Of a stretch of DNA of 64,000 nucleotides, positions 1-64,000 are shown piece after piece. The notes under the pieces were generated by a model. It made no database searches, was not told the DNA's origin, and saw nothing but the letters and a program-made list of their open reading frames with translations. Source of the DNA: Lytechinus pictus (lineage: Eukaryota); contig NC_087251.1 of assembly GCF_037042905.1 (NCBI RefSeq), forward strand, positions 44,952,001 through 45,016,000, read 5' to 3'. A program made the position numbers and the translations under genes. Each line of letters begins with the position of its first letter. The first letter of the stretch is position 1.

Positions 1-737
1 GACTTCCACATTACATTACTTTAGTACCCATTTTACTTAAACTCTCTCTTCATCTAGTCTATCACAAGCTCAAGTGTTCTTTTTTACGCGAGAACATGTT
101 CATTTAATATTATATTGTTGATAAATTTTTTTTGATATCATTAGAATTAGCAATTTTTTTTCACTTTTCAGTGTCCAAATGTGAGAGTTGTATCGCAGAT
201 CATGTTTGCATTGACAAATTGGAAGATCTACGTTGCATTATTGATCTCGACATTCAAATGCTCAAAACTTTCTTTTTGCTAGTCCAAATTCAGTCTAACT
301 CTCATTGATCTTATCCTATGATTTTTCTGCTTAAATTACATAAAACCAACATGCTCCAAATGTTTCATTCTCTTTAAAGATGCTCTTGTAGTTTCAAAAG
401 TTGCCATAAGTATGCTCTCTCTTTTAATACAGGGGAGCATTTCATGAAACATTAATAGTAAATGATCTTCACTGACAATTGTTATAAGCTGCTGAAAACC
501 TTGCATCTGATTGGCTTAGAGCAAATTTGTCTAGTGAAAATCAATGACAAGATGCTTTATGAAACACTCCCCATGGCTGCTCCAGTAGTTTCATAATTAA
601 CAACGACTTCTCTTTGATAAGAAATAAAATCAATTTAAAAGCAAAATCTAACATCCACAGTTATGCAAGTTCGAAAAATTGCGGCAGGTTCAATAGAGAT
701 ACACATAAACAAATTAAAAAGGAGTGGTATTGTTTAA

Positions 738-1353
738 AGGTCAAGTCCACCCCAGAAAATATTGATTTGAATCAATAGAGAAAAATCAGACAAGCATAAA
801 GCTGAAAATTTCATAAAAATTGCATGTACATAATATAAGAAAGTTATGACATTTCAAGATTCCGCTTATTTTTCACAAAATAGTTATGCAAAATTAAGTT
901 AAATGCAAATGAGACAGTCGATGATGTCCATCACTCACATTTGTTTTGTTTTTTTATTGTTTGAATTATACACTTTTTCATTTTTTACAGATTTGACAAT
1001 AAGGACCAACTTGACTGAACCATAAAATGTTAAACAATGGTAAATCCATATGTTCAGGGAAAAATAGAACTTTTTGTCACAGGACAATGAGGAGAAAATT
1101 AGAAAGTATTATATTTCATATAATAAAATACAAAAGAAATAGTGAGTGAGTGATGTCATCAGTTCCCTCATTTGCATACCGACCGGGATGTGCATATAAC
1201 TGTTATGTGAAATTTGAAATTAAGCAACATTTTAAAATGCCACAACTTTATTATTTTACATCCGATTTTGATTAAATTTTCAGTGTTATGCTTGTTTTTT
1301 TTTATTTGTCTCTTTTTATTCATATCAACTTTTCGTTGAGGTGGACTTGTCCT
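738..1353. mobile_element. Kolobok/T2-type MITE, family A
   Basis: TTAA on both sides; TIR aggtcaagtccacc / ggtggacttgtcct. Related copies at 21358, 23331 and 62765. Confidence 0.85.
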
Positions 1354-1924
1354 TTAATGGTACAATGACTACAATTTTGCTTGTTTCTTGAAGTCAAAAT
1401 CAGATTTTCTATATCTGCCAAAATACCTGTACTACAGATTCTATCCCTTACCTGAGTGCATTCAAGGCCTTGGCATTTATCCAGCCATATTTTTGTTCTA
1501 ATCTCTTACAAATACTTGTTCCCGATTCATGTATCCAGGGTATATATCAAAATAAGAAGGGAAAAAAAATGTTTGATGCTTGAATTAACAAGATACATAG
1601 CTCCCAATGGGGGATATGGTTGGAGCCTCTTGAAGAGATCCGGAGCATGATTTACTTTTTGTTTTAAACTTGGCACATGAACAAATAAACATTCATTTAG
1701 GCAGGAAGTGGAGCTGACACATGAACATGTTACATGATCCATTTGAATGTGGCATTCTCGTAGTTTCTCATTCTGCTCTGTTTATAGTACCCATCCGCCA
1801 TGTTGGCTTGATCTTTTTTCCTTTGAACACAATTCAATGCGCGAGAGAAGTCAGAGAACGTATGAATTCAGTAATCAACATTGATTTGACATATCAAGTC
1901 ACAAGATAGTCTATATACATGTGT

Positions 1925-2280
1925 ACCCGGAATCAGGATATCAGAAAAAAAATGATTTTTTTTTTTAAATGCAAATTCTTCTCTGTGAACTTCAAGCAAA
2001 GGTTTCACCAAGTTTTATTTTCAACTGCACAGTATTGAATCCGGATTCAGGACATCAGAAAAATAATATGTTTAATGCAAATTCTTCTCTGTGAACTTCA
2101 AGCAAAGGTTTCACCAAGTTTTATTTTCAATTGCACAATGTATCTGTTAATGATAATGATATTGAATCCAAATTCAGGACATCCGAAAATAATTATTTTT
2201 TAATGCAAATTCTTTGAACTTCAAGCAAAGGTTTCAACATGTTTTCTTTTCAATTGCACGATGTATCTGTTAATGATAAT
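1925..2280 (+). repeat. Three tandem copies of a ~110-125-bp unit
   Basis: Repeated tcaggacatcagaaaa...aatgcaaattcttctctgtgaacttcaagcaaaggtttcacc. Confidence 0.85.
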
Positions 2281-2662
2281 GAATTTGATTTATATAGCGT
2301 TTTTGCCAGAGGATGCAAAGTGCAATTATCACTACCCCTGCTTTAGCTTGAACTACCACTTTATGAGCAGTACTCAGTGCATTCAAGGAATTGATCCTAT
2401 ACCAACTACCCATTTTTACCTCAACTGATTGATTGGTTGATTGATTGATGGAATGATCAATCGGTTGATTGATTCTAGTTTGTCACTGGATCTATTATGT
2501 ATTTTTGTTTTATTTATTCACTGATTTATGAATTGATTGATTTTTGGGGGGTACATTTGCTGTCACATGTACTTCTTGGGTAATATCTCTTTCCTATTTG
2601 CCTTGTTTAAATGAAATATTCATATTGTCTCCCGATGATTTGTTTATTTCTGTATCTATCAG

Positions 2663-2735
2663 GTATGCTATCACTGTGTGGTTCTTTGATGCAGTAGAGA
2701 GAGCCAAAGCTAAAGCAGGTGGAATGGATACCTGA
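2663..2735 (+). CDS. EGLN1: Last coding exon of an Egl-9/EGLN1 (PHD2) HIF prolyl hydroxylase; upstream exons not seen in the window
   Basis: Acceptor ctatcAG at 2661-2662, then (R)YAITVWFFDAVERAKAKAGGMDT*, matching vertebrate EGLN1 RYAITVWYFDADERARAK with the intron splitting the Arg codon. Strong donor G|GTAAGT at 2752, so the exon is 2663-2751. Confidence 0.88.
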
Positions 2736-4006
2736 CAGACAGCCAAAAATGGTAAGTATGAAATGAAACTAATATTGTAAAACTAAATCCCCTAAAAAGT
2801 TTGGCACTGCATGGTCAATTTTATTAATTAATTATACTCTCGTAAATCCTTAGATTGAAATAGATAGCAATCTGGGACCAGTTCAAAGTTGGATTGAAGT
2901 TTTCAATCTTATTTTATTGAAACTTTCAATCCAATTTTGGATTGGTTCCTGACCACAATCTATTTTGATTGACTTTCAATCTACGGCATTTATGTCGTAA
3001 AACCTGAAAATTTGTATGATAATATTGTTATGAAGCAAAATCATGTTCTATTTCTTTAGTTTTTTTACTTTACATAAAAATTTACTAAATTTGGTGCCTG
3101 ATTAAAATCAAAATATAGGCCTACAGATATTTTTTTCTCTTTTGATTATGAACCATTCCTCAAGTATGGAATGGACTGAAAATTTCAGTATAATATACTA
3201 TATCATATGGAAATACTAAATGGTCTTTTAGTCTTTTTTAGATAGGTGGAAATAAGTGGTTGAAGGATACTTATTAGTAATAATTTTGAAATATAAAAAT
3301 TCAAAATTTCACCAAGAATCATTAGATAATAAAGATTAAAAATATCAATGAAATGCCATTTTCACAAAAAAAAATTGTAAATAGTTTTTATTGTACCTTC
3401 AGTATATCAAAAGACAAATTATTCAAGTCATCATGAACCATTAGAAATTGAAAATCATGATTTTAATACTATATAAAACATGGGGCATCTGCTCGTTTTT
3501 GATGTCACAAATAAAAATTTCAGATTCTAATAACTTTCTTAATCTTTGATGGATTTTCCTCAAACCTTCACAAATATTTTTTTTTTTTTCCTGTTATTGT
3601 TGCAATAAACTTTTGGTCAGGGTGAACATCCCCTTGAAGTATTTAACAGTATAGGGCAATCCACACTAAGCCTACTGTGCATTGATACAAGCATGACTAT
3701 AAACATGTTGATAGTTCATTGACCTCCATAACTTGCCATGCCTCCATTTGTCAGTTGTTGACTGACATGGCAGCTTCATCATCCGAAAACACTCCAAGAA
3801 TTCTCTCTTCTTTCTTTGTTATGTTGTATACACACAGGCAAAGCAATCAAGTTGTCTGCAGGCGCAGACCCTTGGGTTTCGCAATTCACATACTGCATAA
3901 TGCAAAGTCTTAAGTAGTGAGACTAGATTCACTATGTGCACTGTGGCTGGCTCTACTTACTTGACACAGACAGAGTCTTTAGAGTCTAGCCTTCACTCTA
4001 GACCAG

Positions 4007-4272
4007 GGCTCCGTCTTACAAAGAGTTACGATTGATGCGATCAGTCGCAACTATGGACCGCTAGCATTACAACATCTATTAGGCATGTTTGTTCAAAATA
4101 TTTTCAAGCTATGATGTATATTCATGCATTCATTGTTTTCTTGAAAATTCACTGTGCTTCTCTTTGCATTCAAAGGACATTGTGAAAAAATTTTGTTCAA
4201 AAAATTATGATTTCCATAGTTACAATTGATTGGATCAATCGTTTCAATCGTAACTCTTTGTAAGACGGGGCC
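4007..4272. mobile_element. PIF/Harbinger-type MITE (ggccccgtcttacaaagag family)
   Basis: TIR ggctccgtcttacaaagagttacg / cgtaactctttgtaagacggggcc with CWG flanks (cag/ctg). Same family at 17813 and 18151. Confidence 0.8.
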
Positions 4273-4510
4273 CTGTTATTGGTTGAAGTTTCAAATATGA
4301 GTCTCTGCTTTCAGACTAGCAATCAAGGGCTTCTTGGTATCGTCTCCCATGCATAGTAGTGTGCAGCCATTTGATTGAAAGGTGGACTCGATGTAATGAG
4401 AAATGTAAAATCAGGCAGTTGACTTTTCCATTCAGTCAGGGGCGTGTCCAGGATTTACCAAAACAGGGGGTCCCCTACTTATGAAGGAAAGAAAAGTGAC
4501 AAGGAAACAA

Positions 4511-4910
4511 GGTAAATTGCCAGTTCGTCTACTGCCAACTCGTCCACTCACCACATGGTCTACTTTCATTTAGTCTAATGCCATTCCGTCCAACATTTTG
4601 TCTAACAACAATTTGGTCCAATCATCACTTCGTCTAATCACCAATTCGTCTATTACCATTTCGTCTAATAACCAGTTGGTCTAATACCCATATTCTTTTC
4701 ATTCATTTAGCAAAATTAACACTTTAGTTTAATTAGACCAAATGGTATATGGACTAAATTGCTATTGGACCAACTGGTTATTAGACAGAATGGCATTAGA
4801 CTAAATGAAAGTAGACCATGTGGTGAGTAGACGAACTGATGATAGACCAAATGGTAGTAGACGAGTTGGCAATTGGACAAATTGGCATTAGACGAATTGT
4901 CAGGGTGAAC
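4511..4910. mobile_element. Palindromic MITE built from ttcgtcta/tagacgaa subrepeats
   Basis: The left half (ccatggtctactttcatttagtctaatgccatt) is the reverse complement of the right half (aatggcattagactaaatgaaagtagaccatg). Confidence 0.7.
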
Positions 4911-5039
4911 TAATAATAACATTAATGTTTCATCCATTTTTCATATCGTGATTTTTAAATAATTTTTCAAAATTTTTATTAATCATCAGCAAACAATATG
5001 ACACCTTTTTTACTACCGGTAGTTGATATAATTGGAGAG

Positions 5040-7020
5040 CTAAAATATGAAAAGTGAAAGTTGGAAAGAGGCAAAAAAGGGATGCTTGATACTTACATGT
5101 TTCTTAAGATAGAACAAGTTTCAGTGATGAAAGTGAAATTAAAATCCCCTGAAGAAATCTTGGGATATTTGATCAGTGTTTTGTTGCATGAAGGTTGCAG
5201 GCTTCAGGGACTAGTACGTTGTACATCTAACGCCATACCAAAAAAAAAAAACTCTACTCTTGGAGAGTCTTGGTAGGGATGCCTGGTATAAGATCATGTG
5301 GTATATTAGATGCATGGATGAGGTTGCTATTGCAACCAGACTTATCCCCCTGACGACGGGGAGCATTGTCATGTTGGCTGAACCGTGATCAGCGAGGTAT
5401 GTTGGCTACCTTTAATTGATCCTGTTTCCGTACGGTGGTGTGGCATAGCGAGTCGAGATGTCATACAGTCATTATATTCCTATCTCATGCATCCAACACG
5501 ATGATTGTCATTCTGTGAACCAACCTACAAAATGGCGCTCTACTTCCGGAATGAGGTGTTTTACAAAGAATTGAGCATGCGACGTTGCGAGAAACTTCTG
5601 CTCAATTGCAAATCAAGCTCTCAAGTCGCCGAATTAAGCATAATGGGTTGTTTCAAGAAAACTCAGTTGCAATTGAACGCATGTTGACCGTAAATTTGCG
5701 ATTAATCAAAGGAAATGGGCTTGATTTTGAATTCGAAATTAGTTCCTTGCAACGCCCCCATTTAAGTCTTGCCTAAATGCCAACATGCTCGCCGTATATC
5801 TAACGAGTAGCCTCATTGATTACTAGGCAGTAGCAAGAGTCCTCTGAGCATGATTTTACCGATGTGGCGCTGCATTATATACTGCACGCCACTGGGAATT
5901 TAATTTGACTATTACTAGTCACCCTTAAAAGTCTGTGCCAGATCCCACCATGCTTTTGTAAGGTCTTTCCGGTACTTCAGCCTACTTGATGGCTATTCTT
6001 TGTCCAACTGCAGAGAATGGATATGACAATAGCTTCATTTTATCCTTATGATCTTTCCACTGAAACCCTTCCTTGTATAAGCTTCAGTGTTTAGGAGATG
6101 ACGAGCTTTCATTACTGATTAGTCTTTGAATGGATGTAATAAATTTGTGTCTGGAAATGTGAAGAGTATAATGATTTAGCAAATTAAATCAGGTTTGAAG
6201 GTATATAATTACTTTACCATTTTATCTGAGGTTTATTTGTGACTGTATGGATCTTTATACTTAAATGTACCGTATATAAAAGAAAACCGAAATGTGGAAT
6301 ATTGGTCTAGTCGTATTAATCATTGGGTTCATTGCTTGGAAACATCATGGAACTGATTATACTATGTCAATCATATCTTTTAAGGTGCGCAGGCTGCTCT
6401 TAATCCCTCATCCGAAGCGTAGAGATGTCCATTTCCTAACGGTCCTTGGTACAGTGATATGTTGTTTAGAATGAGAAGACAAGAAAATTTTGGGGGACAT
6501 TTTCTGTTGTTTTACCATGGTGGTAAAAACGTGTTTGACTTTTAGGAGGCCTTCAACTCAAAGATAAAATGTTCTGCATATTCTTTAGGAATTCCCAGAA
6601 ACTTTTTTTTTTTTAATTACTCCCATCCCTGTTGAGTTTTCTATGAAAGTACAATCTAACACCCACAAAAGCAGTTAATTATCTGCCCCACCCTCTTCGT
6701 TAATAGGAAGCAGACAGTTGCACCCCCATGGGCCCCCATCACCTTTTCAAAATTCCAGGCTTGATTGCTGATGTCACGCATGGGATTGAAAGCCATGGTG
6801 AAAACCTTTATCCTGCGAAGCATGTCGCATAGTCTGCACTGCAGGCACAGACCCTGATTGAAACTTTGCTCAACAAGTGTGTCTCCGTGCAAAGACTAGC
6901 ACATACAAAACCTGCTGTTTAAGGGCCTTCGGTACACAAGGCATGGGTAGGCTGCAATTCAGACCCTTAACTCGAGTGAAGGGTTTGCATAGCAGACTAC
7001 ATGTCATGCACCATGCTGTG
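5040..7020 (-). mobile_element. Highly decayed, internally deleted L1/Tx1-clade LINE, interrupted by a small MITE at ~5553-5759
   Basis: Minus-strand fragments resembling Tx1 ORF1 zinc knuckles (FVCAS..H, CLQC), the ORF2 endonuclease start (IKVFTMAFNPMRD ~ I.T.NVNGLRD) and the linker KAWWDLAQTFK near 5950. Many stops and frameshifts. Confidence 0.45.
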
Positions 7021-7027
7021 AATAATA

Positions 7028-7192
7028 CAGGGGTGTGAGAGTTCAGATTTTTTCGTTTTTATTTTCAGCTAAATTTCAGCTTTTTTTTTGGCTTTCCTCT
7101 GCAAAAAGTATGGGAGCTCTTTCTATTTCAGACTTTTTCAACACTCTTCAGCTTTTTTCAGATCTTTTTATTTGTGACCACTCACACCCCTG
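7028..7192. mobile_element. Short MITE with caggggtgtgag TIR
   Basis: TIR caggggtgtgag / ctcacacccctg, flanked on both sides by ataata. Confidence 0.7.
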
Positions 7193-8159
7193 ATAATAGA
7201 ATGATGGAAGCATAGTCATGATGACCCAGATGGAGGATGACCCCGGAATAGGAGGCATCGTCTAGGATGGATGATTAGTCGTCGGTTCTCCGTCATGATC
7301 ACCGTTTCCTCATAATTAGTTATCCTAGACCCAGTTTTCTTTGACACGGGCTAGCATGGTCTATTATATCGTCATTATACTACTGCACTCATTGTAAAAT
7401 CCGTGTTCATGAGAGAGTATTTGGGTTAATTACACAAAACTAGAACTTCATCAAAGTCTAGGTCTCATATTCATGAAGACTTGTTATAACAACAAATTTA
7501 CAAGTTCTATATAACAAGTTTACTATTAGCCAATCATATTGAATAATTTCAGTAGCTTTTAACTGTTATTGCAAAATTTGTTATGATAAAAAGTTTATGA
7601 AAAGGGTGGGGGCCCAGATTGTAAGCATGTACATGTATCAAGGATTTTCATTTGTTTACATTTTGCATTGCATCATGAAAAAGAAGTATCCCGCATGACA
7701 TATCTCCTCTGCCAGTTCCATCCTGTAAAGAGAACAGTGTATTGCTTGATAGCATTTTTCTTTCCTAAGACAGAATATAATTTGTTGTAATATATCCAAT
7801 TTATTGCCTTTTTTGAAGGGGGGGGGTGTTCATTCTATTAATCATATAAAAGCAATTTAAACGTCTTAAGCAGATGAGCATGGAACTGTATATCAAACCG
7901 AAACAACAATCAGAGTGAGAGGTTCGCTTCAGTTTGGATCCTTTAGAAGCGTTATCGCATTACTTAAGATGAATTACTTCACGCCTCTAACCAAAACAGT
8001 ACTTTGAATTACATCATGACATTCTTTGACCCTCATGAAGTTGTACTTTATGATGCAGGTGCTGTTATAAACAGGTGATTTGTGTCATGGGATCGGTCGG
8101 GTAGGATCTCTATATAATTTGAAGTGCAAGGTCATTGTCAAGTGTTACCTGCTATTAAA

Positions 8160-8790
8160 TGTGCTATCGAGTTTCCTCCGCTTGGCTTCGAAACATACAT
8201 GGATTACATTTTTGGTCTCTTTCAGACGGGTCTTTAATACCTACCATTGAATACATTATGCAATTACCTCTGCTTGGCTTTTAGTTTTAAACATACAATG
8301 ATTACATGTTGAAGTCTTTTTTCAGATGGGCCTTTAATACCTATCATTTAAAACATTCAGTTGCTTGGCTTCAAAACATACATGAATTAAGTATTGAGTC
8401 TCTTTCCCACGAGTCTTGAATACCTACCATCAAATACATTATCTAGTTATCTCTGCTTGGCTTTGAAACATACAGGGATTATGTTGATTTTTTTTCAGAT
8501 GGATCTTTAACACTAGTATTATACATACTATCCAGTTACCTCTGCTTGGCTTCCAGACATAGATAGCATTTCATGTTGAGTCTTTTTCAGACAGGTCTTT
8601 AATATCTACCATTGCTTACCCTTTACCTCTGCTTGGCTTTAAAACATACATGGATCACATGTTGAGTCTTTTTCATACAGGCTTTTAATACCTACCTTAA
8701 AAATATTATCTGCATGGTTACTTCTGCCTTTGCTTCCAAGCATACATGGACTGCATATAAACTACATTTCAGACGCAAATTTAATAGCAT
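8160..8790 (+). repeat. ~7 tandem copies of a ~90-bp unit
   Basis: gcttggctt..aaacatac..ggattacatgttgagtctttttcaga recurs at ~8180, 8272, 8363, 8455, 8544, 8631 and 8726. Confidence 0.85.
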
Positions 8791-9245
8791 TCTGTACTGA
8801 CCACACAGAAACATTTCTAGCGCTACCTGAGGCCCTGTTACAACCGGTAATGTGGCAGTGATGCTTAATGTTACAATTATGCATTACTTACACATTGAAA
8901 TGAGTGTTTTGACTTCACAATCCAAAAGATGTGACTGGGCTTACTGTTAGCACTCTGTTAGGCTAACACGTTTCTGTGCAGCCGGCGATGGTTGATACTA
9001 TTTGAATGATTGTATTTTTGTTTGTCCTTGGGGAAAACAAATTTGAAGGACTCTGCTAATTTTCATTTTGTAATAGGTCCATTGTAATGCTAATGATGAG
9101 GATGCTTTAGGCAGAAAGTAAGTGGGAGGAGGAAGTATCATTCATCATGGCACCAGACTCGGTAATACTTAGAATGAAAAATGCTGACTGAAGTAAATGA
9201 GATATAAATATTTGCTCCTCATGATCTTTGTGGATATTATTTTAA

Positions 9246-9694
9246 AGGGGAAGTTTACCCTGACAAAAACTTTGTGGTAAATATAGCAGAAAAAGTAATA
9301 AGAAATATTGGTGACAGTTTGAGGAAAATCCTTTAAAGATTAAGAAAGTTTTCAGAAGTTCAAGTTTTTTATTTGTGATGTCATAAACGAGCAGCTGCCC
9401 CATATGTTATGTAATATAAAATGCATGTATTTCATTTTTTTATGGTTCATAATGGTTTATTATTATTTTTTTTTTAGAAGCGGGTGAGAAATCATTTGTG
9501 TATTGAAATACTGAAGGTACAATAAAAACCATTTTACAATTTTCTGAGAAAATGATATTTCATTGATTTTTTTTACCATATGATCACAAATCAAAAAATT
9601 AAAATTCATATAACTTTTTAATTCTTTGATGGATTTTCCTCAAACCTTTGCCAATATTTTTACAATAAATTTTTTGTCAGGGTGAACTTCCCCT
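9246..9694. mobile_element. Kolobok/T2-type MITE, family B
   Basis: ttaa|aggggaagtttaccctgacaaaaa ... tttttgtcagggtgaacttcccct|tcaa. Partial or degenerate copies at ~3310-3634, 11045-11679 and 12133-12390. Confidence 0.85.
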
Positions 9695-12673
9695 TCAATA
9701 ATAATTTTGGAGTTGGAGCTCTAGTTTCCTTTTATAAATGAATCCTTTGCCCAAACATTACTTTTAGATATATCATAGTATCCCAAAAAAGATAAAGATT
9801 TGCCTTGTTGTTATCATAAATCCCAGTTTTAATGATTTTCCTGGAATTGTATCACAATTTGCTATGCATTTTACATGACTACTACTAAAAAATATCTTTC
9901 GTTTAACATGATTTTTACATAGAACTGTACATAAATGATTTCCCAAATAGCCAAAAAAATGGGAATCGAAAATGAAATTATTCTCTGAATGCTATTGAAA
10001 ATCTATGCATTCTTCACCCATTCATACCCTATATTCCGATGACACATTTCAAGTCCATGTGAAAGTGCTCATTACGATAGCTTGCCGTCATGCGATGCAC
10101 ATTAGCGTCCTTGATGTTTGTACTCTGTCTAGAGCTATCAAGTTCAAACTGGTATCTGTGCTGTAGTGTAGGGTAAGGAAAGTTGCCCACCCCCCCCCCT
10201 CCCGTTTCATGTTACAAAAGTACATGTGTGATGTCATTGTTCGGAGAGGGGGGTTGGAGGGATGAAAAATGAGTCTTGAAGGGGGAAGGAAGGGTTACCA
10301 TGCAGTTGTGTGTACGTTACCAACAGTGTTATGAAACGCCATCATGGAGGTAAAGTTTAATGCAGTCACGATTGGAATGATCGATATTTAGATATTTTCA
10401 AACATCGTTTTGGCTCAGATTCTCACTATTGATTTTAATGACAATAGACATAATTTAAGACTAGGACTAAGACTATTTTTTAAGCAGTAACCCACCTGCT
10501 TACACCATGTATTTAGGTAAAAAAAATTAGTTCTGTTCCGAGTCCAACAAGAAAATCGTAGCAAAAGGGTACAAGAACCAGAAGTAGAAATAGAACTGCA
10601 TCATTTTCAACAAGTGGTTCACTAATTTTTCTCTAGTCTTTCTAAGCAAATTTCCATTTCATATTTCACTATGATATATATCCAGATTATCCTTTTAACT
10701 ATAATCTTTTTAACATTTTCACTTATCAAAACGAGAATGCTTTTATCCTAAAAAATATTAACCAATCATTTTAATATCTGGCTTATCAGCTTTACACGTC
10801 TACTCTTGCTATTAGTGATGGTTACGGTAGGAAGAAATTTGTATTGGCACACCGAGAGAGGAAACTGGGATTTATATGAAAGCAGAATTATTCCCTGAAA
10901 ACATATTGTAAGCATTACTGTCCAACTTGAGGGACGTTCACCTCAAGAATTATTGAAGAGATTTATTTCAGGAGTGATATATTTGCTGAAGAATAATACT
11001 CAACTCAAGTTATGCAGAATTTTACATCAAGTAAACATAATTAAAGGGGAAATTCACCCTGACCATAGGTTTATTTTAGTAAAAGTAGAGAAAACAAAAA
11101 AAATATTGACAAAGTTTTGATAAAAATCTGTCAAAGAATAAGTGTTATAAAATTTAAAATATTTGATATGTAAGCAGCTTTATATCATGTAATATAAATT
11201 TATTTATTTATTTATATATTTGTTTATTTTTTATTCAGTTACTTATTTATTTATTCATTTATTTGTTTGTTTGTTTATTCATTATTTCATTTATTTATTC
11301 ATTTATTGCTTTGTATATTTTTAATTCAATTATTTATTTATTTATTCATTCATTATTTAGGCCTATTCCTGATATTTATACAGGGTAGCACATGCCACCA
11401 ACTTTTTTTCAGTGGAACATGATGAATAGAAATATTTTTCTAACAAAATGGGGTATAAAGTTATATGTGCATGATTAAATATCTACCCCTCAAAGAAAAT
11501 CACTTAAATTTTTTTTCAGAAAATCGCATCTTTTTTTCTATCACATGATTTATGGAAGAGCTGCTTGTCTGTGATGTAACAAAGTCAAAAGATTTAACAT
11601 TCATAACTCTGTTATAGATCTTCACTGCAATTTTTCTCTATCATTAAAACCAACTTATTATCGGGATGAACTTCCACCATAAGGAAAATACACGAAGGAA
11701 TTACCTTATTGTATTTGACCACCAGAAAATAATTGAGGAAGAATTCAAACAGAGTATTGTTATTTTCCTAATAGTATATAGGATTGCTTATATTGATGGA
11801 TGATGTTTGAAGCCGATCGCAAATTCAGAAAAATGCTCTAGGGGGAACCTTCCTTTGTGGTTTAGGAAATATCTGACCACGTATAATTTCTAACAGAAGG
11901 CAAAATGATCTTCAGGGAGATTAATAATTTATTCAGTTGAAAATTGGGTTTTAATCCTGACAATGATAGATGTTGAATGAAGCCAATATCGTAAGGGTAA
12001 CTTAAAGATCATTCTTATTAGAGTGGTTAGAATATCTAATCGAGGAGCTTGGGTCTGTCCCACCTAGACATAATTTTAGCCAGCGTATTCCAACAATCTT
12101 TCACATGTTACCAGCCGTTTTTCCCCTATTAAAGGGGAAGTTCACCCTGACAAAAAGTTTATTGTAAAAATTGCAGAAAAAAATAATGAGAGATATTGCC
12201 AAAGGTTTGAAAAAATCCATCAAAGAATTAAAAAGTTATTAAAATTTTAATTATTTGATTTGTAAAATTAGAAGCAAGCAGCTTTCGTACATATCATATA
12301 GTAAAAAGTCAATGAAATGTTATTTTCTCAGAAAATTGAAAAAGGTTTTTACTGTACCTTCAGTATATCAATAGACATCATTTCACATTTTAATGTAAAC
12401 TTATCTTTGTAAAATCGTGGAATCTTAGCTCAAAATCAATAATTCTGATGATCACTTACACAGAAAAAGCATAAGTGGGACAGTGTATTAATATTTCTTC
12501 AAAAAATACCCGGCATTTGATGGATTTCCGTGCTCATTTTGCTCATTTCTCAGCAATTACGCATTTTTTTCCAGAGTTTTTTGGCACATATTTTTATTTA
12601 TACATACAGACACTTTGGCAGTAAATTTCATTGGATTCCTTTCAAACTCATTTTGAGATGGTTACCACAACAG

Positions 12674-12810
12674 GGGCCCGTTTCATAAAGAGTTATAACT
12701 GTGGTAACTTTGCCATTATGGCAATTTTGATTGGCTGCTGAGCCCTGTTGCCATGGTAGTTGCCATAATGGCAAAGTTACAACAGTTGTAACTCTTTATG
12801 AAACGGGCCC
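12674..12810. mobile_element. Near-perfect hairpin Harbinger-type MITE nested in the end of a TTAA MITE
   Basis: cag|gggcccgtttcataaagagtta ... taactctttatgaaacgggccc|ctg. It splits the host terminus (ccacaa...ggtatttatct), seen intact at 13562-13581. Confidence 0.8.
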
Positions 12811-13186
12811 CTGCATGGGTATTTATCTTTAAGTGTTTTTTATATATATATATATATGTACAGTATATCAAAAGCTGATTTTCCTGGAGGATATCATTTT
12901 CCCTAAAGGACATTCATGTTTGAGAACCTAGAGTAGTAAATACTTTTGAACAAGACACCCACATCTGGAGAGGTCACAATATGACCTTGTCGTTAAAACA
13001 AAAGCTAAATCTTTGCTCTTCTGGCAGCAAACCAAATAAATGACATTTAATTGATAGGCCGCTGGAATTATGATTTGAAGTGTCTTCTCCTTCTTGTCCC
13101 TAGCTCCTTTATACTTTAGTTTGTACAAAGTACCATGTTAAGTCATCTTGTTCATTTTCATACCTCCCTGAGATGCCATAACTTAA

Positions 13187-13581
13187 AGCTAAATGACAGT
13201 AGTTGCAGTAAAATACTGATTTCGTCAGAAAGTCTGTAAAACCAAGGTTAAGTATTACTATATCATCGTGGATCTAGATCTGGTACAGTTACATAAACTG
13301 AACTTTGTGAAATCATAATATCTAAGCTAAAACACGATCACACTGAAGATCGCCAACACAGATAAGCACACGTGGGACAGTGTATTATTATTGCTGGAAT
13401 AAAGACCCGACGGAAGTGACAGAATCCGCGCTTATTTTGCTTATTTCTCAGCAATTACACAATTTCTTCCAGAATCCTTTGGCACATATTTTGTATTCAT
13501 ACAAACAGACACTTTGGTGATCATTATATTAAATTCTGTAAAAAGTCATTTTGAGATCATCCCCACAACTGGAATTTATCA
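13187..13581. mobile_element. TTAA-flanked MITE (Kolobok-like)
   Basis: ttaa|agctaaatgacagt ... actggaatttatca|ttaa. Homologous to 12390-12828. Confidence 0.7.
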
Positions 13582-13794
13582 TTAAGTGCCTGTAAATTTA
13601 AGAAATGGTTCTTGTATAATTGTGTTCGCACTGCAAAATGTGACATGCTAAATGTCCCAGCAAAAGTTCTTGTAACTTTGAAAAGTAGGTCTGCCTAATA
13701 ACTTGTGGGTATTTCCTTTATAAAATGGAATTTTACAATTATTAATTTTCAGAACTGTTGATAATTCATGTAAGTTTTAATACCATTTTCACTT

Positions 13795-14160
13795 TTCTCC
13801 TTTTTCATTTTACCTATCTCTCCCCCCCTCTCTCTCTCTTTCTCCCTCTCTCTTCTATCAACCCACCTTCCTATCTATTTATTTGTCTCTCCAACCCCCC
13901 CCCCCCCCATCTCTCCCCCTTTCTTTTTTCCTCTTCTCTCTTTCTCTCTCTCTTACCAACCTACCTCCCCCTTCCTATTCATTTCTTTCTATCTTCCTCC
14001 CTCTCTTTCTTTTCTTTTCCCTTTTCCTTCCTTTCTCTTTTTCCCTTCTTTCTCTTTTCCCCTTCTTTCTTTCTCTCTCCCTACCTCCCCTCTCTCTTCC
14101 TTTCCCTATATCTTCCTCCCCTTCTCTCTTTTTATCTCTTATTATTTCTCTTTTTCTATG
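13795..14160 (+). repeat. CT-rich low-complexity tract
   Basis: Almost pure pyrimidine sequence on the + strand. Confidence 0.9.
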
Positions 14161-14163
14161 CAG

Positions 14164-14670
14164 CTAGAACCCTGATACCAAAGACCGTTTGAAGCAGAGG
14201 AAGATGATTATACTGATAAATGTGGTGCAAAAGAATTTTATTTCTATTTCAGGCGTCCAAGATTCGACAACGACATTGTTATGTGTTCATCATGAATATA
14301 CTGGTAACCAATGCAGATGCTGCATTTTATGTGTATCATATTGATATTTTCATATAAATATCTTCATATTATGTTTTATGAAACTCAGATATGTAACAAT
14401 CATTGAAGCATTTTTCCCCTTCTAATTTGTCTGCTTTATTTATCTTTCAATTACATTCATGTAAATTTTCCATTGCAAGCAGTTGAAATGTTGAGTATCA
14501 AACGTTTTATTATGTAACATGATATGTTTATCAAGAAAAAAACATTGACTGTCTATTGTGTATACCCACCCTAATATGGGCCAAAAAAAGTAAATCTGTT
14601 TTTAGATTTGCTGATTTATTGTGGAAGTAGAACTAGAATCTTTATTGTTGTTGTTTGATAATATAAATAT
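14164..14670 (+). other. Candidate downstream (3' UTR) exon of the EGLN1-like gene; 3' end undetermined
   Basis: A ~360-bp pyrimidine tract ends in tatgCAG (14161-14163), followed by AT-rich UTR-like sequence. The donor at 2752 needs a downstream acceptor. No transcript evidence. Confidence 0.3.
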
Positions 14671-15328
14671 GTTATATATAGTAGCTCTCCGGGTATTATT
14701 TTTTTCAGGAAATTAAGATTGTTTCAGGCACATCCAAAAGAAAGAATCAAAGATTTAGTGTAGGCTTTTTTTCTAAAAGGGATTTTATCACCGTACATAT
14801 GAAACATAATAATAGACTATAGATATTTAATACATTCACATTTAGGGACAGTGATTTTCTGTTTGACAAGTAAATAAAATGGAAATTCCATTTGGTTCTT
14901 ATACTTTTAATGTAAAAATTCATGGAATTCACCTTTGCAAAACGGAATTTAGGTTTTTGCTGTGTACATTTTCAGTGACAAAACAGAATTTCCATTTGAG
15001 ATCAAGTGAAACGGATTACAGATTTTCAGAAACGGAAAAGACCATTTTTTGAAATGGAAAATCACTGTCTCTACACATTGAATGCTAGTAAACAGTTATG
15101 AAAGCATGATATATAGCTTTTTCTAGGAAGGAATGTCTGACAAGGGCTTTATTGTTGACACAAAAAAGGCACACCATAACAAGAATGATAACATTGAGAT
15201 GTAGGCCTATAGCAGAGCAATGGAATTACTATCTCCTTGGTAGTGTGAACAAAATGTTGGAATATTATTTACCCGGTAGTCTATTTTGCACGTCATGCTG
15301 TATATTACCTAAAACATACAGAAACTTA

Positions 15329-15724
15329 AGGCCACCGCACACCTTACGACTGTTCGCGATCCGATTTTGGAACAAATCGCATTTTGCTCATTTTCTGAAG
15401 ATGTGAATGGAACATATCATTTTATTTGAGGTTAAAATTAATTGAAAGAATAACCATTTTGAAAGATTGCAAGCCTTTATTTTGGAGTAAAGGCCAAATC
15501 GTAGCCAATCGTACGACTGCTATGACGTCATTACGACTAGATATTAAATTCTTTTTTATTCTAAGAAGGATGATAGCATAGTCACAGATTTGATCCTAGG
15601 TATTCGTACAATGATTTATAACATTACACAGTAAGATATTCCAAGTCTCAATATTAGCATCAAATTCTACGACATTTTATTCTGAAATTGGGTCGCAGAC
15701 CAGTCGTAAGGTGTGCGGTCGCCT
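15329..15724. mobile_element. PIF/Harbinger-type MITE with TTA target duplication
   Basis: tta|aggccaccgcacaccttacgactg ... cagtcgtaaggtgtgcggtcgcct|tta. Degenerate relative near 30550. Confidence 0.8.
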
Positions 15725-17324
15725 TTAAATACATAATGTTTACCCTTTCATTTCTTGGAATCACATTTAAGGCCAAGCCCAACCAAGCTGCAAGTAAATT
15801 TGAATAAATAGGGAAAAAGCAAACAATTCAAACACTGAATATTTATATGAAAAATGGCAAAGATGTATGTTTTTTAGGTTTAATGATAAAAGCTTTTCTT
15901 TGTTTAAAAATTGTAATAATGGTGATTTCTTAATGCTGTAGGCAAACTTTGGTTTACATTTATGGGAGGGAGATGGTGGAAAAACCTTGTGATTCTTATA
16001 ATGAAAAGAACTGTAGGCTAATTACTTGGTTACCCGTGACACTTCGGCAATCACCATCTGGCAACGTACTGAGCTTGGTAGAGGATATTCATTATGTACT
16101 GTCTGCTGAAATATGAAATGAACTTTTTAGGCAAGTGGTGCTGCATCTAGATTTTTCCCTTGAGTTATTGAATGACAAATAATTATGATTAATGTAAACA
16201 ACATGAAAATAATTAATCCCCCCTCTTGAAATAGTGATACCATAACTTTTGAATAAATTTGTACTATAAAAAAAAGTGCAAATCAGTAGTAGAGGCAAGT
16301 GAGTAAATAATAATGGGATTTTTAAAATATCACTTGCCATTATGGCCCCCGAGCAAATGTGTTCATTTCTGTCATTATGCAGGACACAACTCCAAGTAAT
16401 CTCTAATTATTCTGTTCCAAGTAATGAAAACCTTCTATAGGCTGACATTTTCAGGAGGGTGGCAAAATCAAATATTCATGACATTCGAGGTGTTGATTTC
16501 ACCCTTGGCCCCTTTAAAAGGTGACATGTCTATTTGTAGTCATCTATTAAGCATCTGACAGTAGCCAACACAGTTTCTCTATTTGTTTCTTTAAAGGCAG
16601 GCAGTACTGATGGCCTAAAAATATATTCAATTTTTATGTATTGTTTTCGGTGAAGTTAAGTTACAAAAATCTTCCTTTTTTAAGAAGTTGGAGTTCATTT
16701 CAATTTAGTCATGTGTTACCAGTATGTATCTCATAATAGACAACATATCAAGTACATCTCTCTGAGGTTTTTTTTTTTTTGGGGGGGGGGTTGTTTTTGT
16801 TAGCTTGGCAGTATTAACTAACCTAATTTCATTTTTTTCTTTTGTTGTTGCTGAAGTTTCAGCAATTTTTTTTTAAGTTACAGTTGGTTACTTGCTTTCA
16901 GTTTAGTCATATGATGCCAGTATATATCTCAAAATAAGCAACTAATACATAATTATGAGCGTCTCTCATTGATGCTGATTCGGGTACGTGAAATTAGATG
17001 GCCTGTCATGTTTTAACTATTGTTTGGGTGATGTTACAGCAATTTTTTTCAAAGCTACAGTTGAGTTGGTTCACTTTACTTTGTAAATATATGCCCATGT
17101 ATGAGACATTACATTGATATCTCATTTGCACTCACAGTATAATGTATGTAATGTGTTTAGAAACTGAGGTAGCATGTTTATCTTTTCATTCTGTAAAATA
17201 GCTATTCTGGCGTTAAATGAACTTTAACAGCCTATCCTGAGTTAAGGTAAATCCACCCAAAAGTGCTTGTCAGTGTACTATATTGCATGTATGTGTGTAT
17301 TCTAAAACAGTTTGATGATGATAG

Positions 17325-17618
17325 TAATAATAATAATAATAATAATTGTACATTTACATTGCGCAATATCAATATCTATACTCAACTGCGCATTACAATA
17401 AATATTATTATTACCCTGGCTATTGCCGTGCTGCCTACAGGCGTTCTGGCATTCGATGAATTTCTTTCTGCCGGGTACCCATCCACCTCACCTGGGTTGA
17501 GTGCAGCACAATGTGGGTAAATTTCTTGCTGAAGGAAAACACGCCATGGCTGGGAATCGAACCCACGCCCCCTCAGATTGAAAGACGAGTGTCATAACCA
17601 CTGGACCATGATGCCCCC
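17325..17618 (-). mobile_element. tRNA-derived SINE with L2-type tail
   Basis: Minus strand: A box TGGTCCAGTGG, B box GGGTTCGATTCCC, central ctcaacccaggtg..gggtacc, 3' gcgca..tgcgc stem and (TTA)n tail. Fragment of the same family at ~2270-2425. Confidence 0.85.
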
Positions 17619-17812
17619 ACAAAATTATGTGAAGTATATAAAGTAGACGTGTTATTATATTGGATAAATTTACGGGTTTTACATCAAAATAAAATATCTG
17701 CGTATTTATGTCTTGTTGATATGAAACCCCTTCTTGAACATGGAATGGGCTAAAAAATTGTGGATAATTGTCTTAGTCAGTAGCTTTCTAATATACAATT
17801 GAACTACTTCTG

Positions 17813-18082
17813 GGCCCGTCTTACAAAGAGTTACGATTGATCCGATCAATCGCAACTATGGAAAGCCAGTAAAGTCAACATATGAATTGCATGTTTGTTC
17901 AAAAATTGTTCTAGATATGAATGTATATTCATAAAGTTATTGATATCTTGACAATTTGGTGTGTTTTCCTTTGTTTACAAAGGACATTTTGCAAATTTCC
18001 TGTAGAAAAAATTATGACACTGATGGATTTCCATAGAGTTACGATTGATTGGATCAATCGTAACTCTTTGTAAGACGGGGCC
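17813..18082. mobile_element. PIF/Harbinger-type MITE
   Basis: ctg|ggcccgtcttacaaagagttacg ... cgtaactctttgtaagacggggcc|ctg (CTG duplication). Confidence 0.85.
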
Positions 18083-18150
18083 CTGGGGTCACCACACAAG
18101 TCATGTCCAGTGAAGGGTACAAGATCTGGCTTTGGGTTAAAAGACTCCAG

Positions 18151-18420
18151 GGCCCCGTCTTACAAAGAGTTGCAATTGATCCAATCAATTGTAACTCTAT
18201 GGAAATCCATCAGTGTCATAATTTTTTCTACCGAAAATTTGCACAATGTCCTTTGTAAACAAAGAGAAGCATAGTGAATTTTCAAGAAAACAATGAATGC
18301 ATGAATAAACATTATAGTTAGAAAATATTTTGAACAAACATGCTTAATAGATGTGGATGTTGCTGGCCTTCCTTAGTTGTGATTGATTGGATCAATCGCA
18401 ACTCTTTGTAAGACGGGGCC
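18151..18420. mobile_element. PIF/Harbinger-type MITE, inverted relative to the 17813 copy
   Basis: cag|ggccccgtcttacaaagagttgc ... gcaactctttgtaagacggggcc|tag. The interior is the reverse complement of 17813-18082. Confidence 0.85.
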
Positions 18421-18517
18421 TAGGTTTTTGGCTTTGCACGGCTCTGGCTAGGAGGGGGCAGACTAAAAAGAGTTGCATTGTCTAAATTACTGAATATGTA
18501 AAGTAATTGCTCAATAG

Positions 18518-18915
18518 GGCCGTCTGCACCAGCCCAAGTTTTCAAATTAGCGCACTATTTCTGATCCGGCAAATTATCCCGATCTTAACAATCTCGAGAT
18601 TATTTGTAATGGAGACGCAATTATCGCGCGAGTTTGTAGGATTAATCTCGAGTTTGCAATCCCAACTCAACTTGGGATTATTTGCAAAATAGCGCGCCAT
18701 TTTACGAATTATCCCGCTAATTCGCAGGTGTAGACGCACTCGGGAATATTTATTCACGGCGTGAGACCATAATGCATCGATGCCTTGCTCAAGCAGGAAT
18801 CGCTCTTCTTGCGATGGTGGAGACGCGGTTTCTTGAATCTCGAGATTAATCGCGAAGAGGGCCGATCGGGCTAAAATCTCGAGATTGAGCAAACTCGGGC
18901 TGGTGCAGCACCGCC
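18518..18915. mobile_element. CpG-rich MITE with internal atctcgagat palindromes
   Basis: TIR ggccgtctgcaccagccc / gggctggtgcagcaccgcc; atctcgag repeated four times. Confidence 0.7.
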
Positions 18916-21357
18916 TGATGGGCTATTTTAAATGAGGATTAAAAAAAAAAAATAACCAGGAGAGGGGGAAAAAAGAAACAAAGCTGATAATATCAGTACT
19001 ATATTGCCCTTTCAATTAAAGTAATGAAATATATTTGAAAAGTTTTTAAAAAATATTGAATTTGCTGCTACTCAATCTGTGTATCATAGGAAGAGTGCAT
19101 ATGCTATGTGATGTTTATTTTTATAATTTAATTGATTATTATTAATTATCATGTGCCATATATTGTTTACTTGTATTGCATTGTGCAATATGAAATGTAT
19201 ATAAGTTCAAATATATATATATATATATTATCCTTTTGCTCTTTGAGGCCAGCTTAAACCAATCGTATATGTGTCATACTTATGGTTTTATGTTAAGATG
19301 AAAATATATCTTTGAATTTTTGTTGATATGTGATTTTTCAGAGATTTTTTACTGCAGAGGAAGGAGATGAAGGCTCAGCTATTTTTCTGTGTATGTCTTA
19401 CAATTAAATTTTGTCTAAATACTTCCTTTAAATTTATGATTTACACTGCAGTATTTTTTTTTAATTGCATAAAAAGTAGGCGGAAGTGATTCACCACAAG
19501 CAGTGCTAACCTTTTTTGGATATGACAAGCGGTATTATGTTGGGTATTTTCATAAAGCTGTTTGTAAGTTACGAATGACTTTTACACACGACTGGTGACC
19601 CTTTCGTGTGCTTAATGATACAGCGGAGGAAATTCATGTGGGAGAATGAGCGATTTCGCCCTCATGACAGCCAAAATTGCCCCTAAAATTCTGCCAAAAT
19701 GCATGCTTTGGGGCGACCATGCTTTCTAGAGTCGCCCCAATATCTGTCACAAACCATCTTCAAGATTAGTTTTAAAATCAATAATCTAACTATGGAAAAT
19801 GCTATTTAGTTTTACTGCATATTTGCTTGTTACCTCCTAAAAAGTAGCCCTTAAAATTAAAGAAAATAGCCCCTAAAATTCTGCAATTGCCCCCAATATG
19901 GAGAAAATGTAGCTCTTAAAATATAAAAATTATTTGCTACCCTGCCTTTTTAGCTCATTTAGCACCTCAGATTTTCCAGTTGTGCGAAAAGTTGGGCGAA
20001 ACTTAACGAAACAGCTTATGAAGCACTCACATTGTCTTGTTATATCTTTAATAAGAGTATTGGTACAATTCATTTGTGAATTATTAAGTTACTGGTTAGT
20101 ATTTCCATGCATTTTTACAGTTTTGATTAAAGTGTAAAATAAACAAATTATCTAATATGAAAGAAATTACTGTGCACAGCTGAAATTTGTAACATTTCTA
20201 CTTAAAAATATTATGAATGATTTAATTATCTTGAGAGTCTGAAATGTTTTATAAACTGAAATGCAACAAACTTGGATTTTTAATGTTTATGTGCTGTCTG
20301 TATCTCTACTATTTTTGTGTCTTAATGTAGCTGTATTATCTTATTTGTATTTTTAATCAATTTTTATTGTGTTTTAGGCTTTTCGTGCTCTTATTGAAAT
20401 AATCTTTCATAGAATTTAAAGTGCCAGATCAACCCTTGGCCTTATCATAAAACACAGTTTGTTGAGACTATACTATATGAAATTTCTAATAAAACATTTA
20501 AAATATGTGACCTATATATGTATTATGCATGATGCTAAATTTCATTACCATCTTAATTGCTTTCTTTACCCTTGAGATTTTTCATGTTGGTTATAAACAT
20601 GTTTATTTATCCATTTTATGAAGCTTGTTATCAGTAATAAGATATGAAGTTCCACTTGTCTCTTAATCAAATGTAACAATATAGTAATTTTTAACACCCA
20701 TTATTTGTTCTTGATTACTGGGGCCCAGATACAATATGTGACCTATTCATTCATTTGTTCATTCATTCAGAAGGATATGTATAGTTTGACATTGGTACAT
20801 GTTCATGAAAATTAGTGTTATATACTTGGTGAGAAAAAAATTCAGGGATGAAATTAATGATGAAGAAAACATTGTCTTTTTGGAGTTACAAAGAGTAAAA
20901 AAAAAATCAGGGATAAAATTACTGAAGGAAGAAAACATTGTTTATTTGGAGTAAGAAAGAGTAAAAAAAATTCAGGTATGAAATTGCTGATTTGTCTATT
21001 AGGAGTAAGAAGGGCAATAAATCTTTCTAAGGCTGCATTCAGTCAACATTCTTTTTTAGCCACGAAACATTTTTTTAAAGATTATTTAAGATATATGGTT
21101 GCATTCAAGAAATTATACGTTGTTTGTCAAATCAAAGGCCTTTAAAACGAAAACGTGTAATGCTTAAAGGGGTGCATTTATAAAAGCATTTCTGCAGAAC
21201 CTTGGATGTTAAAAGTCAATTGAATGTCAAAGAGCTCTTTATCAAGACTTTATTATGAATGGGCCATCTTCTGGTTCAGACATCTCTTGGTTCCCCTCCA
21301 TGATGACCTTTTCTTCCTGGGTCGCGCCCGTTGATCTGTGCAGTGGGTAGGCTCTAA

Positions 21358-21940
21358 AGGCCAAGTCCACTTCAGGAAATTGCTGATTTGAATCGATAGA
21401 GAAAAATCAAACAAACAACGCTGCAAATGTCATCGAAATCGGATTTAGAATAAGAAAGTTATGACATTTTTAAGTTTCGCTTATTTTTCACAAAATATTT
21501 AAATGCACAACTCAGGGATATGCAAATGAGAGAGTCGATGATGTCCATCACTCACTATTTCTTTTTGTTTTTTATTGTTTGAATAATACAATATTCCAAT
21601 TTTTACAAATTTGACAATAAGGACCAGCTTAACTTAACCATAAACTGTTAAAATAATGGTAATTCCACATGTTCAGGGAAAAATTAAACTTTGTTTCACT
21701 TGAAAAGGAGAAGAAAATTAGAATATTTCATATTTGATATAATAAAATACAAAAGAAAGTGAGTGGGTGACGTCATACCGACCAGGATGTGCATATAACT
21801 GTTTTGTGAAATTAAGCGAAACTTTAAAATTTCATAACTTTATTATTTTACATCTGATTTTGATGAAATTTTCAGTGTTTTGCTTGCTGGATTTTTCTCC
21901 TTTTTTTCAAATCAACCTTTTGTTGGGGTGGACTTGTCCT
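21358..21940. mobile_element. Kolobok/T2-type MITE, family A
   Basis: ctaa|aggccaagtccac ... gtggacttgtcct|ttaa. Colinear with 738-1353. Confidence 0.85.
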
Positions 21941-22740
21941 TTAAAAGAATGAAAAACAGTGTGATTGAACTCTCTTCCAGGGTATTCATGTTTTTTTTTC
22001 TACCACTGCCCATTGTGTTGAAAATCTATTGAATGCAACAGTTCTCATGTTTTGAAAGATTTATTGCTCTTCTATCTTCAAATAGATGGATGTCATTGTA
22101 CATTAATTGACGTATGTGATCTGCAGCTCTTATATTATATATAGAATAAATTGATTTCATTATGTATTGTATATGAAGTCTTGTACATGGTTTAGGGAGA
22201 AGCCAAGTCTACGGATAAATACTTTTAAAAATGATGTTATACTTAGATTTTTAAAAAATCAATTATAAGCAGATATTAATATCAACATCTGTTTTTGTAG
22301 TCTTTATAAAATATTCATTCTCTGAGGTTTATACAGGCATTTGAGTTTTGAAATAATCATGAAGTGTAGTTGATAAGTGACTTATAAAGAAAATAGTATT
22401 ATACAAAGTTTTTTTTGTAGATCATGCAACAACAAAAATTGAATCAAAATGAACGAAAACAGGATGTGATTTTAGTCTTGTAATGTGTTATAACTAATTC
22501 AAAATGATTAATTAGTTATGTGTCAACCATGTAAGATATATACAAATTAATATATTAAAGTGTATTATGTGTTTAATAGATTAATCACACTTCTAAAGTG
22601 GATGATAATTATTCGTTGTGTATCATTTTACGATGGGTGATAAAGAGCCAAATAAAAGTTTGACTTTTCTTTAAATATCAAAATGGAGAATGAATTGTAT
22701 ACCTTATACTTCTTTTTTTCTGTCATATCCTTACTTTTAA

Positions 22741-23326
22741 AGGGGTACTCTGGTCTGAAAATATTTATATCTAACTAAATAGAGTAAAATTTACAAAGCA
22801 AATGCTGAAAATTTCATCAAAATCGGACAACAAATAACAAAGTTATTGAATTTTAAAGTTTAGCAGTATTTTGTGAAAATAGTTATATGCGCTTCATCAT
22901 GAATATTCATTAGATGGGCTGATGATGTCACATCCCCACTTTCCTTTTTCTTATGTTATTACATGAAATCATAATTGTTTCATTTTTACATACATGTGTG
23001 GATAATGTGTTTCCTTTATAATGAAATAAGTTGCAGCAATGAATATCTCATGCACTAATTCGGTTGTCAATTCAAGTTTTTGGTAAAAAAAAATTGATAA
23101 ACCTAATTTCATATAATGAAATACAAAAAAATAAGTGGGGATATGACGTCAATTTTCTCATCGAATATTCATGAATATATGCCAAGAACTGTTTCACCGG
23201 AATAATGCAAATCTTAAAAATGCCGTAACTTTGCTATTCCATGTCCGATTTTGATCAAATTTTCAGTGTTTGTCTGAGTTTTCTTTATCTGTTTATATCA
23301 TATTATTTTCAGCCCGGAGCATCCCT
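22741..23326. mobile_element. Kolobok/T2-type MITE, family C
   Basis: ttaa|aggggtactctggtctgaaaat ... attttcagcccggagcatccct|ttaa. Confidence 0.85.
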
Positions 23327-23330
23327 TTAA

Positions 23331-23947
23331 AGGGCAAGTCCACTCCCAAAGAAAAAGAAAACAAGATTGATGCTGAAAATCTCATCAAAATTTGTTGTAA
23401 AATAAAAAATGAATTTGTAATGTTTCACTGAATTTCACAAAACAGTTATTTGCACATCCTGGTCGGTATGCTAATTAGGGAACCAATGACATAATTCACT
23501 CATTGTTTTTTTTTTTTTTTTATAATCATATAAAATGTGGCATATACAAATTTTCCCCTCATTTATTGTGAAACAAACTTTAATTTCTCCCTGAACGTGA
23601 TGTATTAAAATCGTTATAATCTGCTATGATTGAATAAGGGTTCTCATTGTTAAATCTGCAAAAAAGATAAATATTGTATAATAAGATACAAAAAAAAATA
23701 GTTACATCAATATCTCTCTCCCCCCCCCCCCTCTCTCTCTCTCTCTCTTCCATTCTCATTTGCACGTTATTCTATTTTGCATAAAACTGTTTTGTGCAAA
23801 ATAATCAAAATTATATAATGTCATGACTTTCTTTATTTACATCCGATTTAAATGAAATCTGACTTTTCTATTTTTATTCAAATCAACTAATTTATTTTGT
23901 TGGGGGTTGGGGGTGGACATCCCATTTTAGGGGGTGGACTTCCCATT
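23331..23947. mobile_element. Degenerate Kolobok/T2 family A MITE sharing a TTAA with the preceding element
   Basis: Begins agggcaagtccac immediately after TTAA 23327-23330; the right terminus ggggtggac is duplicated before ttaa. Confidence 0.7.
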
Positions 23948-25554
23948 TTAAGCGACCCATCTGAATGAAACGTTAAGTTTTCCATCTTTATAGGCTTAGC
24001 AGAGACATTTAAATTCTTCTTGCTCTTCATTTCCTCCTGATTGATGTTAGCCCATGTATATTGGCAGATTTGAGAAATTTGGAAATTCAGCCAAATACCA
24101 ACCACTTGCATTAAAAAAAAAAAACATGTCATGAATAAACTTCATGGGCCGGGCATGTCATAATTTTGATCATATCTCCCTTAATATATAGTATAATAGA
24201 GGTAGATGTAAAATGCAAGATAGCAGGAAGACCACTGCTGTTTCTTTCACTACAAATTCTTCCAACCCTATTATTAATTATACTTGATAATAATGATAAT
24301 CATTATACTAGTAATTGGGATTGGTTATCAATAGCAGTGGATGAATCATAATTCTTACTATCCGAGATTCACTGGAAGTTTTGTTCTCAGTCTCCATTTT
24401 GACATTCCTCTTTAAACCTGAATTATTTTCATATTCTGGAAATGATGGAAACCAAATAAATGGGATCAGGATAATGGATTTGAGAGATTTCGGCTACTCA
24501 GGCTATCAAACTTCAAAGCACTCAAAAAAGTTTATTTACGCATGATTAGTGCCCCTTTTCGATCTGAAAGTGCTCTATATTTTCTTTCATTTCCTTTTCA
24601 TTTTCAACAAACTCTACCAATCGGGAAACTATTTTTTTTTGTGGTCAAGTGAAATAATTGAAGACGGTAAACAATATTGTACCATCACTACACTTAAAAT
24701 AAATTGGTATACCTATGAATATACAATCAATAACAAAATAAGTATGGGGCTAATAATTGATTATATTTTTTTTTTGAAAAAAAGAGAAGCTTAGCCCACC
24801 ATTCTATTTCATTTTATTTCTACAATGCACATCATATTCTGTATTTACTCTTTTGACGCATTAGGTGCTCTTTTATCTCCAAACAAAAGCTCACTTTTTA
24901 CTACTAAAAACCCTTGTGATGTCAAAAGAAAACTTTCCTTTTTCCTGGCATCATTTTATAGCAATCTAATAATTTATTTACAATATTTTTTATGCAACAA
25001 ACAGTTTATCAACGTTCTGTTTGATAGAAATGCATGCATATTTTGTATAATATTTTGATTGTTTTTGTGACGAATAAAAAGTGCAAAGATAAAAAAAAAA
25101 CTTGTGTATATATTACTTACTTTCCATTTTCTGTTTGATATAAAAAATGAATTGTAATGAGGAATTTTATAGACAGACTCAAAGATGGAATATTAAAAAT
25201 GGGGAAAAATATATGAATATATTGAAAATTAGAAGAAGTGTGTAAACTGGCACAAGTGCTTTATTAATTTCACTTAAAATGGTACGACTTTCTCTCTCAG
25301 TCGCCTATGCTACCTTGCTTAAAATTGCCCTTTCACTGCCACGCATGTTTTCCTTTTAGTTTCAACATAAAATATGAATTTATCTGGTAATAAAATCAAA
25401 TATATCTGCTTGGTCGCAACATTCCCTCATCGCAAAAAACTTGTAATCGACTTGTGTATATTTACTCTTGAAAATGGCTTGTTATTTTCGCTCATTCAGT
25501 TGCTATTCTCCCTCATCTGCAACGCCTTTCTCGCAATACATTGTGCTTTTTTAA

Positions 25555-26141
25555 AGGGGTACTCCAGTCTGAAGTAAATATAATTTGAACAGATAAAGAA
25601 TAATCAGACAAAGCTCTGAAAATTTGATCAAAATCGGACAAGAAATAACAAAGTTATGACATTTTAAAGATTTGCATTTCCCGGTGAAACATATCTTCAT
25701 GAATATTCAATGAGCAAATTGATGATGTCATAATTATCTCCACTTGTTGTTTTGTATTTTATTACATGTAATTAGGTTTATTCAAATTTTTTCCTCCAAG
25801 AACTAAAAAATTGGATTGACAACTGATTTAGTGCATTAGATATTCATTGCTGCAACTTAATCCATTATAAGGGAGACATATTATATTATACACACATGTA
25901 TGAAATAATATTAAAATATATGATTTCATATAATAACATAAGAAAAGGGAAAGTGGGGATGTGACATCATCAGCCCATCTAATGAATATTCATGACGACT
26001 GTTTTCACAAAATATTGCTAAACTTTAAAAGTCAATAACTTTGTTATTTATTATCCGATTTTGACGAAATTTTCAGCATTTTTCTCTGCGAATTCTACTC
26101 TATTTATTAAGATATAGATATTTTCAGCCCGGAGTATCCCT
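25555..26141. mobile_element. Kolobok/T2-type MITE, family C (inverted relative to the 22741 copy)
   Basis: ttaa|aggggtactccagtctgaa ... ttcagcccggagtatccct|ttaa. Confidence 0.85.
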
Positions 26142-26473
26142 TTAAGCCACATATTTGTTAAAGTTTTACAGGTGAAAACATATTTAGCTGGTTTATAATG
26201 CAAAGTTTCACTATCAAACATGTGAAAAAATAACACATTAACATCTATAGATGGCGCTCTTCTCTGACGTAAGAATAAACATCACAGTGAATTTTAAATT
26301 TTCTCGCTGATGCATATTGCGCAGTGCTCCTTCATATTTCTTTTCTGTATTGATCACTATTGGTCATATTGGTACCTTGGCTTTGGCAGTGGTGGCACCG
26401 GGATTTATTAGATAGGGACAAATGGGGACTTAAGGTATTCTTTGATTAGCACCACAATACAGTCTTCCATTTA

Positions 26474-29271
26474 TAGTCCAGGATAGAAGAGGTATAACCT
26501 TGTTTTTTTATATATACAATATTTTTTGATGGTTTCTTGTCAATTCGAGGGTGCTGATTACGAATCTGAATGATGCCACTCGTGTAACCTTGAGCATTTT
26601 CCGCAAATTGGCAAAATCCAATATGGCCGCCAAAATATGCAAATTACCCATGAAAATCATAAAATTGTCCGCACATTGGCTATGAAATGCATGGAATTGT
26701 GTGGCAGGAGTGAAATACTCTCTGAAAAAATATTTTTTGACAAAATATTTATTTTCCTGATATTCAAAATGGCCGCCATAGGCCCTTGTATACTCTATTA
26801 TGTACAATATGAATAGGGAAAACTAATTTTCACAAAAATGAGCACTAAACTGCAAAAAATTGCGATGTATGAACGAAGTAATATATGCAAATCATCATTA
26901 CTAACGAGATATATCATTTATTATGTCATATATGGGAACATTGCTGCATGTATTTTGATATCTAAAATAGCCACCACTGGCCCAAACAGCATTGCGTACA
27001 ATGGCAATGGGGGCAAAAAATTCACAAGAGTGATCACTAAAATGCTTGTTATGAAGATTAAACGAGTGGAATACTGACTAAAAACATAATTGTTAACGAA
27101 ATATATTATTAATATGCCATGTTTGTGATAAATATTGTATTTTGATATTCAAAATGGCTGCCAAAGGCCATAAAAGTATTATGCACAATGAGAGAGAGGA
27201 GCAAAGAAATCACAACAGTGAGCACTAAAATGCATATATATGTGATAAATTAATGGGATACTGTCTAAAACGTATTTTCTAATGAAATATATCATTCCGG
27301 TTTCAAGTTTGTGTTAAATACTGTATTTTGAATGTCAAAATGGCCGCCATTGACATTAACTGTTTTATGTACAATGCAAAGTGGGAAACCAATATTCACA
27401 GGAGTGAGCACCATAAATGCACATATTAATAGTGATCTATGAGTAAAATATTGTCTGAAAGCATAATTTCTATTAAGATATATCATTTATTCTGCCAGTT
27501 AGGTGGTAAATACTGTTATTTTAAAGTCAAAATTGCCGCTCAGACAGGCCCATACGGTATTATGCACAATGAGAATGGGAACAAATCATTTCAACAGAAT
27601 TTGGCTTTGCTTGGCCAAATGGTGATGTATGAGTGAAATATTGTCTGAAAACACGATTTGTAACAAAATATATCATATCTTATGTAATTTATAGGTGTTG
27701 AATACTGTATTTCAACATTCAAAATGGCTGCCATATGCCCTTTTTGTGAACATTATTGTCTCCACTCAAATTATATATTTTACGATAAGGGCCTATGGTG
27801 GCCATTTTCAATTTAAGAATGCAGCATTTATCACCTTAATTACACAACATTAGGATATATGTCGTTAGAAACCATGGTTTTAGACAATAATTCACCCTTA
27901 CATCACAATTCACAATTATATGCAAATATTTAGTGTCAAGCAAAGCCAAATTCTGTCAAAATTATATGTCCCATGTTACAATGTACACAATACTTTTAGG
28001 ACCTATGGCAGCCATTTTGGATTTCAAAGTACAGCATTTATTTACTCCACGACCAATATGTGATGTATTTAGTTAGAAATCATGTTTAAGACAATATTTT
28101 TACTCGTACATCACAGTTATATGCATTTTATGATTCTCACACTTGTGAAAATTAGTTTGCCTGTTCGCATGTTACATAATTTAGTTAGGGCTTGTAGAGG
28201 TTATTTTGAATGTCAAAATACAGTATTTATCACCTATATGGCAGAACAAATGCTATAATTTATTTAAAAAATATGTTTTCAAATAACATTTTACTCATAC
28301 AACAGGATTACATATGGATGTCATAGTCAAGCAAATCCAAATTCTTACAAAATTGTATGTCCCCATTCACATTGTAGATAATACTGTTAGGGCCTATATA
28401 GGGGCCATTTTGAATTTCATAATACAGCATTTATCTCATGCATGCATGACAAAAGAAATGATATGTCTTGCTATAAAACATGTTGTCAGACAATATTTTA
28501 CTCGCAAATCGCAATTACATGCATTTATGTTTCTTACTCGTGTGAAAATTAGTTTCTCCATTCGCATTGTATATGATAAATATAGGGCATATGGCGGCCA
28601 TTTTGAATTTCAAAATACAGCATTTATCACACAAATGGCATATTAACCTGTTTTTAGTCAGTATTCCCCTCGTTTATGTTAATAATATGCATTTTAGTGC
28701 TCACTCTTGTCATTTGTTTTGCCCCAGCCATTCCATTGTACATAATACTCTTTGGACCAGTGGCGACTATTTTAGACATCAAAATACAGCAATGTTCCCA
28801 TATATGACATAATAAATGATACATCTCGTTAGTAATGATGATTTGCATATATTACCTCGTTCATACATCGCGATTTTTTGCAGTTTAGTGCTCTTTTTTT
28901 GTGAAAATTAGTTTTCCCTATTCATATTGTACATAATAGAGTATACAATGGCCTATCGCGGCCATTTTGAATATCAGGAAAATAAATATTTTGTCAAACA
29001 TTATTTTTTCAGAGAATATTTCACTCCTGCCAAACAATTTCATGCATTTCATAGCCAATGTGCGGACAATTTTATGATTTTCATGGGTAATTTGCATATT
29101 TTAGCGGCCATATTGGATTTTGCCAATTTCCGGAAAATGCTCAAGGTTACACGAGTGGCATCATCCAGATTCGTAATCAGTACCCTCGAATTGACAAGAA
29201 ACCATCAAAAAATATTGTATATATAAAAAAACAAGGTTTGGTCAATATTCTATGGGGCCTATCCTGGACTA
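26474..29271. mobile_element. Non-autonomous Academ-like DNA transposon with very long TIRs
   Basis: tta|TAGTCCAGGATAG ... CTATCCTGGACTA|tta: 3-bp TSD and TAG..CTA ends as in Academ. More than 600 bp of near-identical inverted arms, then diverged ~190-bp subrepeats; no transposase seen. Confidence 0.8.
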
Positions 29272-29274
29272 TTA

Positions 29275-29542
29275 TCAGTTACTACATACCAAGTAGGTCT
29301 TTGCGCTCATCCACTTCTGGCTTCCTTGTTATTCCAAAAGTTTCAAAAACCTGGTGGGAAAGATCATTTGCTTTTGCATGCCCCACTTTGTGGAATAGTC
29401 TTCCTGAAGACATAAAAAAATGTACCTCTGTCGAAACTTTCAAAAATCTAAAAACTTTTTTATTTAACTCTTAGCTCTTTACGCGCCTTTAGCACTCTAC
29501 AGAGTGGATTTGGCGCTTTATAAGTCACATTGTTATTATTAT
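29275..29542 (+). mobile_element. 3' end of an L2/CR1-group LINE; its 5' piece is at 26446-26473
   Basis: ISYYIPSRSLRSS...RSFAFACPTLWNSLPEDIK..S..TFK.LKTFLF is the typical L2 ORF2 C-terminus, followed by a gcgcc..ggcgc stem and (TTA)n tail. Confidence 0.85.
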
Positions 29543-30236
29543 AGGAAATTGTTGCGGGTGTAGGGGTGGACAAGATTTTTTTTTTTTTTTTTTTTTGGGG
29601 GGGGCATGTTTACTATAGGCCCATAAACTTTTTTGTTTTCAGTTTACAACATTTCGGGGGGGCAGGAGGGGCAACACTCCTGACAACACCCCCCCCCCCC
29701 CCCCCGTGCCGCCACTAGGCCTTTGTCTTCATGCTTTCATGATTTGGTATTGCTTGCGTTTCCATCGAGGTTTGCTGCCTTTTGCAGCCTACCTTGGCAT
29801 TGGTCGTGACAACACTAGTTATTGTGCGCAACTAGTTTGTGAGATATATTTATAATTTATTTAACTTGAAACACACATCACTTTTAATATTATGCTTGAT
29901 CGGAATTCGAAACAAAATCGGAGCTCAACATTCCGCCATAGAGATATTGAATTCAAATGATGGCCAAATTCGAGTAAAAGTTCACAATGAGGAACTTGCC
30001 GTTTTTATGCGTTTTTGCGAGTTCTTCGAAATATCCGGGGGAAAATCGCACGAATTTCTTTAATGCTTAGCTGATTAATATCGGAATGAACAGAGGAAAT
30101 AGTCAGTAACATGAAATGGGTCATGCATAGCACGGGGGGATGAACCCCCTTAATTTTAAGGAAGAAAAAATGAAAATGGGGAAATAGGGTCTACTAATAC
30201 TAATCAAGACCTATAAAAAAAAATAATAACCCTAAC

Positions 30237-30463
30237 CATTGGCGGCGGAAGCCAAAAAATTTAGGGGGGGGGCCACCTGAAATTTTTTGATGGACACAGG
30301 GAAAACCTAAACCTAAATTTTAGGAGGGGATCGCGAAAATTTTTGACAAGCAAAAAAAAAAAAAAAAAAAAAAAGTCATCAACCTAAATTTTAGGGGGGA
30401 CCGTCCCCCCAACCTCAAATTTAGGGGGGGGGACAGGCCCCCCCCCCGCTTCCGCCGCCTATG
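30237..30463. mobile_element. hAT-like MITE
   Basis: TIR cattggcggcggaagc / gcttccgccgcctatg; perfect 8-bp TSD accctaac. Confidence 0.85.
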
Positions 30464-31731
30464 ACCCTAACCCTCAAACTGATGCGGAACTATATTTCAG
30501 TGTCGGATCTTCCTGTTTCAACTTCAAACGCCTTGATTCTTCGCTTCAGATTGCATACCTTACGATTGGCTCTGCGACCCGATTTGAGATTAAAACGTAC
30601 ACAGTTAAAAAAAAAAAGTGTTTAAGTCCGTCACTCTAACAACAAGTTGTTTAAACTTTTTTTTACAATTGTTTAAACATTTTAAACAACTTCTTTAAAA
30701 CTTTAAACAATAGTTGTTAGAGTGATGGGCTTAAACAACATGCTTAAATTTTTAAACACTGCAGCATTTTTACACTAGTAGAATTTGATGCTAATATTGA
30801 AACATGGAATATCTTACTCTCCAAAATGATGACTAAACTTAAAGTCAAATATACGTTCACACAGCATTATGCATGCTTTGATGATTAAAGAATATTCAGC
30901 TCATTAGCATGATAGGTCTTTATGCAATTGTGGGATCATATAGTTTTGACCAGAAGCGATCCAGGATTTTCCAGGGGAGGGGAGAGGGGGGGGAGGTCTT
31001 CACTTCTGAATTATAGTGATCTTTATTTCACGTTATGACCTTATGTATGCACGAAAATTTCCAGTATTTTATTTGTTTTATGGCTCTTTAATAAAGAGTG
31101 GAGGCATATATATAGGCGGCGGAAGTGCCCCACTTGCAACTGCCAGAGGTTTTTGCTGAACTGGAAACAGGTGTTTGAGCTATAAAAACGACTTATAAAT
31201 TATATCATGGGCGTACAGATGCGGGGGGTGGGGCTTTTTCACGACCAAGAAAAAAAAAGAGAAACTGAGGAAAAAAGGGATAAGGGTAAAACATAATATT
31301 ATTTTCCAAACATTACATGTATGTCAAAATATTTCATCACAAACTTGGATTTTTGTATTAAAAATGTCAAATATTTGCTTGCTCGTTTCTTTCGCTTGCA
31401 ACCTAATAATTTTACGCGATACGTCATATCGAGCTCCCTCGAGCTCTATTCTGGACTAGCGTTCTTCAAAATAATCAGAAATTCAAGAATTCTTATGAAA
31501 GTTTGCACGACAAATACTGTTTATAGCTGCTCATAGGAAGTACAAGAAGAAATATTCAAATTTAAAATGACATATACTATATGGGCCTACTGTTTAACTT
31601 TAAAACGACTTTATTAGTTTTCATCAAAAGCTCTTCATCATACTCTAAAAATGATCGGTCATCATATTTTGCACAACAATATCACGTTAAAACGTGACTC
31701 TTCTAAGTGGCAGGCCTAATACTGTTGTCAG

Positions 31732-31959
31732 TAGGGGCGGATCCAGGATTTTCCAAAGGGGGGAGGCACATTTTCTCAAGGAAAAAATTGACAAAAAAGA
31801 AAAAGAAAAAAAAAAGTTTAACCGAAAATTAAGAAAAGGTCTTCACTTTCAAGGGGCGGGGGCACACTTCTATTTTAACGGCATTTTTACATTACAAATT
31901 TTAATTGTGCATCTCAAGGGGGGGCACGGGCCGGCTTTGCCCCCCAGGATCCGCCAGCG
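31732..31959. mobile_element. hAT-like MITE
   Basis: taggggcggatcc ... ggatccgccagcg; perfect 8-bp TSD gttgtcag. Confidence 0.8.
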
Positions 31960-33249
31960 GTTGTCAGCTAAACATGAAATATACGAAATTTTATTTGTTT
32001 GCAAGCTCAAGAAAGCAAGCCAATGCGACAGCCATGCTATACGAGTATACCGCGTAAAAGTTTTACAACCTATTCTGCTATCACCATCACACATGGGGAA
32101 AGCTAAGCTTAGTTCCATAAGTTGATCATGATATCTTGAGATTTGCATATTTAGTCTATATTTTCAATTATCTGCATTTTATTATACCGTATTGGAAACC
32201 AAAACATCATTTCTTTCTTTGCACTGACTTAGATGGAGGATACAGTTTTTATTAGCCTAACGTTAGTGTTTAGCGGGATTTTTTTTGTTCGTTTTGCCAA
32301 TTGCCGACACTATAATAATTGGCCGCGCCATATTTGAACTGTACCGTAAGCTTAGCTTAGCTTAGACCAAAAGCTTCGGTCTCTGTTAGTGTTATGTTGG
32401 TTGTTCAGCTGAACTCCCTTGGCTTCACTCACCAAATACAGAGACCGAAGTTCTAGCGCGATCTGTACAGGGGACTCAATGGCCATATGTTTATGTACTT
32501 AAGATCGGATAAAACGGGGAAGTGAATTTGCGCGACAGCCGAGGTAAGTCACTGTTTTTGTTCCTTTTAACTTGATTTTTCTCAGTTTTTTGGCAATTAA
32601 TGCCAAGAGGGAATATTAATTTGCATTTTGGTCGCGTTAATTTTCAAATTTTTTATTCATTAAAGACAAAAGTTGAAGAGCCCCGACGGGGGGATTTTGC
32701 ATTGCAAGTCCCCTAATGGTGGCTGCACGCTAGCGAGCCGTCTGTGTACGAGGAGAAAAAAAAAAAAAAAAAGTAAAAAAACTCCTCGAAACAGACGGCT
32801 GCCAGCTGTCTAAGCTTAGCTGTGCTGTGCTGTGACATTTACAAGAAGTCAAGAGATTTTTCAGGGAGCGAGGACGTGTTTTGAAAACTGTTTTCTTTCT
32901 TGCAGTACAATGGTGATTTAGAGGTGAGTGTACCTCACCACCTGATGTATTATTTTAGATACTTTTGTGCTCTTTAATGGCATATATTGAGGATAAGACT
33001 AGAGAATCAGTCATGAGACATGACATAGGAGTAACCCAGGCCCCAGGACTCGTCCGTGTATTAATACGAGGCAGACTATAGTCTATACTCTCCAAAATGG
33101 GGTATACTATAATGGGGTCGCAATCAGGGTGACCAGATTTCACAAAACGAAATACGGGACAATCTACCAAGCCGAAACAACCAGGCCAGGCACTCTTAAT
33201 TAAAAAATCAACAAAGAAGGCTACACATTGTTAGAATCGTTAAAAAAAT

Positions 33250-33940
33250 ATTAAAAAAGGAGGCAGGGTGAATGAAAGAATGAAGGAAAGAGAGAGAGAT
33301 TGAATGGAAAGAAAGAAAAAATGAAGGGGAAAGTGAAGGGAAAAATTAAAAGAAAGAAAGTTAAAAGAAGGATAAAAGAAAGAATAAAGGAAAAGGGTTT
33401 CCATCATTCTTTGAAAGAAAGAAAAAGGGAAGATGAATGTGTGAATTTATGAAAGAAAAAATAAAGGTGAGAATAGAAAAAAGGAGGAAGAAAGAAATAA
33501 GAAGGACGGAAAGAAAGATATTTCCTACATTCTTTGAAAGAAACAAATAAAGAAAGAAGAAAAATAGGAATGAAGGAAGGGAAAGAAAGATTTAGAGGGA
33601 AAAAGAAAGGATTAAAGAGAGGGAGGATGAAAAGACAAATGAAAGAAAATAAGGAGAGAAAGAATGAAAAGAAAAAGGAGAGGAAGGGAGAAGGAAGCTA
33701 AGAAAAGTTTAGGGAAAGAAAGAATGAAGAAAATGAAAAAGGAAATAAAAAAATGAAAGAGTATAAGAGCCTATAAGAAGGGAAGAAAGAAAAATCAACA
33801 GAGAGAGAAAGGATCAGGAAGGAAAGCTAGAAAAGATTGGAAATAAAGATTGATGGAACAAAAATGCAAATAGGAAGGATTTTAAGGATGAAAAAAGAAG
33901 AATAGGAAAAATGAAAAGAAAGAAAGAGAAAAAAGGTCAA
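33250..33940 (+). repeat. GA-rich low-complexity tract
   Basis: Purine-rich (GAAA/GGAA) sequence. Confidence 0.9.
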
Positions 33941-34579
33941 ACTTCAAGCAAACATAAAAAAATTCCAATCTAACAAACCAATGAAATTTTTTTTGGGGGG
34001 TTATATATTTTAAAAATTATTGTCAGAAAAAATAAATTGTTTTAGAAATGAATAAGATTTGAAAGTGAAACATTGTCAAACTTAACAAATAGATGAAACA
34101 TCGCGGCATCACACGCAGGTATCGTTTCGCACCGATCACAAGAAGACTCAAAACGAAAGTTAAAACAACTAGAGACATCACCAAATCAGTAATCTGAGAA
34201 TCCATAATATATAAAAATTTCCCGCCGATTTTGTGATAATTTTGGTGGAAAAACTGTTTATCATGCGAGATTGTTAGGGAAAAGGGAAGAAATAGTAAAG
34301 AAATTTATATCAAGTACAATCAGCTTACCACCTTTCTGAAAAATATGCTGAAAATATGCTGGAAAGTAGCAAATTTTGATGACAAACAGATCAGGACCCA
34401 GGTTCTACTTCGATCGCCGTCGGCTACAGCTGAGCGTACGGACGTGCCAGCAGATTGGCTGGCACATTCGTACGCGCAGCTGTAGTTGTTGTACAAAACT
34501 AAAAAATTTCAGTATTTACAATGTTATCAACCCAAACATCTTTGTTTATTTCTCCAGCTACCCAGCCCTTCTGCTTTCC

Positions 34580-36280
34580 CACCACCAATGGTTATTATGC
34601 AGAGATGGGGAATCTTCACCACCACCAATGGTAGCTCCGGCTCCTGGTTATTATGCAGAGATGGGGAATCTTCACCACCACCAATGGTAGCTCCGGCTCC
34701 TGATTATTATGCAGAGATGGGGAATCTTCACCACCACCAATGGTAGCTCTGGCTCCTGGTTATTATGCAAAGATGGGGAATCTTCACTACCAATGGTAGC
34801 TCCGGCTCCTGGGGTGGTATTCTGAGATTCATTTTATCTCAGATAAAATAAAATATTTTATCTCCGTTAAAATCAGTAAGATAAAATACCCTTAAAATCT
34901 CTCCGAATTGGTATTCTGAGAACAATTTTATCTTCATTTTATCTTTGCAAGACACACCTATTTTTTAATCGATATCCAATTAGAAATGCGCTTTTATAGC
35001 TCTCTCATATCACTCAACCAATGGAAATCCATTCCGCGAGGAGGTGTGGCGAAGGAGTGAGATTGCGTCAATTTATTGACTTCAATACGCTTGCACTATA
35101 CGCTTGCGCGTCTTTACAGAGATTTCTTTTTAACAAAAATGGCAATACTCTCATCTTTTTTTCGAAGTCTATATCGCATTTTTTCAAGCTTCATTTCAAA
35201 GACAATATTAGTCAAGAAAAGTCTTATGAAATGATTCCTGATTTTGTACAGGAATAACTTTAAGGTGTTGTTCTCAATGAATATATAATTTTTCTTAATT
35301 TTCATGCCAACATTTGGAGTTAATTCACCTAGAAATTTTGACGAAATCAACGTCGCGGAGATAAAATAGCCCCTACCCTCTTTTAAGTTTATTTCATTTT
35401 TTCTTCAAAGTAACTTGGGCGCAAGCACATCACCCGCGTTGCAATGGCCAGATACGCGATGTGTATGTCTACGCAGCCACTGCTCTGTTGCGTATCATCA
35501 TATATACGCAAGATAAAATTTATACGCAAGATAAAATTTTCAATTTTATCTGAGAGATAAAATGTCATCTCAGAATACCAATTTCATTTTAAGAGATAAA
35601 ATAAAATATTTTAAAGATAAAATGACCTCAGAATACCGCCCCTGGTTATTATGCAGAGATAGAGAATCATCACCACCACCAATGGTAGCTCCGGCTCCTG
35701 GTTATTATGCAGAGATGGGGAATCTTCACTACCAATGGTAGCTCTGGCTCCTGGTTATTATGCAGAGATGGGGAATCTTCACCACCACCAATGGTAGCTC
35801 TGGCTCCTGGTTATTATGCAAAGATGGGGAATCTTCACTACCAATGGTAGCTCTGGCTCCTGGTTATTATGCAGAGATGGAAAATCTTCACCACCACCAA
35901 TGGTAGCTCCGGCTCCTGGTCATTATGCAGAGATGGAAAATCTTCACCACCACCAATGGTAGCTCCGGCTCCTGGTTATTATGCAGAGATGGGAATCTTC
36001 ACTACCAATGGTAACTCTGGCTCCTGGTTATTATGCAAAGATGGGAATCTTCACTACCAATGGTAGCTCTGGCTCCTGGTTATTATGCAGAGATGGGGGA
36101 ATCTTCACCACCACCAATGGTAACTCGGGCTCCTGGTTATTATACAGTGACGGAGAATATTCACCACCACCACCAATGGTAGCTCTGGCTCCTGGTTATT
36201 ATGCAGAAATGGGAATCTACGCTACCACCAACGTTAGCTCCGGCTCCTGGTTTTTATGCAGAGATGGAGAATCTCCAGAA
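34580..36280 (+). repeat. ~16-copy 52-59-bp minisatellite derived from a coding exon, split by a MITE
   Basis: Unit ccaccaccaatggtagctccggctcctggttattatgcagagatggggaatcttca (56 bp), with length variants. Confidence 0.9.
34812..35641. mobile_element. PIF/Harbinger-type MITE (830 bp) inserted in the minisatellite
   Basis: ctg|gggtggtattctgag ... ctcagaataccgccc|ctg. Removal restores the repeat unit. Related ends at ~36900-37000 and 58603-58860. Confidence 0.85.
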
Positions 36281-37650
36281 GTAGAGAGATGATGCTATAG
36301 AAGAGGCAGAGAAACTGCAGGTTGGTCAAGACCTTTTAATAATAATAATTACTTATATGGTGCTTATAAGGCCCAAAGCGCTTACAATGAAAATAATTAA
36401 AATGAAACATTATATAGGGCATATGGTGAAGGGCAAAGGTCATTAGGGTCAATGAACTGTGATCATTGTGGGGGTATCAACATTGAAATCTTTAACAATC
36501 AAGGTTAGGTTTTTGAAATGTGATCATAACTTTAAGATTATGTCAACCTTTTTTATTCAACTTCAACATTAGGGTAATCACTGATCACTTTGCATGAATT
36601 TCAGGTCACATGATCAAGGTCAAAGGTCATTTAGGGTCAATGAACTTAGTGTTTAATCATCATATGAATAGTGTTTTTTGTGAATGATTATTGAGTCAGC
36701 CCTGCTGCTACATTGAATCATGTACATGTAATGCAGGCGAGACTGCCAGAAGCATCCCACTTGTTCAAATTCACTGCTGATGATTTAAATTTGATCTAAA
36801 ATAACGTTTCTGCAACGAGCTCAGACTGCTATCCACAAGAGTAAATCCCTGACATTGAGAAATCATGTGGCAGAATTCTTACAGATCTAGATAAAGACAA
36901 TTTTCAGAATACCAATTTGAGATATTTCAGCGAGATGTTATCTAGCTGAGTGACAAGAGTAGTTCAGAGAAAAGCTAAGACAATTTTCAGAATACCACCC
37001 CAGCACTGCCGCTATACTAAATTATATGACACCTAGATAGATCCTTGTCATTTGATGCCGATCATTCAGCCCACTTCTGATGTCATCATCTGTGCACTCT
37101 TGGATCCATTCATCATTCAATTTTGGATCCATACGATTTGTCCATTTTTGTCCAGGCACCATAAGAAAAACACTTGTGTTTGCAGCGTGCATGTTGTACA
37201 TGTATGTACGCGACAATGAACAGACCGAGCTCGCACTGCATGATGATCATAGTTTGCATCAAAATTCATGAATTTCAAATGACAAGGATCTATTTTAGGT
37301 TCCATATAAACCAAATAATGAATGTTCTTCATTTGTGCGATGGACATAGTTCTTCATTTAGTAAAAGGTGAAATGAATGATCCATTCAACTCGGCTATTA
37401 AGCCTCGCTGAATGGATCATTTCATCTTTCACCTCATGAAGTATTCTGTCCATTGCACTCATAAACATTAATTTTTGTATGTTGTATAATGCAGGCGAGA
37501 CTGGCAGAGGCTGTCCCTTTTTTCAATGTTGAGATATATCATACGATTAAACTCAGAAAAAAAAATGTTTATCATTATAAAAAAAATAAAATCCAGGCAC
37601 CTTTGCTCTGTTGATATCTTAAAACTATGGTACAATTTTTTTATTTACAG

Positions 37651-37754
37651 GTTTGATAGATACGGGTCTAGGATGAGCTGGTAGCTATCAACAATCAACC
37701 ATTAATAGGTATGACCTTGAAAGAAACCCAGGCTGTTCCAAGAATCAGTATAAA
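37651..37754 (+). pseudogene. Frameshifted PDZ-domain exon, probably from the STXBP4-like gene
   Basis: tttacAG acceptor and GTAAGT donor. Deleting 4 bp (ctag, 37668-37671) gives GLIDTGDELVAINNQPLIGMTLKETQ, the PDZ GD.I..VNG..L.G.T..E signature. Confidence 0.7.
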
Positions 37755-38149
37755 GTAAGTGCAGTGTTGATATTACTTATTCAAATATAAATCAGTATTG
37801 GCTAGTTCCCTGTAAACACTGATGGATAATGATTGGATCATTGTTTACACAGACCATCGTCTCCAAGAAGTTTAACGACCTTTGCACTTCTTCCTCAAGA
37901 ATGAAGTTTTGGTCAATGTTATTGATATAATCGGTGAATTTTTGTTTATATGGTCACAATCAATGATTACAAATGTGTCGTCCACATATCTCCACCAAAT
38001 CTGATGGGGTGTGTTGCTTTCATGAACCTGTTATAGGTTATAGGAATAAAGAAGTGAATGAAGTCGTTTCTTGAAAATTCCAGAAGATTGGCTAAAATTC
38101 CCAATAGTCCCACAAAATTCCTGTTTATTTCCATGGAAAGTTTCCACCA

Positions 38150-39350
38150 CAAAAATTCACAGGAATTTCGCACACTGATATGGACAAGTTGCTCAGTACG
38201 CCCTTTGTTGCTTCCTTTCCACATTGTTGATGTTCTGATGTTCGCCCTACCTCTTCCATCTATGCTTATTTATCCCTCCATGACCTTCCTTGGAACAAGG
38301 TTGTGGACTTCATCCACAACATCCGTCTGACCAAAATTGGCATACCTCATTCTGATGAAATTGTGAAGGAAATACAAGCAGTGGCTATAGTTCTCATGAT
38401 CTTTGGAGTTTGAAGTGTTGTTTCACTCAAGCATTACCAGAATGCTTGACAATTCTTTCCAACTTGTCTCCTTCGTGAGAGATGGTAATTGAAGATCTTC
38501 TGCTGATGTGTGACATTGGCATGCCTGTAAGGTCTAAGAAAGATGTCATCCCTAAGTATGACAAATGGAAAAAATTCAAAAGTGTCCTGCCATTGTTTAG
38601 GAGTGTTGATAGATCTGGGAACCCAATACTAATGTCTTTGATGCTGTCCTTCGATTCGCAGTTGTTATAGATCTGCGCATCGGATTGTTGGTCCAATCCT
38701 CTGGTATCTTACCAAATGAACTTGTAGTTACTGATCACCAGTGCCATGTGGCCAATGCTAGTGAAACCTATATAATTGTGATATAGGCTTCCAGAGTGAG
38801 CTGGTTTCTTGATGGCCATGTGCTTGCCATCTAATGCTCCCAAAGCATGGGGTATATTCCACCTTCTTTTCGAGCCATCCTACTGGGGTTAGGGTGCATG
38901 GTAGTACTTCTTACTTGTATTCAGCTGCAGTGGCTCTGTAGACCTCGCGTACACGATTCAGATAATGTCCGCAAGGCGATGACTGTGAAGTGTAGGTATC
39001 AGCTGTTGGCATGTACCTTAACCTCATGGCCAGCTTCAGGCCTGCAGGAATAGCTCTTCCGAACTATATATACTGCTTCTGCATTCGATGATGTACTCAA
39101 TGACAGGGTCAGTCGAATATAACTGGGGTAATTCACAGGTACCTTTTGAACAACTGTAGGTCTTCAGCTTGAAGTTCTTGCTTGTGTCCAAACTGAAGCC
39201 TCCTTTCTGTTGTCACCATGTCCATGGTTTCACAAACCCTGCTGTAGCGTCTTCTTTTTTCCTTTTGAGAGCCAGGACTAGTCCTAGTTGAAGTTCATTT
39301 TTAGTGTGTATACTTAACGAACTAAAAGCAAGATGAATGGGTGTGATTGC
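38150..39350 (-). pseudogene. Decayed PIF/Harbinger (HARBI1-like DDE) transposase
   Basis: Minus-strand pieces: [64 protein letters not shown]...QSDAQIYNN; DDIFLRPY..QKIFNYHLSR; HCLYFLHNFIR. Multiple stops and frameshifts. Confidence 0.88.
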
Positions 39351-39969
39351 CATGACGCAAATAGGTACATGTACACATAAATATATTGGTGTTTAATGCC
39401 AGCACAGACCATATTTTTCACCCAACATTTACCTTTTTTAAAATTGTGCTTTTATTTTCTTTCTCTCTTCATTTCATTCAAATCCAAGTTGAATACTTAA
39501 TCAAGGGGTTTTCAGCTGTATACAAGGGGGTTAGGGGTGTACAAGAACTTTTTAGTTGGGGTTCGATTGATAGCTCTATCTGTTATATTCAATATCAGAA
39601 AGTCCAAACTGAATTTTTATTATATAATACTGTTACCTGTATCAAGAAGCTCTTCTGTCTGCACAAGAAAGATATTGTGAAGAGCATAAACAGTCTTGAA
39701 ATCCAAAATTGTGAAATTTTAGATAAGCAATGCATTTTAAACATTTCACAATCATTTTGAGAGGATTTGTTTCATTTTTAAAATTCAGTACTGAATAGCA
39801 AGAATTAAATTTTGTCTTAAATTAATGTTTTCTCTCTGCAGCAGGCACAGACTGCTATCCATGAGAGCAAAGTCCTGAAATCAAGGGTTCATCTGGAAAT
39901 CATCAGAAGTCACCCAACATGAAGCAAGCAATATGGACTAGATCAGGAGGAAGTCATTGTCATGCTGGA

Positions 39970-40167
39970 GGAATTCCATGACATTTGCTCCAGCGACAAT
40001 TGCTCTGATGTAAATTCCACACATTAAACAATTGACTAACTTCAACCCTGGGTTTAACACTATATCCCACCCTAAACCTAACATAAGACCCTATTGCAAC
40101 CCTAACCCTACATCTTACACAAATTGAAGTCCGGAGCAATTGTCGCAGGAGCAAATGTCTTGTCACC
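39970..40167. mobile_element. MITE with 6-bp TSD inserted in a STXBP4-like exon
   Basis: gctgga|ggaattccatgacatttgctcc ... ggagcaaatgtcttgtcacc|gctgga. Excision restores EEVIVMLDDGLDKL. Confidence 0.85.
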
Positions 40168-40303
40168 GCTGGATGATGGACTCGACAAGCTCATGCCAAA
40201 GGTCAAGAAAATTATCAGAAATATGCTGCAAGATCCAGTGGTAAGTTATGCAATGTGTATGATTTTTATCTCTATAGGGCATTTTAGCAGTGCATTGAAA
40301 ATA

Positions 40304-41126
40304 GGGGAAGGCAGGGTAAGTTGAGAATAGGGGCAAGTTGAGCCACCACCCCTAGGCCAATAATGAATGAGTCAGACATTGTGGTGGTGTCATGTATTGA
40401 TGACCCATTACATAACCCTTTACCCCACCACATTGTTTTCGACTTTGAAACAAAAAGTACTTTTTTAGAGGGAAAATACAAATTTCAGCCAAAAAAGTAT
40501 AAAAGGGTGTAAAATAGATCAGTGCTTTTTACCCACACATGTCTTAAAATATAATAAAGAAATAAGAACAATATTGTTGTCATAGTCTTTTACATGATGG
40601 ATGCATAAGAAATGTGCGGATGTGAAAATATCGCATTAAGTTCGGACTGGGGTACTTTGAGCCAGCCAACATGGGGCAAGTTGAGCCATGGTTATTCTTA
40701 TGGTAATGTATAATGATTAAAAAAAAACTTGAAAAGCCATTGATATGCAGGCAGAAAGGTGCAAATTCACATGACAGTTCTTTTACTTTTAGAGGATGTT
40801 AGTATTTATAGAGAATTAGAAAGTGAAAGACTTGAAATAAAAAATTGACATGCTGGTTCTTCCCGCATACATTTTGTACATAGTTTTTGTGGCTCAACTT
40901 ACCCCAGAAGGTGGCACAACTTAGCCCACAGATGGGGCAAGTTGAGCCATTTGACTTGGTATTTTTCAAAGGTCACAATGAATTTCAGTGTGGGGGTAGA
41001 AAATTATATATAGGTGAAAAATATTTCCCAAGAATAAAATTTAAAGGCAAGGTACTTATTTCTACAATATTATTAGTCATATTATTCTAACATGCAAAAA
41101 GTGTCACAACTTACCCCGCCTTCCCC
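40304..41126. mobile_element. TA-flanked MITE (Tc1/mariner-pogo-like)
   Basis: ta|ggggaaggcagggtaagttg ... caacttaccccgccttcccc|ta; internal ggggcaagttgagcc repeats. Confidence 0.8.
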
Positions 41127-41672
41127 TACTTATTTTTATGAATGGTTTGTTGGTGCAATATCAGAGCATATTTAACAATGGCCAAAATCTGATTGATTCC
41201 CCATATAGGCAACCTGCTGTGCAATGTCGGGCCTCAGGTCACCTTGATAAAAGTATTCAATTTCTTTGTGTGAGATGGTTTAATATTTGATATCAATAAT
41301 TATATTCCGTCCTGAAAGTTCACCTGAAACTTCTACTAATGATAGTAAAAGAATTGCATGTTTCCAAGTCATCAAATGTTGTTTTAGGTCAATGAACTTT
41401 GGATTATATTATCAAATAACATAATTTAATTATTCCTTTAATTTTGATTAATTGTTCATTTTGATTCCTTTTCATGAAGCTTCTATAAAGGGTCTCATTT
41501 TCAAACATAATTCTGAACCTAATCTTATCCTCACATTATTATAAACCAAATTCAGTCACTGCCTTCAATCGTATGTCTTCCATGAAACTTAGATGGGAGT
41601 GGTCTGTCACCGTAGTAACTGTTTGGTCAGCCATTGATAGGAGCTATGCATTGTATCAGGTTTCAGTACAGT

Positions 41673-42050
41673 CAGGGTGCTACAAAAGCAATTGCCCGAT
41701 TGCCCGGGACAAGTAAAGTCGGGCAAGTGTTTTGAAATAAAGACCAAAACTACTTGCCCGAATTGGACAAGCAAAATTCTCACAGTAGAATGACCAAAAT
41801 CAGGGTCGATATGATATGATATTGACCCTAATTTTGGTCATGGCAGGTAGATCAGTTCATGTCAAAAGAGAGAAAAAGGTCAATGGTTTATAAAACCGCA
41901 AAACTTTCTTTTGAAGAGGTAAAACCACTTCAAGGATTCAAGGATTTTTTCGGGCAAGTGAAATAGATTTTTGGGCAAGTATATTCCAACTATTTGAAAA
42001 TTTTCTTGCCCAACTGGGCAAGTGCTTCTAAAAAGTTATGTAGCACCCTG
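41673..42050. mobile_element. hAT MITE
   Basis: TIR cagggtgctaca / tgtagcaccctg; perfect 8-bp TSD agtacagt. Confidence 0.9.
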
Positions 42051-42421
42051 AGTACAGTGAAGTTTACTATAATAAACTTGATTACTTTTTCATCTTACAG
42101 GGACTGGAATAATTGAGTTGTTACTTTTCTTTGGTTCACAGCTTCACCTCATGGCTGAGAGGAGGCTTACACAGCTGATCGATGACAGTGCTACTTAAAG
42201 TGAGTATAGGGAAATAAAGATAGTTGCAGTTCATTTAAATAAATCTTGATTATGGAATGCCAATAATGCAATATTGAGTAATTTCAAGTTTGGTGTTAGT
42301 TTGCAAGCACGATTGCGATCACCTACCATAACACCTAATGGGACTTTATAACAAGAATGATCCAAATCACATTGTTAGCTCAACATAAAGTGAGATTTGT
42401 TCTTTAACCAGCTTCACTTAA

Positions 42422-43006
42422 AGGGGAATGAAACCTTTGGAATAAGTAGGCTTGTGTCGGAACAGAAAAGTCAAAGAATAAGAACAAAGAAAGTTTGAGA
42501 AAAATCAGACAAATAATGAGAAATTTATGAGCATTTGAATATTGCAATCACTAATGCTATGGAGATCCTCCGATTGGCAATGCGACAAGGATGTGTGATG
42601 TCACATGTGAACAACTTTCCCTTTGATGGACTATAAAATACCCTCAAAATGTCTCTTTCTGCTTGTTCTTGTGGTGATACAAACTCTTTATCTATGATGT
42701 ATTCTTTAAAAATCTGTATTACATGCCCTCCTATAGAAAGAACACATGATCTACTGATAGATGTGATAAAAGAGGCAATTTAAGTGAAATATATACTAAA
42801 GTAATGAGGAGAGTTGTTCACAAGTGACATCACACATCATTGTCGCATTGCCAATTTGAGGATCTCCATAGCATTAGTGATCGCAATATTCAAATGCTCA
42901 TAACTTTCTCATTATTTGTCCGATTTTTCACAAACTTTTGTTGATCTGTTTCTTTGATTTTTCTGTTTTCACACAAGCTATCTTGTTCCAAAGGTTTCAT
43001 TCTCCT
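42422..43006. mobile_element. Kolobok/T2-type MITE, family D
   Basis: ttaa|aggggaatgaaacctttggaa ... ttccaaaggtttcattctcct|ttag, with ~190-bp inverted arms. Confidence 0.85.
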
Positions 43007-43065
43007 TTAGCCCTATCTAGGCCGGGGTATTTTTTTGGAGTTCATATGGCTGGGGGGGGGGGGGG

Positions 43066-46000
43066 TGTTACACCCACAAATGTAATAATCGCCCACAAAT
43101 GTAATAACGCCCACAAATGTAATAACACTTTACCCACAAATGTAATAACGCCCACAAATGTAATAACACTTTACCCACAAATGTAATAATTTCGCCCACA
43201 AATGTAATAATGCACTTTACCCACAAATGTAATAATTTTTGATCGCCCACAAATGTAATAATGACTTTACCCACAAATGTAATAAATTTGAAGGGATTTT
43301 TGGCGAATCCGTTCTAAACTAAAATCCTGTAGTAATGCGTTCATAAAGCAATGGACCTATTGTAATAGGTCCATGATATAGCACAAAAGTGCAAAGTCTC
43401 TTTTCCAGACCCGGTTGTTTCAAAAATTATAATAGAAGTCCAAAGTCTTTTTTCCAGACCCGGTTGTTTCAAAAATTATAATATAAGTCCAAAGTCTTTT
43501 TTCCAGACCCGGTTGTTTCAAAAATTATAATATAAGTCCAAAGTCTTTTTTCCAGACCCATTGTTTCAAAAATTATAATATAAGTCCAAAGTCTTTTTTC
43601 CAGACCCGGTTGTTTCAAAAATTATAATATAAGTCCAAAGTCTTTTTTCTAGACCCGGTTATTTAAAAAATTAAAATATAAGTCCAAAGTCTTTTTTCCA
43701 GACCCGGTTGTTTAAAAAATTATGATATAAGTCCAAAGTCTTTTTTCCAGACCCGATTGTTTCAAAAATTATAATATAAGTCCAAAGTCTTTTTTCCAGA
43801 CCCGGTTGTTTCAAAAATTATAATATAAGTCCAAAGTCTTTTTTCTAGACCCGGTTATTTAAAAAATTATAATATAAGTCCAAAGTCTTTTTTTCAGACC
43901 CGGTTGTTTAAAAAATTATAATATAAGTCCAAAGTCTTTTTTCTAGACCCGGTTGTTTAAAAAATTATAATATAAGTCCAAAGTCTTTTTTCCAGACCCG
44001 GTTGTTTAAAAATTTATAATATAAGTCCAAACTAAGATACGATAATAATATTCCAGTGGAATGGAAATGAAACTCGAGCTTAGTCTTTTCTCCAGACCCA
44101 GTTAATCAAAACTGGTGGAATTAATGTCTTTGTTGTTGTTTTAACTTACACGGCACTTATTGTGAATATATGCGCTAAGAGTAAATTGAGAATCAAGCGT
44201 AGTGTTTTCTCCAGACCCAGTTACTTAAAACTAAAAACTAAAAACCTTTACCCACAAATGTAATAATTTCACCCCACAAATGTAATAATGCACTTTACCC
44301 ACATATGTAATAATTTTTGATCGCCCACAAATTTTAATAATGACTTTACCCACATAATTATGTTACAAAATTTGAAGGGATTTTTGGCGAATTTGTTCTA
44401 AAATAAAACCCTATAGTAATGCGTTCATATAGTGCAAAGTCACAGTCTTTTTTCTCTAGACCCGGTTATATAAAACATTTAAACAATCTTCCACAATAAA
44501 GATCCCAAAATTAATTCTTCTTATTGTTGAATAACATAGAAGTTTAGCGTAGTCTTTGCTCCAGACCCAAATATTTCAAATAGCAAATAATAAATAATAA
44601 TAAAAAAAAAAAAAAGACCCCACGACTTTATTAATGTTGAACAAAATGTAAATATAGCATAGTCATTCCTCCAGACCCAGTTATAAAAAAACTCATTCAA
44701 AAACAAAAGAACAACAACAGCAACCAAAAACAGACCCCGCCATCTTTTCAACATTGAATAGCGTGTGTTTAAGTTTCGTCAGACGTGTATCAATCAAATA
44801 TCATTATTTACGTCTGGGACCAACCTCTATCGTCACCATCCGAAACACGTGACCAGGGCTCGAACCTCGAACCTCTGCATCAATTTGTAACTTCCCCACA
44901 TAGCTTGGATTACAGGCACTCGCCACAACGCCCAGTTAGTATCGAAATATGGTGTAGTCTTTGTTCCAGCCCCGGTTATTTCACAATTGCATATCATAAA
45001 GAACACTATTAACAAAGACCCCCTATCTCATTGATGTTGAATAACTTGAAAATATAACGTAGTCTTTTTTCAAGACCCAGTTATTTTAAAATAACAAATC
45101 ATAGAAAAGATATATAATAATAATAAAACAAAGGCCCCACAGTCTTACTGATGTTGAATAACATGGAAATATAGCGTAGTCTTTCCTCCAGACCCACTTA
45201 TTTCAAAATTACAAATCATTTTTAAAAGAGTCAACAAGAAACAAAACCCCCCCTCTCTTATTAATGTTAAATAACATGGGAATATAGCGTAGTCTTTCAT
45301 CCAGACCCAGCTCTTTCAAATAACAAATGAATAATAATAATAATAAATTAATAATAATAAAAAAACAACGACCCACGATCCTATTCATGTTGAATGATAT
45401 GGAAATATAGCGTGGTCTTTTCTCAAGACCCAGTAATAAAAATCATTAAAAAACACAACAACAACAACAAAACAAAGACTCTGCAATCTTATCAACTTTG
45501 GATAGCATGGAAATATGGTGTAGTCTTTGCTCCAAACCCAGTTATTTCAAAATAGGAAATTATAAGAAACAATAAAAAGAAACAAACAGTATCAGTAAAG
45601 ACCCCACAATATCATTGATGTAGAAAAGCATTGTTGTTGTTATCTTGGATTTTAAGGCGCGTATCATATGATTATTTACGCCTATGATTAATTTGTCGTC
45701 TTTGTGGTATGTGTTATCACATGACTTTTATAGTTTGGCTCAATTTGTATTTTTAAGAGAACCGGGTGTGGGGTAAAGACAACACTCTAAACCCAAGCAT
45801 TTTAACTGGGTTTAATTTTGAAGATTGGTCTTAGCCTAGATTTTTTTTCAATGATTGTTTATCTTTTAAATAACCGGGTCTAGATAGAAAGACTAATCAT
45901 AATACTCTGGTTATTCCACAGGAATAAGAATATGACAAAGTTTTATGTTTTTAAGATTGTTTAAATCATTTTTTAAATGACTGGGTCTGGAATAAAGACA

Positions 46001-48219
46001 ACGCTCTAAACATGTGCTTTTTTACATGGTCTTAATTTGGAGGATTGATGGTTCTTAGATTCGTTGTTGGGGGTTGGGTTTTTTATTGCTTTTTTATTCT
46101 TGAAATAACTGTGTCTGGAGGAAATTCTACAATCGATCTTCATGTTATTCCACAGTAATTAGATTATTGGGTATTCGTTTTAAAATATTTGTAAAAACTA
46201 TTTTATTTTTTCAAATAATAACCAACTCTTGAAAAAAGATGATTGCTTTACCCATGCATTATTACAATGTTTTGTAGGGGTCTTTATTATAAAAAAAAAA
46301 ATGGGTGTGGGGTAAAGACATTTTTTTCTGGGTGTAACTTTTGAAAATTGGTCTTAGATTTGAAGTATTTTTAAATTTCATTTTTTAAATAACTGGGTCT
46401 GGAGGAAAGAGTACGTTTTGAATCTCGTCTTATTCCACAAGAATAAGAATATGATAGGGTCTTACGTTAGAAGATTTTTTTTTGGGGTAATATTTTCAAT
46501 GATTAGGTCTGGAATAAAGACAACGTTCTTAACCTCTTTTTAAAACAGGTTCTTAGGTTGAAGGATTGCTTGGTCTTATATTTGTAGTTTTTTATTATTA
46601 CTATTTGCGATATTTTGAAAAAAATAACTGGGTCTGGCTGAAAGACTACTCTATATGTCCATGTTATCCATCATTAACAAGATTATGGAGTCTTTATACT
46701 GTTTTTGTTGTTGTATTGTTATTTATAATTTTGGAATAACATGGTTTAGAGAAAAGACTAAGCTCAATTTTCATTTTTATTCCACTGGAATATCATTATG
46801 GTATCTTAGTTTGGACTTATATTATGATTTTTGAAAAAACCGGGTCTGGAAAAAAGATTTTGGACTTATATTATACTTTTTTACTCAAACAGGTCTGGAA
46901 AAAAGACTTTGACTTTTATTATAATCTTTTAATTAACCGGGTCTGGAAAAAAGACTGCACTTTTGTGCTATATGAACGCATTACTATAGGGTTTTAGTTT
47001 TTAGTTTTAAGTAACCGGGTCTGGAGAGAAGACTACGCTTGGTTCTGAATTTACTCTCAGCGCATATATTCACAATACGCGCCGTATAATTAAAAAGAAA
47101 AAAAGACATTTATTCCACCAGCTTTAATTAACTGGGTCTTGAGAAAAGACTAAGCTCGTTTCTCATTTTTATTCCACTGGAATAGCATTATCGTATCTTA
47201 TTTTGGACTTATATTATAATTTTTGAATTAACCGGGTCTGGAAAAAAGATTTTACACTTTTGTGCTATATGAACGCATTACTATAGGGTTTTAGTTTTTA
47301 ATTTTAAGTAACTGGGTCTGGAGAAAAGACTACACTTGATTCTCAATTTACTCTTTGCGCATATATTCACGATATGCGCCGTATTAGTTAAAACCACAAC
47401 AAGACATTAATTTCACAAGTTTTAATTAACTGGGTCTGGAGAAAAAACTAAGCTCGATTCTTATTTTTATTCCACTTGAATATCATTATCGTATCTTAGT
47501 TTGGACTTATATTATAATTTTTGAAACAACCGGGTCTGGAAAAAAGACTTTGGACTTATATTATAATTTTCGAAACAACCGGGTCTGGAAAAAAGACTTT
47601 GGACTTATATTATAATTTTTAAAATAACTGGGTCTGGAAAAAAGACTTTAGACTTATATTATGATTTTTTAAACAACCGGGTCTGGAAAAAAGACTTTGG
47701 AATTATATCATAATTTTGGAAACAACCGGGTCTAGAAAAAAGACTTTGGACTTATATTATAATTTTTGAAACAACCGGGTCTGGAAAAAAGACTTTGGAC
47801 TTATATTATAATTTTTTAATCAACCGGGTCTGGAAAAAAGACTTTGGACTTACATTATAATTTTTTAATTAACCGGGTCTGGAAAAAAGACTGCACTTTT
47901 GTGCTATATCATGGACCTATTACAATAGGTCCATCGCTATATGAACGCATTACTACAGGATTTAAGTTTAGAACAGATTCGCCAAAAAATCCCTTCAAAT
48001 TTATTACATTTGTGGGTAAAGTCATTATTACATTTGTGGGCGATCAAAAATTATTACATTTGTGGGTAAAGTGCATTATTACATTTGTGGGTGAAATTAT
48101 TACATTTGTGGGTAAAGTGTTATTACATTTGTGGGCGTTATTACATTTGTGGGTAAAGTGTTATTACATTTGTGGGCGTTATTACATTTGTGGGCGTTAT
48201 TACATTTGTGGGTGCAACA
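43066..48219. mobile_element. Non-autonomous foldback transposon with modular tandem-repeat TIRs
   Basis: TGTTACACCCACAAATGTAATAA ... TTATTACATTTGTGGGTGCAACA, flanked by G runs. Mirrored 17-24-bp outer repeats, a 49-bp satellite (13 left, 8 right copies) and ~120-bp inner repeats. Confidence 0.85.
44766..44936 (-). mobile_element. SINE-like insert with a 7SL (SRP Alu-domain)-derived head
   Basis: Minus strand ACTGGGCGTTGTGGCGAGTGCCTGTAATCCAAGCTA matches human 7SL nt 1-36 (as recalled) at 29/36, followed by B-box-like GGTTCGAGCCC. It interrupts one host repeat unit. Confidence 0.65.
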
Positions 48220-51200
48220 GGGGGCTTGAGATCTCGGCTGTCGACCGCGCAATCGCGCCAAAAATTGGCACGCCTCTAACTCCCTAAATAAAGCTCCAAA
48301 TGTTCTAATTTTTGCTATAGAAACTCTTTGTGGTGTTCTTAGCAAGTGTACATGAACAAAATTGCGATATCAAATCATTTTCTTATGTATTATATTGTTT
48401 TTTGCAATTTCTTAAGTATTTCTTTGGTTTTTTTTACCTTTTGTTTTTCATTGTTTTTTCAATGAAATTTGTTGAGGACTCTTCTGAGATCATAAAAAGC
48501 ATAAAATGAATACATTTAGATCAGCAAAACTAAAAATAATCATACATTTATGATTTTTGGTTGAAAACACAATTTGCATTGACTTTGTACACAAAATCAC
48601 GTTTTTGAGCAATTTTTGGTCTGACATGCACTTACATAATGTTGCGTAATTTCGGAACCACATACCAGGGTGACGAAAAATTGGTCTCAAAAGTTGCGCA
48701 AGACTTGAAATTAAAAAGTCAGCGAGCGGCGCGGTAAAAAAAAATTTGTGCGGCAAAACTATTGCGTGGATCGTTAAGGGGGCCTCCGAGGCCCCCCCCC
48801 CCCCCCCCGGCCTGGATAGGGTTAAACATAAATGCCCACTTCTAGTGACAACATATAAATGAGTTCAAACAGAATCTAATAAAATGACCACCCAAGTGTT
48901 TTGAGTGTTTGTATGTATTTGATAATGAACAAATATGTGCCAGATGATTTTAGTAGAAAAATGTGTAATTGGTGAGAAATGGACAGAATAAAAAAAAGGC
49001 AGTCCAGGCAGGCATTGGGTCTTCTTTTTTTCCAAGCAATGATGATACACTGTACCACGTGTGCTTATCTGTGTTTGTGATCTTGAGTGTGATCATTTTC
49101 AGCCAATATTTCATGATTTCACAGATTTAGATTTATGTACAGGTAAATGAACCATGACTAGGTAGAGTGATTCTAGATGATGTATGATTTCAGTTATGAC
49201 ACAGTGTACTTCTTCATCAAAGAGGCTCTTTTCAGAAGAAAACATTTTAGAGAAATTATTTTTTCAATGTTGGAAATATATGTGTGTAAACATCATGCCT
49301 TATGCTGCAATATGCACATATGACAACTAGATACAGTGTAATTGTGTAAATTAGCAAGATGTTATTGACGATGTCAATGAATTGATGCAAATCCCCAAAT
49401 TAAATTTTGCTGAAAGTGTTTCAGTGTAGTCTACCGGTCGTACATTTGTCCTAAATGCAAAATTTTATTAAATCCTGTGGAGATGTGTCACAGTACAATT
49501 AAAAGTTTTTATACAGGATATATTGTTAGAACTTAGAATAATGTTTTGTTCTTTCTCCTTATACTTGCAGTCATGTCACTCGGTGTACAACATGGATGCA
49601 CCCCCTATCTGGGAAAGTCTACCAGAGCTAAAGATGTGACACCAATCTTGACATCTTCATCTGCACTGAATGTTTGGTGTGATCATTTGTTGGTAGATAC
49701 ATGGACATGATGTATAACCCACCGGTATATAAAGACCGCCTGCTCAGAAAGACCAATTGTTATATCCTTTGAAATATACAACAAAAGAACCTGTTTTGTA
49801 AATACCTCTTTTTCTTATCTCTGAGAGAGGCGACTACCAGGGACTGGTACTTTGACACCAGACATTGTACACGCTCTGTTTTTGGTGCTCCACCTATCGA
49901 TTTAATATGGAAATTTCCACCATGTAAATCAAATTGAACGAACCAAATGTCATTTTAAAAAGACTATCTGAATTCGCTACTAATGAACCTGGGTAGGAAA
50001 TCGTGTTTAAACTTTATTTTTAGGGGCTATTTTTGTCCACAATGGGGTGATTGCTGACTTTTGGGGGCTATTTCTTTCATATTAAGAGCTACTTTTTTGT
50101 GCAACAAGCACTTACGCTGCAAAAGCATTTCTCATCATTCTGCTGTATGTAGAAAATCAATTTTTAGACAAGATTTTGCGCCCCAAAGTGTTCAATTTGG
50201 TGAATTTATAGGGAATTTTCCAACACTGTCATGAATCTATTTTTAGGTATTTTATGATGTCTTTTGTGTATCTCAAAGGAGCAGGTCCAAGCTATTATCT
50301 CTGAACAGTGATTTTCAGTTTAAATAAAAATTTCCTTTTCTCTTTCTGGAAACCTTTTATTCAATTTCAAACTTGATCTATAATGAAACTACGTTTGTGA
50401 GAGAAAATGTACACATAAAAAGCATGAATTCCATTTTGCAATGAGTTTTCTCCCTGAAAGTATAAAACCAAAACAGATTTTTCGTTTTGATTTACCAGTA
50501 AACAGAAAATCACTGTTCCTAATTATTTGCTGACTTTCCAAATTATCTGTTTCATTATTGGATGTATACTATGTAGGCCATGATTACTAGGAGAAAATGA
50601 TATGTGCACAAAGTTGCAAATGATTTTCAAGTATCATGAGGTTTATAATTAATATGGCTTGTAGGTTTTTGTGGAGTTATCTTGGTTTACATGAAGTTTA
50701 TAGTAATTGTGTTTATGTTGTGTTTACTATTCTGCAAAAGTGGACCCAAAGGTTTTCCAGAGTTTTTCTCGAATGAATATTATCTCTGGTTTTTTACCCT
50801 GGATCTACTTGTCGTAGAATTGTTTAAAGGGAAACGCAAGTCCCGGACCATGGGGGAAATTGGATCGTAAGCAATTTGCAAAAGGCTTGTTTACTTTATA
50901 CACACAGTAATAATACTGTACTGGATTAACGAAATCAAAAATTGGAAAGCGCAAATTCAACCCATCCCATTTATTTTGAGTTGCCAAAGTTCTCTTTAAA
51001 CCTTCGTCGTAGACTCTTAACTGGTCTCTTGATTGTTAATCCAAATAAACTTCATGTATTACGCGTATATGTTCAAAGTGAAAATTTAGTTTGCTTCTTG
51101 ATGGCTCAGCACCAGTTATGTAATACCCCTTTAGGTTTGTATGGGGTTCAACTTGTAATTGCTTTTTCTTATGTGACCAGGCACCCCCAAACCAACAAGA

Positions 51201-54200
51201 AGTCGCCAGGGAAGGTTCTCTGTAAATAGCCAATATAGTAAATTTTGATCCTCAAAATGAAAAAAAATAGCTTCTTCATACTGTCAAAATTTTAAATCAG
51301 AAAAGTTGAATAGAAAAAATAGATACAAGAGTTTCTTTGACATAAATAGTTTTTGCAGACTGCTTGAAAGTTCCACAGTGCACATCTCATGCACGAGTGA
51401 ACTCCAAATTTCAAACGTATTCTCATTAAAAGAACACTTTTTGAAGCTCTTGCTTAGTTTTTCTGCATTTAATCAAGTACATGTTTGGGTTATATGAAAG
51501 CTTAGAATGTGCCTTTTTCAAACTAAAAAAATCTCAAAATTCATGGCTGTTTGATTGATAGCAAAAAATGTGAAATGCAGGGCAATATATAATGTCACTT
51601 ATCCTATCAAACCTAATTACGGCTAAGCCAAGCAAGACAGGCTTCCCTATGGTTTATGACTTGCGTTCCCCAAAGACCCCCCCCCCCCCATTTGAATATG
51701 TGCACAATAGCTTGCACTTATTTTCCATGAATATCATTAATATGTTCTGTCCCGTTTCATAAATTATTACACAAAAATAGTTTTATGATATGAAATTTTT
51801 TATTTCAAATTCAAAATTAGAGATTAAGGCCATTTCAAATGCAGGAATAGCAAAGTTTGCTATTGGCTAATTCAGTCTACCGGTATATGTATTTTTAATT
51901 TCACAAAATATTATTGTATCATCTGCATAGATAATGAAATTTGATATTTCAAAGGATTCAATGATGTCATTAACACAAATGAAAACAACAACAAACACGC
52001 AGGTAAACTTCATTGCAGGATAACACATGTTTTGGAAAGAATATCTTTTGGACAAAATATCAGATTAAAAGATATTAAAAGAAGTAACCTAAAAAGAAGT
52101 AAACTAAATCGGTCCAAAGATGTGCGAGATGAAAAATGTCACAGATCAAAATTCACAGAGGTCATTTTGTACCCCAAAATATCCTTTTTTTCATGATGAA
52201 ATAAATAAATGTGTGAAGATTCAATTTCTAACTGACCTCTCGCATATGGGTGTGACAGAGATGAATCCATCTATTTTATATCAAATTTTATTAGTCCCAG
52301 TAATGTATAGTGCTAGTGATGTGTTTTTCTTTTTGTTTCAATATATCCAGAGTATATAGTCCTGGTGTTAGATTTTTGAAAAGTTTATGAATCTAGCAAA
52401 ACAATTCTTGGAACTGTTTCACGAATACCGGTAGATAAATCTGACTGAAAGTGTTGATGCATATATGATATTTTATTGGCAGCCTCATTGATTCATACAC
52501 AGGAGAGTGTATCTTCTGCGGGTGATCCAATCAATATGATGATCTCATACTTTCCACATGCAAGTGAAAATTAAGAGCAATTTTTTGGTCACACTCAAAT
52601 CTTTGTGAAACACTCCTTTGATTTGTTTCTTATGTCACATGTAATGCCAGATAGCTTGGACCTGCCCTATAATGTTTGCTTGTCTGTAATACTTGCTTTG
52701 TATTCATGATTTTGTATTTATTTTTTATAAAATTATGTAAGACCAGCAGCCTGGAAGATTCATTCAAGTTGCAGGACCATAGCAGTTGACCTCGATTGAT
52801 GGTGGTAGGCCCTAAACCTTACAAGCATGGCTTCCTGTCTGGTTTGAGCCGGGATCTTCCTGCCAGAATCACACAATTAGTGACTTCACTACTGAGAGAT
52901 CTATTTTTCAGTGTGCAGAGGAGGGCACTGGATACTGTTGTGCATGTTATACAACTTACCACAATGTAAGTGCTTTAATAATGATTTCAATGATATTTTG
53001 TGTAGCCTAGAGTATGCAAGACAATGCAATCGGTTTTCCAGTAATTATGTACTGAGGGCAATAACCTTTGTGAAAATATTGGGCGGCAATTTTTTCCCCA
53101 TATCAAGATTTTCTCTCTTCTTTTAATGACTGTAATCCCTTCTCTTGACCTTTACTGTTATTTCTTCCCATTCCTGTATCCTTTTGTTGGGTATAGTCTT
53201 TCTTTATATACCTCCCAGTACTATCTGTTCTAGCTGTTCTAACTTTATCTTTGTTTCACATTGTTGCAACATGATATTTGCCATGACTGATTTAATTATT
53301 TGGTAAAAGGTAAACAATTTTTATAAGAAATTTATATATGTATTTATATATACAGACTTTGATCTTATTTTTTTTTATTGCAAAGCAATGATAGAGCAAT
53401 GTGAATTATGTTGCAAAATATTTATTCTCCTTTTCCGTATGTGATATTTTTGGGGTCAGACTAATTTGAATTAATATTTTCAAACCGCGGTAATTTCACC
53501 ATTTACCTTCATGAACCTCATGTTTGTGCTAAAGCCGATGGCACCACCAGATTGCGAGTGCCGAGTGTGTATCCATCATGAAATCACAGAATGAGAAGAG
53601 ATAATGTGGACTGCACGAATGTTAAGATATGTGATGATAAGGTAGATTCTCAATGTAGGTTTGTTTGCCCAAATCTTCAACTTCAGATATGATTTTTCAC
53701 CCATTTTATGAGGGTTGTGCACTTCAATGGTTTTTCCACAGTGTGTAAAAAAAAATTCTCCTTCAATCAGAGCAATATATGTAAGTCTGGAATCTTGTTT
53801 TAGAAGTGCAATGTCAAATTGTGATTTCTAGAGCCTTGCCAGTATAGTGTTTGAAGTTGACCATTTGAAATATTGATGGAGCAGTTTAGCCAATATGGAT
53901 TTGGAGCTCGGTGAAATTGATCCAGATTGATAAAGAACTGGTTTGCACTCCAAATTGACGCAGGTAACCATTTGTTCTGCACAAAGAGAAGAGAGAGGAA
54001 CAGGCAACGTATGTTTGAAGAGAGGGATACTGACTTCCAGAAGTTTGTTTAAGTTGCATGTGACATCTTTATATTTGGTGTTTGGAAACTGGTAATGTTG
54101 CGATAATCTTCAAGTACTGTCTGACCACAAGGGATGGTGCTCCTTTCAGCTTACGCATGATATCCGGAGCTCTTCAAAACCTCATGGAACTCACACACTT

Positions 54201-54517
54201 CTTGGACTCACAAATGCTGATATCTTGTGAGAGAGTTGGCCTCTTTGTAGTGGCATTAGAGGAATTCTCAGTGGATCTTGTTCTGGGCGGTCAATTGTGT
54301 CTTTTCCAGCCATTGTGGAAATTTTCCTGTGTTTATTAGATTTTCCTGGATTTATTTGGCTCTGATGAAATGAAAGGCAATGTGAAGTCTTGGTGATATA
54401 GAGTCAGAGTCAATAAAGACCATTTTTTGCTCCTCATGCATGCCGATACTGTCACCAAAAGGGAAGCTATACACATCTGATACATTTTCTGGCTTTGTCT
54501 GTAACTCTACTTATTAA

Positions 54518-55243
54518 CTCTATCTAGGCCGGGGTATTTTTTTTTGGGGGGGCCTCCCAGGCCCCCCCCCCCCTTGAGATCTCGACCGTGCCGAAAATTG
54601 GCACGCGCGTTGTCTGGAACATAATCTACAAAATTGTATAGTAATTTATTTCATGCGAATCGCTATTAAGTGATTATGCTAATTTATGCGTAATTAGTAT
54701 GCGAAATCATACTCTTTCCTCTAACTCCCTAAATAAAGCTCATAATGTTCTAATTTTTGGTATAGAAACTTTTTGTGGTGTTCTTAGCAAGTGTACATGA
54801 ACAAAATTGCGATATCGAATTGTTTTCTTATGTATTATATTGTTTTTTGAAATTTCTTATGTATTTCTGTGTTTTTCATTGTTTTTTCAATCAAATTTGT
54901 TGGGGACTCTTTTGAGATCATAAAAAGCATAAAATTAATACATTTAGACCAGCAAAACTAAAAATAATCATACATTGATGACTTTTGGTTAAAAACACAA
55001 TTTGCATTGACTTTGTACACAAAATCACGTTTTTGAGCAATTTTTGGTCTGACTTGCACTTACATAATGTTGCGTAATTTCGGAACCATGTACCCGGGTG
55101 ATGCAAAATTGGTCTCAAAAGTTGCGCAAGACTTGAAAGTAAAAAGTCAGCGAGCGGCGCGGTCAAAAAATTTGTGCGGCAAAAATATTGCGCAAATCGT
55201 TGAGGGGGGGCCTCCGAGCCCCCCCCCCCCGGCCTAGATAGGG
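54518..55243. mobile_element. piggyBac-like MITE, uninterrupted copy
   Basis: ttaa|ctctatctaggccgggg ... ccccggcctagataggg|ttaa. Confidence 0.85.
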
Positions 55244-55436
55244 TTAAACCAAATGCACTTGTTTGAATCCTAATAAGGCAGATTCTTGAAGTCTTTGTCA
55301 ACGTTCATTTTCTGTGTCCAGGAGGAAACGTACTTTGTTTGGAAAGAATTTTAAATGGATTTCCTGTGTTCATCAAGTTCAGATATTCAGAAATCAAATG
55401 TAATTCCTTAAAGTGAGGAGAAGTTACTGTGTTTAA

Positions 55437-55897
55437 CCCTATATAGCCCAGGCTATTTTTGAAATTGCATAGCCGGGGGGAGGTATGTTTTTTTAGCTCC
55501 CCCCCCCCCCCCCCCCCCCCCGATCTTGGTTGTTGATCAGGGCCAGTATTCAATTCGATACTGAAGCCAGAGTATTTTACTCAGTATTTTGCCTTAAAAA
55601 ACACAAACAAAAACATCCATCTTTGGTATTCAATTGTATTTGGCTTAAATATAAGTCAGCCACATACCAAAGTCTGGCTAGCATATACCATAGTTTACAA
55701 ACGTGATATGCGCAGTCATACATTCTGCGCTCAGATGATAACATACATTGCACGTTATTTGGCTCAAACTTTATCATGATGTCAAAATAGTTGTTACTTG
55801 TTAGTATTTTGCTTAAATTTAGCTGTATGAAGTAAAATACTAAGATGTGATCTAAATATGAGTTTAAAATAGCACACCCCCTCCGGGCTAGATAGGG
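55437..55897. mobile_element. Second piggyBac-like MITE
   Basis: ttaa|ccctatatagccc ... gggctagataggg|ttaa. Confidence 0.8.
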
Positions 55898-56179
55898 TTA
55901 AGTTATGCATGTACCTGCTTATCATTGCCAGTTATTTTGGGAGAAGGGCCTCCACTCAATGATTCTGAATTTCAATATCCTTTGATCTTGTGCGATCTAA
56001 AACTCTTTCATGGAATGCATAAAATGCATAATTTGCAGACCATCAGAGAATTATTTCCTTGTTCTTGCTTGTAGTTCCTCTAATCATGTCAGAGAAGTCT
56101 CTCAGCCAGCTCCTGAAGCTTGACATGAAGTGATGCTAGGCTGGTCATTTATCCATCTTCTGTTCTGTGGGTAGGGCAG

Positions 56180-56510
56180 TGCTTGGTTGATTTTTCCAAG
56201 TGTCCCTTTGGCTAAAGAAATGGTTTCCTATGTGGAACAGGTTTAGAAAATTTTGTTGGGTGCTGTCTGTTAGATTTGACATTGCATGTTTTGGTAGATT
56301 ATTCCAAATCCCCATGACCCCTTGGCTAAAGATGTGGTTTCCTTCATCCAGTCTGGAACAAGTTTGGGCAATTTTATTGGGCGCTGTCTGTGAGAGTTGT
56401 CATTGGTTCTTCATGACCATTTAGCTGAAGAGATGGTTCCTTATATCCATGGAAAGATTTTTTTGAAATTTGTTGGGTGCCGTGTCTGAAATTCGACATT
56501 TCGCTTCACT
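56180..56510 (-). mobile_element. Tandemly triplicated CR1-LINE ORF2 3' fragment
   Basis: Minus strand TCSRLDEGNHIFSQGVMGIWNNLP resembles CR1 RLD.RK.FFSQRVV..WN.LP. The motif ggctaaaga.tggtt recurs three times about 100-115 bp apart. Confidence 0.6.
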
Positions 56511-58085
56511 ACTAGGGTTCATGCATTGTATTGTAATGATTGATGGAGGATTATAAACCATTGTGGGATATGAAGTGTACTCCCTCAGGACAAGCCTATG
56601 TTGAGGTCCCAACCTATTAGATCCATCTTTCATTGTCGGTGCCTCGCCTGATTTCTCAGAGTTCATGGTTGCATGATGGATACAGTATGCAAGCAAACAT
56701 ATGGTTCTTGTATGATGGTGAATGAATAAATTAGCTTGACAATTGACAGGGGGAAAAATTCATCAATTCTTTTCCCTATTGGTTTCTATTTTGATCAAAA
56801 TGTAGTGTTCATTTCATAGAAACGCTATTGCACCTTGTACAGAAAAGGGTATATTTATTTGCAATATATTTTTGATATATTCTATTTGCTCTTTTGAAAA
56901 AAAAAGCCCCCCCCCCCAAAAAAAAAAAAAAGCACCAAAAAAATAGCCAATTAATTTTTTTTTAATGTGATGATATAAATTGACTTGTTAAATGAAAATA
57001 TGAAATGTGAAAAGGATTAGTAATAATACTAGAAAAATATTAAATTGAAAATTAGAACACTGTAGGGTCAGTCATGGATAGTTCATGTTGAAAGGATGTG
57101 AAATGATTTTAAAATGGGCAGATACAGGGAGTTAGTGATTATCACTAATTTGCTCTAAGCCAATCAGATGCAAGGATTTGTTGGTGAAAATCACTGACAA
57201 AAATCTTCATGAAATGCTTCCCTGGATGGATAGTACAGGGAGGTATAGGAAGAGAGCATAATCAGTGGATTAAATGCTATTCGTGTTGAATGGGGGGAGG
57301 GATGCTTGGAAGGAAGGGTGGTGGTTTTGTTCAAGGGCAAATGAAAAGACTACAATGGAGATTAACAGACCGATTCTTCTGGCAAAGAAGGGGAGTAGTT
57401 AGGAAAGATGGGAGGGGGTGGGGTAAAAGGAAATTTCTTTTAGAGGCAAATTTTAAATGAATATGAGTAAAGTTTCCCCCCCCCCCAAAGAAAGTTACTG
57501 TTGCCCCCATCAACATGATCACTTTGAAAGTCGATGGATTGTCTTGCATACTATAATAGGCTACATAAAATATCATTAAAATCATTAACAAAGCCCTTTC
57601 ATTGTGGCAAGTTGTATACCATGCCCAACAGTATCCAGTGCCATTCTCTGTACACTGAAAAATAGATCTCTCAGTGGTGATGTCACATATTGTGTGATTT
57701 TGTCAAGAAGACCCCAGCTCGGACTAGGATGCTGGTCATTTTGTGAGGGGTGGGGTTTGCCCCATTGAATCAAGAGGTCAGCTGCTATGGTATCTTGTAT
57801 ACTTGAATGAATCTTCTGGGCTGCTGGTCATTTTTTTTTTGTTCACTTTTACATTGAAAATAATAAATTAAAATTCTTAGAAATTTATTTTAGGCTCATT
57901 TGTGTATCTGTATACTGTGACAAATCCCCCCTCCCTTATCAATTTCACCTGCCTGCCCTGCCCCCCCCCCCATCAATTTCACCTGCCCGCCCTGCCCCCC
58001 CCCCCCACCATCAATTTCAACCTGCCCCTTTTTCATCCACTTTGACACCCCTTTTCCCTTTTTTTGGGGGGGTGGGGGTGCCAAG

Positions 58086-58595
58086 GGCCCTGTTGCATGA
58101 AATTACTATATAGTCATTTTGCCATCTAATGTTTCCATGTTAGCTACCATTGGATGGTATGACCTTATACGTTACACATCATGAAGGGCATTAGAAAGAA
58201 TCATACACACAATGTAACTTTGAAAAGTTCTAGCATGCCCAAGGCAGAGCCGAGGGTGCTTGGAATGTTTCTAACGTAACAAGTGTGTGCAATTGTTCTA
58301 ATGCCCAAGCAACATGATGTGCATTATTTGTTTTATAAGATAGTGATATGGATTCCTATTTGATAAACCATCATCTCTTCACCATGACCAGTCAAAAGAA
58401 GCGTTTTTTTCCCTTAGCGCAAAGACAAATAGTAATATGTGATATGCGCTACTAGTATATATGGAAAATATGATCATTGGTAGCACCAATTTTCCTGTTA
58501 GCTAAAATGTATGACTGATCATGCGATACTTTTCAGCCAATCATTTGATAAGGATCCATATCACTATTTTATATTATATTTTATGCAACAGGGCC
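58086..58595. mobile_element. Harbinger-type MITE
   Basis: TIR ggccctgttgcat / atgcaacagggcc with aag/cag flanks. Confidence 0.65.
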
Positions 58596-59948
58596 CAGTG
58601 CCAGTATTCTGAAAATAGTGTAATCTTTACAGCCCTGTTTACTTTGGTAGAATGTCATCATTTATAACATTTTTGTACCTTTCCTTAAAATGAAATTTTA
58701 AGTAACCTGGACTTATTTTCTTTGTATTTCCCTTTTTTCATATAGGCAATATGCAAAAAAAAGTATATAAAGCAGCCATAAATATCATTTAAAAATTTGT
58801 AATGGCATTCAAATATAGAAAAGGTAATGCAAAGAAAACACTATTTTCAGAATACCAGCCAGCTTTTAGGTTGTACAATGTGCAGAAGGTAAACAAAAAA
58901 TTAGAAGGCTTATGCTTGATTGTATTCTTCCAGTTTTTTTAAAGAAAATTTCTAAGGCCTACATTTTCCAGGGGCAATTTCCCTCTTTTCCAAGATTTGA
59001 GAAGGCCAAAATGAAATTTTAAGTTATGAATTAACTGAGTAATATGTCACTGAACATTTGTAATCAGGAGTAGGCGAGTTCCTTTTTGTTTTCAATGACC
59101 CTCACAATTCAAATTACCTTCTGCACTATATAAACCAAATATTCAAGTTAGTGGCAATTTTGCAAGATTATCTTGTAAAATTAGTGAAATGCAAAACGAC
59201 AGCAATTTCAGCTTATAAGTTTCGAGAATTTTTCAGTTCGACATTAAAAAATATCTTCAGTTTTTAATATTTTAGAAGAGTGAACTTCACAAAATGAAAA
59301 TAATTTTATTAAATACATTTTGATTTTGAAACTATCTTCTAAATTTGCTTGAATAGTATTTTGAGATGTGCTGTATCTTGTCACATATTGATTCATATTT
59401 TTAAATAATCAATGCATTAAGAAATGCAATACATAAAGATTATATGGAATTTACAACAACAACAAATTCAAATTGGCAATGTTAAATGTTATATTTTTAG
59501 TTAGACAAATTTGCGTTTACCAAAGTTTGTAACATCATAAGATGTTTTGCTCAAGTTTTGAATATGGTTAATTCATGTGAAGATGCATTTCACTAAGTTT
59601 ACTTTATTTTCCAAAATCTGTAAGAAAATGAGGTAGGCAGAATATACATAAAGGGGCTTTCAACAGAAGTCATACGACCGTCATTGTGTCATTGTGGGCA
59701 TTACGATTATGTGCAAATTTTACTGTAACCAAATGGTTAACCAAGTGTGAAAGTCCCTTCAGAGGTAGATCATCATCTTCTTTGATCATGAGCAAAGAAG
59801 ATCTGCAGGGGGGGGGGGAGAAAGGGGAGGAGAGAGACAATGGAAGAAAGAGACAGATAGAGGGATGGACAGAAAGAAAGAGAGGGAGAAATGGCAGAGG
59901 AAAAAGTTTTGCACTAGAATAAATACAAGTAGCCAAAATGAGCTTAAC

Positions 59949-60096
59949 CATTGGCGGCGATTTCATGGGATTTTTGGTCCATATGGAGGGGGGGGGGGGT
60001 GGACGTGACAACCCTCTCCAATAAACTGCTGTAAAAAAAAAAAAAAAATCAAAGGGGAGGGGGGCATATTCCCTTCCCCCTGAATCGCCGCCAACG
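59949..60096. mobile_element. hAT-like MITE
   Basis: TIR cattggcggcgatt / aatcgccgccaacg; TSD only partly conserved. Confidence 0.65.
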
Positions 60097-60919
60097 GTTG
60101 TAACACAATCATTTATTAATAAATCATCAAGGCAAAATAAATTCTTTAAAACTTTGGTCATATTTCATTTACACAGCAACTAATAGTTCGGATTTACCAA
60201 GTGCACTTCAGAAATAGCCCTACTGTATTTTATTCTTCTTGGAGACGAGAGAAATCAAAAGCATACAACGAAACATTTTTGCTTGTCAAATTCTATACCT
60301 GTAAAACTTATTTTTGAAGATTATCAGGTGATAATTACCAGAACGGACTAATTCGTTAAGAGCAGATATCAGAAATATATCATTACTTAGTCCCACCCCA
60401 ATCCGCCCCCCCAAAAAAAAAAGAGATGGAAATGTCCGTAAAATTAATTCACTTTACAAAACGGTCCACTGGCGGATCCAGGGGGTGGGGCAAAGCCACC
60501 CCGTAACCCCCACCCCTTTGAGAAGCGCAATTAAAATTTGTAATTTAAAAAATCAGTGCTGTTAAAACAGAAGTGCCCCCCCCCCCCTTTGAAAGTGAAG
60601 ACCTTTTTTTCGTGAATGAAATGTCTATCCTTAATTTGTTGGTTATAAACCTTTTTCTTACGGTCTATTGAAATATTTGCCTTATCACAGTCTTTTTTTT
60701 TTCAAATATGTTATCTGAATTTGCATCTGAGAGGGGGTTAAGGTCTACAAATTTTCTACACTTCTACATTTTACCTGTGCACCAAGAGTGAATAAAGATA
60801 ATCACCCTAAAAAAAGTACATGTAGCAGAAGCACTGTATTAGTCCAAGAGGGGAAGTAATCAATATCAGACAACATAAAAAATTACAATATATAATCTTT
60901 GTTCATTTGACATTTGTAT

Positions 60920-61310
60920 ATGAATAAATGAATGGTTTGATAAATGAACGAATGAATGAATGAATGGATGGATGGATGGATGGATGGATGAATCGATGGA
61001 TAGATGAATGGATGGATGGATGGATAGATGAATAAATAAATGAATGCATGTGGTCATACACAAATCAATGAATGGCTAATTGAGTGAATGAATGAATGGC
61101 TAAGTGAATGAATGAATGAATGGCTAAGTGAGTGAATGAACGAACGAATGAATGAATGGCTAAGTGAGTGAGAGAATGAATGAATGAATGGATGGATGAA
61201 TACCTATGAAAGCATACATGCATTAATGAATGGATGGATAGATGAATTGATGGTTGGACGGATGGATAGATGAATGAATAAATGGGTGAATGGATGGATG
61301 GATGAATGGA
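60920..61310 (+). repeat. (GAAT)n/(GGAT)n microsatellite
   Basis: Directly visible tetranucleotide runs. Confidence 0.9.
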
Positions 61311-61489
61311 TGTTCGTCTATGGACTTTCAAAATTGACCCTAAAGTAAACATTCTTCATTTTAGATGCCTTCTCAAAGGGCTCACGCCCTAAACAAGTAT
61401 TTTTCATGCTTTCCCGTGTTTTCCAGAGTTGGGGATTACTTCTTGAGTTTGGAAATTTTCATATCCTTTTTACTTTACGCTCCTACATC

Positions 61490-62089
61490 GCTCGGCCAGG
61501 AAAAGCGAATAACTTTTCACGCTTTTCTGGAAGAGATGATGTTGTTGTCCACCTTAAATGGCAGTACCCCACCCTCCCTTCCCTGCTCCCTCCCCAGGGT
61601 TCCTCAGGCAAGCGGAAGATCAACTTGAATTTGATAACCTCCTCACCATGATGGACTACGTCGGGAGAGCTTTCCACCATGGTATTTTCAGGATACTCGT
61701 CGACAGAAGTCTACCATCCACGTCCTACTTCTTCTCATAGTAAAACTGTGTCTTTTCATGCATGGAGGAAGTCAGTCGACTTGCATGGCCATTCGACAGT
61801 GACATCATCAGACCTCATCTCACCATCAGATAGCTGCGTGCAGATGGGCGGATGCCTTTCAAGTTACAAGCAACTTTCTCCTATAGAACTAACCCACCAT
61901 ACCAGCCATCATCTCCTGATGAAAACCTGCTCCATGAATTTCTTCGCTGACCAGGCCGCATGGATGGTGGTGTGTAGCCTTCTCGAGGGTATAGATCTAG
62001 TCCACTTCCAATTGTGGATCAGGGTGTACTTCCAACAGATGGCAATCGATCTTATTGAAAGTCATGGACCACTCCGGATTAATTCTTTG
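61490..62089 (-). pseudogene. Probable decayed class-I myosin (MYO1D/G-like) neck and TH1-tail fragment
   Basis: Minus-strand motifs in MYO1D order, vs recalled human sequence: KELIR..FQ*D (KKLIE..FQDD), IYTLEK (LFTLEE), FYRRK (YYRRYK), VEWP (VKWP), NIISSRKA*KVIRFS (NVLFSCHVRKVNRFS). Many lesions. Confidence 0.5.
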
Positions 62090-62292
62090 CTGATGGAAAA
62101 ACAAAAAAGAACAGAAAACAAATGAAACAATCTGATACATGTTCCGTTTTTCTTCTTTGTCATGGAACAAAACAACAGACCTAGAGCCCGTTTACTAAAG
62201 AGCTACAACTATGGTTTTGTATGTATATAAAGTTGTCATGGTTTTAACACTAAAAAAAAACAGACTACTCTTTTTTTTCTAGTGTCTTTTAT

Positions 62293-62726
62293 CAGTGGCG
62301 TACCCAGGATTTTCCAAAGGGGGGCAAATTCGTCCGCCAAAAACTTTGACCCCCCAAAAAAGGTCTTCAACCACAAATAAAGGATTTCGTACCAGAAAAA
62401 AATTGACAGGCAAGAAAAAAAAAGGGAAAAAAAAGGTCTTCAACCGCAAATAAAGGACATTTCGGACCAGAAAAAAAATTGACAAGCAAAAAAAAAAAGG
62501 TCTTCTTCAACCGCAAATAAAGGACATTTCGGACCAGAAAAAAAATTGACAAGCAATAAAAAAAAAAAAAAAAAAAAATGGCTTCAAGTTCAAAAGAGGG
62601 GGCCACTTGTGCCTCGTCAGGGATCGGTTGTGACTCGTCAGGGGGGGGGGGGGGCAGGGATACGTCCCTTGCATGAGTTGTGACTCGTCAGGGGGGCAGT
62701 CTGCCCCCCCCTTAGGTACGCTAGTG
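62293..62726. mobile_element. hAT-like MITE with internal tandem repeats
   Basis: cagtggcgtacc ... ggtacgctagtg; 8-bp flanks tcttttat / tctcttat. Confidence 0.75.
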
Positions 62727-62764
62727 TCTCTTATCAATCTGAAAAACCCCTGCGACCTAATTAA

Positions 62765-63240
62765 AGGACAAGTCCACCCCAACAAAAAGTTGATTTGAAT
62801 AAAAATATAAAAACCAACAAGCATAACACTGAAAATTTCATCAAAATCGGATGTAAAATAAGAAAGTTTTGACTTTTTAAAGGTTCGCTTAATTTCATAA
62901 AACAGTTTTGCACATCTTGGTCGGTATGCAAATGAGGAAACTGATGACGTCACGGTCATCCACGCACTATTTCTTTTGGACTTTATTATATGAAATATTC
63001 TAATTTTCTCCTCATTTCAAGTGAAAGAATGATTAATTCCTCCATGGAATTAGCATTACTTGATACTATATGGTTCATTCAAGTTGGTCCTTATTGTCAA
63101 ATCTGTAAAAAAATGAAATATTGTATAATTCAAACAATAAAAAAAACAAAAGAAATAGTGAGTGAGGGAAATCATCGACCGTCTCATTTGCATATCACTA
63201 AGTTGTACATAAACAGAGTTGTACATATCTTTATTTAAAA
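62765..63240. mobile_element. Truncated Kolobok/T2 family A MITE
   Basis: ttaa|aggacaagtccacccc; interior inverted relative to 738-1353; right TIR not found. Confidence 0.75.
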
Positions 63241-64000
63241 AACCTTAAATTGTCAATTTTCACTTTTTGGTTTGGTCAGGATTCTTAAAGTATCATGAGT
63301 CATGTGAGTGGGGTAGTCATTTTTTTTCCTTTGTGTTTTCGAAAGAAAAGGTGTCCTGTTTCTATGTGTCCCCCCCTTGTACTTCGCTCCATCCACTCTG
63401 CATTTTTTTGTTAAATTAAGATACGGATTTGCTGGAGTTTGTAAAATTGTCCAAACTGATTTGAGGTAGTTCTATTCCTTTATTGGAATAGACATCGCAT
63501 TGACGATTACAAGAAGTGCTCAGAATATTCGTATTAAGGTCAGTATATAGTCCACGTCTGCAAGTTAGTTCAATGAGATAGGACATATCGTATCTTTGTC
63601 TACAATATATCTATCAAAGTATTTCAACTCGCCCTTTGTTCTTGCAATATTTAGAGATGTGGGCCGTTTTCAGATCATGATATGAAAAAAAATCAGCTCG
63701 CGCTTCGCGCTTTTCTTAATAAATCAAAATGGCACGTGAAATACCCGTTTGCATGTCGGTATATAGAAAAATCTGCTCGCGCTTCAAACTTTTTAATGTG
63801 TTTTTTATTTAATTCAAGATAACTTTTTCAACTTTAAATAAAAATTTTAAACAATAGTTAAAGTGACGGTCGTAAACAACGTCCTTGAAAAGTTGAAATA
63901 TTAAACAGCATTATTACTGCAATATACAACCCCAAAAAAAATCAAGATATCATTTTTTTTAACAGACAAGTACTAAACTTTATTAATTTATGACCTGTTT

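Follow-up and report, generated by a model that had tools for sequence, protein, structure and literature searches.

A probable SINE family with a 7SL RNA-derived head in the sea urchin Lytechinus pictus, and the multiplication of one copy as a passenger of a foldback transposon

We describe an element in the Lytechinus pictus (sea urchin) genome that very probably represents a family of three-part SINEs, with a head taken from the host's own 7SL RNA, that has spread by retroposition and of which one copy was amplified as the passenger of a foldback transposon. The copy under study lies on the minus strand of a 64,000-nt stretch of contig NC_087251.1 (positions 44,952,001 to 45,016,000), hereafter called the window, and is a dead, decayed member of this non-autonomous retrotransposon family. 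A sequence-only reading of the window had proposed a chimeric 7SL-headed SINE family, which is supported overall, and the letters that it quoted are found on the minus strand where it placed them. It had given the extent as 44766..44936; the element is indeed present there, but position 44766 falls inside a short CA tail, and the true end is 44763. The complete copy of ~175 nt is 93-95% identical to 45 other copies and differs by ~5% from the other foldback-borne copies, and it is old. The parts of the element and of its carrier are collected in Table 1.

Table 1. Parts of the SINE copy and of the foldback carrier, in window coordinates
Feature	Position	Strand	Basis
Whole SINE copy	44763..44937 (44937/44936 to 44763)	minus	sequence; boundaries from 30 aligned loci
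7SL-derived head, 47 nt	44890..44936	minus	RF00017 alignment; identity to host 7SL genes L031-L037
Middle part, imperfect hairpin	44849..44889	minus	sequence; fold of consensus-like copies
B box, tRNA-type, GGTTCGAGCCC	44866-44856	minus	in loop region of middle hairpin
3′ module	44763..44848	minus	short forms; fold
Conserved core, TTTCGGATGG...GGTCCC	44845-44816	minus	sequence, within 3′ module
Long stem-loop of 3′ module	44816-44780	minus	fold
Foldback carrier, left arm	43066..44360	.	tandem repeats, inverted repeats, terminus
Foldback carrier, middle domain, ~117-bp repeats	44361..46729	.	tandem repeats
Foldback carrier, right arm, inverted copy of left	46730..48219	.	inverted repeats, terminus

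The head of the element is recognized by the covariance model for metazoan SRP RNA. When cmscan was run in E-value mode on 501 nt, it returned Metazoa_SRP (RF00017) with 31.6 bits and an E-value of 1.6e-6, in an alignment that contains helices 2, 3 and 4 and the UGUAAU turn and is empty beyond the 5′ domain. This match is significant by E-value but lies below the 70-bit gathering score, at which an Rfam search of the whole window yields no match. In a whole-genome search with RF00017, other copies of the SINE score 31.9-34.9 bits (E-values of 6.7e-5 to 5e-4 per genome), and the host genome carries seven full-length 7SL genes that score 272-283 bits. The alignment bears out the earlier identification of the 5′ end of the SRP Alu domain with its UGUA core, as the head spans helices 2 to 4 together with the UGUAAU turn, the set that makes up the self-contained 5′ domain of the Alu domain. 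A match to mir-1268 (24.2 bits) also overlaps the head; we rejected it as an echo of Alu-like sequence, mir-1268 being presumably Alu-derived.

Direct comparison with the 7SL genes of the host shows the source. Over the first 31 nucleotides, typical SINE copies agree with host 7SL at 30-31 positions, and over the first 47 at 38-42. For consensus-like copies, identity to the 7SL gene L037 is 31/31, 42/47 and 48/60 nt, and identity to gene L031 is 30/31, 38-40/47 and 44-45/60 nt. Moreover, relative to the other six 7SL genes, the SINE and L037 have both bases of one helix-2 pair altered, from C-G to U-A. The similarity starts at the 7SL start site and stops exactly where the 5′ domain ends, at nucleotide 47, close to the ~45 nt given by the sequence-only reading; only these first 47 nt are truly 7SL-like, and matches further on are at chance level. 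The minimum-energy fold of the head alone consists of two hairpins with the UGUAAU turn left free, and the same stretch of L037 folds likewise. These comparisons show that the head was copied from a host 7SL RNA gene, and the 42 of 47 identities and the helix-2 pair held in common with L037 uphold the proposal that the host's own 7SL was the source. One detail of that proposal failed: a U-A pair in helix 3, read as a change that keeps the structure, is no feature of the family, as the A is private to the window copy. The U that neighbors this A occurs only in foldback-borne copies, the two U nucleotides on the 5′ side of helix 3 occur in host 7SL too, and helix 3 is identical between family copies and host 7SL.

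Beyond the head, the element departs from 7SL. The 3′ part of 7SL is absent from it, as judged from the cmscan alignment and from the alignments with L031 and L037. The 47-nt head contains the 7SL box-A region; a 7SL-type box B is absent, since the similarity to 7SL stops before the position that PMC7245038 describes for this box. Other 7SL SINEs retain both the 3′ part and this box B; the urchin element instead has the tRNA-type GGTTCGAGCCC, the motif previously noted as B-box-like. This B box belongs to a T-arm-like hairpin of ~40 nt predicted for consensus-like copies, and its GGTTCGA unit is doubled in the subfamily of the window copy, while the tail-site sample also contains subfamilies with a single unit. 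Subfamily C (L079) has a head nearer to 7SL and is a candidate for the ancestral form. The 3′ module has a predicted fold with z = -2.63, in which the stem of the stem-loop comprises 13 bp and is interrupted; beyond it lie an A-rich stretch and the short tail of (CA)n. Its TTTCGGATG...ACG...GGTCC motif was likened in the sequence-only reading to the Deu/Nin core, a putative resemblance; papers searched for the literal motif yielded irrelevant hits alone. The module is also found alone as a short form of ~98 nt, which begins 1-2 nt past the middle hairpin.

The family is present in about a thousand or more genome copies. A first look at the genome gave 1878 candidates, and searches allowing at most 3 mismatches gave 777 matches for a 36-mer across the head/body junction and 1336 for a 36-mer from the tail, with none for the reversed-pattern control of either. 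Copies of ~165-175 nt plus (CA)n are spread over many contigs, and among 48 independent copies of full length, 21 reach an identity of 98% or more with a single reference. SINEBase defines a SINE as an interspersed repeat shorter than 1 kb with at least 60% identity to tRNA, 5S or 7SL RNA over at least 60 nt (PMC3531059, in the part of that source available to us). The element is a short repeat dispersed in this way and matches host 7SL at 44-48 of 60 nt, of which only the first 47 represent real similarity. With respect to the SINE1 class, it has a 7SL-derived 5′ end, lacks a retained 7SL 3′ end that would allow a whole Alu domain, and lacks the 7SL-type internal box B.

Most of these copies are independent insertions. 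Flanking sequences are unique in 14 of 30 loci found with the window copy as query and in all 20 tail sites sampled on one contig (C1); the latter sample, which is unbiased, contains full-length and short forms in a ratio of 17:3. Copies outside the foldback element, as the sequence-only reading would have them, are therefore abundant, given these flanks and only 42 carrier junction sites as against 777 and 1336 matches. The accompanying expectation that each copy has its own tail and target duplication held for the tail, with (CA)n tracts of variable length (median 5 units), and in part for the duplications, which are short and variable. Exact target duplications of at least 7 nt were found in 7 of 48 copies, compared with 3.5% of shuffled flank pairs, and reach 10-12 nt at two loci (L014 and L022); by this crude exact-match test, a duplication was undetectable in the other 41.

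A tail of this kind suggests dependence on a LINE with the same 3′ end, and such a partner was sought among sequences that carry the last 25 or 50 nt of the SINE with non-SINE sequence upstream. The searches gave 3 and 53 matches and no second family, within near-identity patterns that a diverged tail would escape. Matches with a different upstream sequence were mostly variants of the SINE with a one-base deletion. At one locus (L056), a LINE encoding RNase H and a CCHC motif, with 221 first-look candidates in the genome, lies upstream of a SINE tail. However, this LINE was rejected as the partner because 11 of 11 other copies have (CAA)n at the end, and the tail beside it is therefore read as a separate short-form insertion.

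The window copy resides in a larger element of ~5.15 kb, within one ~117-bp repeat unit of its middle domain. The inverted arms of this carrier, ~1.3 kb each, are made of subrepeats, which in the left arm are an outer series of 18-50 bp (TRF periods, consensus starting CCCACAAATGTAATAA) and an inner series of 49 bp. The arms are complementary at 93% over 492 nt, and their outer parts (43090-43301 and 47985-48196) at 100% over 212 nt. Long terminal inverted repeats composed of tandem subrepeats thus flank the middle domain of the carrier, which occurs as multiple dispersed copies, and the foldback context suggested beforehand is real. Its left end adjoins a run of 14 G and its right end a run of 5 G, and no unambiguous target duplication was seen there. 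The carrier is non-autonomous; an open reading frame of at least 180 aa is absent anywhere in the window. A Pfam match to Bindin (PF02084, 236.7 bits) in two exons agrees with the sea urchin source. The junction between carrier and SINE occurs at 42 genome sites on 18 contigs, all 15 of the other carriers sampled are colinear with that of the window over 1.6-3.2 kb (88.6-94.2% identity), and carrier-borne SINE copies hold two diagnostic substitutions in common. Accordingly, the 42 carrier-flanked SINE copies trace back to a single insertion midway along a foldback element, and the suspected hitchhiking in a DNA transposon is supported.

A working model can be drawn from these features. RNA polymerase III would start at the 7SL start site of the element, using the 7SL box-A region and the tRNA-type B box ~50 nt downstream. 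A tail-specific ('stringent') LINE would provide the reverse transcriptase, which would recognize the 3′ stem-loop and (CA)n, copy the SINE RNA into new sites and leave target duplications that are short and variable. Through its 7SL 5′ domain the RNA may recruit SRP9/14 and thereby, as has been proposed for Alu, reach ribosomes engaged in the synthesis of LINE protein. Four RNA sequencing runs with sea urchin, echinoderm or marine metagenome labels hold a small share (0.10), which does not count as evidence of transcription. For the window copy the data show that one SINE entered a 117-bp unit midway along a ~5.15-kb foldback element, which then multiplied to ~42 dispersed copies with the SINE as its passenger.

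Several other accounts of the same data were weighed. In favor of an ordinary tRNA-derived SINE (SINE2), with a head that resembles 7SL by chance or through a common box-A motif, a B box of canonical tRNA type and a T-arm-like hairpin come after the head, just 47 nt are 7SL-like and the RF00017 score stays under the gathering threshold. Against it, identity with a host 7SL gene is 31/31 and 42/47 nt and extends to lineage-specific bases and to a compensatory pair in helix 2, and the similarity runs from the 7SL start site to the exact end of the 5′ domain. ARAGORN detects no tRNA in the window, at the related loci L103 and L104 or around the 7SL genes. No tRNA-headed family with the same body was found either: a core pattern built to leave out the common form gave 41 matches, 39 of them point variants of this SINE. 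The remaining two are old, degenerate relatives without a recognizable head. The 7SL identity therefore makes this account very unlikely. Still less credence is due to the idea that the 170-nt piece is a segment of the foldback element that spread by DNA transposition alone and was never a retroposon. The flanks of the window copy recur in 16 of its 30 best matches, as this idea would have it, but that sharing reflects the bias of a carrier-borne query. The genome-wide counts of carrier junctions and of element matches already refute it, and the differing flanks at all 20 sampled tail sites, the variable (CA)n ends and the clear target duplications of some copies likewise stand against it.

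Accounts that accept a 7SL-headed retroposon are harder to set aside. The head may provide only a polymerase III start and box A, with SRP9/14 binding and ribosome recruitment playing no part; we regard this as less probable than a wider role, while giving it substantial weight. The closed Alu fold, in which the 5′ domain packs on the 3′ domain and which is described as kept by all other 7SL SINEs (PMC7245038), is absent here. The partner is probably a tail-recognizing LINE, for which ribosomal cis-capture may matter less, and the headless ~98-nt short form inserts too. Against a mere promoter, the retained piece keeps helices 2, 3 and 4 and the U-turn and stops just where the 5′ domain does, and full-length copies far outnumber short forms in the unbiased sample. 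The 5′ domain is also reportedly the primary binding site of SRP9/14. We consider it rather unlikely that the family already has a catalogue entry from sea urchins, for example among the SINE2-n_SP entries of Repbase and possibly labelled as tRNA-derived. Repbase received several SINE families from sea urchins in 2005 (cited in PMC4758252), yet a Repbase curator (PMC7245038, 2020) and the authors of SINEBase (10.1101/2024.08.25.609555, 2024), in the parts of these papers available to us, limit 7SL-derived SINEs to supraprimates, shrew mole and hagfish, calling them extremely rare, with three independent origins that are all vertebrate. Our search of full-text literature found no report of a 7SL-derived SINE in a sea urchin or any other invertebrate.

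A further alternative concerns how the front of the element arose. In six of the seven host 7SL genes, a T-arm-like element that bears a B box lies 15-45 nt downstream of the terminator. Although we think it doubtful, the SINE front (~nt 1-90) may represent a collapsed 7SL gene, consisting of the first 47 nt and this downstream element, rather than a chimera of 7SL with a tRNA-type SINE. Echinoid 7SL genes would then use a gene-external downstream B box, as yeast U6 does. A single deletion of the 7SL body and terminator would have made a read-through polymerase III unit able to gain a LINE tail, and the ~98-nt short form would either result from tRNase-Z-like processing or be the ancestral unit of the tail.

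As a chimeric 7SL-headed SINE, the urchin family most resembles SINE1-1_EBu (Ebu1-1) of the hagfish Eptatretus burgeri (Kojima 2020, PMC7245038). As described there, the hagfish family, like that of the urchin, has a head taken from the 7SL of its own host, forms a chimera with pieces of another retroposon, is young with a few thousand copies or fewer, and carries a microsatellite tail recognized by a non-L1 LINE, which for the urchin is our proposal. However, SINE1-1_EBu keeps 96 nt of the 5′ part and ~44 nt of the 3′ part of 7SL, has 7SL-type boxes A and B with a whole Alu domain possible, and ends in an RTE-derived tail with (AAC)n, whereas the urchin SINE, in an invertebrate host, keeps 47 nt only, has a tRNA-type B box and ends in (CA)n. 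The Alu, FLAM and B1 elements of Euarchontoglires and Urop of the shrew mole are likewise described as having the 7SL 5′ end with its U-turn and helices 3 and 4 (10.1101/2024.08.25.609555), and polymerase III transcription from internal elements is presumed for them as for the urchin SINE. According to the same source, they retain both 7SL ends after a central deletion of ~183 nt, carry poly(A) and use L1; the urchin SINE is without the 7SL 3′ part and without poly(A), and has a structured LINE-type tail. The leftmost unit of tree-shrew Tu type II (Kriegs 2007, in 10.1101/2024.08.25.609555) is described as having a dual 7SL and tRNA origin and thus a similar mix in its head, but its description there as mammalian, L1-dependent and part of a multimeric SINE sets it apart.

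For the body of the element, the Deu and Nin-DC superfamilies (Nishihara 2006; Piskurek and Jackson 2011; PMC4758252, PMC5786205) are described as having a conserved central stretch after the B-box region, as here, but the urchin 'core' moves with the tail as one discrete ~98-nt unit. The carrier resembles foldback transposons such as Drosophila FB, Tetris and the sea urchin element of Liebermann et al. 1983 (PMC4079207), for which inverted repeats built of subrepeats, a middle domain, the lack of a transposase ORF and dispersed copies are described. The portion of this foldback literature available to us (PMC4079207) makes no mention of a SINE passenger that multiplied with such an element.

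Although 7SL-derived SINEs are rare, Alu is among the most successful mobile elements. An echinoderm origin would be the fourth for 7SL-derived SINEs and would mean that the 7SL route is open outside vertebrates. The advantage that 7SL confers could come from its promoter, from SRP9/14 binding or from the whole Alu fold. Because the urchin family has the 47-nt 5′ domain only, combined with a tRNA-type B box and probably with a tail-recognizing LINE rather than L1, it would offer a natural dissection in which the part of 7SL that gives the advantage is testable. The family also exhibits a second route of spread, in that a DNA transposon has multiplied one retroposon copy about 40-fold, and multiplication by such a carrier can mislead copy counts and age estimates.

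Re-reading of the minus strand from 44937 to 44763 confirmed the letters quoted in the sequence-only reading (see table). At Rfam gathering scores no match is found in the whole window, and when E-values are reported for 501 nt, the head scores 31.6 bits against Metazoa_SRP (RF00017; E 1.6e-6). This alignment covers helices 2-4 plus the UGUAAU turn with high posterior probability and nothing real beyond, and mir-1268 gives a weaker match over the same letters. Nucleotides 48 through 88 fold as an imperfect hairpin of ~10 bp with the B box on the loop side, and the 3′ ~98 nt as a small hairpin plus a 13-bp interrupted stem-loop, followed by an A-rich stretch and (CA)n. For a 91-nt stretch spanning a copy of this 3′ module standing alone (the short form), folding gives a z-score of -2.63, a stability equalled in 2 of 200 shuffles.

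Features of the window copy, its surroundings and related loci
Feature	Position	Strand	Remark
SINE 5′ end	at 44937 side	-	resembles SRP RNA start; window sequence
B-box-like GGTTCGAGCCC	44866-44856	-	window sequence
TTTCGGATGG...GGTCCC stretch	44845-44816	-	window sequence
Stem-loop, then A-rich stretch, then short CA run	end 44763	-	window sequence
Foldback carrier	43066-48219		SINE inside one ~117-bp repeat unit of the middle domain
Inverted repeat	42419-43009		arms 202 nt, 89% complementary, 187 nt apart; adjoins carrier on left
Two similar open frames	48490-48864 and 54918-55304	-	124 and 128 aa (…SRPGGGG…SEAP…); right of carrier
Open frame	29091-29474	+	ends …LWNSLP…FKNLKTFLF, motif typical of LINE ORF2 C-terminus; probably a LINE fragment
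SINE tandem array (L021)	G000:C19:10865253-10865952		head to tail, at least 4 units, same 3-nt linker each
SINE pairs	C2:61992460/61992644, C4:9657048/9657240, C7:25357260/25357450, C18:1364626/1364816		~185-192 nt apart
Tandem 7SL genes (L031, L035, L036)	G000:C10:7911947-7920824		decayed SINE upstream of each
Diverged subfamily (L079)	G000:C1:43042306
LINE family (L056/L091)	G000:C1:14426539-14430589		RT, RNase H, C-terminal CCHC motif
Short-form loci (L055, L057, L061-L063, L071-L076, L082-L085, L088-L090)	e.g. G000:C15:19323346

The genome carries seven full-length 7SL genes (272-283 bits), with three in tandem on contig C10, three on C1 and one (L037) on C12. Consensus-like SINE copies are identical to L037 at 31 of the first 31, 42 of the first 47 and 48 of the first 60 nt, versus 30, 38-40 and 44-45 for the C10 gene L031; past nucleotide 47, SINE and 7SL match at chance level. 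Helix 2, in which the three bases at either end of the head pair, includes a U-A pair in the SINE and L037 where the other six genes have C-G, both sides having changed. These identities and the common helix-2 pair show that the head derives from the 7SL of the host itself, as previously proposed, and that it resembles the L037 type most closely. The end of the head coincides exactly with that of the 5′ domain of the Alu domain; folding the head alone gives two hairpins and leaves UGUAAU unpaired, and the corresponding stretch of L037 folds likewise. The helix-3 ‘U-A’ pair, read earlier as a structure-preserving difference, is not a family feature, because its A is found in the window copy alone and the U beside it only in copies borne by the foldback carrier. 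The decayed SINEs upstream of the tandem 7SL genes on C10 share the genes' orientation and end 33 nt upstream of the 7SL start; they look like one insertion duplicated along with the gene unit.

The middle part of the SINE was compared with sequences downstream of the 7SL genes. Six of the seven genes (L031-L036) have a conserved T-arm-like element with GGTTCGAGTCC located 15-45 nt past the terminator and followed by a second T run, and L037 is without it. No tRNA is called at these elements, which may be gene-external B boxes. The middle part of the subfamily with a doubled GGTTCGA unit aligns with the element of L035 and L036 at a score of 33 (shuffle mean 15, sd 2.9), which at most 1 of 500 shuffles reaches or exceeds (p~0.000; top shuffle 32 for L035 and 28 for L036), and the single-unit subfamily gives p values of 0.02-0.08. 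Judged from these alignments, the likeness is weak and only a lead, because much of the score comes from the B box itself.

Pfam Bindin (PF02084), a family of sea urchin sperm proteins, matches the 811.7-Mb assembly (368 contigs) in two adjacent pieces at 236.7 bits and gave no match in any of 14 control genomes; the host is therefore treated as an echinoid. A search of this assembly with the window copy yielded 1878 first-look candidates. Allowing up to three mismatches, a 36-mer spanning the head/body junction of one subfamily has 777 matches and a tail 36-mer has 1336 in the genome, with none for either reversed-pattern control. When 20 tail sites without an exact junction match were taken in order along contig C1, 17 proved to have a 7SL-like head with a variant junction, and three were short forms. 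Between subfamilies there is a 2-nt indel in the loop of helix 4, and the number of GGTTCGA units is one or two. Greater divergence (85% identity) marks a subfamily comprising L079, L082 and ‘TCCCCAGAC’ variants; in the L079 subfamily the middle stem is perfect (7 bp), the A-rich tail differs, and the head follows 7SL for longer because it lacks the additional A found in the common form.

Among 48 independent full-length copies, 21 show 98% or higher identity to a single reference copy and five fall below 90%; the family is young but did not arise in one burst. The 5′ end of copies coincides with the 7SL start site, frequently with one additional A, and the 3′ end is a (CA)n run whose median length is 5 units. 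Of the 48, 7 are flanked by exact target duplications of 7 nt or longer, versus 3.5% of shuffled flank pairs. Clear duplications of 9-12 nt occur in L014, L022 and L020, among others, and for most full-length copies our crude exact test gives 4-6 nt or none. The tandem SINE arrays suggest amplification as a unit, resembling a young satellite. At four loci (L028, L069, L070 and L072), another dispersed repeat holds a full-length or short-form SINE at one site (...cttgcacttc, then the SINE, then actaggtggtac), the site being an insertion hot spot or the repeat a second carrier.

Sea urchins are known to have foldback elements (Liebermann, 1983, as cited in PMC4079207). The arms of the carrier in the window are inverted copies of ~1.3 kb with subrepeats of 18-50 bp (TRF periods) and 49 bp, and their outer 212 nt are 100% complementary; no ORF of at least 180 aa exists anywhere in the window. 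The carrier/SINE junction 36-mer is present at 42 sites on 18 contigs, all 15 of the other carriers sampled align with that of the window over 1.6-3.2 kb (88.6-94.2%), and carrier-borne SINEs have two substitutions in common. Therefore, the suggestion that the SINE hitchhikes in a DNA transposon is borne out, a single insertion having been multiplied by the foldback element. Carrier-borne copies make up some 3-5% of family members. Other ~117-bp foldback units hold, at the homologous position, a short form, a 5′-truncated copy and a second full copy (L085, L086 and L026), which, with the window copy, hints at a preferred target within this unit. The inverted repeat beside the carrier may be a MITE-like element, and the two open frames to the right of the carrier indicate another dispersed repeat.

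Short forms (~98 nt) start within a 4-nt range, 1-2 nt past the B-box hairpin, and account for 3 of the 20 C1 tail sites, an unbiased sample, and for 23 of 30 loci selected for non-SINE upstream sequence. Their flanks are diverse, they have (CA)n tails, and some lie between target duplications (of 14 nt in L071); 10 of the 23 have 99% or more identity with the reference copy. The short form could reflect a stop of the reverse transcriptase or tRNase-Z-like processing, or it could be a tail unit in its own right.

The sequence data establish where the head comes from, that copies are many and were inserted independently, how they end, and how they relate to the carrier. Transcription would be by Pol III, with the 7SL box-A region and the tRNA-type B box as the predicted promoter, and the head could possibly bind SRP9/14. 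Reverse transcription would fall to a LINE recognising this stem-loop with its (CA)n tail. Other SINEs borrow the tail of such a LINE (Kajikawa and Okada, 2002, as cited in PMC7245038), and the 3′ anatomy seen here is as would be expected of a borrowed tail. Tail-pattern searches of the genome, and inspection of a LINE adjoining one tail, revealed no LINE with the tail of the SINE. The L056/L091 LINE family (221 first-look candidates; copies 87-94% identical) was rejected as a partner because it ends in (CAA)n.

Searches limited to full-text papers turned up no description of a SINE headed by 7SL sequence, either in sea urchins or in other invertebrates. In two papers, 7SL-derived SINEs are listed only for supraprimates, shrew mole and hagfish (Kojima, 2020, PMC7245038; Kosushkin et al., 2024 preprint, 10.1101/2024.08.25.609555). 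All of those SINEs keep both 7SL ends, whereas the sea urchin family keeps the 5′ domain only. The family thus shares the head origin of SINE1 but, because only this domain is kept, departs from the SINE1 feature of both 7SL ends.
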